Below, one piece after another: positions 1 through 64,000 of a stretch of 64,000 nt of DNA. The DNA lies in NCBI GenBank assembly GCA_963702845.1, contig OY969763.1, positions 352,001-416,000 on the forward strand. Direction: 5' to 3'. A program made the translations under genes and the position numbers. A model generated the notes under the pieces. It worked only from the letters and a program-made list of their open reading frames with translations, was not told the DNA's origin and made no database searches. This stretch comes from an uncultured Verrucomicrobiae bacterium. Lineage in GTDB: Bacteria; Verrucomicrobiota; Verrucomicrobiia; Limisphaerales; Palsa-1400. Numbering within the stretch: position 1 is the first letter of the stretch; each line of letters starts with the position of its first letter.

Positions 1-3
1 GTC

Positions 4-468
4 TTGGATGAAACGGGAACCATTGAGCTGCCCTTAGGTAAGGACGAAAAGAGCATCATTTCGGTGAAGGATTGCGTTCGTCCCGACGGCACGACGGCGA
101 AGACGCAATTTTTCGTTTTAAAACGGTTCACGCGCGAGATTTTTGGATTCGAAGGGATGCAGCCATTTACGTTGTTGCGAGTCGTTCCCAGAACAGGCCG
201 CAAACATCAAATTCGGATTCATCTTCAGGCCATCGGACATCCGATCGTCGGCGATAAATTATATGGTGGCGATGAGGACCTGTATCTAGCGCTGGCGCAG
301 CAGCGGCTGACCGATGAGCAACGCACGCGATTGATTTTGCCGAATCAGGCGTTGCACGCAGCGGCGATTCGACTGACCTGGCAAGGCGAAAATCGGGAGT
401 TTACGGCTGCGCCGGAAGAGTTCTTCACGTCATTTGCCAACGACGGGGTCACCGCGATTCCCGGCTGA
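4..468 (+). CDS. RluA-family pseudouridine synthase (C-terminal part; gene begins before the window)
   Basis: Motifs PRTGRKHQIRIHL, GHPIVGDKLYG and QALHA. Confidence 0.9.
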   Translation: MDETGTIELPLGKDEKSIISVKDCVRPDGTTAKTQFFVLKRFTREIFGFEGMQPFTLLRVVPRTGRKHQIRIHLQAIGHPIVGDKLYGGDEDLYLALAQQRLTDEQRTRLILPNQALHAAAIRLTWQGENREFTAAPEEFFTSFANDGVTAIPG

Positions 469-526
469 CAAACCCGCCGAAGCGCGTTACAACACGCGCA
501 TCAAACACGATCAGTTCAAAATTCCG

Positions 527-1669
527 ATGCAGATGCAGGCGGTGGTTTATCGCGGCCGTGATGACTTGCGCGTTGAGACCGTCCCGGTTCCGAAGATCGA
601 AGCCGGCGAGTTGCTGGTAAAAGTCGCGGTTTGCGGCGTTTGCCCAACCGATATCAAAAAAATCCATTACGGAACCGTGCCGCCACCAAGAATTTTCGGA
701 CACGAAACATCCGGCACGATTGTGCAGATTGGGCGCGGGGTGACGAAGTTTCGCGTTGGTGACCGAGTCGGGCTGCACCATCACGTGCCGTGTTTGGATT
801 GTCATTATTGCCGGCATCACGCGTTCGCGCAGTGTGCGGGATACAAGCGGACGGGAATAACGGCTGGTTTTGAACCGGCTGGTGGTGGTTACGCCGAGTA
901 TGTGCGCGTCATGCCGTTTATTTTGCCTGGCGTCGTCAAAATTCCATCGCGGAACACATTTCTCGAGGGCGCGATGCTGGAGCCTGTGAATACCGTGCTC
1001 AAAGGAATCAAGCGCTTGAATATTTTGCCCGGTGACAACGTATGCGTGATGGGGCAGGGGCCAATCGGCCTGTTGTTTACAAAAATACTTTCCCTGCAAG
1101 GCATCAATGTCGTTGCCACTGATTTGATGACAACGCGGCTGAAGCTGGCTGAAAAATGGGGAGCGAAGAAGGCATTCAACGCCGCCGACCCGAATCTCGT
1201 CGCAACTGTCAATAAATGGCTAGGTCGAAAGTCGAAGGTCGACAGTCGAGGGCACGCCAAATCAGGCTTTCGACCCTCGACCCTCGACTCTCGACCTTTT
1301 CTCCCTTTATTTGACGCTGCCGTCGTCGCAGTTCCTGCCTCGTCGGCGGTTGACCAGGCGTTCCAGCTCGTCCGCGGCTCTGGTCAGGTGGTTCTCTTCG
1401 CCCATACCAAGCCGGGCGATCCCCACCCTATAGACCTGTCAAATGTGTGTTTGCACGAAAAAGATCTAATCGGTAGCTACTCGGCAGACTTTCTGCTACA
1501 AAAGGAAGTCGCAAGACTAGTATTTTCCGGTCAAATAGACATGGAAAAGCTGGTGACACATCGGTTCCCGCTCAGTGAGACCGCGGCGGCCGTGGGTTTG
1601 GCGTCAAAGCCAAGCCCTGAATCGTTGAAAATAGTTGTCAATCAGCTGGCGGGGTCGGTGAATAGCTGA
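527..1669 (+). CDS. Zinc-dependent medium-chain dehydrogenase (sorbitol/threonine dehydrogenase-like)
   Basis: CGVCPTD, GHE, CxxCxxC..C structural Zn site and GQGPIG Rossmann motif; start moved to ATG 527 (533 also possible); carries a ~25 aa repeat-derived insertion. Confidence 0.88.
   Translation: MQMQAVVYRGRDDLRVETVPVPKIEAGELLVKVAVCGVCPTDIKKIHYGTVPPPRIFGHETSGTIVQIGRGVTKFRVGDRVGLHHHVPCLDCHYCRHHAFAQCAGYKRTGITAGFEPAGGGYAEYVRVMPFILPGVVKIPSRNTFLEGAMLEPVNTVLKGIKRLNILPGDNVCVMGQGPIGLLFTKILSLQGINVVATDLMTTRLKLAEKWGAKKAFNAADPNLVATVNKWLGRKSKVDSRGHAKSGFRPSTLDSRPFLPLFDAAVVAVPASSAVDQAFQLVRGSGQVVLFAHTKPGDPHPIDLSNVCLHEKDLIGSYSADFLLQKEVARLVFSGQIDMEKLVTHRFPLSETAAAVGLASKPSPESLKIVVNQLAGSVNS
1223..1296. repeat. 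Inverted heptamer-repeat hairpin, (GTCGANN)x4 ... (NNTCGAC)x4, inside the CDS
   Basis: ggtcgaaagtcgaaggtcgacagtcgaggg-N14-ctttcgaccctcgaccctcgactctcgacc. Confidence 0.85.
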
Positions 1670-1833
1670 CAACGAGGTAAGAAAAAAAGAGCTTTACTTG
1701 TCTTGCGGTAGATACGAATAATAAGAACACATTTATTGCAATGAACACGTCAAAAAAAAGGTTAAATAACCCGTTGACATGGCGGTTGCAATTTGAGACT
1801 CTTGATACCACACACGGTAACTAAAAACACCAT

Positions 1834-2472
1834 ATGAGAACAAAAACACTAATCCTATCGGCGCTACTCGGCGTGGCGGCACTTCCATCATTTGCCCAAA
1901 CCAACGTTTACTCTGTGAACGCAGTTGGTTATGTGCAGATATCCTTCCCTCAAGGCCAATATAAATTATTTGCCAATCCGCTGAACACCACCAATAACTC
2001 GATTGGTAGTTTGATCAAAAACGCTCCTGATTTTAGCAATCTTTATAAGTGGAATGGGACAGCTTACCAGACTGCTACTTATGCTAGCTTCCTCGGTGGT
2101 TGGGATCAGCCTGCGATCACGTTGAATCCTGGTGAAGGCGCCTTTTTCAACGCTAACGGTCCATTCACTAACACGTTTGTTGGTGAAGTGTTGCAGGGTT
2201 CCTTGAGCAACAGTGTTCCTGTTGGTTATTCAATTCGCTCGTCACAAGTCCCTCAAGCTGGTCCTGTGAGCGCAGTTTTGGGTTTGTCCAATCTGTCTGA
2301 CTTCGATAACCTGTATCAATACACTCCTGGAGTTGGCTACACCACCTACACCTATGCGTCATTTCTCGGCGGTTGGAACCCTTCTGAACCGAACCTCGCG
2401 GTTGGTGAAGCTGTGTTCTTGAACACTGCTGCTGGCGCTCAATGGAATCGTACTTTCTCAGTTAACAACTAA
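1834..2472 (+). CDS. Secreted hypothetical protein, Verrucomicrobia 'VYSVNAVGYV' type, with internal duplication
   Basis: Signal peptide, NVYSVNAVGYV motif, TYASFLGGW...PxLxxGE present twice. Confidence 0.75.
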   Translation: MRTKTLILSALLGVAALPSFAQTNVYSVNAVGYVQISFPQGQYKLFANPLNTTNNSIGSLIKNAPDFSNLYKWNGTAYQTATYASFLGGWDQPAITLNPGEGAFFNANGPFTNTFVGEVLQGSLSNSVPVGYSIRSSQVPQAGPVSAVLGLSNLSDFDNLYQYTPGVGYTTYTYASFLGGWNPSEPNLAVGEAVFLNTAAGAQWNRTFSVNN

Positions 2473-2518
2473 GAGACACACTCAAACATTTCACCTCAAA
2501 CCTAAGACCTCAGTATAT

Positions 2519-3058
2519 ATGAAAAAACAATTAGCAATCATCCTGACCTTGGCCGCTGTTGCGGTAAGCGCAAACGCCCAAGGATTCTTCAACTTCGCCA
2601 ACGGTGCGTCTGGCGTAAATGCTCCGGTCAAAGAGACCGACAACACGACCCTGCTCTCCGGTGGTGGCGCCTACAAGGCAGACTACTACTTTGGTGCAGC
2701 CGGAGTTGTCGACCCGAACGCGCTTGTGTCAGGCGGACAGGCTGTTTCCTTTAGCGGTAACGGCATTTTCCTTGGCGGCACGCAGATCATTAGCGGTCAA
2801 ACCGGAACGGTGACGATGCAAGTGCGTGCATGGCGCGCCAGTGACGGTGCTTCCTACGCAATTGCGTCTGGAGTGAATGGCGCGCACGTTGGATCTGGCA
2901 ACCTGATTCAAGTTGCACTGGGAACGGGCGCTGCAACTGTCCCGAACATGGTCGGTCTGCAAGGTTTCAACCTTACTGTTGTTGGACCAGAGCCGGCGAC
3001 GATGGCCCTCGCTTTGATGGGTGCTGGTGCGCTTTTCATCCGCCGCCGCAAAGTATAA
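2519..3058 (+). CDS. PEP-CTERM surface protein, copy 1
   Basis: Signal peptide; C-terminal GPEPATMALALMGAGALFIRRRKV. Confidence 0.9.
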   Translation: MKKQLAIILTLAAVAVSANAQGFFNFANGASGVNAPVKETDNTTLLSGGGAYKADYYFGAAGVVDPNALVSGGQAVSFSGNGIFLGGTQIISGQTGTVTMQVRAWRASDGASYAIASGVNGAHVGSGNLIQVALGTGAATVPNMVGLQGFNLTVVGPEPATMALALMGAGALFIRRRKV

Positions 3059-3081
3059 TTAGTTAACGTGTGTTTGTTCTC

Positions 3082-3109
3082 AAGCCCCGCTTCGGCGGGG
3101 CTTTTTTTT
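3082..3109 (+). terminator. Rho-independent terminator
   Basis: aagccccgc-ttcg-gcggggctt followed by a T tract. Confidence 0.9.
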
Positions 3110-3150
3110 GTACTTTACAGGGCTGTCCTAGGCCGTCAAAGTTCCCACCC

Positions 3151-3678
3151 ATGAAGGGCTATCTGGCATTGATGACGGCGATGACTCTGGTTTTGTCCAT
3201 GGAATCAAGAGGTCAAGGTTTCTTCAACTTCGCCAACGGCGCGTCTGGTGTTAATGCTCCTATCACGGAAGCGGGGACACCTCTCGCTGGTTCGGGCTAC
3301 AAGGCAGACTACTATTGGGGGCCAGCTGGAGTTATCGACCCAAATTCGCTTGTATCAGGTGGGCAGGCTGTTTCTTTTACGGCCAATGGCTATTTTTTTG
3401 GCGGCACGCAGACGATCAACAGTCAAACGGGCACTGTTACCCTGCAGGTTAGAGCTTGGCGCGCAAGCGACGGAGCTACTTGGGCAGCTGCAGCGGGAAC
3501 TATTGGTGCGCACGTCGGTCAGGGCAACCTGATTCAAGTTGCACTGGGAACGGGCGCAGCAACTGTCCCGAACATGGTTGGTCTTCAATCCTTCAACCTT
3601 TTAACACCGGAGCCCGCTACCATCGCGCTCGGTTTAATGGGTGCAGGTGCGCTTTTCATCCGCCGCCGCAAGGCATAA
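3151..3678 (+). CDS. PEP-CTERM surface protein, copy 2 (tandem paralog)
   Basis: ATG 3151; mature region nearly collinear with copy 1; TPEPATIALGLMGAGALFIRRRKA. Confidence 0.88.
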   Translation: MKGYLALMTAMTLVLSMESRGQGFFNFANGASGVNAPITEAGTPLAGSGYKADYYWGPAGVIDPNSLVSGGQAVSFTANGYFFGGTQTINSQTGTVTLQVRAWRASDGATWAAAAGTIGAHVGQGNLIQVALGTGAATVPNMVGLQSFNLLTPEPATIALGLMGAGALFIRRRKA

Positions 3679-3702
3679 TTAAATTAACGTATGTTTGTTC
3701 TC

Positions 3703-3730
3703 AAGCCCCGCTTCGGCGGGGCTTTTTTTT
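3703..3730 (+). terminator. Rho-independent terminator, identical to 3082-3109
   Basis: Same hairpin and T tract. Confidence 0.9.
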
Positions 3731-3915
3731 GTACATCTTAAGAGCCCAAAAGCTTTAAGTTGCCGAACTAAATCCGAACTGAGTCGCGCCTTTGCGTTGC
3801 CCTAGGGTGGCTTTAAACGCAGGCTACCCTCTAGAGACATTCAACTTTCGGTCCAACGCTCGTTGCGCCAGCGGAACTTTGGTGTCGAGTTGGTGTTAAA
3901 TCTGCTCGCAAACGT

Positions 3916-4863
3916 ATGATGATCGTGTATTTTATGGGGGTGCTGAGGAGACATCTATTCTGGTTACTGCTGGTGACCACGCTGGCGTACACAAGCATGT
4001 CTAGTTTCGGGATTGCTCAGGACCAACCCACTGGTTCAGTTGACACTACTGCTGATCAAACAGCACCTGTTGCTGATGATGCCAATCCATATTCTGCCAT
4101 CAGTAGAGCGAACGTGTTTCATCTGACGGAGCCACCGAAACCGGCGGAAAGACCCGATCAGTCGTTGATAAATTTGCCGAAGGTTAACATCTCCGGATTC
4201 GTTCGGCACGCCGACGAACCTGTTCGTGCTTTGTTTGCAACTGTTCCGAAAGACCCCAAGGAATCGCCCCGTTACTTCAATTTGGCCGAAGGTGAGAAGG
4301 AAGATATTCTGCAAGTAACAAAGATTTACCCGAACCAGGAAGCTGTTGACGTCATCATCGCCGGAACAGCCGTCACTCTCACGACAAAGAGCAATAGTTT
4401 TGTGCAGCCGCTTCCGCCGCCGCCGAAAGGTGGAGTTCCAGCAGCGGCAAATCCAGGCGTAGTAGCTTTTAATCCGCCGGCACAACCCGCACCTGCGCAG
4501 ACGCCGTATTCCGGTGGAGTCATTGTCGCAGGAGGTGGTGCAACGGCAGCTGCCGGTGGGAGCAGCGTGACCACAATTGGTTCGAATAACGGCAACCCCG
4601 GGTTTTCAGGTGGCACAACAGTTTCAGGTGGAGCAACATCATTTGGCGGAAGTCCGGGAATCGCGTCTGCGTCTGCCACCCAGGGCGGAAATTCTGCGTT
4701 TCATCCAATTCCCATGCGCGGTCAGCTAACTCCGAATTTTCCGCCGGATTACCATCCTCAATCCCCAGTGGAATCGGCCGCGATGATGGCAATCGACTCG
4801 CAACGCCATGAAGCCGAAATTCAAGCGGGCCGATATCCGCCACCGCCTCCGTTACCGCAATAG
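3916..4863 (+). CDS. Exported hypothetical protein, possibly GspC/PilP-like, with a Pro/Gly-rich tail
   Basis: N-terminal hydrophobic segment; NPY..I.RANVF.L...P, V.ISGF and LAEGE pattern; low-complexity C-terminus. Confidence 0.55.
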   Translation: MMIVYFMGVLRRHLFWLLLVTTLAYTSMSSFGIAQDQPTGSVDTTADQTAPVADDANPYSAISRANVFHLTEPPKPAERPDQSLINLPKVNISGFVRHADEPVRALFATVPKDPKESPRYFNLAEGEKEDILQVTKIYPNQEAVDVIIAGTAVTLTTKSNSFVQPLPPPPKGGVPAAANPGVVAFNPPAQPAPAQTPYSGGVIVAGGGATAAAGGSSVTTIGSNNGNPGFSGGTTVSGGATSFGGSPGIASASATQGGNSAFHPIPMRGQLTPNFPPDYHPQSPVESAAMMAIDSQRHEAEIQAGRYPPPPPLPQ

Positions 4864-5103
4864 TAATGCGATAGCGATGCCAGCCATCGCCTGACTTGGC
4901 ATTTCAACCCCGCAGCGCAGGCCACCACTCCATCAAGTGGCTTGACGTATGCCGCTACTTCATTCTAACGTTATGCTGCTGCTCAATCGTAGCTTCAGGC
5001 CGAAACCTGAAAAGTTCTTTGAAAATTATTGAAAATGACATGGATTTGCGCCGGATAACGTTAAAGCGGGGCGCGCAACCCTAGAATCGGGCTGAGTCGA
5101 AAA

Positions 5104-5161
5104 TAGCAACTCAGTAGCAACTCGTTGCTACTTGTAGTTGTATGTAGCTATTAGTAGCAAC
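5104..5161. repeat. TAGCAAC direct and inverted repeat cluster
   Basis: tagcaactcagtagcaactcgttgctact...gtagcaac; perfect 9-bp hairpin at 5113-5132. Confidence 0.65.
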
Positions 5162-5259
5162 ATTCCGGATGACAAATCATCGCGGTGTTTGCGTTTAGCA
5201 ACCTTTTCTCAATTGTTTGTTGAGACTTGTCAGGTTGTTGCGCAAAATACTCAGACCCT

Positions 5260-5976
5260 ATGGGCGCTCAATGGAAACAAGCTGGCCGTGAGGCCAATGC
5301 ACAGAAAAAAGGTCAGATGGTCGTCAAGTTGGTGCGCGAAATCATGGTCGCGGCCAAGCTCGGCGGACCTGATCCCGACATCAATCCACGGCTTGCCGCT
5401 GCCGTTGAAAAGGCGCGCAAGAGTTCTGTTTATCGCGACACGATCGAACGCGCCATCAAGAAGGGCGCGGGCCTCGACGACGAAAAAGTTATTTACGAGA
5501 CGGTGATTTATGAGGGGTTCGCACCGCACAAAGTGCCGGTGGTGGTGGAGTGTTTGACCGATAACCGGAATCGCACAGCGCCGGAGATTCGGAGTTTGTT
5601 CAAGGCGGGATCGCTTGGCCAACCCGGCAGTGTAGCATTCTTCTTCAATCACCTTGGAGTCGTCGAAGCATCGCATACGGATTCGAATCGCGATGCTGAG
5701 TCCGATGCAATCGAATCGGGCGCGCAGGAAGTCGAACCGTTCGACGAAGAAATTCCTGAGGGACACAAAGGCGCGCGCTTCTTGTGCGAAATTCGCGACC
5801 TGGATGGCGTTTCCAAAGCGCTAAAGGCTGCAGGCTGGAAAATTATCGCAGCGGAAATGCGTTACATCGCGAAGAACGCCGCTTCACTGAATGACAATCA
5901 ACGCAAAGAAGTGACGGATTTTCTCACGGCAATCGATGATCATGACGATGTTCATCGGGTTTACGCCGCGTTGTAA
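5260..5976 (+). CDS. YebC/PmpR-family protein
   Basis: MGAQWK start, GGPDPDINPRL, YEGFAP, TDNRNRT, DDHDDVHRVY. Confidence 0.92.
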   Translation: MGAQWKQAGREANAQKKGQMVVKLVREIMVAAKLGGPDPDINPRLAAAVEKARKSSVYRDTIERAIKKGAGLDDEKVIYETVIYEGFAPHKVPVVVECLTDNRNRTAPEIRSLFKAGSLGQPGSVAFFFNHLGVVEASHTDSNRDAESDAIESGAQEVEPFDEEIPEGHKGARFLCEIRDLDGVSKALKAAGWKIIAAEMRYIAKNAASLNDNQRKEVTDFLTAIDDHDDVHRVYAAL

Positions 5977-5993
5977 TTGGCGGCATAAACATC

Positions 5994-6344
5994 GTGAAAG
6001 GAAATAAACTTCTTCCACGATTTCGGGTGTTGCGCGGTGCTTCGATTGCGCTCGGGCCTGGCAAGGCCGAACTCCTGCAATTGCTTCTCGAAACCGAATC
6101 CCTCAACCAGGCGGCCAAGCGTCTGGACATGTCGTATATGCGCGCGTGGAAGTTGATCCAGACGATGAATAAATGTTTCCGGGAGCCGGTCGCTGTTTCG
6201 GAACGCGGTGGGAAAGCGGGCGGTGGGATGAAGCTTACGAAGACAGGACGGCGCGCCTTAGAGTTGTATCAATGCATCGAAGCTTCTGCTCTCAAATCCT
6301 CAGAGGGGTCGTGGAGGGATCTGCAAAAGCTTTTGCGCGATTAG
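5994..6344 (+). CDS. modE: ModE-like winged-helix regulator (DNA-binding domain only)
   Basis: ALGPGKAELL..I/L.ETxS...AAKRLDMSYMRAW.LI..MN..F..P....RGG..GGG..LT. Confidence 0.85.
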   Translation: MKGNKLLPRFRVLRGASIALGPGKAELLQLLLETESLNQAAKRLDMSYMRAWKLIQTMNKCFREPVAVSERGGKAGGGMKLTKTGRRALELYQCIEASALKSSEGSWRDLQKLLRD

Positions 6345-6345
6345 T

Positions 6346-6369
6346 CATTATATTTGACGGAATATAATG
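6346..6369. promoter_or_regulatory. ModE-type operator palindrome
   Basis: cattatatt-tgacgg-aatataatg, a perfect 9-bp inverted repeat resembling the TATAT-Nx-TATA ModE box, between modE and the downstream operon. Confidence 0.75.
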
Positions 6370-6391
6370 GGCTCTCCTAAGATATTGGCTC

Positions 6392-7123
6392 ATGGTAGCC
6401 AGCCTCCGAAAATTCAAGACGCGACAACTGTGTAATGCGCTTGCGCCCGCATTTACGCTGATCGAGCTGTTGGTGGTTATTGCGATCGTCGCCATCCTGG
6501 CCAGCTTGCTATTGCCTGCGCTTGCCAACGCCAAAGCGAAGGCGAGGTCAACTCAATGCCTGGATCAATTACATCAATGGGGCATCGCCATGCACATGTA
6601 TGCTAACGCCAACGACGATGCGATTCCGCGAAGAGGCCAAGGGGTCCGGCCTCTGGCGCAATTGGATCGTCCGGAGGATTGGTTCAACGCGCTTGCGCCG
6701 GAAGTAAGCCAGCAAGGTTTCGGCGACTTCATCAAGAACGCCGGATTAAACAGCAATTCGCCTCCGCCCATGTATGTCTGCCCGGAGGCACGACCAGCTC
6801 CTGGCCGATATTTTCTTACATACGCGATGAACATGTATTTGTCACCTTGGAACCTTCCGGAGCCGCATGAGACGAGCAAAGTTCCGACGCCGGCGAAGGT
6901 TGTATTTTTGCAAGATGGCGGTGTGGGTTATTGCTCCGCGTTTCCGGCCGTTGCGGAATACAGTCCGCAAGCGCGTCACCGTGAGCGAGCCAATATCGCT
7001 TTTGTTGATGGCCACGCGGAAAGCTGCAAAGGCGATGATGTCGGATGCAATACAGGCGTCATAAAACGTCCCGACGTGATCTGGCAATTCGATACAAATC
7101 TCACTGTGGGAAACAACCAATGA
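6392..7123 (+). CDS. Prepilin-type N-terminal cleavage/methylation protein with H-X9-DG domain (DUF1559-like)
   Basis: [26 protein letters not shown]-terminal [13 protein letters not shown]. Confidence 0.9.
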
Positions 7124-8028
7124 AAACTGTTCTTCTTTCAATTGCTCTATTTTCGGCATCGCTGGCGCATGGAGCAATGTTTACAAACGCCGTGTCTGTC
7201 GATTCGTTTGTGCGCGCGAGTGCCCCGACCTCAAATTATGGCGCCGCCGGCGCCAATTCGGTTTCTGGCGCAAGTGCCACGAACAACTTGGGTGCAGCAA
7301 ACGGCGCATTTGATTCGTTCATCCGGTTCAATACTTTTTCGATGGTGACGAACTTCAACGCGCTTTATGGCGCGAATGGTTGGGCAATCAACGGGGTGAC
7401 GTTACAGGTGAGCGAACAGGGTGCGCCGAACAATGCAATTTTCAATCGCGGCAAAGGCGCGTTCGAGATTCGATGGATTGCGAATGACAATTGGACGGAG
7501 GGGACGGGCAATCCAGCGACCCCAGGCACAACTGGAATTGTTTACACCAATGAGCCCGGACTGCTGAATGTCGCGAGCGATGTCAGCCTGAGAATTTACA
7601 CTAATGCCGAAGCCGACGTAGTCGAAACGTTTTCTCTGCCACTGGCGAATTCGATGGTAAGTGACATGCAAGCAGGGGGCGAGGTGGGGCTTTTCATGAC
7701 CGCAGTGGATGCGAATGTCGGTTTCACATTCAGTTCGCGCAGTTTTAGTCCAACGACCGGCCGCCCATTTCTGATCGTATCGGCTGTGCCGAAGCCCGGG
7801 ATTCAGAGCGTTGCTGCCTCGGGAAATGATTTGTTGTTATCCTGTGCAAACGGAGTGGCAGGTGGAACATATAAAGCGCTAATAAGTACAGATTTGACGC
7901 AACCGCTGAGCCAGTGGACTCCGGTAGCTACGAATGCAGTAGCGAGTGATGGCGCATTCAATTTGACGATTTCGAACGCACTTGCAAATCCGTCGGCACA
8001 ACATTTCTTCATCGTGCAGAAGCAGTGA
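7120..8028 (+). CDS. Secreted beta-rich protein (DNRLRE-like N-terminal domain, Verrucomicrobia-type C-terminal domain)
   Basis: ATGA overlap with upstream stop; signal peptide; DSFVR...P.SNYG, ...RP.L; tail STDL..PL.QW...FF. Confidence 0.65.
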
Positions 8029-8864
8029 AAAAGTTTTGGTGCAACGTAATTTCGTTCTGTCTACTGACTGCGGCCCTCTCCTGCAGTCGCAATGATGCTC
8101 CTGCTGACCCGCACGTGGTTCGTTGCGCGGTAATTGGCGGGATGACCATGACCGGTTTGTGGCCGGAGATCGCAAAACAGTTTGAGGCGAAAACAGGCTA
8201 TCGCCTCGAAACAGTAGTCACCGGGCCGCGACCCGATTTGGATAAAGCGATGCGCGAAGGCAAGGTCGACCTCCTCACCATGCACTCGGGCGATATTACA
8301 ACGGACCTCGTTGCGGACGGTTTCGGAATGAATATGCGGCCATGGACCCGTAATGAATTGTGCATCGTCGGACCACCGGAGGACCCGGCGCATGTGCGCG
8401 GCATGACAAATGGCGCGGCTGCGCTGCGTAAGATTGCGGAAGCGAAGGCGCACTTTGTCGATTTTCAGGGAATCGGCAGCCGAGAGTTGGCGCACAATTT
8501 GTGGCATGCCGCGGGAGTGGAGCCCAAGGGAGATTGGGTCATCCGTGACGATACGGTTTCCAAATGGAACATCCTGCAATTTGCTCGCACGAATAACGCA
8601 TACGTCGTTGTTGGTTACATCCCCGCACACATGCAGAAAATGAATGCCGCGGGTATGGAAATACTGGTGAAGAACGATCCTATAATGCGGCGTCCGTTCA
8701 TTGTCATGGAAGCCAATCCGAATAAGGTTCCAAGACCGAACGTGGCCGGCGCACAAGCGCTTTCAGATTTTTTGCTTTCCGCAGAGATTCAGAAATTCCT
8801 GCTCGAATTTGGAACGCGCACGAACGGGCTCGGTGCGCTTTTTTTTCCGGTTATAATAGATTAA
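8025..8864 (+). CDS. TupA-like periplasmic oxyanion-binding lipoprotein (atypical binding motif)
   Basis: Lipobox ALSC; GKVDLLTMH and RNELCIVGPPEDPA match the TupA pattern; GTGA overlap. Confidence 0.75.
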   Translation: MKKFWCNVISFCLLTAALSCSRNDAPADPHVVRCAVIGGMTMTGLWPEIAKQFEAKTGYRLETVVTGPRPDLDKAMREGKVDLLTMHSGDITTDLVADGFGMNMRPWTRNELCIVGPPEDPAHVRGMTNGAAALRKIAEAKAHFVDFQGIGSRELAHNLWHAAGVEPKGDWVIRDDTVSKWNILQFARTNNAYVVVGYIPAHMQKMNAAGMEILVKNDPIMRRPFIVMEANPNKVPRPNVAGAQALSDFLLSAEIQKFLLEFGTRTNGLGALFFPVIID

Positions 8865-8868
8865 GCAG

Positions 8869-9462
8869 CTAGTTCGCTTGTGCGCGGATGCGGATAAAGA
8901 CGTTTGTGCCCGGTGGTCGGCCGCAAATGGTTTCGTTGGTGCCTCCGAAAAATCGATTGCTGGTGACGGTCAACGCGTACCAGTTGGTAGCCGCGAGGTC
9001 AGTGCTGAATTCCGGGAATAAGTTCGTCTCGTTTGCGCCGGTCGAGAGCAGCACGAGGTTGGTGCTGAGCGAGATTGAAATCAATTCGATTGGCGGAGAT
9101 ACCGGATCAACAAAGGTGAAGGAATTGCCGAAACCGTGAACCGAGCACTCGTAAAACGCGTTCTGGGCGTCAGCCGGCACATGATAGGTAATCACTCCGG
9201 AGTTGATGTTGTTGTTATCCACTGTATCTCCCGGAATAATCTCGAATGGGTGGCTGAAATCAGTGTTGATATTAAAGGTATAGGTTCGGCCTCGTTCCAA
9301 AGTGATGCCCGGATTTGGGTTCGGGTCGTCATTGATGAGGTAATAGTAGTCAGGTGAGACAACATTGAAATCGTCGGTAGACTGTGCGTGACCGGTCAGC
9401 GCGCCGACAGCGGCAACAATCACTGCGACGATGCATTTTCGAGCAAAGATTCGGTTTTTCAT
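8869..9462 (-). CDS. Secreted cupredoxin-like protein
   Basis: Signal peptide; ITLERGRTYTF, HPF, YECSVH. Confidence 0.6.
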   Translation of the reverse strand: MKNRIFARKCIVAVIVAAVGALTGHAQSTDDFNVVSPDYYYLINDDPNPNPGITLERGRTYTFNINTDFSHPFEIIPGDTVDNNNINSGVITYHVPADAQNAFYECSVHGFGNSFTFVDPVSPPIELISISLSTNLVLLSTGANETNLFPEFSTDLAATNWYALTVTSNRFFGGTNETICGRPPGTNVFIRIRAQAN

Positions 9463-9572
9463 GGTGCAGGCCCAGCCTTAAGAGGTATGTTTTAAGTGAG
9501 ATGCTTCCGTGGGCGTTTTGTTCCCGGCTCTCGTTCGTTTGCTTCATTGGCGGACTTCTGCGAGCATCAAGC

Positions 9573-10004
9573 GTGTCTCACAAGACGGAAAAGGTTTTTG
9601 AACTTCTCAACGGCATCGACGCAAAAGGGCATGACCCGCGTTACGCAGGGTATTTCGAATTATTCAATCGCGGGCAGTATTATGAGGCTCACGATGTGCT
9701 GGAGGATCTTTGGTTGCCCGTTCGAAAAGAGCAGCAGGGGGATTTCTACAAAGGATTGATTCAATTGGCCGGCGCGTTTGTGCATTTAAAGAAGGAGCGA
9801 TTGCGACCGGCGGGGGCGCTCTTTAAATTGGCGCGAACGAATTTGTCAAAGTTTACGCCAGAATTCCGACATCTGGATTTGATGAAGGTGATCGAGGTCA
9901 TCGATCGCGCCATGAAAAAATTGGAGGACTCAGAATTTTCGGAGAATCCCTTGAAAGACGGCGCACCGCACTTGTCGCTGAATCAGTTGCCGAGACCGGT
10001 GTAG
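9573..10004 (+). CDS. DUF309 domain protein
   Basis: LFNRGQYYEAHDVLEDLW...YKGLIQLAGAFVH; start placed at GTG 9573. Confidence 0.85.
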   Translation: MSHKTEKVFELLNGIDAKGHDPRYAGYFELFNRGQYYEAHDVLEDLWLPVRKEQQGDFYKGLIQLAGAFVHLKKERLRPAGALFKLARTNLSKFTPEFRHLDLMKVIEVIDRAMKKLEDSEFSENPLKDGAPHLSLNQLPRPV

Positions 10005-10690
10005 AGGGTGTTGACGCAAAAGAGGTGGATGGTGGGATACGCGATATTGAACAGGCGCCATGCGATAATCAGTCCAATCATGTTCATGGCCGGAGTCCCT
10101 AGCATCGTCCAGTATTTCACGGCATTTTCGTTTGATAAAAACAGCAAGGGAATGCTGCTGCCGTCGAGTGGCGGGAAGGGGATGAGATTGAAAATGAAGA
10201 GGAGCAGGTTGAGCGAGAAAAAAATACTGAGCAGAGTCGCGGCGAGCAACGGGGCGCCATGGCCAGCAGTGGCTTCGACGATATGTGCGGTGCTGATTTG
10301 ATCCGGGAGTTCGAACCAGCCGGTAGCGATGCCAAGACGGATGAGTCCAGCAGCGATGAGCATGAGTAGGAGGTTCGAGGCTGGTCCGGCCATTGCCATG
10401 ATTCCGGCGCGGCGCGGATGGCGGTGTGCCCAGGTCGGATCGTAGGGAGCGCTGGCCCAGCCGATCATCCAGCCGCCGAGCATGTAGGAGACGATCGGAA
10501 TGACGACCATGCCAAACGGTTCTCGTTTTATGTGCGGCGTGGGATCGAGCGATACCTGGCCTCCGCGATAAGCGGTGTCGTCGCCGAGACGATATGCGCT
10601 CAACGCGTGGCTGGCCTCGTGCACGGTCGTGGAAAAGAGAAACGCCACATACCAACACGCGCCGTCAAAAAATGAGATGTCGTGACCCAT
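9983..10690 (-). CDS. Site-2 protease (peptidase M50)
   Basis: HEASH, AGPASN, NLIPFPPLDG; likely ATG 10690. Confidence 0.9.
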   Translation of the reverse strand: MGHDISFFDGACWYVAFLFSTTVHEASHALSAYRLGDDTAYRGGQVSLDPTPHIKREPFGMVVIPIVSYMLGGWMIGWASAPYDPTWAHRHPRRAGIMAMAGPASNLLLMLIAAGLIRLGIATGWFELPDQISTAHIVEATAGHGAPLLAATLLSIFFSLNLLLFIFNLIPFPPLDGSSIPLLFLSNENAVKYWTMLGTPAMNMIGLIIAWRLFNIAYPTIHLFCVNTLYTGLGN

Positions 10691-10964
10691 CGCAGAAAAG
10701 TATGAAGCAGGAAGTATGAAGGATGAAGCGAAGAATTTTTCGGTCACCATCGCTGGTATGGGAGTTGCACGATGCGCATCGATGCCGCCGTTCTCACGTA
10801 TGATCGTTATTTTGAGCTTATCCCCGGCTTGCGCAGCATTGATAGAATCAGCGACTAATCGGGGGCTGTTACATACCGTTGTCCTTTCATCGGGCGAATT
10901 CCTCATGTATACTAGTCAGATTGCTTAATTGCAAAATTCGGGCGGAAGTTCCGCCTCCCGTTGT

Positions 10965-13853
10965 ATGGCACAGGAATTCATCAAAATAGGCGGCGCGCGT
11001 CAGCATAATCTCAAGAATCTGACGCTCTCAATCCCGCGCGACAAGCTGGTGGTCATCACCGGGTTGAGCGGTTCGGGAAAGTCGTCGTTGGCGTTTGATA
11101 CGATTTACGCGGAAGGACAGCGCAAGTACGTGGAGTCGTTGTCGGCCTATGCGCGGCAATTCCTCGATCAGATGGAAAAGCCGGAGGTTGATTTCATCGA
11201 AGGGTTATCGCCGTCGATTGCCATTGAGCAACGAAGTTCCGGTTCTAATCCACGTTCCATCATCGCGACCACAACGGAAATTTTCGATTACTTGCGGTTG
11301 CTGTTCGCGAATATCGGACAGGCGCATTGTCCGACGAGCGGTGAACCGATCACGCAGCAGACGACGAGTGACATTGTCGACAAGATTTTGGCGCTGCCAG
11401 TGAAGACAAGGGTAATGGTGCTCGCGCCGGTGGTGTCGCAGCAAAAAGGCGAGTTTCGCGATGTGATTGAACGGCTGGCACGCGAAGGTTTTGTTCGAGC
11501 ACGGGTTGATGGACAGATTGTTGAACTCAGCGCCAACGTTCGCGTGAAGCTGGATGCGAAACAGCGGCACACGATCGAAACGGTTGTGGATCGGTTAGTG
11601 ATCGATGAAAAAATTCGCATTCGTTTGAGCGATTCGGTTGAGACGGCGTTGAAGTGGGGAGAAGGGCGACTGCTGTTGCTGCAGCAACCCGAAGGCACTG
11701 ACATTTGGAACGAGACGCTTTATTCGAATCGAAACTACAGTCCGGCGACGGGCATGAGTTTCGATACGCTGACGCCGAAACATTTTTCGTTCAACTCACC
11801 AATGGGTGCGTGTTCGGTGTGTCACGGTATCGGACAGAAAATGGTTTTTGATGAGCACCTTGTTGTGCCGGATGCGGACAAGTCGCTCGAGAAAGGCGCG
11901 GTCCTTCCGTGGCGGCGCGGCAACAAGCGGATGATTGTTTATTACAAGAGCATGCTGAAGGGCTTGGCCGAACAATATAAACAGAGCATGGAAGTGCCTT
12001 GGCGCGAGTTGCCGGAGGATTTCAAAAAGAAGCTTTTGCGCGGAACTGGTGAGGAGGAATTCGAATTCACATTTTGGCGCGCGGGCAAGGCGAGCAAGAT
12101 AAAGCGGCCCTTCGAGGGAGTAGTTCCAAATCTCGAACGGCTTTACGCAGAGAGCGAAAGCGAGTTCACCAAGAACCGGCTGAAAGCTTTCATGAATCCG
12201 CAGCCGTGCGATGCGTGCGGTGGGCGGCGGTTGAAGCCGGAAGTCCTTGCTGTGACGGTAGGCGATAAACCTGTGCCCGGGCGCAAACCACAGTTTCCTG
12301 GTCTGTCGATCATGGATGTTTGCGCACTGTCGGTTCTAAGGGCAGATGAGTTTTTTGCCGGGCTCAAGCTCACGGATTTTCAACTGAAGATTGCCGCGGA
12401 GTTGATTAAGGAAATTCGTTCGCGACTCGGATTTTTGAAGAATGTCGGTCTCGGTTATCTGACGCTCGATCGCGAAAGCGGCACGTTGAGTGGCGGCGAA
12501 GCACAACGTATTCGGTTGGCGACGCAAATTGGTGCGGGGTTGGTGGGCGTGCTTTATATTTTGGACGAGCCGAGCATTGGTTTGCACCAGCGCGACAATG
12601 ACCGCTTGCTCAAATCGCTCGAAGGGTTGCGCAATCTTGGGAATTCCGTTTTGGTGGTCGAGCATGACGAGGACACGATTCGGCGGGCTGATTATATTTT
12701 GGACCTTGGTCCCGGTGCGGGCGTGCGCGGCGGCGAACTGGTTGCTGCTGGCACGTTGAAAGAGATCGAAGCCAATTCCCGATCTCTGACTGGTCAGTAT
12801 CTCAAAGGGGAATTGAAGATAAACGTCCCAAAGCACCGCGTTAAGCCGTCGCCGGATAAAGGTTGGCTGGAGGTGATCGGTGCGACGGAAAATAATCTCA
12901 AAAATATCGATGCGCGGATTCCTTTGGGCACCTTGACGTGCGTTACCGGAATGAGCGGGTCGGGTAAGAGCACGCTGGTTGATGATATTTTGCGACGCGC
13001 GTTGTTCCGAAAATTTTACGGGTCAAAGGAGCACCCCGGCGCACACAAAGCGTTGCGAGGATTTGAAACGCTCGACAAAGTTATTGTCATCGACCAGACA
13101 CCGATTGGCCGCACACCGCGCAGCAATCCGGCAACTTACACGGGAATGTTTAACCAGATTCGCGACCTGTTCGCGAAATTGCCGGCGGCGAAGATTCGTG
13201 GTTATGAGGCCGGACGTTTTAGTTTCAACGTCAAAGGCGGACGTTGCGAGAAGTGTCAGGGCGACGGGTTGATCAAAATTGAGATGCACTTTTTGCCGCC
13301 AGTCTATGTGACGTGCGAGGCCTGCAATGGGCGGCGATATAATCGCGAGACGTTGGAGATTAATTACAAGGGAATGAATATCGCGGATGTTCTCGATATG
13401 ACGGTCGATGAAGCGGTGACATTTTTTCGGGCGATTCCAAAGATTTATGATCCATGCTTAACGTTGGCCGAGGTGGGATTGGGATACGTTCGCCTCGGTC
13501 AATCAGCGACGACGCTGAGCGGTGGTGAAGCGCAGCGCATCAAGCTTGCGTCGGAGTTGCATCGCAAATCGACCGGTCGCACGTTTTACATTTTGGATGA
13601 GCCTACGACAGGACTGCATTTTCACGACGTTGCGAAGTTGCTTGAAGTGTTATTCAAGCTCCGCGATGCCGGCAACACGCTGCTTATTATTGAGCACAAT
13701 CTCGACGTAATCAAAACGGCAGACTGGGTGATCGATCTCGGTCCTGAAGGCGGCGAGGGCGGTGGACAGATTTTAGCGGAAGGGCCGCCGGAGAAAATTG
13801 CACAGACGGCCGGAAGTTACACGGGACAATACCTTGCGCCCTTGCTGAAATAA
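10965..13853 (+). CDS. uvrA: Excinuclease ABC subunit A
   Basis: GARQHNLKN, two Walker A motifs ([16 protein letters not shown]), LSGGEAQRI twice, zinc fingers. Confidence 0.98.
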
Positions 13854-13855
13854 CG

Positions 13856-14566
13856 ATGCATTACCTCGATCGCACGCTCGACTCGCCTACTGCCAATCTG
13901 GCACTTGACGAGGCTTTGTTGGATCAGTGCGAAGAGGGAGGGCCAGAGGCGCTACGATTTTGGGAGTCGCCGGAATACTTCGTCGTTCTCGGCTATGCCA
14001 ACCAGGTGGAGACCGAGGTAAACGTTCCAACATGCCTTGCACGCAACGTTCCGATACTTCGACGATGCAGCGGCGGCGGGACGGTTTTGCAAGGGCCGGG
14101 GTGTTTGAATTATTTGTTGGTTTTGAATTTTGAGAACAATCCGCAGCTGCAGACGATTCCGGGAGCGAACTGCTACATTATGCAGCGCAATGCGGAGGCG
14201 CTTCGGGCTGCTTTTGGTTTAGATGCCGAGGTTTGCGGGATTACGGATCTGGCTGTCGGTGCTCTAAAATTTTCCGGGAATGCACAACGGCGGAAGCGGC
14301 GCGCGCTGATTTTTCATGGAACGTTCCTGCTGACGTTTAATTTGCAGCTCGTTTCCGAGTTGTTGCGCTCGCCGAGTAAAGAGCCGGAGTATCGCGCTGG
14401 TCGGTCGCACGGGAACTTTATAACGAACTTGCACGTGGATGCTGCGCTGATCAAAAAGGGACTGCGGACTGCCTGGGGTGCGAATGATGAGTTACGAGAT
14501 ATTCCTGATATAACAACATTGATGCAGGAGAAGTATTCGACGGATGAGTGGAATTTGAAGTTTTGA
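13856..14566 (+). CDS. Lipoate-protein ligase family protein
   Basis: NLALDEALL, RRCSGGGTV, KFSGNAQ, HGT. Confidence 0.88.
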   Translation: MHYLDRTLDSPTANLALDEALLDQCEEGGPEALRFWESPEYFVVLGYANQVETEVNVPTCLARNVPILRRCSGGGTVLQGPGCLNYLLVLNFENNPQLQTIPGANCYIMQRNAEALRAAFGLDAEVCGITDLAVGALKFSGNAQRRKRRALIFHGTFLLTFNLQLVSELLRSPSKEPEYRAGRSHGNFITNLHVDAALIKKGLRTAWGANDELRDIPDITTLMQEKYSTDEWNLKF

Positions 14567-14580
14567 CGTGGGCAGGAAAT

Positions 14581-14625
14581 AGGGCGGTCGGAGAATGGAA
14601 ACCCATTTCCCGGTCGCCCTTTTTT
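14581..14625 (+). terminator. Probable Rho-independent terminator
   Basis: agggcggtcgg..aatgg-aaac-ccatt..ccggtcgccct followed by a T tract. Confidence 0.65.
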
Positions 14626-14817
14626 GAACGCAGGAGGAACTACGATTCAAATTCTTTTAAAGTGAGCGCTCCCAAGTGCAACCAATCACCTGGGAGCGCC
14701 CTGTTTATCCCCCCAAACAACGGTGCCACTCTAGAGACTGCGTGTGTTTGCAACAATCAGGCTGGTGCTGTTTGATATGTCGAGGATTCCACTAAATTTA
14801 CTTTACAGAAGAGCGGC

Positions 14818-15297
14818 TCACGATTGGCCATCTTTCAAAAACACGACTTTGACTTTACGCTCGGGCTGCGTGGTGATCTGGTCCAGCAAACTGGGAGCGG
14901 CCTTTGCGGGTTCTGCCGGTTTGGAAGAGGGTTCGAGGGCGGCGTGCAATGCGCTCTCGACGAGCTGGGTGCAGTGAAGTTTCACCGGAGGGAGCGGCCC
15001 GAGGTCGGGGGCCAGATCCGTTGGCGTCATTTTCAAAACTTCTTCCGCAGTTTTTCCACGGATGACTTCGGTTGCGAGGCTGGCGACGGCGATGGCTGTT
15101 TCGCAGCCGAAACTTTGGAATGACGCGCGGTCAATGACCTTCCTGCCATTCTCTTCTTTGAACTTGAGCCAGAGGCGGACCATGTCGCCGCAACCAGCGC
15201 TGCCGGCGGTGCCGACGGCGTCAGCGTTTTCCATTTCGCCGAGGTTCTTCGGGTTGCGAATGGCGTCTTCGACTTTCTTTGCGAAATCGTTTTCCAT
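14818..15297 (-). CDS. IscU/NifU-type Fe-S scaffold protein
   Basis: NPKNLG, GCGD, FQSFGC, KLHC. Confidence 0.85.
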   Translation of the reverse strand: MENDFAKKVEDAIRNPKNLGEMENADAVGTAGSAGCGDMVRLWLKFKEENGRKVIDRASFQSFGCETAIAVASLATEVIRGKTAEEVLKMTPTDLAPDLGPLPPVKLHCTQLVESALHAALEPSSKPAEPAKAAPSLLDQITTQPERKVKVVFLKDGQS

Positions 15298-15298
15298 A

Positions 15299-15835
15299 TC
15301 AGACGAGTTCGAGTTTGTACCGTGGGATCTTGGAATCCACTTCTTTCGACCACGCATCGAGGCCGCCGCGCAAGGTGCGGACGTTTTTGAAACCCTGCCC
15401 CAAAAAATAGGCCGCGGCGTCGAGGCCTTGCTGGCCGCGATGATCGTAAATGACGATGGCTTGTTCACGCGGCCACTTCGATAGAATTTCCTGCATGGTG
15501 GCTTGTGACATCAGCATGGCGCCATCTAGATGAGTGGCTTCGTATTCTTCGCGACTACGAACGTCGATTAGGCGCACCGTCGGCAAAACTTTTGCGAGTT
15601 CCTTGGGCTCGACTAAAAGTTCGAGGTCCTGTTCGTGGCTTTTTTCGAGATGCGCGATGATTTCAGCCGCATTGAGACTATTGCGTTCGGCGAGTTGTTG
15701 GACGGTTTCACCGGGTTGGAAGGCGCAACTGCTGCAGCCGCCGATGTGGAATTTGCGAAACAATGCGCGCTGCGCGCCGGGCATCACCTGGAGCACACGT
15801 TCCATCGGCATATCTGCTGTTAGTTTTTCGCTCAC
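15299..15835 (-). CDS. DUF1858-like CxxC domain plus rhodanese-like domain
   Basis: FHIGGCSSC; LIDVR..EY, LRGGLDAW; GTG start inferred. Confidence 0.8.
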   Translation of the reverse strand: MSEKLTADMPMERVLQVMPGAQRALFRKFHIGGCSSCAFQPGETVQQLAERNSLNAAEIIAHLEKSHEQDLELLVEPKELAKVLPTVRLIDVRSREEYEATHLDGAMLMSQATMQEILSKWPREQAIVIYDHRGQQGLDAAAYFLGQGFKNVRTLRGGLDAWSKEVDSKIPRYKLELV

Positions 15836-15836
15836 G

Positions 15837-17072
15837 TCAGGCTCTGAAAAATTTTTGGATTTCCGCAATGACTTCGACCATGCGGTCGACTTCGGCGGTG
15901 GTGTTGTAAAAATAGAAACTGGCGCGGGCGGTCGAGGAAACGCCCAGTTTTTTCATAAGGGGCTGATTGCAATGATGGCCGCCACGCAACGCAACCCCGC
16001 GTTGGTCGGCGAAGGTGACGACGTCGTGCGCGTGGACGTCGTTGAGTAGAAAACTCACAACACCAGCGCGTCCCTTTTTTGGACCGAACAAGCGAATGTT
16101 TTGCAGGCCAGTGAGTTTGTCGTAGGCGTAGGCGGAGAGTTCCTCGTCGTGATGTTGGATGCGGTCGCGGCCGATTTCATCCAAATAGTCCATCGCTGTG
16201 CGCAAGCCGATTGCACCGGAGATATCCGGTGTGCCGGCTTCGAATTTGTGCGGAATGTCTTTCCATGTGCTCTCGAAGAAATCGACATTCGAAATCATGT
16301 CGCCACCGCCGTGGAAGGGCGGCATGGATTCGAGCACTTCGGCGCGGCCGTAGAGAAGCCCGATCCCGGTCGGGCCGCACATCTTGTGACCGGAGAGGGC
16401 AAGGAAATCACAGCCGATTTCCTGCACATCAACTTTACGATGGCCAATGCTTTGCGCGGCATCCACCAATGTCGTGATGCCGAGCTTGCGCGCGCGCGCG
16501 CAGAATTCGGCAGCGGGATTGACCGTGCCGAGTGTGTTGGAAATGTGCGTGAAGGAGAACAGTTTTACTGATTTGTTCAGGAGCGTATCGAGCTTCGACG
16601 TGTCGAGCAGGCCATCATCGCCAGTGACAGGAACGTAGGCGAGTTTGGCGCCGGTGCGTTCGGCGATCATCTGCCACGGAACGATGTTGCTGTGGTGCTC
16701 CATCTCGGTGAGCAAGATTGTGTCGCCTGGTTTGAGGTTCTTTGCGGCCCAGGTGTTCGCGACGAGGTTGATCGATTCGGTAGTGCCGCGCGTGAAGATG
16801 ATTTCGTTGGAGCTGCGAGCGTTGAGGAACTTTGCGGCGCGTTCGCGAGAGTCTTCGAAAGCAACGGTGGAGCGGTTGCTTAGTTCGTGGATGCCGCGGT
16901 GGACGTTGCTGTTGTCGCGAAGATAATAATGATCAAGCGCTTCGATGACTTGTTTTGGTTTCTGCGTCGTCGCGGCGTTGTCGAGGTAGACCAAGGGATG
17001 GTCATGGACTTTCTGATCTAAAATCGGAAAGTCCTTTCTGATCGTCATCCAATCTTTTGTCGTGGTCTGCAC
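15837..17072 (-). CDS. sufS: Cysteine desulfurase SufS
   Basis: YLDNAATTQKP, SGHKMCGPTG, RGGHHC. Confidence 0.95.
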   Translation of the reverse strand: MQTTTKDWMTIRKDFPILDQKVHDHPLVYLDNAATTQKPKQVIEALDHYYLRDNSNVHRGIHELSNRSTVAFEDSRERAAKFLNARSSNEIIFTRGTTESINLVANTWAAKNLKPGDTILLTEMEHHSNIVPWQMIAERTGAKLAYVPVTGDDGLLDTSKLDTLLNKSVKLFSFTHISNTLGTVNPAAEFCARARKLGITTLVDAAQSIGHRKVDVQEIGCDFLALSGHKMCGPTGIGLLYGRAEVLESMPPFHGGGDMISNVDFFESTWKDIPHKFEAGTPDISGAIGLRTAMDYLDEIGRDRIQHHDEELSAYAYDKLTGLQNIRLFGPKKGRAGVVSFLLNDVHAHDVVTFADQRGVALRGGHHCNQPLMKKLGVSSTARASFYFYNTTAEVDRMVEVIAEIQKFFRA

Positions 17073-17088
17073 AGATCTCCAACGTAAA

Positions 17089-17625
17089 CTACATCAGCCC
17101 GAGTTCCAACTTGGCGGCTTCGGATAACATATCGCGGTTCCAGGGTGGGTCCCAAACGAGATGGACCTGGGCTTCTTTTACTTCGGGTAAGTCCAACAAT
17201 TTTGTTTCGACATCCTGTTGCAAAACGGGGCCCATGCCACAACCGGGAGCGGTTAAAGTCATTTTCACTTCGACGCGATTGGTTCCTTCGGGCAGCGGCG
17301 TGATTTGCACGTCGTAAACGAGGCCGAGGTCGACGATGTTCACCGGAATTTCCGGGTCGTAACACGTGCGCAAGATGCCCATGACCGTTTGTTCTTCCAG
17401 CGGGCCGCCTGGCTTGGTGCTTTCGGCCTTCGTAACTTCTTTGCCGATGGCGTCGGCATCTTTGGCGTCAATGCGCGCCATGTTGCCGTGGATGATAACG
17501 GTATAGCTGCCGCCGAGCGCCTGCGCGATGGTCACGGGTTCGCCGGACTGCAATGTGATCTTCGTGCCGGCCGGGATGAGGACGGCTTCGCAATCGCGTT
17601 TTAGAATGATTTCGTCGCCTTGCAT
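17089..17625 (-). CDS. sufT: Fe-S assembly protein SufT (DUF59)
   Basis: QALGGSYTV, YDPEIPVNIVDLGL, MTLTAPGCGMG, WDPPW. Confidence 0.9.
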   Translation of the reverse strand: MQGDEIILKRDCEAVLIPAGTKITLQSGEPVTIAQALGGSYTVIIHGNMARIDAKDADAIGKEVTKAESTKPGGPLEEQTVMGILRTCYDPEIPVNIVDLGLVYDVQITPLPEGTNRVEVKMTLTAPGCGMGPVLQQDVETKLLDLPEVKEAQVHLVWDPPWNRDMLSEAAKLELGLM

Positions 17626-17626
17626 A

Positions 17627-18094
17627 TCAGAACCCCGGGGTTTTGGATTCTTCGGTCGAAACGATTTTGTTTTCGCCTTTTAAACCTGCCACGAGGGCGT
17701 GCCATGGCAACACGGCGCATTTGACGCGCATTGGAAACGTGTGGACGCCGGCAAATGCATAAAGTTTGCCCATCGTTTCTTCGTCGGCCTTGCCGGTGGT
17801 GACCATTTGCTGATAAAGGGCAAAATATTTTTGCGCTTCAACCACGGTCTTGCCTTTTAAAAAATCGGTCATGATGGACCCGGCGGCTTTGGAAATGGCG
17901 CAGCCGGAACCTTCGAAACTGACGTCTTTGATGACGTCGCCTTCCAGCTTGAGATAGACGGCGTAATTGTCGCCGCAGAGCGGGTTGTTGCCGTGTGCGG
18001 TATGGTTGGCGTCAGCGAGTTTGCCGAAGTTGCGAGGCTTCCGGCTGTGATCGAGGATCACCTGCTGATAAAGCTCGTTTAATTCATCTGTCAT
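17627..18094 (-). CDS. sufU: SUF system NifU-family protein SufU
   Basis: LYQQVILDH, NPLCGD, GSGCAIS, RVKCA. Confidence 0.92.
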   Translation of the reverse strand: MTDELNELYQQVILDHSRKPRNFGKLADANHTAHGNNPLCGDNYAVYLKLEGDVIKDVSFEGSGCAISKAAGSIMTDFLKGKTVVEAQKYFALYQQMVTTGKADEETMGKLYAFAGVHTFPMRVKCAVLPWHALVAGLKGENKIVSTEESKTPGF

Positions 18095-18095
18095 A

Positions 18096-19451
18096 CTAAC
18101 TCGCAAATCTTTCCAGCAACACCTTGTCCAATTCCTCGCGGATTTCGGGCAAGCTGATTCGTTCGATGACTTCGCTGGCGAACGCGTAAATCAACATCCG
18201 CCGCGCCATGGCGATCGGGATGCCGCGTGCCTGCAGATAAAATAGCGCTTTCTCGTCCAATTGCCCAACGGTTGCGCCATGGGTGCATTTGACGTCGTCG
18301 GCGTAAATCTCCAATTGCGGCTTGGTATCGATGACGGCGTCGTCGGACAATAAGAGGTTGCGATTGGTTTGTTTCGCGTTCGTTTTTTGTGCGTCCTTGC
18401 GAACGAAAATCTTGCCGTTGAATACGCCGCGAGCGCGATCGCTGAGAATGCCGTGATAATATTCGTGGCTTTCGCAATGCGGCTTGGAATGGTCCATCAC
18501 GGTATGATGGTCGACGAGTTGTTCCCCGCGACCGAGATATAAACCGTTCATCGTGCATTGTGCGCCGCTGTCGGCCAGCACGGTTTGAATCTGATTGCGG
18601 GCAATACGTGCGCCAGTCGAAATCGAGTGTGACGTCCAAACGCTGCTCCTGGCTTGATGCGCCTGGATGGTGGCGATGTGAAAAGCGTTTTCGGATTCGG
18701 CCTGGAACTTGCAATGTTCAACCAAGGCTTCCTCGCCGAGGATGAGTTCGGTAACAGCGTTGATGAGATATGGTTCAGCGGAACCGTTCCCGAGCGTGAC
18801 ATAACTTTCGATCACCTTCGCCGAACTGCCGTCGCCGGCGACGATCAGATTGCGCGGTTGGAACACAGCTCCAGACTGCGGTTCCGTGACGATGTGCAGA
18901 ATGTGAACAGGACGTTCCAAGACGCGACGACTTGGAATGGAAACGAAAACGCCGTCTTGGAACAGGGCGGTGTTCAACGCCGCAAAGCCGTTCTCTTCAA
19001 AACTGGCGTGACGCGCCAGATTGCGCTCAACCCACGGTGACGTGAGGGCGCTACGCAGATTCAAAACATCTACGCCATTGCCGCTCGCATTGGAAAGTTC
19101 CGGCACGAAATGGCCGTCGATAAAAACGATGCGGCGCGTGTTCAGATCGCCGAACAAAAACGGTTTGAGGTCCGCTTCGGAAACATTACGGGCGGGTTTG
19201 TCCGTGCCATGGAGGGACAGTTCCAGAATCGGGGCGACGTTGGTGAACTTCCACTCTTCGTCTTTGGTGGACGGAAAACCGTGCGTGATAAATTTGTTGA
19301 GTGCGGAAGCGCGCAGGACCTTCAACCAAGGCGGGTTCAGGTCAGCGGGCAAGAGCCGGAACTTATTGAGGAGATCGTCGCTCCGTCCGTGATGCGGCGG
19401 ATGAGATGGCGCAGATTGCTTGCGCGAGGGGGCGTTAACAACTTGCGTCAT
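18096..19451 (-). CDS. sufD: Fe-S cluster assembly protein SufD
   Basis: EEWKFT, FNGKIFV, KPQLEIYADDVKCTHGATVG. Confidence 0.93.
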   Translation of the reverse strand: MTQVVNAPSRKQSAPSHPPHHGRSDDLLNKFRLLPADLNPPWLKVLRASALNKFITHGFPSTKDEEWKFTNVAPILELSLHGTDKPARNVSEADLKPFLFGDLNTRRIVFIDGHFVPELSNASGNGVDVLNLRSALTSPWVERNLARHASFEENGFAALNTALFQDGVFVSIPSRRVLERPVHILHIVTEPQSGAVFQPRNLIVAGDGSSAKVIESYVTLGNGSAEPYLINAVTELILGEEALVEHCKFQAESENAFHIATIQAHQARSSVWTSHSISTGARIARNQIQTVLADSGAQCTMNGLYLGRGEQLVDHHTVMDHSKPHCESHEYYHGILSDRARGVFNGKIFVRKDAQKTNAKQTNRNLLLSDDAVIDTKPQLEIYADDVKCTHGATVGQLDEKALFYLQARGIPIAMARRMLIYAFASEVIERISLPEIREELDKVLLERFAS

Positions 19452-19452
19452 G

Positions 19453-20208
19453 TTACTTTGCTCCTGCACCTGCCAAAAGCCAGTCATAGCCGCGTTCTTC
19501 CAATTCGAACGCCAATTCCTTGCCGCCGGACTTGACGATCTGGCCTTCGGCCAAAACGTGCACGAAATCGGGCACGATATAATTGAGCAAGCGTTGGTAG
19601 TGCGTAATAACAATCGCCGAGTTATCGGGCCGGCGCAACTTGGTGACGCCACCGGCGACGATTTTCAAAGCGTCGATGTCGAGGCCGGAATCGGTTTCGT
19701 CGAGAATGGCGAGTTTGGGTTCGAGGACGGCCATTTGGAAAATCTCGTTGCGCTTCTTTTCACCGCCGGAAAAGCCTTCGTTGACGGGGCGGCTAAGCAG
19801 ACTCGGGTCAAGATCGAGCAGTTTCATCTTCTGCTTTACGAGCGCGAGGAACTCGATGGCGTCCAGTTCGGATTGGCCCTTGGCTTTGCGGCATTCGTTG
19901 AGGGCGGCTTTCAGGAAATAAGTGCTGTTTACGCCGGGAATTTCGACCGGGTATTGGAACGCGAGAAAAATGCCCTGTTGCGCGCGTTCTTCGGGTTTGA
20001 GTTCGAGCAGGTCTTTGCCTTCGTAGGTGATGCTGCCGCTGAGGACTTCGTAGTCGGGTTTGCCCGCGAGGACGGAGGCCAAGGTGCTTTTGCCGGAGCC
20101 ATTTGGGCCCATGACTGCGTGAACTTCGCCCGGTTTGACGGTGAGGTTAAGGTTTTTAAGGATCTCCTTGCCGTCGACGCCGGCGCACAAATTGCGAATC
20201 TCTAGCAT
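19453..20208 (-). CDS. sufC: Fe-S cluster assembly ATPase SufC
   Basis: MGPNGSGKS, FQYPVEIPGV, FSGGEKKRNE, LDETDSGLDID. Confidence 0.96.
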   Translation of the reverse strand: MLEIRNLCAGVDGKEILKNLNLTVKPGEVHAVMGPNGSGKSTLASVLAGKPDYEVLSGSITYEGKDLLELKPEERAQQGIFLAFQYPVEIPGVNSTYFLKAALNECRKAKGQSELDAIEFLALVKQKMKLLDLDPSLLSRPVNEGFSGGEKKRNEIFQMAVLEPKLAILDETDSGLDIDALKIVAGGVTKLRRPDNSAIVITHYQRLLNYIVPDFVHVLAEGQIVKSGGKELAFELEERGYDWLLAGAGAK

Positions 20209-20221
20209 ATAAAATTGAAAT

Positions 20222-20238
20222 CGGACTAATTTAGTCCG
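20222..20238. promoter_or_regulatory. Palindromic operator candidate upstream of sufC
   Basis: cggactaa-t-ttagtccg, perfect 8-bp inverted repeat 13 bp before the sufC start. Confidence 0.6.
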
Positions 20239-20472
20239 CTTAGCAAGCTTAGGACATTCGAGGTGCTTGTCAAACCTCTGACGTGGCCGCCTAGAAGGTT
20301 TACCGACCACCATGGTTAGGTGAAAGCGCAAACCGCCTCCGAAACACCCGACAAAGACGCCGCCGTGCAAGTCTTACCTCGGTCTTAAACGAGCGGGCCC
20401 GTCATGCTCGCCAATCCCGAAACAACCTTGGCAACATTGCCTGGCTGTCCTATTCTCAGGTAGAAAGGCACA

Positions 20473-23400
20473 ATGACCTCTGGCATCCAGTTCATCCTCA
20501 ACGGGGAATCGATCGAATTAGCCGACTGTTCCACAAACCTGACTTTATTGGAATATCTGCGCGCCAGTGGTCGCACAGGTTCCAAGGAAGGCTGCGCGGA
20601 AGGCGACTGCGGCGCGTGTTCTGTCGCAATTGTCGATCGCGATGCCGATGGTCACGCAGTTTACCGCGCCATCAATAGCTGCCTTGTTCCGGTCTGTTTG
20701 ATGCACGGCCGCGAAATCGTGACCGTTGAAGGCGTCGCTGGTGGATGCAAAGAACTTCATCCCGTCCAGCAAAGCATGGTCGAAAATTTCGGCTCCCAAT
20801 GCGGCTACTGCACACCTGGTTTTGTTGCCTCTCTTTTCGAAGGCTACCATCGCAAAGACATCAAGACACGCGATCAACTCGACGATCAACTTTGCGGCAA
20901 CCTCTGCCGTTGCACCGGTTATCGCCCAATCGTCGATGCCGCAATTCAAGCCTACGCGAACAAGAGCGCGAACAGCCTTGCTCCCGAGTTCAAAGGCCTC
21001 GCCACTGCCCGCTACGAGCACAACGACGAAACCTTCCTTCGTCCGACCACGATAAAAGATCTCCTCTGTGCCATCGGCGAATATCCACAAGCCAAGCTTA
21101 TCGCCGGCGCAACCGAACTCGGTCTGGAAATCACCAAGAAATTTAAAAAACTGCAAACGCTCATTTCCGTCGAAGCCGTTTCCGAGTTGAAGGAAATCAA
21201 ATGCACGGAAGCGGAGTGGCACATCGGCGCCGCCGTCACGCTCACCCAAATTGAAGAAAAACTCGCGCAGGAATATCCCGCGCTCGGTGACATGCTCCGC
21301 GTTTTCGGCTCACGCCAGATTCGCAACCGCGCAACAATGGGCGGCAACATCGTCACCGCTTCGCCGATCGGCGACAGCGCTCCCGTGCTGCTCGCGCTCG
21401 ACGCGAGCGTTGTATTGGCCTCAACCAATCGCGAACGCACACTGCCCATCGACCAATTCTTCGTCGCCTATCGCAAAACCGCTCTGCAACCCGGCGAAAT
21501 TCTCAAGACCATCATCATCCCGCGCGCCATCTCGGGTAGGGACGATCGCGCTGCGTCGTCCACTCTGAACCGTAAATTTTGGTGGCACAAAGTTTCCAAG
21601 CGCCGCGAGATGGACATCAGCACCGTTGCCGGCTGCTTCGTTCTCGATCTCGATGCCAACAACATCATCCGCCATGCCCGTTTGTCTTACGGCGGTGTTT
21701 CCGCGCTGCCGAGTCGCGCGCGCAAGACCGAAGCCGCCTTGCTCAACAAACCATGGACCAGGGCCACGCTCGACGAGGCGTTGTCCATTGTTGAAACAGA
21801 ATTTACGCCGATCTCGGACGCCCGCGGCACCGCCGAGTATCGCCGCGGACTTATTAGCAGCTTGTTGGAAAAGTTTTTCGTCGAATACGAACCCTCCGAT
21901 TCGCGCCGTACGAAATCGCCGGCTCTCCCCGTCTCAACGAAGCCGCAATGCACTCCGCACGAGAGCGGCCACAAGCACGTCTCGGGCTCAGCAGTTTATG
22001 TCGATGACCAAATTGCGCCACGTCACGCCCTCGAGGTGTGGCCTGTCTGCTCGCCACACGCCCGCGCAAAAATCCTGAAACGCGACGCCGCCAACGCCCG
22101 CAAGATGCCGGGTATCAAAGCCGTGTTGCTTGCCGAAGATGTCCCCGGTTTGAACGACATCGGCATGAAAAACGACGAGCCCTTGCTCGCCACAACAGAC
22201 GCCTTATTTCACGGTCAAATCATCGCGCTCGTCGTCGGTGAAACGCTCGAGGCCTGCCGCGCCGCCGCGGAAAAAATCATCGTTGAATACGAACCGCTGA
22301 AGCCCATTCTCACCTTTCCTGAGGCAATGGCTGCCGGAAGTTTTCACAACGAACCCAATTTCATCCGTCGCGGCGACATCGATTCCACCCTCAAAAACGC
22401 GGAGCATTCCATCGAAGGTGAATTCGAATTCGGCGGCCAGGAACATTTCTATTTAGAAATGCAGGCTGCGTGGGCCGAACCCGGTGAAGACGGGACGATG
22501 CTCATTTCATCCTCCACCCAGCACCCAAGCGAAGTCCAACTCGTTATCTCACACCTGCTCCACACACCGTCCAACAAAATCGTTGTCCAGTGTCCACGGA
22601 TGGGTGGCGGTTTCGGCGGTAAAGAAACTCAAGCCGCAACACCAGCCGCACTCGCTGCATTGGCTGCATCGAAAACCGGTCGTGCCGTTCGCGTTCATTT
22701 CAATCGCGATCAGGACATGATGCTCACCGGCCATCGTCATCCGTTCCACGCGAAGTTCAAAGTCGCTTTCAACACAGCCGGCGAACTACTCGGCGCACGC
22801 GTCCATTTGACCTCCAATGGCGGTTGGGCTCAGGACCTGTCGCAAGCCGTCACCGACCGCGCATTATTTCATCTCGATAACTCTTATTACATTCCATCCG
22901 TCGAGTTCCGCGGCCAGGTCGCCAAAACCAATCTTTCGTCGAACACCGCGTTTCGCGGTTTCGGCGGCCCGCAAGGCCTGTTGGTCATCGAAGAAATTAT
23001 CGATCGCGTTTCCCGCAAACTGAATCTCTCACCCGAAATCGTTCGCGAACGAAATCTCTATCGCGGTAAAGGCGAGACCAACACCACTCATTACGGCCAG
23101 GAGATTGAAGACAACCGCATCCAAACCGTCTGGCATGAATTGAAGAAAACCAGCGACTTTGCGCAACGCCGTGCAGAAATCACGAAGTGGAACGCCGCAC
23201 ACCCGAATCACAAACGTGGCCTCGCCATGACACCGGTGAAGTTCGGCATCAGCTTCACCGTCACGCACCTCAACCAGGCGGGTGCGTTCGTCTTGATCTA
23301 TCAAGACGGCACCGTCCAGGTAAACCACGGCGGAACGGAAATGGGGCAGGGGTTGCACACCAACATCCGTATCATCGCCGCTAAAGAACTCGGCACGACC

Positions 23401-24252
23401 TTGGACACCGTGCGCGTGATGACGACAAGCACCGACAAAGTTCCCAACACCTCCGCCACCGCCGCCAGCGTTGGCACCGACATCAACGGCGCTGCCGTGC
23501 AGAATGCCTGCGAAATCTTGCGCGACCGTTTAATTCCCGTCGCCAAAGTTTTGTTAAAGGAGAAGTTCAACATCGACGCCAACACGATCGTTTTCCAGGA
23601 CGGCAAAGTTTTTTCTCCCACTCACCGACTGCCAGACTCATCAACTCACGTCTTAACTTTCGCCGAGGTCGCCAAGAAAGCCTACATTCTCCGCACGCCC
23701 TTAAGCGCCACCGGCTATTACGCCACGCCCGGAATCCACTGGGATCGCGTTGCCGGCAAAGGCAAACCCTTCCACTACTTCGCTTACGGCGCGGCAGTGT
23801 CCGAAGTCGAAATCGACCGTTTCACCGGCATGCATCAAGTCCTCCGAGTCGACGTTCTCCACGACGTCGGAGGCGCGGTCAACGAAGGTATCAGCAAAGG
23901 CCAAGTCGAAGGCGGTTTTGTTCAAGGCATGGGTTGGCTGACGACCGAAGAATTGAAATGGGACGACAAAGGCCGCTTGCTCACGCACTCGCCCGACACT
24001 TACAAAATTCCGGCGATTGGCGACACGCCGCAAATCTTCAATGTCAACTTGCTCAAAAATGCGGCGCAAAAAACGGTTATCTACGGCAGTAAAGCAGTCG
24101 GCGAACCGCCGTTCATGCTGGCAATCTCCGTTCGCGAAGCCATCCGCGATGCTGTGGCCGCCTTCGGCGCTAACGGCGCAGTCCCGCTCGCTTCACCGGC
24201 AACGTGTGAAGCCATTTGGATGGCCATTCGAAATGGCCGCGTGGCCGCTTAA
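20473..24252 (+). CDS. xdhB: Xanthine dehydrogenase, fused small (2Fe-2S/FAD) and molybdopterin subunits
   Basis: KEGCAEGDCGAC, SQCGYCTPG, GNLCRCTGY, MGGGFGGKE, AFRGFGGPQ, SKAVGEPP. Confidence 0.93.
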   Translation: MTSGIQFILNGESIELADCSTNLTLLEYLRASGRTGSKEGCAEGDCGACSVAIVDRDADGHAVYRAINSCLVPVCLMHGREIVTVEGVAGGCKELHPVQQSMVENFGSQCGYCTPGFVASLFEGYHRKDIKTRDQLDDQLCGNLCRCTGYRPIVDAAIQAYANKSANSLAPEFKGLATARYEHNDETFLRPTTIKDLLCAIGEYPQAKLIAGATELGLEITKKFKKLQTLISVEAVSELKEIKCTEAEWHIGAAVTLTQIEEKLAQEYPALGDMLRVFGSRQIRNRATMGGNIVTASPIGDSAPVLLALDASVVLASTNRERTLPIDQFFVAYRKTALQPGEILKTIIIPRAISGRDDRAASSTLNRKFWWHKVSKRREMDISTVAGCFVLDLDANNIIRHARLSYGGVSALPSRARKTEAALLNKPWTRATLDEALSIVETEFTPISDARGTAEYRRGLISSLLEKFFVEYEPSDSRRTKSPALPVSTKPQCTPHESGHKHVSGSAVYVDDQIAPRHALEVWPVCSPHARAKILKRDAANARKMPGIKAVLLAEDVPGLNDIGMKNDEPLLATTDALFHGQIIALVVGETLEACRAAAEKIIVEYEPLKPILTFPEAMAAGSFHNEPNFIRRGDIDSTLKNAEHSIEGEFEFGGQEHFYLEMQAAWAEPGEDGTMLISSSTQHPSEVQLVISHLLHTPSNKIVVQCPRMGGGFGGKETQAATPAALAALAASKTGRAVRVHFNRDQDMMLTGHRHPFHAKFKVAFNTAGELLGARVHLTSNGGWAQDLSQAVTDRALFHLDNSYYIPSVEFRGQVAKTNLSSNTAFRGFGGPQGLLVIEEIIDRVSRKLNLSPEIVRERNLYRGKGETNTTHYGQEIEDNRIQTVWHELKKTSDFAQRRAEITKWNAAHPNHKRGLAMTPVKFGISFTVTHLNQAGAFVLIYQDGTVQVNHGGTEMGQGLHTNIRIIAAKELGTTLDTVRVMTTSTDKVPNTSATAASVGTDINGAAVQNACEILRDRLIPVAKVLLKEKFNIDANTIVFQDGKVFSPTHRLPDSSTHVLTFAEVAKKAYILRTPLSATGYYATPGIHWDRVAGKGKPFHYFAYGAAVSEVEIDRFTGMHQVLRVDVLHDVGGAVNEGISKGQVEGGFVQGMGWLTTEELKWDDKGRLLTHSPDTYKIPAIGDTPQIFNVNLLKNAAQKTVIYGSKAVGEPPFMLAISVREAIRDAVAAFGANGAVPLASPATCEAIWMAIRNGRVAA
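21536..21561 (+). repeat. GTAG-type REP-like palindrome in-frame within xdh
   Basis: GTAG-GGACGA-tcgcgctgcg-TCGTCC. Confidence 0.65.
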
Positions 24253-24290
24253 CGGCGCTACGCATTGATCTTTGACATAAAAAAATGAAA

Positions 24291-24318
24291 AACCGGAGCA
24301 GCTTGCGCTACTCCGGTT
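24291..24318. terminator. Hairpin between convergent genes (terminator mainly for the minus-strand gene)
   Basis: aaccggagcagc-ttgc-gctactccggtt with an upstream A tract. Confidence 0.65.
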
Positions 24319-24341
24319 CAGACTCCGTTCGTTAAATCAGT

Positions 24342-24983
24342 TTATTTTTGATCCGGAGCTTGTTGTTGTTGCGGAGCTTGGGCGCCGGAGGCTTCATTGA
24401 TGTTGCCTCGGACTTCCACGTTCGGATTGCCGTTCTTATCAATGGAGACATCCTCCTTGCGAACCTGCGATTGGATGTTGACCTGTTGCGTTGACGAGTC
24501 CTTATGCGCAATCACAGAGCCAGTTTGAACAGTTTGTTTTTGAATAACGGGCTGTTCATTCTGCAGCTGGATAGCCACGGATTTGTCCTGGAACGCTTGG
24601 CCCTGCGCTGCACTGCTGGTAGCTGCGCCGGCTGGTGCGCGTTCAACAACGACATGTTCATGACGCAACTCCACTGGCACACTCACCGTTTCGGTGGTTG
24701 TGAATTTGCGAAGTTGCACCTCGCTGGGAACCTCCTGCTTCCCGACGTTCACCCGCTCTTCATACAACGGGATGGCTACCTCGTTGCCAGTCGCCGCTGT
24801 TGGAGCCGGCATGGCTTGAGCGCCGCTTGCTTCAGACGTTGTCGTCGTGCTATAGGCCGTTTGCCCGCATGGTTGTTTCTCTCCGCATGGTTCGTTCGAT
24901 GCGTAGTGATGATGAGTTGCACATGCTGACAAAAAGCCAGCTACCGAGATGATTCCTGTCACATAACTTAGTTGTTTGATCAT
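24342..24983 (-). CDS. YsnF/AvaK (DUF2382) domain lipoprotein
   Basis: Lipobox LSAC; IPLYEERVNVGK, VPVELRHEHVVVER, VRKEDV; ATG 24983. Confidence 0.8.
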   Translation of the reverse strand: MIKQLSYVTGIISVAGFLSACATHHHYASNEPCGEKQPCGQTAYSTTTTSEASGAQAMPAPTAATGNEVAIPLYEERVNVGKQEVPSEVQLRKFTTTETVSVPVELRHEHVVVERAPAGAATSSAAQGQAFQDKSVAIQLQNEQPVIQKQTVQTGSVIAHKDSSTQQVNIQSQVRKEDVSIDKNGNPNVEVRGNINEASGAQAPQQQQAPDQK

Positions 24984-25157
24984 ATTGTATTCCCTCCTTA
25001 TGCCGACATTCGATGACATACCTTTTTCACGCAACCTACTGTTTACCTGATTGTGAGGGTAAAGTTCCTGTATCCACCTGTAGTGGCATGGATGATGATT
25101 GCATGTGCGTTCTTTAGTTATTCCATTGGTCAATCGTGATGCGTTAGACTGAGGTGC

Positions 25158-26865
25158 ATGAGGAATCTTAATCATCGCCTCGCTGTTGCACGCGGGGAAA
25201 TTCCTGCCGAACTCGTCTTCAAAAACGCTCGCATCGTCAATGTTCTTAGCGGCGAAATTCACGAAGGAAATGTCGCTGTCGACGGTGGTCGCGTCATTGG
25301 TGTCGGCGATTACAAAGGGCGCAAAACGATCAATCTTCGCGGCGCTTATCTCGCCCCCAGTTTGATTGATGGCCATTTCCATATCGAAAGCGCGCAGTTA
25401 ACCGCCGTCGAATTCGCCCGCGCCGTAGTACCCTCATGGCACCGGCGCTCTGGTCATTGATCCGCACGAATACGCCAACGTTCTGGGCCTCGACGGTATC
25501 CGCTACGTTTTGGAATCGACGAAAAATTTGCCGCTCGATTTTTTCATCATGCTCCCATCCTGCGTCCCGGCGACTCATCTCGAGACAGCCGGCGCGCGCA
25601 TCACTGCGGACGACCTGCGCCTGATGATTTCTGACGAGCGCGTGGCCGGCGTTGCTGAATTGATGAACTATCCGGGCGTTTATCTCGGGACCAAAAGTGA
25701 GTTGGCCAAAATCGAAGTGGGTAAAGGCAAAGCGGTCGATGGACATGCGCCGGGTTTGCGCGGCAAAAATTTAAATGCTTATGCGCTGGCGGGCGTTCGT
25801 TCCGATCACGAATCCACCGAACTCGACGAAGCCCGTGAAAAGCTTCGGGTCGGAATGCATCTTCTCGTGCGGGAAGGCAGCACCGAACGCAATCTCGAAC
25901 ACATCATCGGCCTAGTGACTCCGCATAATGCGGCGAATTGTTCTTTTGCGACCGACGACAAACTCGCTGGAGATCTGGTCAACGAAGGCCATATCGATTT
26001 CGCCGTCCGCAAAGCGATCTCGCTCGGTGTCGCGCCGATTAGCGCGATTCAAATGGCCACGATCAATACCGCGCGCCATTATCGCTTACATAATCTAGGG
26101 GCGATCGCGCCGCGTTATTGGGCTGACTTCATCGTTTTTGACGACCTCAAGAAATTCAAGGTCCGCCAAACGTATAAAAAGGGTCTGCTGGTTGCTGAGG
26201 ATGGAAAATATTTGTGCAAGAATATCGCCGCAACGCCGTTACCGCGCAGCACGATGAATCTTCGTTACAAACCTCGCGATTTCGTGGTCGCCGCTAATGG
26301 CAAAAAACGCATCAAGATCATCCAGATTGTTCCAAATCAAATCGTCACAAAACAGGTCATCGAAAAACCAACGGTCTTTAACGGCGAAGTTGTCCCCGAC
26401 ACAAAACGTGACATTCTGAAACTGGTCGTGGTCGAACGCCATCATGCGACAGGCAACGTCGGCGTCGGTTTTGTGCGAGGGTTCACATTGAAAGAAGGCG
26501 CGATTGCCTCAACGGTCGCCCATGACGCTCACAACGTGGTGGTTGCCGGAACGAACACGGCTGATATTTGTGTGGCAATCGAACGTCTGGAACGACTGCA
26601 AGGTGGCCAGGTCGCAGTTCGCGATGGCAAGGTCATCGCGGAACTTCCGTTGCCGATCGCCGGTTTGGTTTCGGACTGTCCGCTCGACGAAGTGATCAAA
26701 CGTCTCGATAAGCTGAATGCGGCCGCTCGCGCCATGGGTTGTAAACTGGAAGCGCCATTTATGACACTGTCGTTCCTAAGTCTTTCGCCCATCCCGGAAT
26801 TGAAGTTGACCGACCAGGGATTGATAGACGCCACCCACCTGCGTAAAACGACGCTTTTCGTTTGA
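25158..26865 (+). pseudogene. ade: Adenine deaminase with one +1 frameshift near 25431 (pseudogene or sequencing error)
   Basis: LIDGHFHIES in the first frame; HGT..VIDPHE, ELMNYPG, DGHAP, DHE, TDD and AHDAHN in the shifted frame. Confidence 0.85.
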
Positions 26866-26902
26866 ACTTTCAACCATTAACCCCAAACCCTAAACTGAAC
26901 CG

Positions 26903-27388
26903 ATGCAAGATAGTGCCAAGCAGGATTTGAAATTTATCGAGGCAGCGATTCGTTTGTCCGGCGAACATATGCGCGCAAACGACGGCGGACCTTTCGGGGC
27001 AGTCGTCGTTAAAAATGGCGAAATCGTCGCTACAGGGTGGAATAGGGTTACCTCGACGAATGACCCGACCGCGCACGCCGAAGTCACTGCTATCCGCAAC
27101 GCCTGCTCTAAACTCAACACGTTTCAACTCAACGGTTGCGTTCTTTATACCAGTTGCGAGCCGTGCCCGATGTGTCTTGCGTCCGCTTATTGGGCGCGGG
27201 TTGATCGGATTGTTTTTGCCGCCACACGGCAAGACGCGGCCAAAATTGGTTTCGACGACGAATTTCTTTACCAGGAAATCGCCTGCGCGTTGGAGAAACG
27301 GAAAATACCTACCCAACAACTTTCGCGCGAAGATGCCACGAAGATTTTTGCTGAATGGGAAGCGAAAACTGACAAGATTCGCTACTGA
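26903..27388 (+). CDS. guaD: Guanine deaminase (cytidine/deoxycytidylate deaminase fold)
   Basis: GGPFGAVVV, NDPTAHAE, SCEPCPMC, GFDD.F.Y.E; purine context. Confidence 0.85.
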   Translation: MQDSAKQDLKFIEAAIRLSGEHMRANDGGPFGAVVVKNGEIVATGWNRVTSTNDPTAHAEVTAIRNACSKLNTFQLNGCVLYTSCEPCPMCLASAYWARVDRIVFAATRQDAAKIGFDDEFLYQEIACALEKRKIPTQQLSREDATKIFAEWEAKTDKIRY

Positions 27389-29913
27389 TGAATCGGCTGA
27401 CTCGATGTTTGATCGCGGCGCTTGCTTGCGTTTGCATTTCTACATTCGGAACACAACTGCCCGGCCCTCTGCCTGACGGCGGTGTTCAATTGCCCAACCA
27501 ATGGCAATTGCGTCCAGCGGGAAAACAAATTCCTCTCGACAACTACCCGGTCAACATTGCGATGCATCCGAGCGGCAAGCAGGCCATCGTTTTGCATTCC
27601 GGTTATGGTCCACACGAGTTGGTGGTCGTTGATCTTCAGTCGGAAACAGTCACGCAACACGTTGCGCTAAGCGAAGCGTTTTATGGCGTTGTCGTTTCGG
27701 CCGATGGTAAACAGGCTTATTGCAGTGGTGCGGGAGATGAAGTCGTGCACCGATACGATTTCGTGCGCGGACAGTTGACCAATGGCACTTCGATCAAAAT
27801 TCACGACAAAGTTCTTCGGGGAGTGCCGAGCGGGCTCGCCTTGAATAAGGCGCAAAATCATTTGTTCGTCGCAAATGTTTGGGGCGATTGCATCAGTGCC
27901 GTTGACCTTCCGTCGGAGAAGGTGATCGATATTCTTTTAGGCACGCGGCCGTTATCGAAGACGCTCAATCCCGTTATCCCGTCTGAGAAATTCGACACTG
28001 CCGAAGGCGCGGAGCGGCGCTTTGAAATCGGTTTTTACGAAACGTCACCAGACGATTCTTGCCCATATACGTGCCTCTTGGATGAAAAAACGCATCGCCT
28101 GTATGTCAGCCAATGGGCACAGGCGTCGGTGCGAGTGATTGATTCTAACTCTCTCAAGCCAATCGCCGCATGGCGTTGCGAAGAGCATCCATGCGAAATG
28201 GCGCTGACGCGCAATGGCAGTTTGCTCTATGTGGCTAACGCAAATCTGAACACGGTGACTGTGTTCGACACAAAGTTTGGCCGCGCAATCGAAACGTTGT
28301 CGGCGAGCCTGTATGCCAGTTCACCTCCCGGGTCCACACCGAACAGCCTCGCCCTTTCGCCCGATGAAAAAACTCTCTACGTCGCCAACGCAACGCTCAA
28401 TGCGATTGCTGTTTTTGATGTCAGCACTAAAGGCAAAGGCCGTTCACTGGGTTTTATTCCTGTCGGGTGGTATCCGACGTCTGTTCGAGTGACGCCCGAT
28501 GGCAAACGTCTGATCGTCGCGAACGCGTGCGGCGTGACGGCTAAACCGAACTACGTTCACGGCGAAAGACTCAAAATCCAAACCTTGTTCCCAGGCACCT
28601 TGGACATCATCGATCTTCCGCATGGGAAAGATGCTGAAGGGCAATTTTCCAAATGGACCGCTGAGGTTTATCAGTGCTCGCCGTTGAAAGATAAAGCTGC
28701 GGCACCTCCGCCGTCGTCCCCCGACAATCCGGTTCCCGCTCGAGTTGGCGATGCCAGCCCGATTAAATTCGTTCTCTACATCGTCAAAGAGAATCGCACT
28801 TACGATCAAGTGCTAGGCGACATGAAGGAAGGAAATGGCGAGCCGAAGATTTGCATTTTCGGCGAGCAGGTCACCCCGAACCAACACAAGATTTCGCGTG
28901 AATTCGTTCTGCTCGATAATTTTTACGCGGACGCGGAAGTCAGTGCCGACGGTCACGAATGGAGCATGGGCGCGTATTGCACTGATTTCGTCGAGAAGAT
29001 GTGGCGTATGAATTATGGCCACAACCGAAACGGCAAGTTCCCTTACGCAGCGGAAGGCTATTTTGAAATCGCCACGCCAGCGGGAGGTTATTTGTGGGAT
29101 ACGGCCAAACGCGCTGGCGTGAGCTATCGCAGTTACGGTGAGTTCGTCAGCTACGATCAACCGGCTGATAAACCCGCCCGCCCGCGTGTGAAATCGTTGG
29201 ACGGTCACATCGATCCAATGTACCGCGCGTTCGACATGAGCTATCGCGACGTCGATCGCACCAAGCGTTGGATCTCGGAATTTAATCGGCTGGAAAAAGC
29301 CGGTGAAATGCCGCGCCTGCAGATCATTCGTTTACCGGGAGATCACACGCATGGAACCAGCCCGAGATTCCAGTCCCCGGCCGCGTTCGTCGCCGAAAAT
29401 GATTATTGCGTGGGACAAATTTGTGAAACGGTAAGCAAGTCGTCGCTTTGGCCGCAAACGGCTATTTTCATTATTGAAGATGACGCTCAAAGCGGCTCCG
29501 ATCACGTCGATGCTCATCGAACTACGGCTTATGTCGTGAGTCCGTATACGCGTTTGGGGAAGACGGATTCGACGATGTATTCGACCAGTAGCATGTTGCG
29601 CACAATGGAACTCATTCTCGGCATGCAACCGATGAGCCAATTCGATGCAGCGGCGCGTCCGATGTATAATTCGTTCCAGGCAAAAGCAGACGTGCGTCCA
29701 TACGAGATCGTTCAACCGCAAATGGACATTAACCAAAAAAATGTCGCGGGCGCTTACGGTTCTGATTTCAAATTCAACTTCGCCAAAGAAGACGCGTGCG
29801 ATGACATTCTGCTGAACGATGTTATTTGGAAATCGGTGCGAGGTCGCGATTCAGTAATGCCCGCGCCGGTTCACGCTGCGTTTGTCTACAGTCATGTCGC
29901 TGACAACGACTAG
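27388..29913 (+). CDS. YVTN/YncE beta-propeller plus alkaline-phosphatase-like phosphoesterase, copy 1
   Basis: GFIPVGWYP, YIVKENRTYDQV, SADGH, EDDAQSGSDHVDAHR. Confidence 0.88.
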   Translation: MNRLTRCLIAALACVCISTFGTQLPGPLPDGGVQLPNQWQLRPAGKQIPLDNYPVNIAMHPSGKQAIVLHSGYGPHELVVVDLQSETVTQHVALSEAFYGVVVSADGKQAYCSGAGDEVVHRYDFVRGQLTNGTSIKIHDKVLRGVPSGLALNKAQNHLFVANVWGDCISAVDLPSEKVIDILLGTRPLSKTLNPVIPSEKFDTAEGAERRFEIGFYETSPDDSCPYTCLLDEKTHRLYVSQWAQASVRVIDSNSLKPIAAWRCEEHPCEMALTRNGSLLYVANANLNTVTVFDTKFGRAIETLSASLYASSPPGSTPNSLALSPDEKTLYVANATLNAIAVFDVSTKGKGRSLGFIPVGWYPTSVRVTPDGKRLIVANACGVTAKPNYVHGERLKIQTLFPGTLDIIDLPHGKDAEGQFSKWTAEVYQCSPLKDKAAAPPPSSPDNPVPARVGDASPIKFVLYIVKENRTYDQVLGDMKEGNGEPKICIFGEQVTPNQHKISREFVLLDNFYADAEVSADGHEWSMGAYCTDFVEKMWRMNYGHNRNGKFPYAAEGYFEIATPAGGYLWDTAKRAGVSYRSYGEFVSYDQPADKPARPRVKSLDGHIDPMYRAFDMSYRDVDRTKRWISEFNRLEKAGEMPRLQIIRLPGDHTHGTSPRFQSPAAFVAENDYCVGQICETVSKSSLWPQTAIFIIEDDAQSGSDHVDAHRTTAYVVSPYTRLGKTDSTMYSTSSMLRTMELILGMQPMSQFDAAARPMYNSFQAKADVRPYEIVQPQMDINQKNVAGAYGSDFKFNFAKEDACDDILLNDVIWKSVRGRDSVMPAPVHAAFVYSHVADND

Positions 29914-31466
29914 TTCTTCCAATCGTCGGTGCGAAATGGCGTCGCTGGAAGGCCTGCGCCATTATATAAGCTGAATTCAGGATTGGCGGCCCACGCGTAA
30001 CGCACCGCTATCGGATGCTGGACGTCCGGATGAGAGATGATGACGTTGTTTCCCTCGATTTTGGCATTCGCGCGAGTCCATTTATGATCTGCACCGGCGA
30101 TCGCAAATCCTTTCAGGGCCTGGCCATTTGTCGTCAGGCCGCCATTCGCATATTTGAATGAAACGACGACGTTGCTGCCTTTGATTCTGAAACCAGTCGG
30201 TAACGGCCCGGAAGCAATAGCGCCCTTGTCACTGTAAACATCCGAGAGCGCCCACATCGCCAGACGCTTGCCGACGTCTTGTTTGTTTTTTGGATGGATA
30301 TCCCTCGCGTCGCCGAGCCCTAGAGTGATTGCCATTCCAGTGTGAGAAACGTTTAACGTTTTGAGCATTTCGTCGCGAACGGTTGGCCAGCCGCCCGGCT
30401 CGACGGGTTCGCGTTGCGGTTCCAGAAACTCAGGCAGCTGCACCCAGGCAAATGGAAAATCGTAGCTCCAACGCGCGCGCCAGTCCGCGATCATCGTTCT
30501 GAGCTGCAGACCATAGATTGTTGGGAATTTCCCGACCGCATTGTTTTCGCCCTGATACCAAACAGCACCGCGAATGGCATATGGAATCAAAGGTGAAATC
30601 ATGCCATTGTAGAGATTCGCTGGAAAATTTTGGTTAAGACGCGGGTTCGTTGGCTTTTGCGGCTCGCGCGGCGGAGTCGTGTGTTCACGCTTGGCTTTCT
30701 TCACAGCCGCGACCCAACGCGTTTTTTGTTGTTCGTAGTCCGCAGTCGCTTTGGCTTCGTCCCAATTCTTGGAGGTAAGTTCGAACCAATCAGCCGAGAT
30801 CGTGAGGAATTCGGGCAAAGGCGTTTGTGCATTCATACTGGTCCACGCTTCGATGGCCGTTCCGCCCCAGGACGAATTGATCAGGCCGACAGGCACCTTA
30901 AGATGTTGATGGATTTCGCGGCCAAAAAAGTAAGCCACGGCCGAAAATTTTCCAACGGATTCCGGAGAGCATATCACCCATGCGCCGGTGCACTCGGATT
31001 GCGCCGTCGCGCGGGAATTTGGTCCAACGGTGAACATTCGGATCGATGGAAAATTGGCCGTTGCTTTTTCAGCATCGAAATTCTTGCTGCTTTCGACAGT
31101 CATGCCCATGTTGGATTGGCCCGAACAAAGCCAGACTTCGCCGATCAATACATCGTGCACCAAGATTTTATTTTTGCCCTCAACGCTCAACGTGGTGGGT
31201 GCGCCGGTTTTGAGCTTTTTTAGTTTCACCATCCATTTTCCATGCTTATCGGCCCGCGTGCGTTGAACCTGCTCCTCTATTTTGATGGTCACTTCCTCAC
31301 CTGGATCGGCCCAACCCCAAACTGGAACAGTGACATCGCTCTGCAAAACCATATGGTCGCTGAACATCGCCGGCAGCCGGACATCGGCAAATACATTTGT
31401 CGCGGCGAGAATGAACGTGATTACGGTTGCATACCAGCAAGCGCCATAGTGTTGCGAGGTCCTCAT
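29910..31466 (-). CDS. Sialate O-acetylesterase-family (SASA) esterase
   Basis: GEVWLCSGQSNM, WGGT.IEAW, WYQGE, DIHP, RYAW. Confidence 0.9.
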   Translation of the reverse strand: MRTSQHYGACWYATVITFILAATNVFADVRLPAMFSDHMVLQSDVTVPVWGWADPGEEVTIKIEEQVQRTRADKHGKWMVKLKKLKTGAPTTLSVEGKNKILVHDVLIGEVWLCSGQSNMGMTVESSKNFDAEKATANFPSIRMFTVGPNSRATAQSECTGAWVICSPESVGKFSAVAYFFGREIHQHLKVPVGLINSSWGGTAIEAWTSMNAQTPLPEFLTISADWFELTSKNWDEAKATADYEQQKTRWVAAVKKAKREHTTPPREPQKPTNPRLNQNFPANLYNGMISPLIPYAIRGAVWYQGENNAVGKFPTIYGLQLRTMIADWRARWSYDFPFAWVQLPEFLEPQREPVEPGGWPTVRDEMLKTLNVSHTGMAITLGLGDARDIHPKNKQDVGKRLAMWALSDVYSDKGAIASGPLPTGFRIKGSNVVVSFKYANGGLTTNGQALKGFAIAGADHKWTRANAKIEGNNVIISHPDVQHPIAVRYAWAANPEFSLYNGAGLPATPFRTDDWKN

Positions 31467-31647
31467 ATTGGTTCGGGATTTGATGTGCGAAACTGTGGCC
31501 GAAATTTCACTTCAGCGAAATAGTTTTGTGGAGTTGCCTTCTAATGTTCGTTGTCTTTATGCCCTATGGAGGATCGAATGAGCGTTTTTCACCTGAAATT
31601 ATTGATTTTCTTTGAAGAAGAACGCTGGCCGTGCCATCAAAGAGGGG

Positions 31648-34600
31648 ATGCCATCCGCTCCCTTTAGACGAAGTGTTCCTGCTGTTTTAGTTTTGGTCGT
31701 GGTTTGTTGGTTTTTTCGCTCGCTTGCAGCAGCCGAAGCAGCCCCATCAGGTTCGGCACTGCCGAAAGTTCAGCCGGGCTGGAAGGTTTCGCTCGTTGCC
31801 GAACCGCCCCAATTGATTCATCCGAGCGTGGTGTGTTGTGTGCCGGATGGTCGGGTCTTTGTTGCGCAGGACCCGATTGATATGGGGTTGCCGAGTAATT
31901 CTTCTGGCGACAGCATCCTGTGCTTTCATCCCGATGGGCATGTCACTCTTTTTGCGACGAATCTCCACGCCGTGTTTGGTCTGGCCTATATCGATGGGAA
32001 ATTGTTCGTTCATCACACGCCGGATTTCAGTGTTTTTACGGATGACAACGGCGTGGGCAAAGAGCGTAAGGATTTGTTCACTACCAACCCCGATCCGAAT
32101 CTAAAAGGCACCGGTTTCAACGACCACATTCCATCGAACATACGCTTGGGCATGGACGGCTGGTTTTACATGAGCACCGGGGACAAGGGCATTTATGGCG
32201 CGGTAGGAAAAGACGGCAGCAAAGTGAATCTACAGGGTGGGGGAGTCATGCGCTTTCGTCCCGACGGAACCCACCTGGAGATTTATGCGAATGGAACGCG
32301 CAATCATTTGGATGTCGCGATCAACGCCGAGGACGAAATTTTCACTTACGATAATACTGATGACGGCCTCGGTTGGTGGACCCGTGTGACGCATATGGTG
32401 GACGGCGGCTATTATGGTTATCCCTACGATTATAAAACCCGGCAGCCTTATACGCTTTGGATGATTGGAGATTACGGCGGTGGATCGCCCACTGGCGCGA
32501 TGGCCTACAACGAGGATGCTTTGCCCGAAGAATATCGCGGCAATTTGTTCCTTTGCGACTGGGGCCGAAGCCAGTTACTTCGCCTCCGCGTTTCGCGCGA
32601 GGGTGGATCTTACAAGATTGATTCGCGGGTTAAAACTAATGGGCTGGATTTCCTTAGCCAGGGCGACAAGCCGTTCCGGCCTGTTGGGATTGCGGTCGCG
32701 CCCGATGGTCTGAGTTTTTACGTTGCCGATTGGAATTTCACTGGCTGGAGAAAAAACGAGACTGCCGGGCGTTTGTTGAAGGTGACTTACACGGGTCCAA
32801 GCCAGGGCACACCCAAGCCCGAGTGGTTCGTTCCGGCTGCGATGGGGAAATCATTTCAAGCAAGCAACGATGAATTGATCGCCGGGTTGAGACATCCCGC
32901 TCAAAGTGTGCGGATGGTGGCGCAGCGCCGGCTTGCCGAACGCGGACAGGCCGTGGCACCTGCACTCACTGCGTTGCTCGCGGATGCTAAGGCACCGGCT
33001 TACTCGCGTTGGCATGCGATTTGGACTTTGGATGCTTTGGACGGCGGCACGGGTGCCCGGCAGGAAATTATTGCGGTTGCTGGTGGCGATCCAGATGTAT
33101 CGGTTCGCGCGCAGGCGATTCGCCAGTTGGGAACAGCGCGAGCGCGTGACGCGGTGAAAACGTTGAGCGGCGCGCTTAAGGATTCAAATCTTGAAATTCG
33201 TTTTCGCGCGGCAACGGCGTTGGGGCGCATCGGTGATATTGCGGCAGTGCCCGATTTGATTTCCGCGCTCGACGAAAGAGATTTGTTCACGCGCTATTCG
33301 GTTTTTACGGCGTTGAACCGGATTGGGAAGTCAGACACGAATTCATGGACCGCGATTGCAGCCGGGTTGCAAAGCACCAATGCAACAGTGCGTCAGGGGA
33401 CGTTGTTCGCGATGCGCGAAACTTACGATGACCAAAACGTTAAGGCGCTCGCCGCATTCGTCGCATCAATGCAGTGGCCTGCCGAATCTCGCGCACAGGT
33501 GTTAACGAACCTCGCTGAGTTGCATCGCCAACGTCCGGCTTGGACCGGCGGTTGGTGGTTAACTCAGCCGGCGAATGCCGCACCGCCCGCAAAGACTGTG
33601 CAATGGGCCGGAACTCCGAGCGTCATGGCCAGCCTCACCAACGCCCTGAAGGATACTCAAATAGCAGTGCGGCGTGCTTCCCTCGAGGCATTGGCATTGG
33701 TTGGCGAGGCCAATGTTACCGGTGCGGTTTGCGAAATGTATCCGAGTGAAGGCACGGAGTTGAAACGCGCGATCCTTAAAACTCTCGGCGGTTTGGGTGG
33801 AACGAATTCTGGCGCGTTGGTCGCTGAAATTTTGGCGGATCCAGCGAAAAATTCGGACGTGTTGCCGGACGCGATCGATGCTGCGGGTCGCATCAAGGTG
33901 AAGGCTTCGACTGCGGCGCTGATCAATCTCGCTTCGGTCACGAAGGATAACGGGACGACGATCCTGATCCTGCACGCTTTGGGTGAGGCGAGATCAGCCG
34001 ACGCCGTTAGCGTCGTCGCGAAAATGCTTCGGCATTCGGATTCGAAAGTTCGCCACGATGCCGCCGAGGCGCTGGCTTCCATTGGAGGTATGGCTGCACT
34101 CGACGCCGTCACCGCGTTGCTTTCGGATGCGGATAAAGATTGCCGTCACGCTGCAATCACCGCGGCCGGCCTCTTGAAAGACAAACGGATTGTGCCGCAA
34201 CTTCTGGAATCGTATCAAACAACGGAATACAAAGCCGATGCCCTTGAGGCGCTGACCAAGCTTCCAGACGTAAATGCGTTGAGCGCTTATCTCGATGGCC
34301 TCAACAGTCCCACTGATGCGGTGCGCAACAACTGCCGCACTGCGATTGAAAGAATTCGCGAAACTGTATTGAGTGTGATCGAGGAAAAAGATCGCACCAA
34401 GCCGTTCACCGGCCAGGCACGCGCAGCTTTGCAACGGGTTTACAATTATAGTGAAGCCGCGAAAAAGGGTCCGTTGTTTAAAGGCGCATTGAAAGTTGAA
34501 GCCTATGTCAACTTCGCAGAGAAAACACACGGCGATGCCGTCCGCGGCCAAAAGGTTTTTGGCGGGCCGGTCGGTTGCGTAACGTGTCATCGCATCGACG

Positions 34601-34950
34601 GCAAGGGCGGCGAGGTCGGTCCGGAACTCACCGGCGTGGCAGCGAAATATAATCGCACTTTCCTGGTGGAATCGGTTCTATACCCATCAAAACAAATCCT
34701 CGACGGCTACCATAGCACGGTCATCACTACGAAAGATGATGAGTCCTACACCGGTTTTGTTCGCGCCGAGAATTCGCGCGAGTTGACTCTGCTGCAAGGC
34801 TCCGGCGAAAAGCGCGTCATCAAGAAAAATCAAATTGTGACGCGTGCTGAGGGTAAGCTGTCGGTCATGCCAGAAGGTTTGCAGGCGGCGATGTCATTGT
34901 CTGATTTTGCCGACCTTGTCGCTTACCTCGAATCGTTGAAGGAAAAATAA
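31648..34950 (+). CDS. PVC-type heme-binding protein (dehydrogenase-like beta-propeller, HEAT repeats, cytochrome c)
   Basis: N-terminal propeller (GTRN..D), HEAT-like helical repeats, CVTCH, GPELT, SVMPEGL. Confidence 0.85.
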   Translation: MPSAPFRRSVPAVLVLVVVCWFFRSLAAAEAAPSGSALPKVQPGWKVSLVAEPPQLIHPSVVCCVPDGRVFVAQDPIDMGLPSNSSGDSILCFHPDGHVTLFATNLHAVFGLAYIDGKLFVHHTPDFSVFTDDNGVGKERKDLFTTNPDPNLKGTGFNDHIPSNIRLGMDGWFYMSTGDKGIYGAVGKDGSKVNLQGGGVMRFRPDGTHLEIYANGTRNHLDVAINAEDEIFTYDNTDDGLGWWTRVTHMVDGGYYGYPYDYKTRQPYTLWMIGDYGGGSPTGAMAYNEDALPEEYRGNLFLCDWGRSQLLRLRVSREGGSYKIDSRVKTNGLDFLSQGDKPFRPVGIAVAPDGLSFYVADWNFTGWRKNETAGRLLKVTYTGPSQGTPKPEWFVPAAMGKSFQASNDELIAGLRHPAQSVRMVAQRRLAERGQAVAPALTALLADAKAPAYSRWHAIWTLDALDGGTGARQEIIAVAGGDPDVSVRAQAIRQLGTARARDAVKTLSGALKDSNLEIRFRAATALGRIGDIAAVPDLISALDERDLFTRYSVFTALNRIGKSDTNSWTAIAAGLQSTNATVRQGTLFAMRETYDDQNVKALAAFVASMQWPAESRAQVLTNLAELHRQRPAWTGGWWLTQPANAAPPAKTVQWAGTPSVMASLTNALKDTQIAVRRASLEALALVGEANVTGAVCEMYPSEGTELKRAILKTLGGLGGTNSGALVAEILADPAKNSDVLPDAIDAAGRIKVKASTAALINLASVTKDNGTTILILHALGEARSADAVSVVAKMLRHSDSKVRHDAAEALASIGGMAALDAVTALLSDADKDCRHAAITAAGLLKDKRIVPQLLESYQTTEYKADALEALTKLPDVNALSAYLDGLNSPTDAVRNNCRTAIERIRETVLSVIEEKDRTKPFTGQARAALQRVYNYSEAAKKGPLFKGALKVEAYVNFAEKTHGDAVRGQKVFGGPVGCVTCHRIDGKGGEVGPELTGVAAKYNRTFLVESVLYPSKQILDGYHSTVITTKDDESYTGFVRAENSRELTLLQGSGEKRVIKKNQIVTRAEGKLSVMPEGLQAAMSLSDFADLVAYLESLKEK

Positions 34951-35089
34951 AGACGGTCGCGGTGCATTCGGTCAGCCACTCGCCGCGTTTAAAATAGCCG
35001 GCCGTTTCACGCAAAGATACAAAGATGCAAAGGCGCGAGTTCCTCCTCTTGTCAGAAGCCTTGAAACCCGCGATTATATAGTGGAAAGA

Positions 35090-35335
35090 ATGAAGCCGAG
35101 TAAGATTCGTTTATTTGTTAAGCCGTGGTGCGGTTGGTGCCAGGAAGCGGAGGAATGGCTGGACGATCGTAAGATCGAATACGAAACCCTCGATGTCACC
35201 AATGATCGTGCGGCGCGCCAGGAGATGTTGGAGCTTTCCGGCCAGACGCTCGCGCCCGTCATTGAAGTCGATGGCGAGATTCTAGCTGACTTTGATACGG
35301 GGCAACTGGCAAAGTTTTGGCAGAAATTTGAATGA
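35090..35335 (+). CDS. Glutaredoxin-family protein
   Basis: CGWC, SGQTLAPVI.VDG. Confidence 0.85.
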   Translation: MKPSKIRLFVKPWCGWCQEAEEWLDDRKIEYETLDVTNDRAARQEMLELSGQTLAPVIEVDGEILADFDTGQLAKFWQKFE

Positions 35336-36213
35336 CCTCCGCGCCCACACAACCACCTCGTCCGCGCCTTCCCGAATGGCTGCGCATCAAACTGCCGACC
35401 AACGATACTTACGCCCGCACGCGCTCTTTGCTCGATGAACTGAAACTGCACACGGTTTGCGAAAGTGCCAAGTGTCCGAATCACTGGGAATGTTGGGCCA
35501 AAGGAACGGCGACTTTCATGATCGCGGGCGACCATTGCACGCGAGCTTGTAAGTTCTGCGCCGTCAGCACGGCGAAGCCGCTGCCTTTGGAAATCGACGA
35601 ACCTGACCGCGTAGCCGAAGCAACTCAGCGGATGGGGCTCAAACACGTGGTCATCACGGCGGTCGCTCGCGACGATATTGCGGATGGAGGTGCGGACCAT
35701 TTTCGTCAGACCATCGAACGCGTGCGCGAACTGAATCCCGGAATCGTCATTGAAGTGCTCGTGCCGGATTTTCTGGATCGCGATGAATCGATTCGCACCG
35801 TTCTCACCGCGAATCCGCATATATATAATCACAATTTGGAAACCGTTCGGCGGTTGACGCCGTCGGTGCGACATCGGGCCACGTACGACCGATCGTTGAG
35901 CGTGCTGCGCAAAGTGAAAGACTGGCGCGGTGATTCGATTTATACAAAGTCAGGCATCATGCTCGGGCTTGGCGAGACCGAACCGGAAATTGATCAAGCA
36001 ATGCGCGATTTGCGCGGGAGCGGGTGCAACATTTTGACGTTGGGCCAGTATCTTCAACCGACGCTGGCGCATTTGCCGGTGACGGAATTTGTCAGCCCGG
36101 CAAAATTCGCGGACTACAAGGCCAAGGCGGAGGCAATGGGTTTCGTCCACGTTGCCGCTGGACCGATGGTTCGCAGTTCTTATCACGCGGACGAATTCAG
36201 GTTGCCTGGGTAG
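35332..36213 (+). CDS. lipA: Lipoyl synthase
   Basis: CESAKCPNHWEC, CTRACKFC, VRSSYHA. Confidence 0.96.
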   Translation: MTSAPTQPPRPRLPEWLRIKLPTNDTYARTRSLLDELKLHTVCESAKCPNHWECWAKGTATFMIAGDHCTRACKFCAVSTAKPLPLEIDEPDRVAEATQRMGLKHVVITAVARDDIADGGADHFRQTIERVRELNPGIVIEVLVPDFLDRDESIRTVLTANPHIYNHNLETVRRLTPSVRHRATYDRSLSVLRKVKDWRGDSIYTKSGIMLGLGETEPEIDQAMRDLRGSGCNILTLGQYLQPTLAHLPVTEFVSPAKFADYKAKAEAMGFVHVAAGPMVRSSYHADEFRLPG

Positions 36214-36428
36214 TCCGCGCGCTGCGCCGTTTGCTCGTTCTAGTTTTCCCGTTTAAGTAACCCTGTCTGCTCGCTGTAAGAGGCTTAACTGCAGCATCTT
36301 GCAGACAGCTTCGTTCCCCCGCGATGCGTCGCCTTTTGTAAAGCATTCTCGGCGCCTGTAGAGAATGGCATTCCCCCTGCTAATTGTTTGTCAAGAAACG
36401 GTGCAGCTACTGAGCGGGTACGAATGCT

Positions 36429-37883
36429 ATGGTTTTCAGTTCTACAATTTTTTTATTTTTATTTTTGCCGGTTGTTTTGACGCTTTATGGAGTCTTTCCA
36501 AGTCTCCGCGTCAAAAACCTGTGGCTTGTGCTCATCAGCATCGTCTTCTACGCATGGGGCGATATTGGATTTCTTCCTGTTTTGCTCGGCTCGATTTTTC
36601 TTAATTACATTTTCGGATTACTTCTCGATCGCGAGAATCGCCCGACCCGCAGAAAGATTATTCTGATAGCTGCACTCGTTCTAAATATTGGGCTTCTTTG
36701 TTGTTTTAAATATCTCAATTTGGTTGGAGAGACCTTCAATACTCTCCGTGTCGTTTATCATTTAGCACCTGTTCAATGGCAAGCGGTCCAATTGCCAATT
36801 GGCATTTCGTTTTTAACGTTCCATGCAATCTCCTATGTAATGGATGTCTATCGTCGCAAAAGTAATGCGGCCCGCAATCCATCTTCTGTAGCTCTTTACA
36901 TTCTATTCTTCCCGCAGCTTATTGCCGGGCCAATTCTTCGTTGGAGCGCTATTGCACCGCAAATCGCATCCCGATGCGCAACGCGGGCCAAATTCGCCGA
37001 AGGAATTCGTCGGTTTGGCTACGGTTTCGCGAAAAAAATGCTTATCGCGAACGCTGTTGCGCTGCCGGCCAACAAAATCTTTGCTTTGCCCACATCGGAG
37101 CTTTCGCCTGCATTAGCGTGGTTTGGCGCATTATGTTACACGTTGCAGATTTATTATGATTTCTCGGGTTACTCGGACATGGCGATCGGGATGGGGAAAA
37201 TGTTTGGATTCGATTTCATAGAGAACTTCAATTTCCCGTACATCGCGCAATCGATTCAGGATTTCTGGCGGCGCTGGCATATTTCGCTTTCCAGTTGGTT
37301 TCGAGATTATCTATACATCCCGCTTGGTGGAAATCGTTGTTCCAAGATGCGGAACTTTCTCAATCTCGTGCTCGTCTTCTTTCTTTGCGGGTTGTGGCAT
37401 GGAGCCAGTTTGACGTTTGTGATATGGGGCCTTTATCACGGAATTTTTCTGGTGCTGGAACGAACACGTTGGGGTGCATTCATCGCATCACTGTCCAGTC
37501 CGTTTCGGCATTTTTATGCGCTGTTGATCGTCACGATTGGCTGGGTCTTTTTCCGCGCTGCTACGTTCGGGGGAGCGGTTATGTTCTTGGGTTTTATGTT
37601 TGGCTTCCGGCAGGTCTCCGTAACCAGCCGATCAGTGAATATGCATCTTACGCATCAAGTGGCCTGGGCAATCGTGATTGGAATCCTGTTTTCGATGCCG
37701 GTCTATTCCTGGCTGAAAGAAAAGTGGAACGGCCTTGCAACGAAGCTGCCCGCGAAGACCGAAGTAGCAGCTCAAAGCTTTGGTTTAGTCGCGGAACCTG
37801 TGCTCCTCATTGTGATACTTGTTATGTCCGCGGTGTGGCTTGCCGGGGGAACTTATAATCCTTTTATCTACTTTAAATTTTGA
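36429..37883 (+). CDS. MBOAT O-acyltransferase, AlgI/DltB-like
   Basis: LPIGISF, FPQLIAGPI, DFSGYSDMA, FWRRWHISLS, GLWHG. Confidence 0.92.
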   Translation: MVFSSTIFLFLFLPVVLTLYGVFPSLRVKNLWLVLISIVFYAWGDIGFLPVLLGSIFLNYIFGLLLDRENRPTRRKIILIAALVLNIGLLCCFKYLNLVGETFNTLRVVYHLAPVQWQAVQLPIGISFLTFHAISYVMDVYRRKSNAARNPSSVALYILFFPQLIAGPILRWSAIAPQIASRCATRAKFAEGIRRFGYGFAKKMLIANAVALPANKIFALPTSELSPALAWFGALCYTLQIYYDFSGYSDMAIGMGKMFGFDFIENFNFPYIAQSIQDFWRRWHISLSSWFRDYLYIPLGGNRCSKMRNFLNLVLVFFLCGLWHGASLTFVIWGLYHGIFLVLERTRWGAFIASLSSPFRHFYALLIVTIGWVFFRAATFGGAVMFLGFMFGFRQVSVTSRSVNMHLTHQVAWAIVIGILFSMPVYSWLKEKWNGLATKLPAKTEVAAQSFGLVAEPVLLIVILVMSAVWLAGGTYNPFIYFKF

Positions 37884-39034
37884 GCGACGAATCAACATCT
37901 CATTTATTGGAGAAACGGCGCTCCGTCGTGACGATCGTATTTGTTGCGATCTTTTTTATTTTTCTATGGCTGCCGACAATGGACGTGCTCTTTTATCAGG
38001 ACAAGGTTCCGCAAGTGAACGAAAAGCGTGTCTTGGCTCGTTTTCCAGTCTTTGGATCAGGCATCTCGGGGATGCGGCACTTCATCACTGGCTTAGAAGG
38101 ATACTACAATGACCATTTTGGCTTTCGGAAGCGGCTAATCTATTGGGGAGAACGTTGGCGGCTGAGTTGGTTTAATGAATCACCGACTGGCAATGTCATG
38201 GTGGGCCAGAACGGATGGTTGTACTACCAGGACGATCAATCTGTGGCCGACATGCGTCGGGCAAGCTCGTTCAGTGTCAAACAGCTTCAGGCCTGGAAAT
38301 CTCTTCTGGAAAATCGACGCTATTGGCTGGCTAAACGTGGCATTCACTATGTTTTTGTTGTTCCACCTGACAAACACAACGTCTACCCGGAATATCTTCC
38401 CGATTGGATCAAGCCTGTCGGAACAGTCACTCGCCTGGACCAATTCATGGAGTACATGAAAAGAAACTCCACTGTTTCGGTTCTCGATTTGCGTCAGCCG
38501 CTTTTACACGCGAAACGAAATGGGGTTATTTATTTTCAAACCGATACGCATTGGAATGAGCAGGGTGGATTCGTCGGTTACCAGGAGTTAATCCATTCAC
38601 TTTCGGCTCAGATGCCGGGAATCAAACCTCTCCCGATGACCGCTTTTGACATCGCAACCAATTCGCAACCCGGCGGCAATCTTGCCTCCATGCTCGCTCA
38701 AGATAAATTGGTGACGGAAAAATATGGGGCGACCTTTTCAGCCCGCCCTCCGCTTCAGCAGCTGGTATTACACAAAAATAGTTCGGGCGTTGCAACCCTT
38801 TCCAGCACCAATTCTAATGCGACCGGGAAAGCGGTTGTTTTTCGTGATTCATATTCGGAAGCCTGGGCTCCTTTCATCGGCTACCATTTCAACGAGGTCA
38901 TCTACCGGTGGCAATATAGATGGGATTGTTCGCTTATTGAAAAAGAGAAGCCGATTGTCGTTATTGATGAATTGTTGGAACATTATTTCTACCAACAAAA
39001 CCCAGAGACGCTCGCTTCCAAGGAACGAATATAG
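37880..39034 (+). CDS. AlgJ/AlgX-like SGNH O-acetyltransferase
   Basis: N-terminal TM, NDHFGFR, GQNGWLY, PDK..VYPE, TDTHWN, RDS. Confidence 0.85.
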   Translation: MSDESTSHLLEKRRSVVTIVFVAIFFIFLWLPTMDVLFYQDKVPQVNEKRVLARFPVFGSGISGMRHFITGLEGYYNDHFGFRKRLIYWGERWRLSWFNESPTGNVMVGQNGWLYYQDDQSVADMRRASSFSVKQLQAWKSLLENRRYWLAKRGIHYVFVVPPDKHNVYPEYLPDWIKPVGTVTRLDQFMEYMKRNSTVSVLDLRQPLLHAKRNGVIYFQTDTHWNEQGGFVGYQELIHSLSAQMPGIKPLPMTAFDIATNSQPGGNLASMLAQDKLVTEKYGATFSARPPLQQLVLHKNSSGVATLSSTNSNATGKAVVFRDSYSEAWAPFIGYHFNEVIYRWQYRWDCSLIEKEKPIVVIDELLEHYFYQQNPETLASKERI

Positions 39035-39094
39035 GTCCTCGACTTCTCTATCGTAACTTTCGCCGTCCGTGGTTATATTGCTCGTTCTAAAACG

Positions 39095-40396
39095 GTGAAC
39101 GTTACACACAGAACATCTCAGTTGCGCGACCTGGACTATTCCGTCGTTCAACAATGTATGCATTGCGGACTATGCCTTCCCACCTGCCCGACATACGACG
39201 CGACCAAGCTCGAACGCAATAGTCCTCGAGGCCGCATTTCATTGATGCGCGCGATTGCCGATGGCCGGCTCGAAGCGACCAAAGCGTTCGCCGACGAAAT
39301 GTATTTCTGCCTCGGCTGCCTCGCGTGCATGACGGCGTGTCCAGCCGGCGTTAACTACGCTGAACTTTTTGAACACGCTCGCGCTGAGGCCGAAGAGAGT
39401 CGCGTGTTGAACAATCCCAAGCGCAGTTTCATCCGCGCGCTCACGTTGCGCTGGCTGTTTTTCGACATGGGCCGGTTGCAGTTGCTCGGGGCGGCCATTC
39501 GACTGTATCAGCAACTCGGATTGCAGTCTTTGCTTCGCAACAGCGGCGTTTTGAATTTGCTACCGAAACGCATGCGCGAGTTGGAAGCGATGACGCCCGC
39601 CATTCAACCGCAGTTTTCATCAGAGCTGATTGCTCCCCTCACACACGCCAGCGGTGAAAAAAAATATCGCGTTGCAGTGCTGACCGGTTGCGCGCAGGAC
39701 CTGATGTTCAGCAACGTGAACCGCGACACGGTGGAAGTGCTTTCGCGGAACGGCTGCGAAGTTGTGACGCCGGCGGAGCAAAACTGCTGTGGCTCTTTGC
39801 ACGCGCACAATGGCGAATTGGAAATGGCCCGCGCGCTCGCTCGCAAAAATATTGAGCAATTTCCGCCCGACAAGTTCGACGCCATCATCACTAACGCCGC
39901 TGGTTGCGGTTCGCATCTTAAGCATTACTCGCATTTGCTCGGGGAAGATTCGCATTACGCCGATCGCGCGAAAGCATGGGACAAAAAGCTGAAGGACGTC
40001 CACGAATGGCTCGCGCAAATAGGCATCCAAACTCCCCCGCAACGCGAAGTGCAGACGGTAACCTATCACGAGGCCTGCCATTTGTGCCACGGGCAAAAAA
40101 TCACTGCGCAACCGCGTCAGGTATTGAAATCCATTCCAAATTTAAAACTGGTTGAGCTTCCTGAAAGCAATTGGTGTTGCGGCAGCGCGGGTATTTACAA
40201 TTTGCTCCAGCCCGAAATGGCCAATCAACTTCTCGACCGCAAACTCGGCCACATCAAAACGACCAAGGCGCGGATCGTCGCGAGCGCGAATCCCGGCTGC
40301 CTAGCGCACATGGTCAACGGTGTGCGTCGCCACGAAATGTCGGTGCGTCTCGTCCACCCTATTACGCTTCTTGCCGAAGCGTATCGCGGCGAGTAG
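39095..40396 (+). CDS. glcF: Glycolate oxidase Fe-S subunit-like protein
   Basis: Two 4Fe-4S motifs (CMHCGLCLPTCP, CLGCLACMTACP) and two CCG domains. Confidence 0.85.
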   Translation: MNVTHRTSQLRDLDYSVVQQCMHCGLCLPTCPTYDATKLERNSPRGRISLMRAIADGRLEATKAFADEMYFCLGCLACMTACPAGVNYAELFEHARAEAEESRVLNNPKRSFIRALTLRWLFFDMGRLQLLGAAIRLYQQLGLQSLLRNSGVLNLLPKRMRELEAMTPAIQPQFSSELIAPLTHASGEKKYRVAVLTGCAQDLMFSNVNRDTVEVLSRNGCEVVTPAEQNCCGSLHAHNGELEMARALARKNIEQFPPDKFDAIITNAAGCGSHLKHYSHLLGEDSHYADRAKAWDKKLKDVHEWLAQIGIQTPPQREVQTVTYHEACHLCHGQKITAQPRQVLKSIPNLKLVELPESNWCCGSAGIYNLLQPEMANQLLDRKLGHIKTTKARIVASANPGCLAHMVNGVRRHEMSVRLVHPITLLAEAYRGE

Positions 40397-40490
40397 CCCG
40401 ATTTGACCTCGGTCAACGCCGACCGTCCCGCAGCTAAATTAACTACGTTCCTCGTGTAACCGTACTGCCTCCGGCATCCTCTGTTACGCT

Positions 40491-42956
40491 GTGTATTGTC
40501 CGAAATCTGTGAAATCCATTTTCCTGACCTGTCTCGTCTGCGCATCTACCAATGCTGCCGAAACCAACGTCACTCGCGCCGCCACCAACTCCGTCAATTC
40601 CGCCGTCGTTCGCCAGAAACAGAACCTCGCCCCGAACGAAAATCTCCTGTTCAACGGCTGGGGCGTCACGCCCGCCGGCCAATCCGTTCCGGTCAGCGAC
40701 ATGCCGTTGAAGTTTGTTCTCTCGCCCGACGGCACGCGATTGCTCGCGAGCAGCGGCGGTTTTAACAACACCGGCCTGACGATTCTTGATACGGCGACGC
40801 ATCGCGTTACCCAATTCTTCCCGCTGAAAACCTGCTGGAACGGCCTCGCCTTCAGCAAAAACGGCCACCAGATTTACGTTTCCAGCGGCGCGTCCGGCGA
40901 AATTCACGTTTTTAACTACGACAAAGGAACCGCCACCTTCGCCAAAACCTACAAACCGATTCTCACCTTTCGCCAAACCTTCTTCACCGGCCTCGCCGTT
41001 CATCCGAGCACGGGCAAAATCTACATCTGCAACGAAGCCGCCCACGAAGTTCTCGTTCTCGATCCCAAAAATTTCCATCTCGAAGCCACCATCAGCGTTG
41101 GCGAATACCCGCACACGTGCGTGATGGGCGCCGACGGCGTTCATCTTTACGTGAGCAATTGGGGAAGTCGCACCATTAGCGTCATCGACACAAAAGAGAA
41201 TCGGCGTCTGCGCGATCTCGATGTCGACCTCCGTCCCAACGACATGGTCGTCGCGCGGGATGGCCGGATGTTTGTTGCGTGCGCGGGCGAGAATACCGTT
41301 CACGTCATCCAAACACTTACCGTCGAAAAATTCCGGATCGAAGCAAGCCGCAAAAAACGCCCGGTCGAAACCGCGCGCGAAATCATTTCGACCTCGCTCT
41401 ATCCCGACTCACCCGAAGGCAGCACGCCCGACGCGCTCGCGCTTTCGCCCGACGGCAAAACCCTCTTCATTGCCAACGCCGACAACAACAACGTCGCCGT
41501 CGTGAACATCAGCGATCCCGCCGCGTCGACCGTCGACGGTTTCATTCCCACCGGCTGGTATCCCACGGCACTGATTGTCAGTCCCGACAACAAAACGCTT
41601 TTCGTCGGCAACGGCAAAGGCCAACACTCGCGCGCGAACTATCCCGGGAAATTGAGCGCCCAGCGCGGCATCCGTAACGTTCTGTTCGATTACATCGGTA
41701 ACACCGTCGAGGGCTCCATTTCGTTTATCGATCGACCCAGCCCCGAACAAATGCGCGACTACACCGCTCAGGTCCAACGCAACTCGCCTTACACGCCCCA
41801 CAACCTTCGCGCCGCCCCCATCAAAAGCCACAGCGTCATACCTGACCACGTCGGCGCGCGCTGCCCGATCAAACACATTCTTTACATCATCAAAGAAAAT
41901 CGCACCTACGACCAGGTCTTCGGCGATTTCAAAGACGCCACCGGCAAACCCGCCGGCAACGGCGATCCTCGCCTCACCATTTATGGCGACGCTGTGAGTC
42001 CGAACCACCACCAACTCGCTCGCGACTACGTCCTCTTCGACAATCTTTACTGCAATGGCGAAGTCAGCATGGACGGCCATAGCTGGTGCGACGCCGCCAT
42101 GGCCACCGACTACAAACAACGCTGCTGGATGGTCAGCTACTCCCGACACGGCTGGCTTCCCGGCAACGAAGAAATGGAAGCCCCCGCCGCCGGGTTTTTC
42201 TGGGACCTTTGCCGCCGCGAAGGCCTCACGTTCCGCAACTACGGCGAAGGCGCAAAACGCGTACCGTCCGCCAATCGCGGCCACTGGCCGGGCGGTCGCG
42301 ACATGGACCGCGTCAAAGCCTGGATCGACGATCTCCACGCCGCCGAGAAAAAAGGTAATTTACCCGCGTTCACCATCATGTCCCTTGGCGAAGACCACAC
42401 CACCGGAACCAAACCCGGCACCTTCGCGCCTGAAGCCTGCGTCGCGAGCAACGATCTCGGTCTTGGCCGCATCGTCGAAGCCGCCAGCCGCAGCCGATTT
42501 TGGAATCAAATGGCCATCTTCGTCATCGAAGACGACGCGCAGAACGGCCCCGACCACGTCGACGCCCATCGCACCGTCGGCCTCGTCATCAGCCCCTGGT
42601 GCAAGCGCAACTTTGTCGACAGCACCATGTATTCGACCGCTAGCATGATCCGCACAATGGAATTGATCCTCGGCCTCCCGCCCATGACCCAATACGACGC
42701 TGGCGCCACACCCATGTTCAACGCCTTTCAAACCAACTCCATCCCGACGCCCTACACGCCGATCATGCCGCAAGTGAACATGCTCGCGAAGAATACAAAA
42801 AATTCGCCATTCGCCGCCGAATCCAAGCGAATGAACTTCAGCGAATACGACCTCGCCCCCGAAGACGAACTCAACCGCATCCTCTGGTACGCCGCCAAAG
42901 GAACCGACGCCAATTACCCAACGCCAATCCACCGTGCAATTCATCTAACACCGTGA
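40491..42956 (+). CDS. YVTN/YncE beta-propeller plus phosphoesterase, copy 2
   Basis: GFIPTGWYP, YIIKENRTYDQV, EDDAQNGPDHVDAHR. Confidence 0.88.
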   Translation: MYCPKSVKSIFLTCLVCASTNAAETNVTRAATNSVNSAVVRQKQNLAPNENLLFNGWGVTPAGQSVPVSDMPLKFVLSPDGTRLLASSGGFNNTGLTILDTATHRVTQFFPLKTCWNGLAFSKNGHQIYVSSGASGEIHVFNYDKGTATFAKTYKPILTFRQTFFTGLAVHPSTGKIYICNEAAHEVLVLDPKNFHLEATISVGEYPHTCVMGADGVHLYVSNWGSRTISVIDTKENRRLRDLDVDLRPNDMVVARDGRMFVACAGENTVHVIQTLTVEKFRIEASRKKRPVETAREIISTSLYPDSPEGSTPDALALSPDGKTLFIANADNNNVAVVNISDPAASTVDGFIPTGWYPTALIVSPDNKTLFVGNGKGQHSRANYPGKLSAQRGIRNVLFDYIGNTVEGSISFIDRPSPEQMRDYTAQVQRNSPYTPHNLRAAPIKSHSVIPDHVGARCPIKHILYIIKENRTYDQVFGDFKDATGKPAGNGDPRLTIYGDAVSPNHHQLARDYVLFDNLYCNGEVSMDGHSWCDAAMATDYKQRCWMVSYSRHGWLPGNEEMEAPAAGFFWDLCRREGLTFRNYGEGAKRVPSANRGHWPGGRDMDRVKAWIDDLHAAEKKGNLPAFTIMSLGEDHTTGTKPGTFAPEACVASNDLGLGRIVEAASRSRFWNQMAIFVIEDDAQNGPDHVDAHRTVGLVISPWCKRNFVDSTMYSTASMIRTMELILGLPPMTQYDAGATPMFNAFQTNSIPTPYTPIMPQVNMLAKNTKNSPFAAESKRMNFSEYDLAPEDELNRILWYAAKGTDANYPTPIHRAIHLTP

Positions 42957-42958
42957 GT

Positions 42959-43446
42959 TAGGGCGCGTCGCTCCACGCCGTCCTCTCTTTCTCCCTCTGA
43001 CCACTGACTACGGCATAGCGGCCTCATCGAATGGCGTAGCCATGAAGCGAAGGTAGACGTGGGATTCATCCCACGAACCAAAAGCGCCGCAACGATTCGT
43101 GTCGCGTCGCGACACCTGAACCCGCAAACCCGGTGGCAACCCCGCCACGGTTTGAAGCGAACGATCTGCGCGCCCTAGAGGGGCAGAATGAAAATAGCCC
43201 AGCGCTTTCCGGCCTGTTGCCCAAATCAACGCTCTTCGTCTTCAATCCCAAAGGGATTGCGTCACTCGGCCCAGCACCACGCGAAGCGTCCTCCGTAGCT
43301 TCAGCGAAGGTGGATTGCGTAGCGGCGACGAAGGAGTTAATTGGGTTTGGATCGGTGTAAAATTTTATTGACGGTGTTTGAACCGCGAAGCCACTCCGAA
43401 ATCCCGTAGGGATGACATGATTGTAGCCCGGCGTTTCAACGCCGGG
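42959..43446. repeat. Cluster of REP/MITE-like palindromes
   Basis: GTAG-a-cgtggga-ttca-tcccacg (43053-43075), gtgtcgc-gtc-gcgacac, aatccc-aaa-gggatt, GTAG-cccggcgtt-tc-aacgccggg (43423-43446). Confidence 0.75.
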
Positions 43447-43495
43447 ACAAAAGACTCAAACGAAGTTTCACTTTGCCACAGGCGCGACGAAGGAG

Positions 43496-44389
43496 TTATA
43501 TGCAGGTTGAGACGAGCCTCGAAAGTGAGGGCCAATTCGCTGTCGCGAGCTGTTCGTTTTGAAAAAACTTCTTACAAATACAGTTCCAATCTGGCTTAAG
43601 GATGCCCTTGTGACTACCTCGGACAGCAAGCGTCTCGCCGTCAGAGCAAAGTTCAGGAAACCCCAAGCGACGCATGTTCTGCTCATGATAACCGAAACCG
43701 AAAAACGCGGCTGAGTCGGCTTCTCTAAGAACCCAGCGAGCAAGTTTAAATGCTTTGGTAGAGAGCTTAGCTTCGGAAATAACAACGATTGATTCCAAAG
43801 CCTGCTTCATTCGCTCGTAGGCTGTTAGTCGATTTGTAATCCAATGAAGCCTCTCCCCCTCATAGTCTCGAAGCGTGCCGTGGGGACGAATTACGAACTC
43901 TTCGTTCAACCACCCGGCGGCAGTTTCCCTGGACACGCGTAGATTGTTCGAAATCACGCCGCACAAGTAACACTCAAGCGTTCGATCATAGTTAAAGGTA
44001 ATGACATGAACGCGTCGTTTCTTCAAAGCCGACCACGAGCTACATCGGAGCGCTTGCCAGAATGCTTCGTACCAGTGATCTCGCGGCTGGCACGGCGGAA
44101 ACAGCTTGTCTTCGTTTTCCCTTCCATCGAGGGCGAGCGCCGTGGCGAGCTTTCCTATCTTCATCCAGTTAGGTCGCTTCTCTAGAAAAGAATCCACAGT
44201 TCCTGCCGCAGACATCCGCAAGTCGTTCTGGAATGCGTGAAGTTCATCCCTTGAGACCCGAAATGGGCTCAGTAATTTAATCGTTGAGTCCGTGTGCCGT
44301 ATGCTTAAAACGAGGTCCCGAAGCTCTCGCCCAAGAGGTAAGCCATACGGTTTGCTTGCACCAGCACCGAGGATGAGGACGACGTTCAT
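43496..44389 (-). CDS. SIR2-like domain protein (candidate NADase or defence effector)
   Basis: LILGAGAS, ITFNYD, PHG, FFGFGY. Confidence 0.8.
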   Translation of the reverse strand: MNVVLILGAGASKPYGLPLGRELRDLVLSIRHTDSTIKLLSPFRVSRDELHAFQNDLRMSAAGTVDSFLEKRPNWMKIGKLATALALDGRENEDKLFPPCQPRDHWYEAFWQALRCSSWSALKKRRVHVITFNYDRTLECYLCGVISNNLRVSRETAAGWLNEEFVIRPHGTLRDYEGERLHWITNRLTAYERMKQALESIVVISEAKLSTKAFKLARWVLREADSAAFFGFGYHEQNMRRLGFPELCSDGETLAVRGSHKGILKPDWNCICKKFFQNEQLATANWPSLSRLVSTCI

Positions 44390-44771
44390 ATCTTCGCTAT
44401 CGAAACAGAATCATCCCCGCCATCGAAAAGCACTCTCACATTGCTGACGTAATCCTGCGGAGAGGTAACTTGGTTGGGAGGATGGTAACGCATTTGTTGA
44501 TTCTTCTCATTGTGCAGGACACCGCAAGTTTTTTTGCCGCCATGCCCGCCTTGCCCGTCCGGCTCGGACCCTATCTCGGATGAAGGGCGACAGTCGGAGA
44601 GCACGACCACGATTCGCGACAGCAAACAACTCATTTTGGGCACCTGACTAGTGGCGGGCTTGGGAAGCCAACCTGAGCAGTCAAAAAAAAGAACATGAAA
44701 ACAAATACACAAAATACAAACACAGGTCACTGCAGCTTGAACTCTTCATCTCTTCTGCCAATCATCAACTG

Positions 44772-45332
44772 ATGCGGCGAAAATGGAAGGTCGCGGTTCT
44801 GCTTGGGTGCATCGTCGCCATCGCGATTGGTGTCGCGCTGTTGTGGTCAACTCAACTTAACCAGGTAACGATCACGATCCCTAACGGACCGACGCTCAAA
44901 CTAATAGAGGCGAATTACGATGTCCGCAGTCAAATGTTGCTGAACCAAAACCCAGCAAAGCGCGCCTTGCAGAAGCTGAGCCTCTTGAGCGCGAAAGTTT
45001 TCCCACGACTCTTCATGCAAACGAAGACGATTACATTCTATTCGGACCCGGGTGAGGCAGTGTTTTGGTTCAGCGAAACTCCATACGAGCCCGATCGCGC
45101 TCGCCGGACATGGTGTGCCGTCCAGGACCCCGGAAAGCCCTACACAATAATGGCGGCTTGGAAATTGAAGGCTTGGCGATATCCGAAAACTCCGGGCATC
45201 GTTGCCATCACCTGGCCAGAATGCCCTACGAACGAAGAGACATTGGAACTGTCATTTTACAATGAGAACAATATGGCCCGGTCCAATGTTCTCGGACGAA
45301 TCACATTGAAGAATCCAGCGTATCGGCAGTAA
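44772..45332 (+). CDS. Hypothetical membrane-anchored protein
   Basis: 186 aa ORF with an N-terminal TM helix. Confidence 0.6.
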   Translation: MRRKWKVAVLLGCIVAIAIGVALLWSTQLNQVTITIPNGPTLKLIEANYDVRSQMLLNQNPAKRALQKLSLLSAKVFPRLFMQTKTITFYSDPGEAVFWFSETPYEPDRARRTWCAVQDPGKPYTIMAAWKLKAWRYPKTPGIVAITWPECPTNEETLELSFYNENNMARSNVLGRITLKNPAYRQ

Positions 45333-45445
45333 CCCCGCGCCGTGCATCAGTGGCCGTGCGCGAGCCATTCCTTTTAGAGACTCGCGTCGCCTCCAAACCT
45401 CCACGCCAGAGATTTGCAACCTCTGGATTCCGCGCGCAGAACACC

Positions 45446-45496
45446 CTTGTTCGCGCTGCGGAAATATGCGAACACATGTCGGTATAAGTGTTGGAC
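45446..45496 (+). promoter_or_regulatory. attI-like/operator motif, copy A
   Basis: cttgttcgc-N10-tatgcgaacacatgtcg...GTTGGAC (GTTRRRY core). Confidence 0.5.
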
Positions 45497-45778
45497 AGGA
45501 CGGAAATAAAGAGACTATCTATCTGCATAGCGGCGGCAATTCTCTCTTTTGTTACCTGCCATTTCGAGCCACTGCCTCACGGCGATGCATTGCTCCACTT
45601 GAGGTCCCTTGAAGCGCTCTGGAATATCCTGATCATTGCCGTGTCCGTAACGGCCGTTGCCGTTGGCATCGGCGTTCTGGTTCGCGGCTCTACTCCAGCC
45701 CGCGTCGTAGCAGTCGTCGCCTGTCTGTGGCCGCTTGCAGTCCTTTTGCAACTCGCGGCATTCCTGCTCGTTGAGTGA
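45488..45778 (+). CDS. Small hypothetical membrane protein (about 3 TM)
   Basis: 96 aa hydrophobic ORF starting at the GTT core. Confidence 0.55.
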   Translation: MLDRTEIKRLSICIAAAILSFVTCHFEPLPHGDALLHLRSLEALWNILIIAVSVTAVAVGIGVLVRGSTPARVVAVVACLWPLAVLLQLAAFLLVE

Positions 45779-45785
45779 GGAAGGC

Positions 45786-45917
45786 TCACAACCCCCTCAA
45801 CCTCCCCTGAATAATCACGCGCGGCTTCGTTGCGACCATAGACCGCAACGCATCCGCCGCATCATCGCCGCCGATTCCATCCTCGGCATCAACTTTGTCC
45901 ACGTCCTCAGGCCGATC
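45786..45917 (-). pseudogene. 3' fragment of a phage terminase large subunit-like gene, copy 1
   Basis: RPEDVDKVDAEDGIGGDDAADALRS...GRLRGL*; direct repeat of 46731-46855. Confidence 0.6.
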
Positions 45918-46041
45918 TTCCCCACCATCAGCGTTGCAGTGCGCGCGCCAATCGAGCCTCGCATCCTTCACGCCACGCCCTCACTCCGCAGCTGACGCAG
46001 TTAGGCGGGGTTGCAGAGACGCGCTTCAAGCTTATAAAGCG

Positions 46042-46094
46042 CTTGTTCACCTATCAAAGCTATGTGAACACTTGTCGCATATTAATTGTTAGCC
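46042..46094 (+). promoter_or_regulatory. attI-like/operator motif, copy B
   Basis: cttgttcac-N10-tatgtgaacacttgtcg-catattaatt-GTTAGCC. Confidence 0.55.
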
Positions 46095-46724
46095 ATGAAA
46101 CAACTCGCCGCAGTATTGTTGTCTTTGGTCATCGGGGGCGTTGGTGCCTCCGTTTTCGCGGGCGATGCCAGGACAAACCAGGCGCCACAGCGTGCTGTAA
46201 GCTCAGACGGTGATGTTGGATTGATCATCAAGGAGCTTTCCCCTGGTCATCCTATTGTAATTGCCATCGAGCGTTACAAAGATCATTCGAATCCCTCGCG
46301 GAGGGATGTGGAGATTCCCGAATCTCTGGCTCGTCAGTCGCAGACCAATTACGCGGAATTCAGCAGCGCCTTGGTCGCAGCCGCAGAGCATGCGAAGCTT
46401 GATAGCGCGTCGCTAGCCAAGATATTGGAGCTGGTGCGCGGCGCCAAAGAAAACAAAGGCTTGGCCGTAGTTCCGGTCGCTGCACACGCAACTCGGAGGG
46501 ACGGTGAGCTGGTTTGGGTTGTTTCGCTCAGATGGGAGGGAGAAAAATGGGTTTCAAGCGATGGAGATATGAGTCATTTCAGTAGTTTTACGTTTACGCA
46601 GAAGACATTGAGGAAGGTTGCTTTCGACTCGTGCGACTGATGGCTACAACTGCGTGCAGGCGACGCCGGGTTGCGCGCTGCTGTTTCCTGTAGCTGAGGT
46701 GCCCGGCGCGCCTGACGCATAGCG
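46089..46724 (+). mobile_element. Integron-type gene cassette
   Basis: Begins G|TTAGCC just before the ATG; ends in an attC whose R'' (TGGCTA-C) complements GTTAGCCA. Confidence 0.65.
46095..46640 (+). CDS. Secreted hypothetical protein (cassette cargo)
   Basis: ATG 46095, signal peptide MKQLAAVLLSLVIGGVGASVFA. Confidence 0.7.
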   Translation: MKQLAAVLLSLVIGGVGASVFAGDARTNQAPQRAVSSDGDVGLIIKELSPGHPIVIAIERYKDHSNPSRRDVEIPESLARQSQTNYAEFSSALVAAAEHAKLDSASLAKILELVRGAKENKGLAVVPVAAHATRRDGELVWVVSLRWEGEKWVSSDGDMSHFSSFTFTQKTLRKVAFDSCD

Positions 46725-46730
46725 TTAAAG
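46642..46730 (+). other. attC-like recombination site
   Basis: ggctacaac-tgcgtgcaggcgacgccggg...cccggcgcgcctgacgca-tagc-GTTAAAG; imperfect hairpin with bulged bases. Confidence 0.7.
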
Positions 46731-46925
46731 CCCCCTCAACCTCCCCTGAATAATCACGCGCGGCTTCATCGCCACCATATACCGCAACGCATCCGCCGCG
46801 TCGTCGCCGCCGATTCCATCTTCGGCGTCAACTTTGTCCACATCCTCAGGCCGATTCGGATCGTGCTGCAATGCCGGCAAACACTCAATCAACCGCTGAC
46901 AACGTTTGTGTATGAACAGCCTTGG
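46725..46925 (-). pseudogene. 3' fragment of a phage terminase large subunit-like gene, copy 2
   Basis: PRLFIHKRCQRLIECLPALQHDPNRPEDVDK...DDAADALRY, resembling a terminase nuclease C-terminus. Confidence 0.65.
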
Positions 46926-47353
46926 TGCAGTTGTCAGTCCCAACTATTGACAAAAGCCTCTTTCGTGAAGGGTAGACACTGCATTGAAACAAATGCCGAC
47001 ATTGATTGCGGAGGCAAATCTTCTTCCGCGTATTCAGCGCATTCCGCGGTTCCACTCCGTTCCCTTCGTGCCTCCTGTTCAATCGCTCCCGAACTTTGAT
47101 CCCCTAACTTCCAGCTTCGCTATCCTACACGCTTGACACAGCAGCTACTTAACTATAGGCTAAAGCCGCTGCTTAAAATGCAGTAGCAGGGTTTGCGTTC
47201 AACTTTGGATGCAATTCTCGCCGACAGTCGCGCCATAGCTTTATGCGAAGGCGGATTGGTCTTTGACATATAATGTAGCCGCCGAGGGTGCTTGTGGCAG
47301 TGTGTATCAAAACAATTTGTTCCGTAGTGCGAGGCGGAGGTTTGGCGGTTAAC

Positions 47354-47577
47354 ACTCAACTATCAACCCTCAACTTCCCGATCACCTCCCGACACTTCCG
47401 GACACCCTCCGGACACCCTCCGGACACTGAAAAAGGATTGTTTTATTTTCGTCCTGCGAAGGCGGGCCGTTTAGGAGAAACAAATGTTTCTCCAAAGTTT
47501 CTCCAACCCTTCTCCGAAGTTTCTCCATGTTTCTCCAAAGAGAAGGAATGGGAAGGAATGAGCAACAATGAGCAACA
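47354..47577. repeat. Array of short tandem repeats with 7 bp and 10-11 bp periods
   Basis: ctcaact x3; ccggacaccct x~4; tttctccaaag x5; gaaggaatg x2; atgagcaaca x2. Confidence 0.8.
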
Positions 47578-47698
47578 TTTTTGAATTTTTCTCCGGTTTC
47601 CGAATTTCGACCCATTGACTCCCAAAAAGGCGGAGGTAGTGAAAGATAATGTTGTTAATTGCGTGCTATCCGCTCTAGGGATGTCATGATTGACCCTT

Positions 47699-49027
47699 AT
47701 GTCATTTCAAGGACTTGGGCTAGATGCGAAGATTTTGCAGGCGGTTAAAGACGCCGGTTATACTGAGCCGACACCGATTCAAACCGCAGCCATCCCGCCA
47801 ATCGTCGCGGGACACGATCTCATCGGCATCGCCCAGACCGGAACGGGCAAAACGGCGGCGTTCACGCTACCGCTCCTCACCCGGCTGGCGGCGCAGCCTC
47901 CGATGCAACGTCGTGCCACGCGCGTGTTGGTCCTCGCGCCGACGCGTGAACTGGTCGTGCAAATCGACGAGAACGTGCGCGCTTATGGCAAACATTTACC
48001 GCTCTCGGTCGCCACGATTTTTGGCGGCGTCGGCGAACAGCCGCAGATCCGCGCTTTGCGGGCGGGCACAGATATTATCATCGCCTGTCCGGGCCGGTTG
48101 CTCGATTTGATGCGCCGACGGTGCGCGGATTTTTCGCAGTTGAAAGCGCTGGTGCTGGATGAAGCGGATCGGATGTTGGATATGGGTTTCCTTCCCGATA
48201 TCAAAAGTATCGTTCAACAATTGCCCAAGCAGCGTCAGACGCTGATGTTTTCCGCGACGCTTTCGAAGGAAATCGAACGGCTCACGCACGACTTTCAGCA
48301 CGCGCCGAAGATGGTGCAGATCGGTCGTCGCTCGAATCCCGCTGAAACGGTGACGCAGCTTGTTTACGAAGTGCCGAAGCACTTGAAGACGTCCTTGCTG
48401 TTGCATCTCTTGCGCGAGCCGCAAATGAATATGGTGCTGGTGTTCTCGCGCATGAAGCACGCGGCGGATCGCCTTGCGCGACAGTTGGAACAAAACGGCA
48501 TTCGCACGGCGACGTTGCATTCCAATCGTTCTCAAAGTCAGCGGTTGCGCGCGTTGAAAGATTTCAAGTGCGGTGCGGTGCGGATTTTGGTTGCGACGGA
48601 TATCGCCGCGCGCGGCATTGATGTGGACGGTATTTCGCACGTGGTGAACTACGATTTTCCGATGCACGTGGAAGATTACGTGCATCGCATCGGCCGCACG
48701 GGTCGCGCGAATGCGATTGGCGATGCGATTAGTTTCATCACGCCGGAAGACCAAAGCGAATTGCGGGCAGTTGAACGATTTATTGGTCGCGGTATCGTAC
48801 GCAAAAAGGCTGAAGGATTTAACTACGCCGGCTCTGCCCCCGCGCGGGAAGCGGGAGACGATGATCGTCGCCCGAGGCACCAGCACGGCGGGCCGAGGCA
48901 TCAGGGGCAACAGCGCCAAGGCGGGAGCAATCAGCAGGGTGGTGGACAGCGCCAAGGCGGAGGGAATCAGCAGGGCGGTGGACAGCGGAGAAGCCGGCCT
49001 TCTGGCCAGCGGCGTTGGAGAAGATAA
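47699..49027 (+). CDS. DEAD-box RNA helicase (RhlE-like)
   Basis: AQTGTGKT, PTREL, DEAD, SAT, HRIGRTGR; 36-bp tandem repeat 48911-48982 encoding a Q/G tail. Confidence 0.95.
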   Translation: MSFQGLGLDAKILQAVKDAGYTEPTPIQTAAIPPIVAGHDLIGIAQTGTGKTAAFTLPLLTRLAAQPPMQRRATRVLVLAPTRELVVQIDENVRAYGKHLPLSVATIFGGVGEQPQIRALRAGTDIIIACPGRLLDLMRRRCADFSQLKALVLDEADRMLDMGFLPDIKSIVQQLPKQRQTLMFSATLSKEIERLTHDFQHAPKMVQIGRRSNPAETVTQLVYEVPKHLKTSLLLHLLREPQMNMVLVFSRMKHAADRLARQLEQNGIRTATLHSNRSQSQRLRALKDFKCGAVRILVATDIAARGIDVDGISHVVNYDFPMHVEDYVHRIGRTGRANAIGDAISFITPEDQSELRAVERFIGRGIVRKKAEGFNYAGSAPAREAGDDDRRPRHQHGGPRHQGQQRQGGSNQQGGGQRQGGGNQQGGGQRRSRPSGQRRWRR

Positions 49028-49102
49028 TAGGTTCTCGAACGCCTGAGGTAGACGAAGCCTTCAGAGTTCTCATCGCGCAGAGCAGGCACTATATTGTCGC
49101 GA

Positions 49103-52100
49103 ATGTCGTTGGAGCTAACCGAAAAACTGCTGAGTGACGCCGCAGGCTGGGACGTGATGAAACACGCCCGCGCCTACCTGTCTCAAGGGCAGGTGGTCAG
49201 TTCGTTTTGGGAAGCACCGCTGCTACGCGGTGTGGTGCAAGCCGGCGAATTATCGGTTCGGGCTTCGATGGTGATCAAGAGCGCCAGCGATATTGAAAAT
49301 CTTTGCACCTGTCGAGAGGCGCGCGAATGGGGCAAAATCTGCGCGCACGGTGTTGCGGTCGGTTTGCATTGGCTCAAGGCGCAGAGGGGAGAGGTCATTG
49401 CCCCGGAATCCGCTGCAAAGCCAGCAACTACGAAGGCCAAAAAAACTCCGTCTTTGTTGCGAGCCGACGACGGCGAGCCTACGGAATTGTTTTTTGTTTT
49501 ACCGCCAAATTTCGACCAGGCCGCAGCCCGCGGGCGAATCATGCTCGTCGTTGAAGGCAAATGGAGCGGTGGTCGTTGCCCGCTGAACGCGTTGCCGAAA
49601 GGTCGCCGATACGCTTTCTCGGAACAGGACAATACAGTTCTCGACGCTTTGGAAGAATTTACCGGCGGCGAAACTCCGGCGGTCCTGCAGTTGGAAGTGA
49701 AAGATTTCACAGCACTCCTTCCCACTCTGGCAGCGCATCCAAGAATCGCGCTTGGCAAATCGAGCGAAGTCGTCGTTAGCAAAGTGCCGTTTGTTTTGCC
49801 TTTGCGCGCGACGTTGCAGGCCAATGGCGAAATCGTGCTCGCGTTGAAAGAAAAAGCAGGTGGAGTCGCAATGATCGGCGATTGGGGTTGGTGCAACTCG
49901 ACGCTCCAGCCACTAGCACTGCCGCCCGGGTTGAAGGAAATCGTCCGTGGTCCCTTGCGAATCGCACGGTTGCAAGTGCCCGCGTTTCTCAATCAACAGT
50001 GGCCGCAATTGCAGGCGTCCGGTGCTGCCGAAGCGAATTTTAAACTGGAGGATTTCACCGTAGGACCGCAAACGCCTCGGTTCCTCCTGGAACTGCGCGG
50101 AGGACTTGCCCAACTCGGTGCAAGACTGCAGTGCGCGTATGGTTCGCGTATCATGACTGTCGGGGTAACGACCGACGATGTTTGGATGCCCGATCCGGAA
50201 ATTCCAACAAGTTACGCAATGCGCGACGTTGGTGCGGAGCGGACGGCGCTGGCACGATTGCAGCGTCATGGGTTTTCGGCGCCGGATAGCTTCGGCAAGA
50301 TGCAGTTGCTGGGACAGAATGCAGTTTTGAATTTTCTCGCGCGTGAGTTTCCGCGTCTGCAACGCGAATGGACGGTGACGTTGGATGAACACCTTGAGAA
50401 CCGAACGTTGCGGAATATCGAACGGGTCGAGCCGCAATTTCAAATCACGCCATCGGGTGTGCAATGGTTTGATCTCGGCGTCGTGTTTGCCACCAGCAGC
50501 GGTGAGACTTTTTCAGCGGCGGAAATTCAGCGACTGATTCTTTCCGGCCAAAGCCATACGCGATCCAAGAGTGGTAAGACGGTCGTGATTGATACTGGTG
50601 CGGTCGAGGAAATGCAGGAGGTGCTGCTCGATTGCGCTCCGCAGCAACATGCGCAGGGCTATCGGATGAGCAACACGCAGGCGGGTTTTCTCGAAGCGAC
50701 TTTGCGCAAGCATACGAGCTGGAAGGTGGAAGCGCCGACGGAATGGCGCGATCGTGCGGCGCGCCAGAGCGGCGAAGCGAAATTGGATTGTCCGCCGCTG
50801 GGGAATCTGGAATCGGTGCTGCGGCCTTATCAGAAGCATGGCGTGGCGTGGCTTCAATTTCTGCGCGAGAACGGTTTTGGCGGCATCCTGGCCGATGAAA
50901 TGGGATTGGGAAAAACGCTACAGACGCTTGCCTTCCTGCGGTTCGTGCGAGAGAAAAATCCGACAGCAGCACCGATGCTCATCGTTTGCCCGACGAGTTT
51001 AGTTTTCAATTGGATGGCCGAAGCGAAGAAGTTTACGCCGGAACTGAAGATGTTAGCTTTGCACGGCCCCAATCGTCATCCGTTGTTCGACCAAATTTCG
51101 CAAAGCGACATCGTCGTAACAAGCTATGCGCTGGCGCGGCGCGATGCGGAGCGTTATCGCGATTTCGAATTCGACACGGTTGTTCTGGACGAAGCGCAGC
51201 ACATCAAGAACCGAGAAACGCAAAATGCTCAGGCTGTCAAAGCGGTGAAGTCGACCCACCGGCTCGTGCTCACCGGCACGCCGTTGGAAAATTCGGTGTT
51301 GGATTTGTGGTCTGTCTTTGACTTTCTCATGCCCGGTTATCTTGGTGGCGCAAAAGACTTCCGCGAGCGCTACGAAATTCCTATTACCAAGTCGAAAGAT
51401 GCGGCGGCGCAACAGCTTCTCTCGCGGCGGTTGCGGCCGTTCCTGCTACGACGACTGAAAAAGGAGGTCGCGGCTGATCTGCCTGCGAAGATCGAGCAAG
51501 TGTCGTTTTGCGAGCTCACGCCGGAACAGCGCGGGGTTTACCAACAGGTCATCGAAGCGAGTCGCAAGGAAGTGCTGGAGGCTGTCGGCGCGCAGGGACT
51601 GGCGAAGAGTCGGATGGTCGTGCTGACGGCACTGCTCCGGTTGCGTCAGGTCTGTTGCGATTTGCGATTGCTGAAACTGGAAAACGTGAATGCGGCGACT
51701 GCATCGAGCAAGCTGGAGATGTTCGGCGAGTTGCTGGAGGAGGTCATTGACGGTGGGCACCGCGTGTTGGTGTTCAGCCAATTCGTAACGATGCTCGGTT
51801 TGTTAAAAGAACGGCTCGCGTCCGAGGGCATTGAATATTGTTACCTTGATGGCTCGACGACCAATCGCGCGGCGGTCGTGTCACAATTTCAAACGAACGC
51901 CGCCATTCCTGTGTTTCTCATCAGCTTAAAAGCCGGTGGCGTAGGTTTGAATCTGACCGGCGCCGATACGGTGATTCACTTCGACCCCTGGTGGAATCCG
52001 GCTGTGGAAGACCAGGCGACAGATCGTGCACATCGCATTGGACAAACCAAAGTTGTGACGAGCTACAAATTGATCACGCGCGATACGGTCGAGGAGAAAA

Positions 52101-52210
52101 TGCTCACGTTGCAAAACCGCAAGAGGGAGATCATTCAATCGACGATTGGTGGCGAAGAAGAATTTGCCGCCGCCTTGAACTGGGACGAGATCCAGGAATT
52201 GTTGGCGTAA
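49103..52210 (+). CDS. SWIM zinc finger plus SNF2-family helicase
   Basis: CTC...CAH, LADEMGLGKT, DEAQ, LTGTP, QATDRAHRIGQ. Confidence 0.93.
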   Translation: MSLELTEKLLSDAAGWDVMKHARAYLSQGQVVSSFWEAPLLRGVVQAGELSVRASMVIKSASDIENLCTCREAREWGKICAHGVAVGLHWLKAQRGEVIAPESAAKPATTKAKKTPSLLRADDGEPTELFFVLPPNFDQAAARGRIMLVVEGKWSGGRCPLNALPKGRRYAFSEQDNTVLDALEEFTGGETPAVLQLEVKDFTALLPTLAAHPRIALGKSSEVVVSKVPFVLPLRATLQANGEIVLALKEKAGGVAMIGDWGWCNSTLQPLALPPGLKEIVRGPLRIARLQVPAFLNQQWPQLQASGAAEANFKLEDFTVGPQTPRFLLELRGGLAQLGARLQCAYGSRIMTVGVTTDDVWMPDPEIPTSYAMRDVGAERTALARLQRHGFSAPDSFGKMQLLGQNAVLNFLAREFPRLQREWTVTLDEHLENRTLRNIERVEPQFQITPSGVQWFDLGVVFATSSGETFSAAEIQRLILSGQSHTRSKSGKTVVIDTGAVEEMQEVLLDCAPQQHAQGYRMSNTQAGFLEATLRKHTSWKVEAPTEWRDRAARQSGEAKLDCPPLGNLESVLRPYQKHGVAWLQFLRENGFGGILADEMGLGKTLQTLAFLRFVREKNPTAAPMLIVCPTSLVFNWMAEAKKFTPELKMLALHGPNRHPLFDQISQSDIVVTSYALARRDAERYRDFEFDTVVLDEAQHIKNRETQNAQAVKAVKSTHRLVLTGTPLENSVLDLWSVFDFLMPGYLGGAKDFRERYEIPITKSKDAAAQQLLSRRLRPFLLRRLKKEVAADLPAKIEQVSFCELTPEQRGVYQQVIEASRKEVLEAVGAQGLAKSRMVVLTALLRLRQVCCDLRLLKLENVNAATASSKLEMFGELLEEVIDGGHRVLVFSQFVTMLGLLKERLASEGIEYCYLDGSTTNRAAVVSQFQTNAAIPVFLISLKAGGVGLNLTGADTVIHFDPWWNPAVEDQATDRAHRIGQTKVVTSYKLITRDTVEEKMLTLQNRKREIIQSTIGGEEEFAAALNWDEIQELLA

Positions 52211-52602
52211 TGCGAGGCCGAAGATTGCGTCAATCCGCAGAACTGCCGTAAGCGCAACGCAATTTGGTGCGCCTGCGCGATCAACTCAGAGGCGCATTCA
52301 GGAGTGAGCCACTGACGGCAATTGGCTTCCCATAGACTAAGCCAGGCGGTGAAGTGTTCTTCGCGCAATCCCAATGGAATATGCCGCATCGGCATGCCGC
52401 CAGCGTATCTTGCAGGGCCACCTGTGACTTGCGTCCAGAACTTCGCAATCTTTTCGATGTGTTCGGGCCAGTTCTCGATTTTGCTGTTAAAAATGGGACC
52501 GAGAAGCTGATGTTGGCGAACGTCAGCATAGAAGTGCCTCAGCAATTGCTCAATCGTCTGCCGTCCACCAAGTCTCTCAAATAATACCGAGGTCTCTTCC
52601 AT
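52135..52602 (-). CDS. Group III truncated hemoglobin
   Basis: LFERLGG, FYADVR, LGPIF, WPEH...FW, PM.H, HF..WL.LW. Confidence 0.88.
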   Translation of the reverse strand: MEETSVLFERLGGRQTIEQLLRHFYADVRQHQLLGPIFNSKIENWPEHIEKIAKFWTQVTGGPARYAGGMPMRHIPLGLREEHFTAWLSLWEANCRQWLTPECASELIAQAHQIALRLRQFCGLTQSSASHYANNSWISSQFKAAANSSSPPIVD

Positions 52603-52773
52603 CAATATTTATCATTAATACATCAAATATTGGGGCAACGCGAGTTTGGGTTAAGCGGGAATCCCATTAACCGTCGCATTTCATAATTCTCACACTTCGC
52701 GCAATAAACGGTTAGCTCTTCGCAAGAGCGGTGTATCGCCATTTCCCGAGGCGAACGACTCTAATTCAAGAAT

Positions 52774-52793
52774 TAAAGACAGTTATTTCTTTA
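52774..52793. promoter_or_regulatory. Candidate Rrf2-type operator
   Basis: taaaga-cagttatt-tcttta, inverted repeat 3 bp before the ric start. Confidence 0.45.
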
Positions 52794-52796
52794 TTT

Positions 52797-53525
52797 ATGA
52801 GTCACAAAGCAAACGTCTTCTCTGCACCGGGAACTCCGGTTGAACAACGCACCGTTGGTGAACTGGTCGCTGAACGCCCGGGGCGCTCGCGGATTTTCCA
52901 ACAGCACCAAATCGATTTCTGCTGCCAGGGCGGCTTGAAACTGCAGGATGCTTGCACCCGCAAAGGCGTGCCGGTCCAAACAATCGTCGAGCAGCTCGAA
53001 GCCGAAGCTGCGCAAAAGGTCGAAGGTGAAAACCCGGCGACGTTGCCCCTGCACGAGTTGACCGGCTACATCGTCGGCAAGCATCACGAATTTTTGAAAC
53101 GCGAGTTGCCGCGCCTGTCGCAGATGTCGGCGCGCGTCGCGAAAGTTCACGGCGACCATACCCCGTCGCTCGTCGAAATGGCTCATGTCTATCAAGGCAT
53201 GTCCGAGGAACTCTCGAGCCACATAATGAAGGAGGAGCAGATTCTTTTTCCCGCCATCGAGTCGCTCAGCACCAGTCGTGCAAAAGCTTTTCCGCTCGAT
53301 GGGCCGATCGCGTGCATGCTCCACGAGCATGACGATGCCGGCGCGGCGTTGAAACGTCTCCGTGAGTTGTCACACGGATTCGTTCCGCCGCCGGAGGCTT
53401 GTAACACGTATCGCGCGCTGTTCGCCGGGCTCGCAGATCTCGAAGAAGATTTGCACACGCACATCCACCTCGAGAACGCGGTGTTGTTTCCGGCCGCACA
53501 AGCGCTGGTCCAAGCCAACAACTGA
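52797..53525 (+). CDS. ric: Iron-sulfur cluster repair di-iron protein Ric/YtfE
   Basis: IDFCCQG, HH, H..KEE.ILFP, EHD, HIHLEN. Confidence 0.92.
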   Translation: MSHKANVFSAPGTPVEQRTVGELVAERPGRSRIFQQHQIDFCCQGGLKLQDACTRKGVPVQTIVEQLEAEAAQKVEGENPATLPLHELTGYIVGKHHEFLKRELPRLSQMSARVAKVHGDHTPSLVEMAHVYQGMSEELSSHIMKEEQILFPAIESLSTSRAKAFPLDGPIACMLHEHDDAGAALKRLRELSHGFVPPPEACNTYRALFAGLADLEEDLHTHIHLENAVLFPAAQALVQANN

Positions 53526-53532
53526 GGTCGCT

Positions 53533-53988
53533 ATGTTCGCTTACGGTCAAACTTCCGCCAATGCCATCGCGGTGATGAGTTATCTCGCCGCGGTGCCGGG
53601 CCGTCGCGCGGGCTCGGGGGAGATCGCCGAAGCTCGTGGGATTTCGCAAGCGCTGACCGGCAAGTTGCTGACGCAATTGTCGGCGGCGGGGTTGGTCGAT
53701 GGGCAACCTGGACCGAATGGCGGATACACGTTGGCGAAGAAGGCTGAAGACATTTCGTTGTGGGCGATCGCCTCGCTGTTTGAACAACTCGATCCGCCGA
53801 CGCTGTGCGCGTTCGGACGCGGTTGGTGCGGAAATGGTGATCCGTGCCCGCTCCACGACAAAATCCACGCCATGGTGGAAGATAACCGGCGCTTCATGGA
53901 AGGAACACGGCTCTCGGTCTTCCTCGGGCACGAGAAGAATTTTAAATCGATATCGGAACAACGGGACGAAGTTTTAAATCCTAAATAG
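53533..53988 (+). CDS. Rrf2-family Fe-S transcriptional regulator
   Basis: wHTH, GPNGGYTLA, CAFG...C....CPLH. Confidence 0.9.
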   Translation: MFAYGQTSANAIAVMSYLAAVPGRRAGSGEIAEARGISQALTGKLLTQLSAAGLVDGQPGPNGGYTLAKKAEDISLWAIASLFEQLDPPTLCAFGRGWCGNGDPCPLHDKIHAMVEDNRRFMEGTRLSVFLGHEKNFKSISEQRDEVLNPK

Positions 53989-53990
53989 CT

Positions 53991-55205
53991 ATGAAGAAGA
54001 TGATGCTATGTTCGCTCGCTGCTGCGGTTTTGATGGCGGTTGGTTGCGGTGAACAAAAATCCAACAACCAACAATCGGCGACTGCGGCGAGGAATGAAGC
54101 AGCTCCCGCGCAACCAGCGGTGACGTTTTCCGATTTTCAAGTGCCGGCCAAACCGGAAGTGAATCCCGCGTTGGTGGGGCATGGTAAAGAAGTTTATCAA
54201 AAAAATTGTGCCGCCTGTCACGGGGACAAGGGCGACGGCCACGGGATTTGCAGCGCATTTTTGCTGCCGCCACCGCGTGACTTTACCCGGGCTCAATATC
54301 GGTTGCGCTCGACGGAAACCGGAAAGTTGCCGACCGACGAAGATCTTTTCCGCGCAGTGTCCCTTGGTTTGTCTGGCACGCCGATGCCTCCCTGGCGGTT
54401 CATGTTGAATGAGACCGACCGTTGGTCAGTGGTTGAATACGTGAAAACATTTTCGCCACGGTTCGCCGGGATTGAAGCGAAGCCATTGGTCGACCTCGGT
54501 AAAGCACCGGAACGCAATGACACCGCGATCAATCAAGGCAAAGTGCTTTACGCGAAGATGCAGTGCGCAAGTTGCCATGGAGAAAAAGGGCAGGGTGATG
54601 GTCCGTCAGCGTTCTCGTTGAAAGACGATGCTGGGAACAAAATTGCGGCGCGGGACTTTTCCAAACCGAGCGGATTTAAAGCCGGCTACGCCACAAAGGA
54701 GATCGTGCGCGGTTTCCTGACCGGCTTCAACGGCACGCCGATGCCGAGCTTTGAAAGCAGCTTGAGCAAAGAGGATGCATGGAAGCTGGCCTACTACGTT
54801 GAAACATTGGTGAAAGCGCCGAATACGCCGGACGCGCGTGTATCTCAGAACTTCCTGCATCGCGAACAACTCGGGGCCCCAGACGTTAAAGTGAAATTGA
54901 CCGAGCGCGCCTGGCAATTCGACCCGAACGAAATTCACGTCAAAAAAGGCCAGGTCGTCGAAGTGACTTTCGAACCGACCGACAACGGCCTCGGCGTTGG
55001 ACATGGTTTTGCGATCAGCAGCTATGACGAAAATGCATTCATGAATGGCGCAATGGTTGGCGCGCCGAAGACGGTGAAATTCCGTGCCGACCGTGCCGGC
55101 CGATTCATCTTCTACTGCTCGACGCAGTGCTCCACCGACAAGCTCCATCCGCTGATGAACGGCACGTTGATCGTGGATGACGACATCAAAACCGCCAGCC
55201 GGTAA
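53991..55205 (+). CDS. Lipoprotein diheme cytochrome c with a C-terminal CuA-like cupredoxin domain
   Basis: Lipobox AVGC; CAACH and CASCH, each with GTPMP; HGF...CSTQCSTDKLHPLM. Confidence 0.85.
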   Translation: MKKMMLCSLAAAVLMAVGCGEQKSNNQQSATAARNEAAPAQPAVTFSDFQVPAKPEVNPALVGHGKEVYQKNCAACHGDKGDGHGICSAFLLPPPRDFTRAQYRLRSTETGKLPTDEDLFRAVSLGLSGTPMPPWRFMLNETDRWSVVEYVKTFSPRFAGIEAKPLVDLGKAPERNDTAINQGKVLYAKMQCASCHGEKGQGDGPSAFSLKDDAGNKIAARDFSKPSGFKAGYATKEIVRGFLTGFNGTPMPSFESSLSKEDAWKLAYYVETLVKAPNTPDARVSQNFLHREQLGAPDVKVKLTERAWQFDPNEIHVKKGQVVEVTFEPTDNGLGVGHGFAISSYDENAFMNGAMVGAPKTVKFRADRAGRFIFYCSTQCSTDKLHPLMNGTLIVDDDIKTASR

Positions 55206-55224
55206 CCCAATAGAATTTACTGAC

Positions 55225-57036
55225 ATGAAAACGAAATCTTTTATCGCCCTGATCATCGCATTACCGCTGGCGTTCACCGCGTGTAATTCGGACTCCTCGA
55301 AGGACAAAGCCGCCGCCGTGTCCAGTGCTGCTGAAAAAGTTTATGTCGCGCCGGGCAAGTTGGATGATTACTACGCGTTCCTGAGCGGCGGCCAAAGCGG
55401 CAGCGTGTTCGTCTATGGCATTCCGTCGTGCCGATTTATTCGCGAGATTCCAATTTTTGAACCGCGCGCCGGGTTAGGTTACGCCAACAATCCTGGCACG
55501 GAGTCTTACAAGCGCCTACGTGAATCCGGCCCAACCTGGGGTGATACACATCATCCGGTGTTGAGCCAGACGGACGGCAAATACGACGGAAAAAATCTGT
55601 GGATTAACGACAAGGCCAACGGTCGTGTTGCCCGCGTCGATTTGCACACGTTCGACGTCGCAAAAATCGAACGCGTGCCGAACATCCAGGGCGCCCACGG
55701 CTTGGCGGCGTATTTGCCGTCGTGCAAATACGTGTTCGTGAACGGCGAATTGGAACACGATTTTGAGAAAAACAGCAATGACCCGAACAATTATCGCTCG
55801 GTCATTGCCTTTTTGGACGGACAAACTTTGGAAACGAAATTTGAAGTGAGTTTCGTCGGCAATGCGGATATCGCGAGCTCGGGCAAGGACGGCAAATATG
55901 TTTTTGTCACGATGTATAATACCGAGAATGGCATGACCAGCGAAGGGATGATCGAGCGCGACCGCGATGCTGTCGGCGCGATTGACGTGCCACTGGCGGA
56001 GAAGGTCGTTGCCGAAGGTAAAGCGACCACAATCAACGGCGTTCCGGTCATCGACAGCACGAAGAATCCCGGCGTGCTCACGCTGATTCCGGTGCCGAAA
56101 AATCCGCACGGTTGTAACGTCACGCCCGATGGCAAATACGTTTTGGCGAGCGGCAAGTTGTCGCCAACGGTCACAATCATCGACGCGCATACGTTGAAGG
56201 TTGTCGCAGAACCGGAAGTCGGTTTGGGCCCGCTTCACAGCACCTTTGACAATCGCGGCAATGTTTTCACATCGCTGTTTGTCGACTCGCAAATCGTGAA
56301 ATGGAACCTGGAAAAGGCGATCAAGGGTGACCCGAGCTACATCGTCGATCGCGTTGATGTACATTACAACGTCGGCCACACCAAAGCGGCGGGCGCGGAC
56401 ACGAGTTTTCCGAGCGGCGATTGGCTAATTTCGTTGAACAAACTGAGCAAAGGCATGTTCCTGCCGGTCGGTCCTGCCATGCCTGAATCGCAGGAGTTGG
56501 TCGACATCTCTGGCGACAAGATGAAAGTCGTTGCTGCGTTTCCTTCACCTCCTGAACCGCACGACGCAGTGATGTGCGCGCGCCAGGTGTTGGCAGACAA
56601 AGTGGCGCAGACGTATCAACTGCCTGCCAAAGCGACGAAGCTCGGCGAAGAAAAGGTCGTTCGCAACGGCAATAAACTGGAAGTTTACATGACCTGCATC
56701 CGTTCGAAGTTTGTTCCCGAAACATTTGAGGTTCACGCAGGCGACGAGGTCACAATTCATCTTACGAACGTCGAAACCGTTCGCGATATGACCCACGGTT
56801 TGGCGATTGCCGACCACGGCATCAACGTCGCGTGCGATCCCGGCCAGACGCAGGACGTGATGTTCACAGCCGGCAAGCCGGGCACGTATTGGTATTACTG
56901 CACCTGGTTCTGCTCGGCGCTCCATCTGGAAATGCGCGGACGCATGTTGGTGAAGAACGTAGGCGAACCGGTGAGCGATAATCTCAATCCTGTGGCCGCC
57001 CATGGAAATGCTGAACCCAAGGCTTCGTATGAATAA
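55225..57036 (+). CDS. nosZ: Nitrous-oxide reductase, clade II (Sec/lipoprotein type)
   Basis: CuZ His motifs DTHH, AHG, PHG, GPLH, GH, EPH; CuA CTWFCSALHLEM; no Tat RR; lipobox FTAC. Confidence 0.96.
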   Translation: MKTKSFIALIIALPLAFTACNSDSSKDKAAAVSSAAEKVYVAPGKLDDYYAFLSGGQSGSVFVYGIPSCRFIREIPIFEPRAGLGYANNPGTESYKRLRESGPTWGDTHHPVLSQTDGKYDGKNLWINDKANGRVARVDLHTFDVAKIERVPNIQGAHGLAAYLPSCKYVFVNGELEHDFEKNSNDPNNYRSVIAFLDGQTLETKFEVSFVGNADIASSGKDGKYVFVTMYNTENGMTSEGMIERDRDAVGAIDVPLAEKVVAEGKATTINGVPVIDSTKNPGVLTLIPVPKNPHGCNVTPDGKYVLASGKLSPTVTIIDAHTLKVVAEPEVGLGPLHSTFDNRGNVFTSLFVDSQIVKWNLEKAIKGDPSYIVDRVDVHYNVGHTKAAGADTSFPSGDWLISLNKLSKGMFLPVGPAMPESQELVDISGDKMKVVAAFPSPPEPHDAVMCARQVLADKVAQTYQLPAKATKLGEEKVVRNGNKLEVYMTCIRSKFVPETFEVHAGDEVTIHLTNVETVRDMTHGLAIADHGINVACDPGQTQDVMFTAGKPGTYWYYCTWFCSALHLEMRGRMLVKNVGEPVSDNLNPVAAHGNAEPKASYE

Positions 57037-57745
57037 CTCGACGCGTAAAGTTCTGACGATCGTATTCGCAAGCGCCGCAAGCGCACTGCTGGTGGGAAGC
57101 TTGGCCTTGCCGCTGTGGAAAATGCGCATGGACGCGCCACAGTATCAAGGTGATGAAGCGCTGAAAGTCGCCGTATATGCCGGTAAAATGACCGGTGACC
57201 TCAATGAAATTCAACACATCCAGCAATACGTCGGCATCAAAGTGCCGAGTCATTTACCGCAACTGCAATGGTTGCCGGGCGTGCTGATTGGCGGTGCGGT
57301 GGTTAGTTTCATTGCCGCGTTTTTGCCAATCGTTGCGCGACGTCGCGCATTGCTCGCGACGGTAGCGGGAGTATGCGTCGCCATTGGAATCGCGGGCGGA
57401 CAGGCGCAGTACCAGATGTATAAAATCGGTCACGAGCGAACACGGAGTCCGCTGGCGAGAGTGCAAAGTTTTACCACGCCGCTGCTGGGCGATTTAAAAT
57501 TTGCCAACTTCCACATCAAATCACGCCTTGGTTGGGGTTCGTTTTTGATCGGGGGCGCGTTGCTGTTGCAATTGGCCGGTGTGCGTTTGTCTGCGGTCGC
57601 ACGAAAGGCCAACGAATCACATCGGCCTGTTGTCATTAACCCAAATCATTCGTTTCAACGAACGATTCCCGCGGATTCTGCGGCTTCCAGCAAAACCAAT
57701 TCAAAGTTTTCGCCGGACGTTCGATTGACCGCTTACGAAATTTAA
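57029..57745 (+). CDS. nosB: NosB-like membrane protein of clade II nos clusters
   Basis: PLW...APQY...GDL.EI....YVG, about 4 TM, directly after nosZ. Confidence 0.75.
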   Translation: MNNSTRKVLTIVFASAASALLVGSLALPLWKMRMDAPQYQGDEALKVAVYAGKMTGDLNEIQHIQQYVGIKVPSHLPQLQWLPGVLIGGAVVSFIAAFLPIVARRRALLATVAGVCVAIGIAGGQAQYQMYKIGHERTRSPLARVQSFTTPLLGDLKFANFHIKSRLGWGSFLIGGALLLQLAGVRLSAVARKANESHRPVVINPNHSFQRTIPADSAASSKTNSKFSPDVRLTAYEI

Positions 57746-57749
57746 CTCC

Positions 57750-59270
57750 ATGAAAGGTTCCAGAATTTTATTCATCTCGGGGGTGTTGCTGTTGTTGGGC
57801 GTGTTCATCATCGGCATCTACATCGTGCCGCGCGGGCAAGCCGGCGGTCCCAAAACCGCGCGGCAAAGCGATGCGGCGCGAGTGCCGATTTCCGACGTGT
57901 TCCTCGATGTTACATACGCTACGCCCGATTTCATCAAACGCGTGAAGCTGGAGCCGTATCTCGGTTCGCACGAGAAGCGCGCGCAACCTTTTCTCATCGG
58001 CGTCAACACCCACGTCGGTTCGATCGAAGAACTCGATTTACGCGGCAAGGTCCATTTGCAGGACAGTGATGGGAATTTGTACCCTGCAATCGGTGAACCG
58101 GTGGTGGTCAGCGAGCATCACAATATGTATTTGCTCGCATTCCCGTTGTTTGACCATCACGGCAAACCAATCTTCGCCGCCGACCGCCAGTCGTTTAAGT
58201 TAATTGTAAGCGGCGTCGGCAAAGCGCCGGAACGCATCTTCGAATGGAAACTGCCGGTGGTGGAAGAAACCCCGGCGCGCACGCTCGCCAACGCGTTGAT
58301 CATGGCGTTGAGCGTGATCGGGGCGTTGATGGTGATATTGAGCTCATGCGCGATTGAACTGACCACTTACTACACGGGAATTATTGCCGGCGTCGTCAGC
58401 TCTGCGGCCATTGCCGAACGCGGAACGAAAATGCCGCTCGGTGTTCGCGCGCGAATTATTTGCAATCTCGCTGCGTTTGTTGCTGGATTTACGCTGCTCT
58501 ACACAATCAGCGGCGCGATGGTCTCGACAATGGGCCAGAAGTTGATGGCGATGTCAAAGCCGGTGGCAGAACAAATTTGTGAAGTTCCGACTGGCGTGAA
58601 TCCGACTGCCACCACTGCAGCGGCGCCGGTAAAACATCCAGTCGGTCACGCTGCGCATGGATCGATGTTCGGACCTTGGGCGCATTATGCCAGCTGGCTT
58701 GGTGCGGGTTTTCTAATTTTCTTCGCATTGAAAGCAGTCGGCGTGATTAAGCGCGGCAACGTGTGCCTCGTGTGGATGGCACAATTCGGCCGCAAGATGC
58801 GCGCAGGCATCGCGTGGGTGGTGGGGCTCGTTTCACCCAAACGCGCCGCGGTCATTCGTGCGCCAGGCTTCAGCATGCGCGTCGCGGGAAACATCACACC
58901 GGCAAACTCGTTCTGCGCCGGCCTCGGCCTTTCCGTGAGTTGCCTCACTTGTATGGGCGGAGCGATTTTGTATCCCTTGCTGATCTTTGTTGGCACGTCG
59001 ACATGGTATTGGGGCGCTCTCATTCTCGGCACTTACTCGATCGCGCTGGCGGTGCCGATGGCGGCAATCGCTTTAGCCGTCGGCAACTTCGCATGGCAAT
59101 GGAGCACTAAAGCGTGGGTTACGCGTGGACTGCAATATTCCAGCGCCGTGGTGATGATTTTCGTTGCAGTGCTAATCGCCTTCGATCGCACCCGTTTTAT
59201 TAATAGCGTCGTTTTCACTATGCTGAGCGCATTGGGCGGAAAACCGGACGCTACTTTTGCTCAACTGTGA
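57750..59270 (+). CDS. Periplasmic domain fused to a CcdA/DsbD-like transmembrane thiol-transfer domain
   Basis: LSSC and CLTC in a multi-TM region; FVAGFTLLY, LGTYS.ALAVP. Confidence 0.7.
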   Translation: MKGSRILFISGVLLLLGVFIIGIYIVPRGQAGGPKTARQSDAARVPISDVFLDVTYATPDFIKRVKLEPYLGSHEKRAQPFLIGVNTHVGSIEELDLRGKVHLQDSDGNLYPAIGEPVVVSEHHNMYLLAFPLFDHHGKPIFAADRQSFKLIVSGVGKAPERIFEWKLPVVEETPARTLANALIMALSVIGALMVILSSCAIELTTYYTGIIAGVVSSAAIAERGTKMPLGVRARIICNLAAFVAGFTLLYTISGAMVSTMGQKLMAMSKPVAEQICEVPTGVNPTATTAAAPVKHPVGHAAHGSMFGPWAHYASWLGAGFLIFFALKAVGVIKRGNVCLVWMAQFGRKMRAGIAWVVGLVSPKRAAVIRAPGFSMRVAGNITPANSFCAGLGLSVSCLTCMGGAILYPLLIFVGTSTWYWGALILGTYSIALAVPMAAIALAVGNFAWQWSTKAWVTRGLQYSSAVVMIFVAVLIAFDRTRFINSVVFTMLSALGGKPDATFAQL

Positions 59271-60565
59271 AGTTTTGCCCGACCATTTTATGCGCGTTGG
59301 CGGTTGCCACCTCCGTGACTGCGGCCACGATCCCGGTCGCGAATACTATCCAACGCGCTTACGATTTAGCGAAAGATGGGGATACGCTTCTGGTGAACGG
59401 TCCCACGGTGTTCCACGAGCACATCAAAATAACGAAGCGCGTTCAACTCATCGGAACGAACAATCCTGTAATTGATGCCGACGCCAGTGGCAGTCCGCTG
59501 AGGATCGAAACTGAGGGCGTTCAAGTCCATGGAATTACAGTGCGCAACGGCGGCGTCGATCTTGGCGCGCCAGACGCGGGCATTCTCATTCGCGCGTCGA
59601 AAACGATTGTCGAGAATGTGCACGTCGAATGTGGTGGATTTGGAATTTACCTTCGAGCGAGCGACAATTGCCGCATCGCAAACAACGTCATCGTCGGAAA
59701 CACGAACGTTGAAAACGCCAAACGTGGTAACGGCATTCACCTATGGAACTCCAAGAATAATACCATCGCGAACAATTTCGTGACCGGGTCGCGGGACGGA
59801 ATGTATTTCTCGTATGCCGATCAAAACATCATCACGAGCAATCGTGTTGAACATACGCGCTTCGGAATTCACTACATGTATTCGCATCACAATCAACTGC
59901 GCTTCAATACGCTCACCGCAAACTCGGTTGGCGCCGCATTGATGTTCGCGCGCGATTGCGTGGTTGAAGACAACCGGGCGTTTGCCAATAAACGTCACGG
60001 AATTTTGCTCAAGCAGGTTGAGTCATCGCGCTTCATCCACAACGCTGTCTACGGACAGAACCGCGGATTCTTCGTTCAGCAAGCCGCGCTCGATCGCTTT
60101 GAAGAAAACCTGATCTGCGAAAACGACATCGGCCTGTATCTTAGCAATGGTTCTGAGAAAAATGTGTTTGTCGGCAATGCGTTTGTGCGTAACACCGACC
60201 AAATTTGGCAGCCGAGCGACGAAGTCGAGATGGGCCGGCTCGCATCGAACAATTTCCACGAAGGTTGCCGTGGCAATTTCTGGAGCGATTACACCGGCAG
60301 TGACAGCGACGGTAACGGCATCGGCGACACGCCTTATCATGAGACGGATGTTCTCGGTTATATCGTCGATCGTCATCCTGAAGCTCGCGTGTTTGCGTTG
60401 AGCCCGGCGGCGTCGTTGTTGCGCAAGAGCGAGGAAGTTCTGCCGTTGCTGGACGCCCAAGGTGTCACTGACCTATTTCCGCTGATGAATCCCTCTGCCG
60501 ATTCACAAGCAAGGCTCGCGCTGTTTCACCCGGCAAAGCTGTTGGTGAAAGCGACTGACCAATGA
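59267..60565 (+). CDS. nosD: Nitrous oxide reductase maturation protein NosD
   Basis: RGNGIHLWN, RDGMY, RFGIHYMYS, GNFWSDY.G.D.DG.GIGD.PY. Confidence 0.93.
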   Translation: MKFCPTILCALAVATSVTAATIPVANTIQRAYDLAKDGDTLLVNGPTVFHEHIKITKRVQLIGTNNPVIDADASGSPLRIETEGVQVHGITVRNGGVDLGAPDAGILIRASKTIVENVHVECGGFGIYLRASDNCRIANNVIVGNTNVENAKRGNGIHLWNSKNNTIANNFVTGSRDGMYFSYADQNIITSNRVEHTRFGIHYMYSHHNQLRFNTLTANSVGAALMFARDCVVEDNRAFANKRHGILLKQVESSRFIHNAVYGQNRGFFVQQAALDRFEENLICENDIGLYLSNGSEKNVFVGNAFVRNTDQIWQPSDEVEMGRLASNNFHEGCRGNFWSDYTGSDSDGNGIGDTPYHETDVLGYIVDRHPEARVFALSPAASLLRKSEEVLPLLDAQGVTDLFPLMNPSADSQARLALFHPAKLLVKATDQ

Positions 60566-61302
60566 ATTCAATTCTCCAATTCAAAAATATCGAAAAGCGC
60601 TTCGGCCACATTGTTGCGTTGAACAACGTCACACTCGATGTCGAACAAGGCTGTGTTCTCGCGTTGCTTGGGCCCAATGGCGCCGGCAAAAGTACGTTGT
60701 TTGGTTGTTTGCTTGGCCTGATTTTCCCGACTGGTGGCGAAGTTTTGTTGCGTGAACAAAATGTGCGCGATTGCGACCGGTGCAGTTTTGGTTACGTGCC
60801 GGAACGCATCTCGTTGTATCCGCAACGCACGGTTTGGGAGAACGGACTGTTTTTCGCAAAGCTGCGTGGCCAAACCGCACACGAACTCGAAACCCAACTC
60901 AAACGCGTTGGTCTCTACAATGTGCACGATCGCAAAGTGCGCCAGCTTTCCAAAGGTATGTTGCAACGCCTGGGGCTCGCCATTGCCCTCTGCGGGCAGC
61001 CGAAGCTCCTCGTGCTGGACGAACCGTTCAACGGGCTCGATCCCGTGCTGCTCGAGCAATTGCAGAACATCTTGCGCGCTGAAAAAGAACGCGGTGCGAC
61101 GTTGTTGATTTCTACGCACACGATTTCCGCTGTTGAAAATCTTGCGACACACGTCGCGATTCTGTTGCAAGGCCAGGTCGCCGCCAGCGGCACTTTGGCT
61201 GAGTTGCGTGCGACATATCCGGACCACGCGTCGCTCGAAAGTATTTATCACACGATCGCGCGTCAAAGCCGCAACGTTGCCCCGGAGGAAATCGCGGTAT
61301 GA
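60562..61302 (+). CDS. nosF: ABC ATPase NosF
   Basis: GPNGAGKS, LSKGM.QR, LDEP; nos context. Confidence 0.88.
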   Translation: MNSILQFKNIEKRFGHIVALNNVTLDVEQGCVLALLGPNGAGKSTLFGCLLGLIFPTGGEVLLREQNVRDCDRCSFGYVPERISLYPQRTVWENGLFFAKLRGQTAHELETQLKRVGLYNVHDRKVRQLSKGMLQRLGLAIALCGQPKLLVLDEPFNGLDPVLLEQLQNILRAEKERGATLLISTHTISAVENLATHVAILLQGQVAASGTLAELRATYPDHASLESIYHTIARQSRNVAPEEIAV

Positions 61303-62189
61303 ACTCAGCCTTCCAAATCGCTTTCAAAGAATTCAGTGATCGTTTCCGCAGCGGATGGGTTATCGCCTGCACGGCGGTCTGGCTCGGCGCAATTGCGCTG
61401 ACGAGCTTGTTTGGCGTCATCCAAATCGGAAAAATCGGCTGGCAAGGGTATGAGCGCACGGTGGTCAGCTTGCTCAATCTGGTGCAATATCTCGTGCCGC
61501 TTCTGGCGTTGCTACTTGGGCACGACCTGGTAGTTAGCGAACGCGAAGACCGGACGATTGCGCTTTCAATCGCAAGCGGTGTGAGTCGTGCGCAAATGCT
61601 CGTTGGCAAATTTCTCGGTGGCTGTCTGGCGCTCGCGTTCCCGGTCACGCTTGGATTTGTCATCGCTGGCGTGGCGATTGGTTTGGGTGCTGGCCGCAAT
61701 GGCATCGGTAATTTTGTTGTGCTCGCCGTCTCCGGTTTGGGGCTTGGCATCATTTTCCTCGCGATTGGTTTGGTGATTTCAATTTTGTGCCGCACGCGCG
61801 TGCAATCCTTGGTTATCGCGTTGCTCCTGTGGTGCGCGGCTGTATTTGTGTTTGATCTCGTGGCGCTCGGCGTCGTCGTTTCGACGCGCACAAACGAAGC
61901 TGCTAAACAAATTGAAACCGTCACTGATGCCATGCACGTCAACACAGTCGCTGACATGCACCAAACGTTCGAGAGCGGTGTGGACAATGTTCCGAAAGCT
62001 AAGTCTGCAACGACGCGGATTCTGTTTTGGACGTTGCTCGCGAATCCGGTGGATTTGTTCCGCGCCGTTAATCTGCCGGCAACCGCCGAGGCGCAAGTGC
62101 CGGTTCCTGTCATCCCGCTGGCGTTTGCGTGCTGGATTACAGCTGCGCTCGGTGCAGGGTTTTGGCGGTTACGCCGTTTGGATTTATGA
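61299..62189 (+). CDS. nosY: ABC permease NosY
   Basis: SLLNLVQYLVPL, ERE..T, NPVDLFR. Confidence 0.88.
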   Translation: MNSAFQIAFKEFSDRFRSGWVIACTAVWLGAIALTSLFGVIQIGKIGWQGYERTVVSLLNLVQYLVPLLALLLGHDLVVSEREDRTIALSIASGVSRAQMLVGKFLGGCLALAFPVTLGFVIAGVAIGLGAGRNGIGNFVVLAVSGLGLGIIFLAIGLVISILCRTRVQSLVIALLLWCAAVFVFDLVALGVVVSTRTNEAAKQIETVTDAMHVNTVADMHQTFESGVDNVPKAKSATTRILFWTLLANPVDLFRAVNLPATAEAQVPVPVIPLAFACWITAALGAGFWRLRRLDL

Positions 62190-63079
62190 AAACACGAACC
62201 ATCATCATTACGTTTATCGCGCTGACGTTGGCGGTCGTTGTGTCCGCTGTCGCGATTCATCGACAAATCCCCGCCACCAAACCGACTGCTGAACAAGCTG
62301 CCGAACAATCCTTCAACGTCAAAGGTCGTGTCGTCAGCATCGAGCCCGGAGGCAAGACTGTTCACATCGCGCATGAAGATATCCCCGATTTCATGTCGAC
62401 CATGACAATGCCGTTCACAATGAAACATCCCGAACAGGCCGCGGACCTTGCCCCGGGTGACGCCGTGAAATTTCATCTCGTCGTCACGAAGGATGATTCG
62501 TTTGTTTTAGCGATCGACAAAATCGCTGGAGCAACTCGCCCCATCGCCAAAGCCGCTGGTGAATCACACGCCAACCGCGTTGAAACCGGCGAAACGGTGC
62601 CCAATTTTCAATTGGTCGACCAAAATGGCGCGCCGTTGAAGCTGAGCGATTATCGCGGCTCGGCTGTGCTGGTGACATTCATTTACACGCGCTGTCCGTT
62701 GCCGAACTTTTGCCCGTTAATGTCGAGCCGGTTTTCGGAGTTGCAGGATCGACTGGCGAAGAAACTTCCCGGCAAATTTCACCTGATCAGCATCAGTTTC
62801 GATCCGGAATTCGATACCCCTGGCGTGATGAAAGAATACGGTAAACGTTTCGGCGCGCGGCAGAAGACGTGGTCGCTCACGACAGGTTCACAAAAACAGG
62901 TCGACGACGTCGCTGGGCTGTTCGGATTGATCAAAGAAAAAGATGCGAATGGCTACACACACGACTTGCGTACGGCGTTGATTTCACCCGAGGGCAAGCT
63001 CGTGCATATCTGGCGCAGTAACGTCTGGACGACTGAAGAAGTCGAATCCCGCATTTCTGAGGTTCTCGGGAATTCATAA
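62186..63079 (+). CDS. CusF-like copper-binding domain plus SCO domain
   Basis: HEDIPDFM..MTMPF; FIYTRCPLPNFCP; His near the C-terminus. Confidence 0.88.
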   Translation: MKTRTIIITFIALTLAVVVSAVAIHRQIPATKPTAEQAAEQSFNVKGRVVSIEPGGKTVHIAHEDIPDFMSTMTMPFTMKHPEQAADLAPGDAVKFHLVVTKDDSFVLAIDKIAGATRPIAKAAGESHANRVETGETVPNFQLVDQNGAPLKLSDYRGSAVLVTFIYTRCPLPNFCPLMSSRFSELQDRLAKKLPGKFHLISISFDPEFDTPGVMKEYGKRFGARQKTWSLTTGSQKQVDDVAGLFGLIKEKDANGYTHDLRTALISPEGKLVHIWRSNVWTTEEVESRISEVLGNS

Positions 63080-63160
63080 TTCCGCCGCAGTTCACCTTTT
63101 GCAGCACGGAGGGCAACTTTTACCTTTTGCGTCCGGCACTTAGCCTTTAGCCTGCCTAAC

Positions 63161-64000
63161 ATGAGTCATCTGGCACGAGCCAGGAAAGTTTTTGATATCG
63201 AGCTCGCAGGCATCAAAGCCGTGCGCGGGCAACTCGACCGTTCATTCGATGCGGCAGTGGACCTGATCGTCGAGGCCTTGCGGCAACGAAACAAAATCGT
63301 TGTCGTTGGCGTCGGCAAATCGGGCAACATCGGCCGCAAAATCGCCGCCACCCTGACCAGCACCGGCTCAACCGCTGTCGAGCTGAACAGCGTCGATGCG
63401 CTCCACGGCGACTTCGGTGTCGTGGCTGATGGTGATGTGATATTTGCGTTGAGTTATTCCGGTGAATCCGAAGAAATCCTCGCGTTGATGCCGCACCTGA
63501 AACGATTCGCGGTTAAAATAATTGTCATCACTGGGTCGGCAAAGTCATCGATTGCGCGTTACAGCGACTCCGTCATCAGCGTCAAAATTCCCAAGGAAGC
63601 TTGCCCATTCAATCTGGCTCCCACAGCCAGCACGACCGCGACGTTAGTTGATGGGCGATGCGTTGGCGATGGCGATTCTCCAAGCGCGCGGCTTCAAAGA
63701 AAAAGATTTTGCGCGCCATCATCCCAATGGCTCGATCGGCCGCACTTTACTGCTAAAGACCAAAGACATCATGCGCACGGCAACATGAATGCGGTTGCCG
63801 ACAAATCACTGACCATCAAAGAAGCGTTGATGATCATGATCCGCGCCCAATCCGGCAGCATCAGTGTCGTCAATAAAGCCGGCAAACTTGTTGGCGTTTT
63901 CACTGACGGTGACCTGCGCCGCCACATGGCTAAAGACGATAATGCGCTCCAGAAGCCGATTGGAAAACGTGATGACGCCAAAGCCAATTTGCGTGCGCGA
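63161..64000 (+). CDS. kdsD: KpsF/GutQ arabinose-5-phosphate isomerase (runs off the window; three apparent indels)
   Basis: GVGKSG.IGRK, ALHGD, SYSGES, EACPFNLAPTAST; CBS motif GVFTDGDLRR; absent from the ORF track because no stop occurs within the window. Confidence 0.88.
   Translation, partial: MSHLARARKVFDIELAGIKAVRGQLDRSFDAAVDLIVEALRQRNKIVVVGVGKSGNIGRKIAATLTSTGSTAVELNSVDALHGDFGVVADGDVIFALSYSGESEEILALMPHLKRFAVKIIVITGSAKSSIARYSDSVISVKIPKEACPFNLAPTASTTATLVDGRCVGDGDSPSARLQRKRFCAPSSQWLDRPHFTAKDQRHHAHGNMNAVADKSLTIKEALMIMIRAQSGSISVVNKAGKLVGVFTDGDLRRHMAKDDNALQKPIGKRDDAKANLRAR

Follow-up and report, generated by a model that had tools for sequence, protein, structure and literature searches.

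Several described systems join integron sites, or phage core genes, to variable cargo, and the locus analysed here resembles each of them in some respect. Delta-attI-type cassettes from integrons of classes 1 and 2 are ORFs bounded by attI rather than by attC and, as the available text of that report describes them, can have an attC trimmed to its R'' (Gonzales Machuca et al. 2026, PMC12901181). In the work on attG sites, the attC of a cassette crosses over at a GWT site outside the integron, and the available text proposes loss of attC as domestication and describes excision that reaches past the point of insertion (Loot et al., bioRxiv 10.1101/2022.09.11.507474). A CALIN is a set of two or more attC sites without intI (PMC4889954, in its available part), and cassettes are found in prophages: in Shewanella M16-3 a CALIN with its own attI is reported to have terminase and scaffold genes flanking it (Qi et al. 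2023, PMC9892861, likewise). The PeSL of T4-type phages is a short repeat, placed ahead of accessory genes in a hypervariable region, that supplies homology for recombination (Arbiol et al. 2010, PMC2839356, from the text available). The cf-PICIs carry an integrase, primase, terS, terL, portal, capsid and head-tail adaptor (de Sousa et al. 2023, PMC10085698, from the text available), and phage accessory hotspots hold variable cargo between core genes (PMC9122126, as there described). The reading that we favour, and hold to be moderately probable, is that pieces consisting of attI plus a cassette and made by IntI were captured at a phage hotspot, were then stacked and shuffled by short-homology recombination, and are now frozen.

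The window, by which we mean the whole 64,000-nucleotide stretch that was analysed, carries the locus as an island whose order on the + strand is as follows: 186-aa gene, 'pre', motif 1, 96-aa ORF, T1, 'mid', motif 2, 181-aa ORF, attC-like site and T2 (Table 1). On direct reading, motif, ORF and convergent terL end are present twice in tandem (45439-46926). An earlier interpretation made from the letters alone (the sequence-only reading) had pointed out this tandem repeat, and both units were located where it had placed them; its description was incomplete, in that the attC-like site, the pieces 'pre' and 'mid', and the 186-aa cargo gene had been overlooked. The core of motif 1 reads GTTGGAC (45490-45496) and that of motif 2 GTTAGCC (46088-46094; GTTRRYY), which has one mismatch to the G/TTRRRY consensus (the slash marks the crossover).

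Table 1. Features of the island and its edge, in window positions
Feature	Position	Strand	Remarks
SIR2-like gene, island edge	43496-44389	-	Pfam SIR2_2 E=0.023; PADLOC SIR2 E=1.5e-5 over 28 aa
Another conserved non-coding stretch in the element interval	44570-44725	not assigned	
186-aa cargo gene	44772-45332	+	Two intact elements have paralogues (81% identical) in their terL-portal gap
Conserved non-coding piece 'pre'	45353-45435	-	Directly after the terL stop in the empty element
attI homologue 1, degenerate (2-nt deletion before core)	45439-45496	+	Crossover 45490/45491
Cargo gene 1, 96 aa, hydrophobic	45488-45778	+	GTG start spanning the core
terL 3' stub T1	45786-45916	-	43 codons plus TGA
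'mid', a conserved non-coding stretch from the terL-portal interval	45917-46014	-	Joined to T1 at ATCGGCC
attI homologue 2	46035-46094	+	Crossover G/TT at 46088/46089
Cassette gene 2, 181 aa	46095-46640	+	Signal-peptide-like N-terminus (by eye)
attC-like site of cassette 2	46642-46730	+	Crossover 46724/46725
terL 3' stub T2	46725-46926	-	About 66 codons plus TAA

The surroundings of the island have some features of their own. The SIR2-like gene is present as a single copy in the genome and, from its weak matches, is a possible defence gene. An Acido-Lenti-1 Rfam match (43400-43446) falls within 43325-43498, between 15-nt direct repeats, and this 15-nt repeat family also occurs upstream of three other motif copies. 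A non-coding repeat with phased TTTCTCC units (47466-47643) lies upstream of a DEAD-box helicase and has about 10 further copies in the genome. A tRNA search of the window found none. An empty chromosomal island site was not found; the helicase orthologue in the same-genus genome G015, on a short contig, has different DNA upstream.

The gene fragments are the terL 3' ends of a family of phage-like elements. T1 and T2 are 93% identical over 125 nt, the longer stub has a weak PHROG terL match (E=4e-4), and the stubs are 64-79% identical to the C-termini of seven full-length ORFs in the source genome, all five of those scanned giving a terminase large subunit match; the terL identity proposed earlier is confirmed by the PHROG match together with this identity. 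With 13 stubs beside the seven full-length homologues, the source genome has 20 terL ends, and a motif lies within 1.5 kb downstream of seven of them as against 1% of random places. Across their final 57 nt T1 and T2 are 82-93% identical to each other and to other stubs, and at most 79% identical to any intact terL. Close terL relatives are mostly labelled Verrucomicrobiota. PHROG scans of the intact elements gave integrase, primase, terS and terL and, beyond a cargo gap, portal, scaffold, capsid and adaptor (the capsid and adaptor were shown by three elements); integrase spacing suggests an element size of roughly 25-50 kb, and the terL-portal gap is 3-6 kb. No tail module was found by PHROG among the 211 ORFs scanned (134 + 77). 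Tail-category matches consisted of one tail-spike-like and one fibre-like ORF, both outside the head modules, and one cargo gene has a weak spanin match.

By sequence comparison the motif is an attI homologue: over its 3' half it agrees with the attI that adjoins intI in the bacterial family's complete integrons. In four of the five family intI loci this half lies 41 nt from the intI start, a spacing that was read directly in three genomes; the attI-like character claimed for the motif therefore held up, and the adjacency to intI that had been suggested as a check was found for the 3' half. Thirty more distant intI loci (two without flank) gave no comparable motif score, the best being 10 bits, and the 5' half was beside none of the intI loci compared. 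A second suggested check, the count of copies, gave 44 in all in the source genome (nhmmer, E<=1e-3, with none in the reversed genome), and 41 PWM matches exceeded 22 bits compared with none on the shuffled strand. Motif copy 2 was part of the training set of the model; copy 1 scores 24 bits (E=1.4e-4) though it was outside that set. An ORF of at least 60 aa begins within 60 nt of 40 of the 44 motifs (control 38%), the GTT core is kept in 27 copies and mutated in the other 17, and a full attC is present within 1.2 kb of only 11 of 50 motif matches. Beyond the source genome the exact 32-nt pattern was found in none of 30 family relatives, not in IMG/VR, and not in GTDB contigs (from which the genome itself is possibly excluded); a 26-nt pattern matched one metagenome locus, and a relaxed pattern matched four copies in the same-genus genomes G014 and G015, none of them adjoining intI. 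An Rfam search gave no match on the motif.

The best conserved part of the motif is a palindrome in its 5' half, TGTTCGC-N13-GCGAACA, which is not present in the intI-adjacent attIs of the family. This is what would be expected if the motif were now only a regulatory or Xer-like binding site, its integron likeness being ancestral and without any role in cargo movement, but we regard that idea as highly improbable: conservation extends to the G/TT core and no further, beyond it come cassette genes and attC sites, and the motif is missing from the empty element (below). A remnant of the intI 5' end was rejected for the 5' half (its translation is unlike family IntI), and a dif/Xer site or LexA box seems not to fit the motif by its spacing. 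A promoter role would explain the retention of attI, and consensus tests gave it no support: consensus scans found no sigma70 site in either motif, and the best promoter register across the motif columns was not above permutation (62/200 permuted columns). At one locus (L279, G000:C1:1826858-1826927, where G000 is the source genome) two attI variants are joined in a back-to-back fusion, and an inverted fusion of this sort may be the origin of the motif's palindromic 5' half.

Where might the integrase have been? The source genome (89.8% complete) has no intI over the TIGR02249 cut-off and no intI stub, and tblastn with IntI found only two XerC/D-like genes (28-29%), so there is no complete integron, with intI in cis or in the genome. 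None was found in the 67-73% complete genomes G014 and G015. TIGR02249 matches at E<=1e-40 occur in five of the 31 family genomes, and complete family integrons with attI are present in G005, G012, G018 and G025 (loci L021-L023 and L025), with canonical cassette arrays following attI in L021 and L023; the attC family of these integrons also occurs in the source genome (92%). The family attI type is multi-copy as well, with 64 matches spread over 23 of the 31 genomes (4 control matches), and among 35 family attI loci (L245-L279, e.g. in genomes G016, G017 and G021) 19 keep only the first 45-117 intI codons and four carry full intI. The truncation point recurs across these loci, often at about codon 76. 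Small ORFs that follow intI in L021 (396-1403), L022 and L023 are common to several genomes and by eye resemble replication genes. A small mobile element with intI in L021-L023 is a possible source of IntI in trans. No IntI relatives were found in viral contigs.

Unit 2 looks like a cassette with a damaged attC that crosses over exactly at the terL stop. It has a single ORF that runs from G/TT to an attC-like site that folds with extrahelical bases, and in this respect the cassette-like cargo of the sequence-only reading was well founded. The bottom-strand hairpin of the site has two single-base bulges (z=-2.74; 2 of 200 shuffles), its HMM score is weak (5.4 bits), and it was missed by the strict scan. 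Its R'' reads GGCTAC for GGCTAAC, apparently minus one A, and R' is unpaired in the fold, so that there is no intact R'' (RYYYAAC) pairing with R'; because R'' appears to be short of this A, the site is probably inactive. The TTA of its R' box, G/TTAAAG, is supplied by the terL stop codon, and an unrelated attC ends at the same G/TTAAAG crossover at G000:3667421. Gene 2 has three homologues (46-89%), no Pfam, PHROG or PADLOC family, and atlas matches under 0.8. No homologues of gene 1 were found. Two attI sites flank it, attI 2 being separated from its stop by 250 nt of element DNA, and no attC follows it: T1 begins 8 nt past the stop, and GGCTCACAAC, which comes after this stop, may be a hybrid of R'' and terL. 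With one attC-like site the island falls short of the two that a CALIN has, and real attC clusters occur elsewhere in the source genome. A second, weak attC-like match is present in the window at 27552-27639 (11.3 bits). Both units look frozen, unit 1 having no attC and a decayed attI, and unit 2 a damaged R''.

The sequence-only reading had ascribed the repeat to remnants of successive elements that stacked here. This fits less well than short-homology recombination among alleles of a single hotspot, since the stubs belong to one terL lineage and T1 and 'mid' are joined at a 7-nt microhomology, ATCGGCC, that is found in both parents. Joins of 'pre' to stubs are present at five other loci, and a join of 'mid' to terL with another breakpoint occurs on contigs of one other metagenome sample (a weak case with short sides). 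The terL end is not special, because host gene ends recur beside the motif in the same way: the end of an 808-aa host ORF, which we take to be a phosphoketolase, recurs 23 times beside motifs (G000:C1:2198669), and the end of a 731-aa host gene does so 8 times (G000:C1:2346104). Host gene ends being duplicated alike, the stub is best seen as flank caught by unequal recombination and not as a recombination site. In metagenome locus L202 (3893-4653) an attI left part, a cassette and an attC stand in front of a gltX-like gene, and a 100-nt diverged duplication starts at the attC crossover, which is the same stacking before a host gene. Direct repeats lie around 14 of the 46 motifs and around 8 of 200 places taken at random; a clean target-site duplication was rejected, as several of these repeats are motif-motif pairs and the copies are 78-94% alike. 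The pile-up appears to have arisen by sloppy recombination rather than through a dedicated loading machine.

The arrangement of unit 1 raises a further possibility, namely that the core-to-core unit (gene 1, stub, 'mid' and the attI left arm) moves by IntI-mediated attI x attI recombination. Such movement would spread both attI and the gene-end scars, and it agrees with the position of gene 1 between two attIs without attC, with the several attI-gene-attI tandems that are present in the source genome, and with the excision by IntI1 of attI1-aadB-attI1 and delta-attI cassettes in the available text of PMC12901181. We nevertheless think it quite improbable, given that the genome has no second copy of gene 1 or of its core-to-core unit, that stub lengths and joins vary, and that no intI is present.

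Is the position after terL a resident slot for cargo, as had also been proposed? The variability stood, and the resident attI did not. A convergent ORF ends within 150 nt of the terL stop in 30 of 67 relatives, and among these ORFs, some of which are probably shadow ORFs, only two pairs are homologous; of the 31 loci in which the portal is reached, 29 have its start 2.8-5.7 kb beyond terL. In an intact element of same-genus G015, 'pre' begins 5 nt past the stop of terL and neither attI nor cargo is present there, and its 20-kb contig has no motif match and only one attC fragment (E=0.99). It follows from this empty, attI-free site that attI arrives with the cargo, and a resident slot loaded in trans is contradicted by it. 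The motif is at none of 98 related terL loci, an attC was found in one of 63 terL-side gaps of relatives, and the terL stop forms GWT on the other strand in only 5 of 81 related terLs. Stubs of terL lie beside motif variants and cargo in both G014 and G015 (L283, 13.7 bits; L287, by eye only), which makes the architecture genus-wide. Cassette-like starts with other attI-like cores are present behind terL in L140 and L072 (15-16-nt matches) and, by eye, with different attI-like cores in L086, L074 and L112; these few Verrucomicrobiota relatives suggest, if weakly, that capture behind terL may recur.

A distributed integron, which amounts to the model of the sequence-only reading confined to one genus and in which the attI copies in elements of the genus stayed live docks and were loaded in trans by the IntI of visiting integrons, agrees with several of these results. 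Six groups of loci (22 loci) share flank and attI and have cassettes that differ from the core onwards, the 'pre'+attI flank is common to eight loci, and core spacing is intact in attI 2; the high proportion of motifs that head an ORF, the intI matches in family genomes and the stubs beside motif variants in G014 and G015 point the same way. We consider it rather unlikely: intI and its stubs are absent from the source genome and no intI was found in the two incomplete same-genus genomes, no empty attI was seen at a terL stop, many cores are mutated and most attCs are lost, and one exchange maps upstream of the core. In 26 pairs of loci that share flank and attI, the sequences diverge at the core (identity 0.72 before it and 0.25 from +7), a pattern to be expected from IntI loading as much as from homology exchange inside the 55 nt that they share, so this test does not separate the two. 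One pair of loci shares cargo (98%), private 3' attI variants and a mutated core, and does not share the flank. Since the private variants travel with the cargo, this exchange fell inside attI upstream of the core, and the pair, a single case, favours homology shuffling for at least some events. A bolder version, an integrase-free distributed integron on head-only, phage-like satellites whose dozens of attI docks are packaged and then reloaded by IntI in trans, seems to us distinctly unlikely; the same degree of doubt attaches to its corollary that attI is a portable, multiplying docking-and-expression module of the genus, placed at hotspots that include the terL stop.

Capture of IntI-made pieces followed by short-homology recombination, the reading that we favour, could have proceeded as follows. 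The locus would be a relic of the terL-portal accessory-gene hotspot of a Verrucomicrobiota phage-like element, and its cargo, as sequence homology shows, comes from integrons as attI plus the first cassette. To judge by the junction, IntI would once have recombined attC with the terL stop on the other strand; G/TTAAAG would have acted as a secondary, attG-type site, and the cassette would have been placed convergent to terL with terL left unbroken. An attI would have come along with each cargo and perhaps been retained as a transcription leader; these 55 nt of attI, common to the copies, would together with the conserved flanks have provided homology for cargo swaps. Two terL-to-'mid' alleles would then have been joined head to tail at the 7-nt microhomology, duplicating the terL end, and attC loss, the R'' lesion, decay of attI 1 and the absence of intI would have frozen the array. 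The left junction of the attI pieces has no IntI signature, which leaves the travel of attI outside this explanation.

The locus shows cassette genes that have left integrons with attI attached and have become fixed in the cargo hotspot of a phage-like element, which traces a concrete path along which genes of integron pools become phage accessory genes and reach chromosomes. Because integron tools rely on intI and attC, solo attI sites are invisible to them. With a defined attI, an IntI of the cognate family, and empty and filled sites, loading in trans is open to a direct test; should the sites be no more than fossil homology, the locus would illustrate cassette domestication well and involve no new machine.

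How does the locus compare with the systems named at the outset? The motif and the family integron attI are alike over the 3' ~30 nt (CGAAC..TG.TG.TATATTAATTG/TTAGG) and both stand before a cassette, but the motif has a one-base indel, a different 5' half with the palindrome, no intI or stub beside it, and 44 copies in one genome. Delta-attI cassettes have, in the available text on them, a partial attI directly after the stop and belong to an intI-bearing array (PMC12901181), whereas here stop and attI are separated by about 250 nt of phage DNA and there is no intI. An attG insertion as described in the available text moves the cassette alone (bioRxiv 10.1101/2022.09.11.507474); here attI accompanies it and gene 3' ends are duplicated. 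Unlike the phage integrons and CALINs in the part of PMC9892861 available, the island has one attC-like site, one attI per gene and repeated terL stubs, in an intI-less genome. The PeSL, in the available part of its description, is a promoter plus a terminator (PMC2839356), whereas the repeat here is an integron attI in which consensus scans find no sigma70 promoter. By PHROG the parent elements have the cf-PICI core from integrase to adaptor, with no tail or holin; protease, HNH, head-tail connector and alpA, which are among the 11 cf-PICI core components, gave no PHROG matches in the scanned ORFs. Compared with the cf-PICIs of the available text (PMC10085698), these elements have a scaffold protein, are larger, have the 3-6 kb terL-portal gap, and reside in a Verrucomicrobiota host. 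In the literature covered, mainly open-access main texts, we came across neither multi-copy solo attI sites located at terL ends nor the combination of dozens of solo attI leaders, a phage hotspot and an intI-less genome; each part of this combination has precedent. The locus is an unusual variant of the known phage cargo hotspots.
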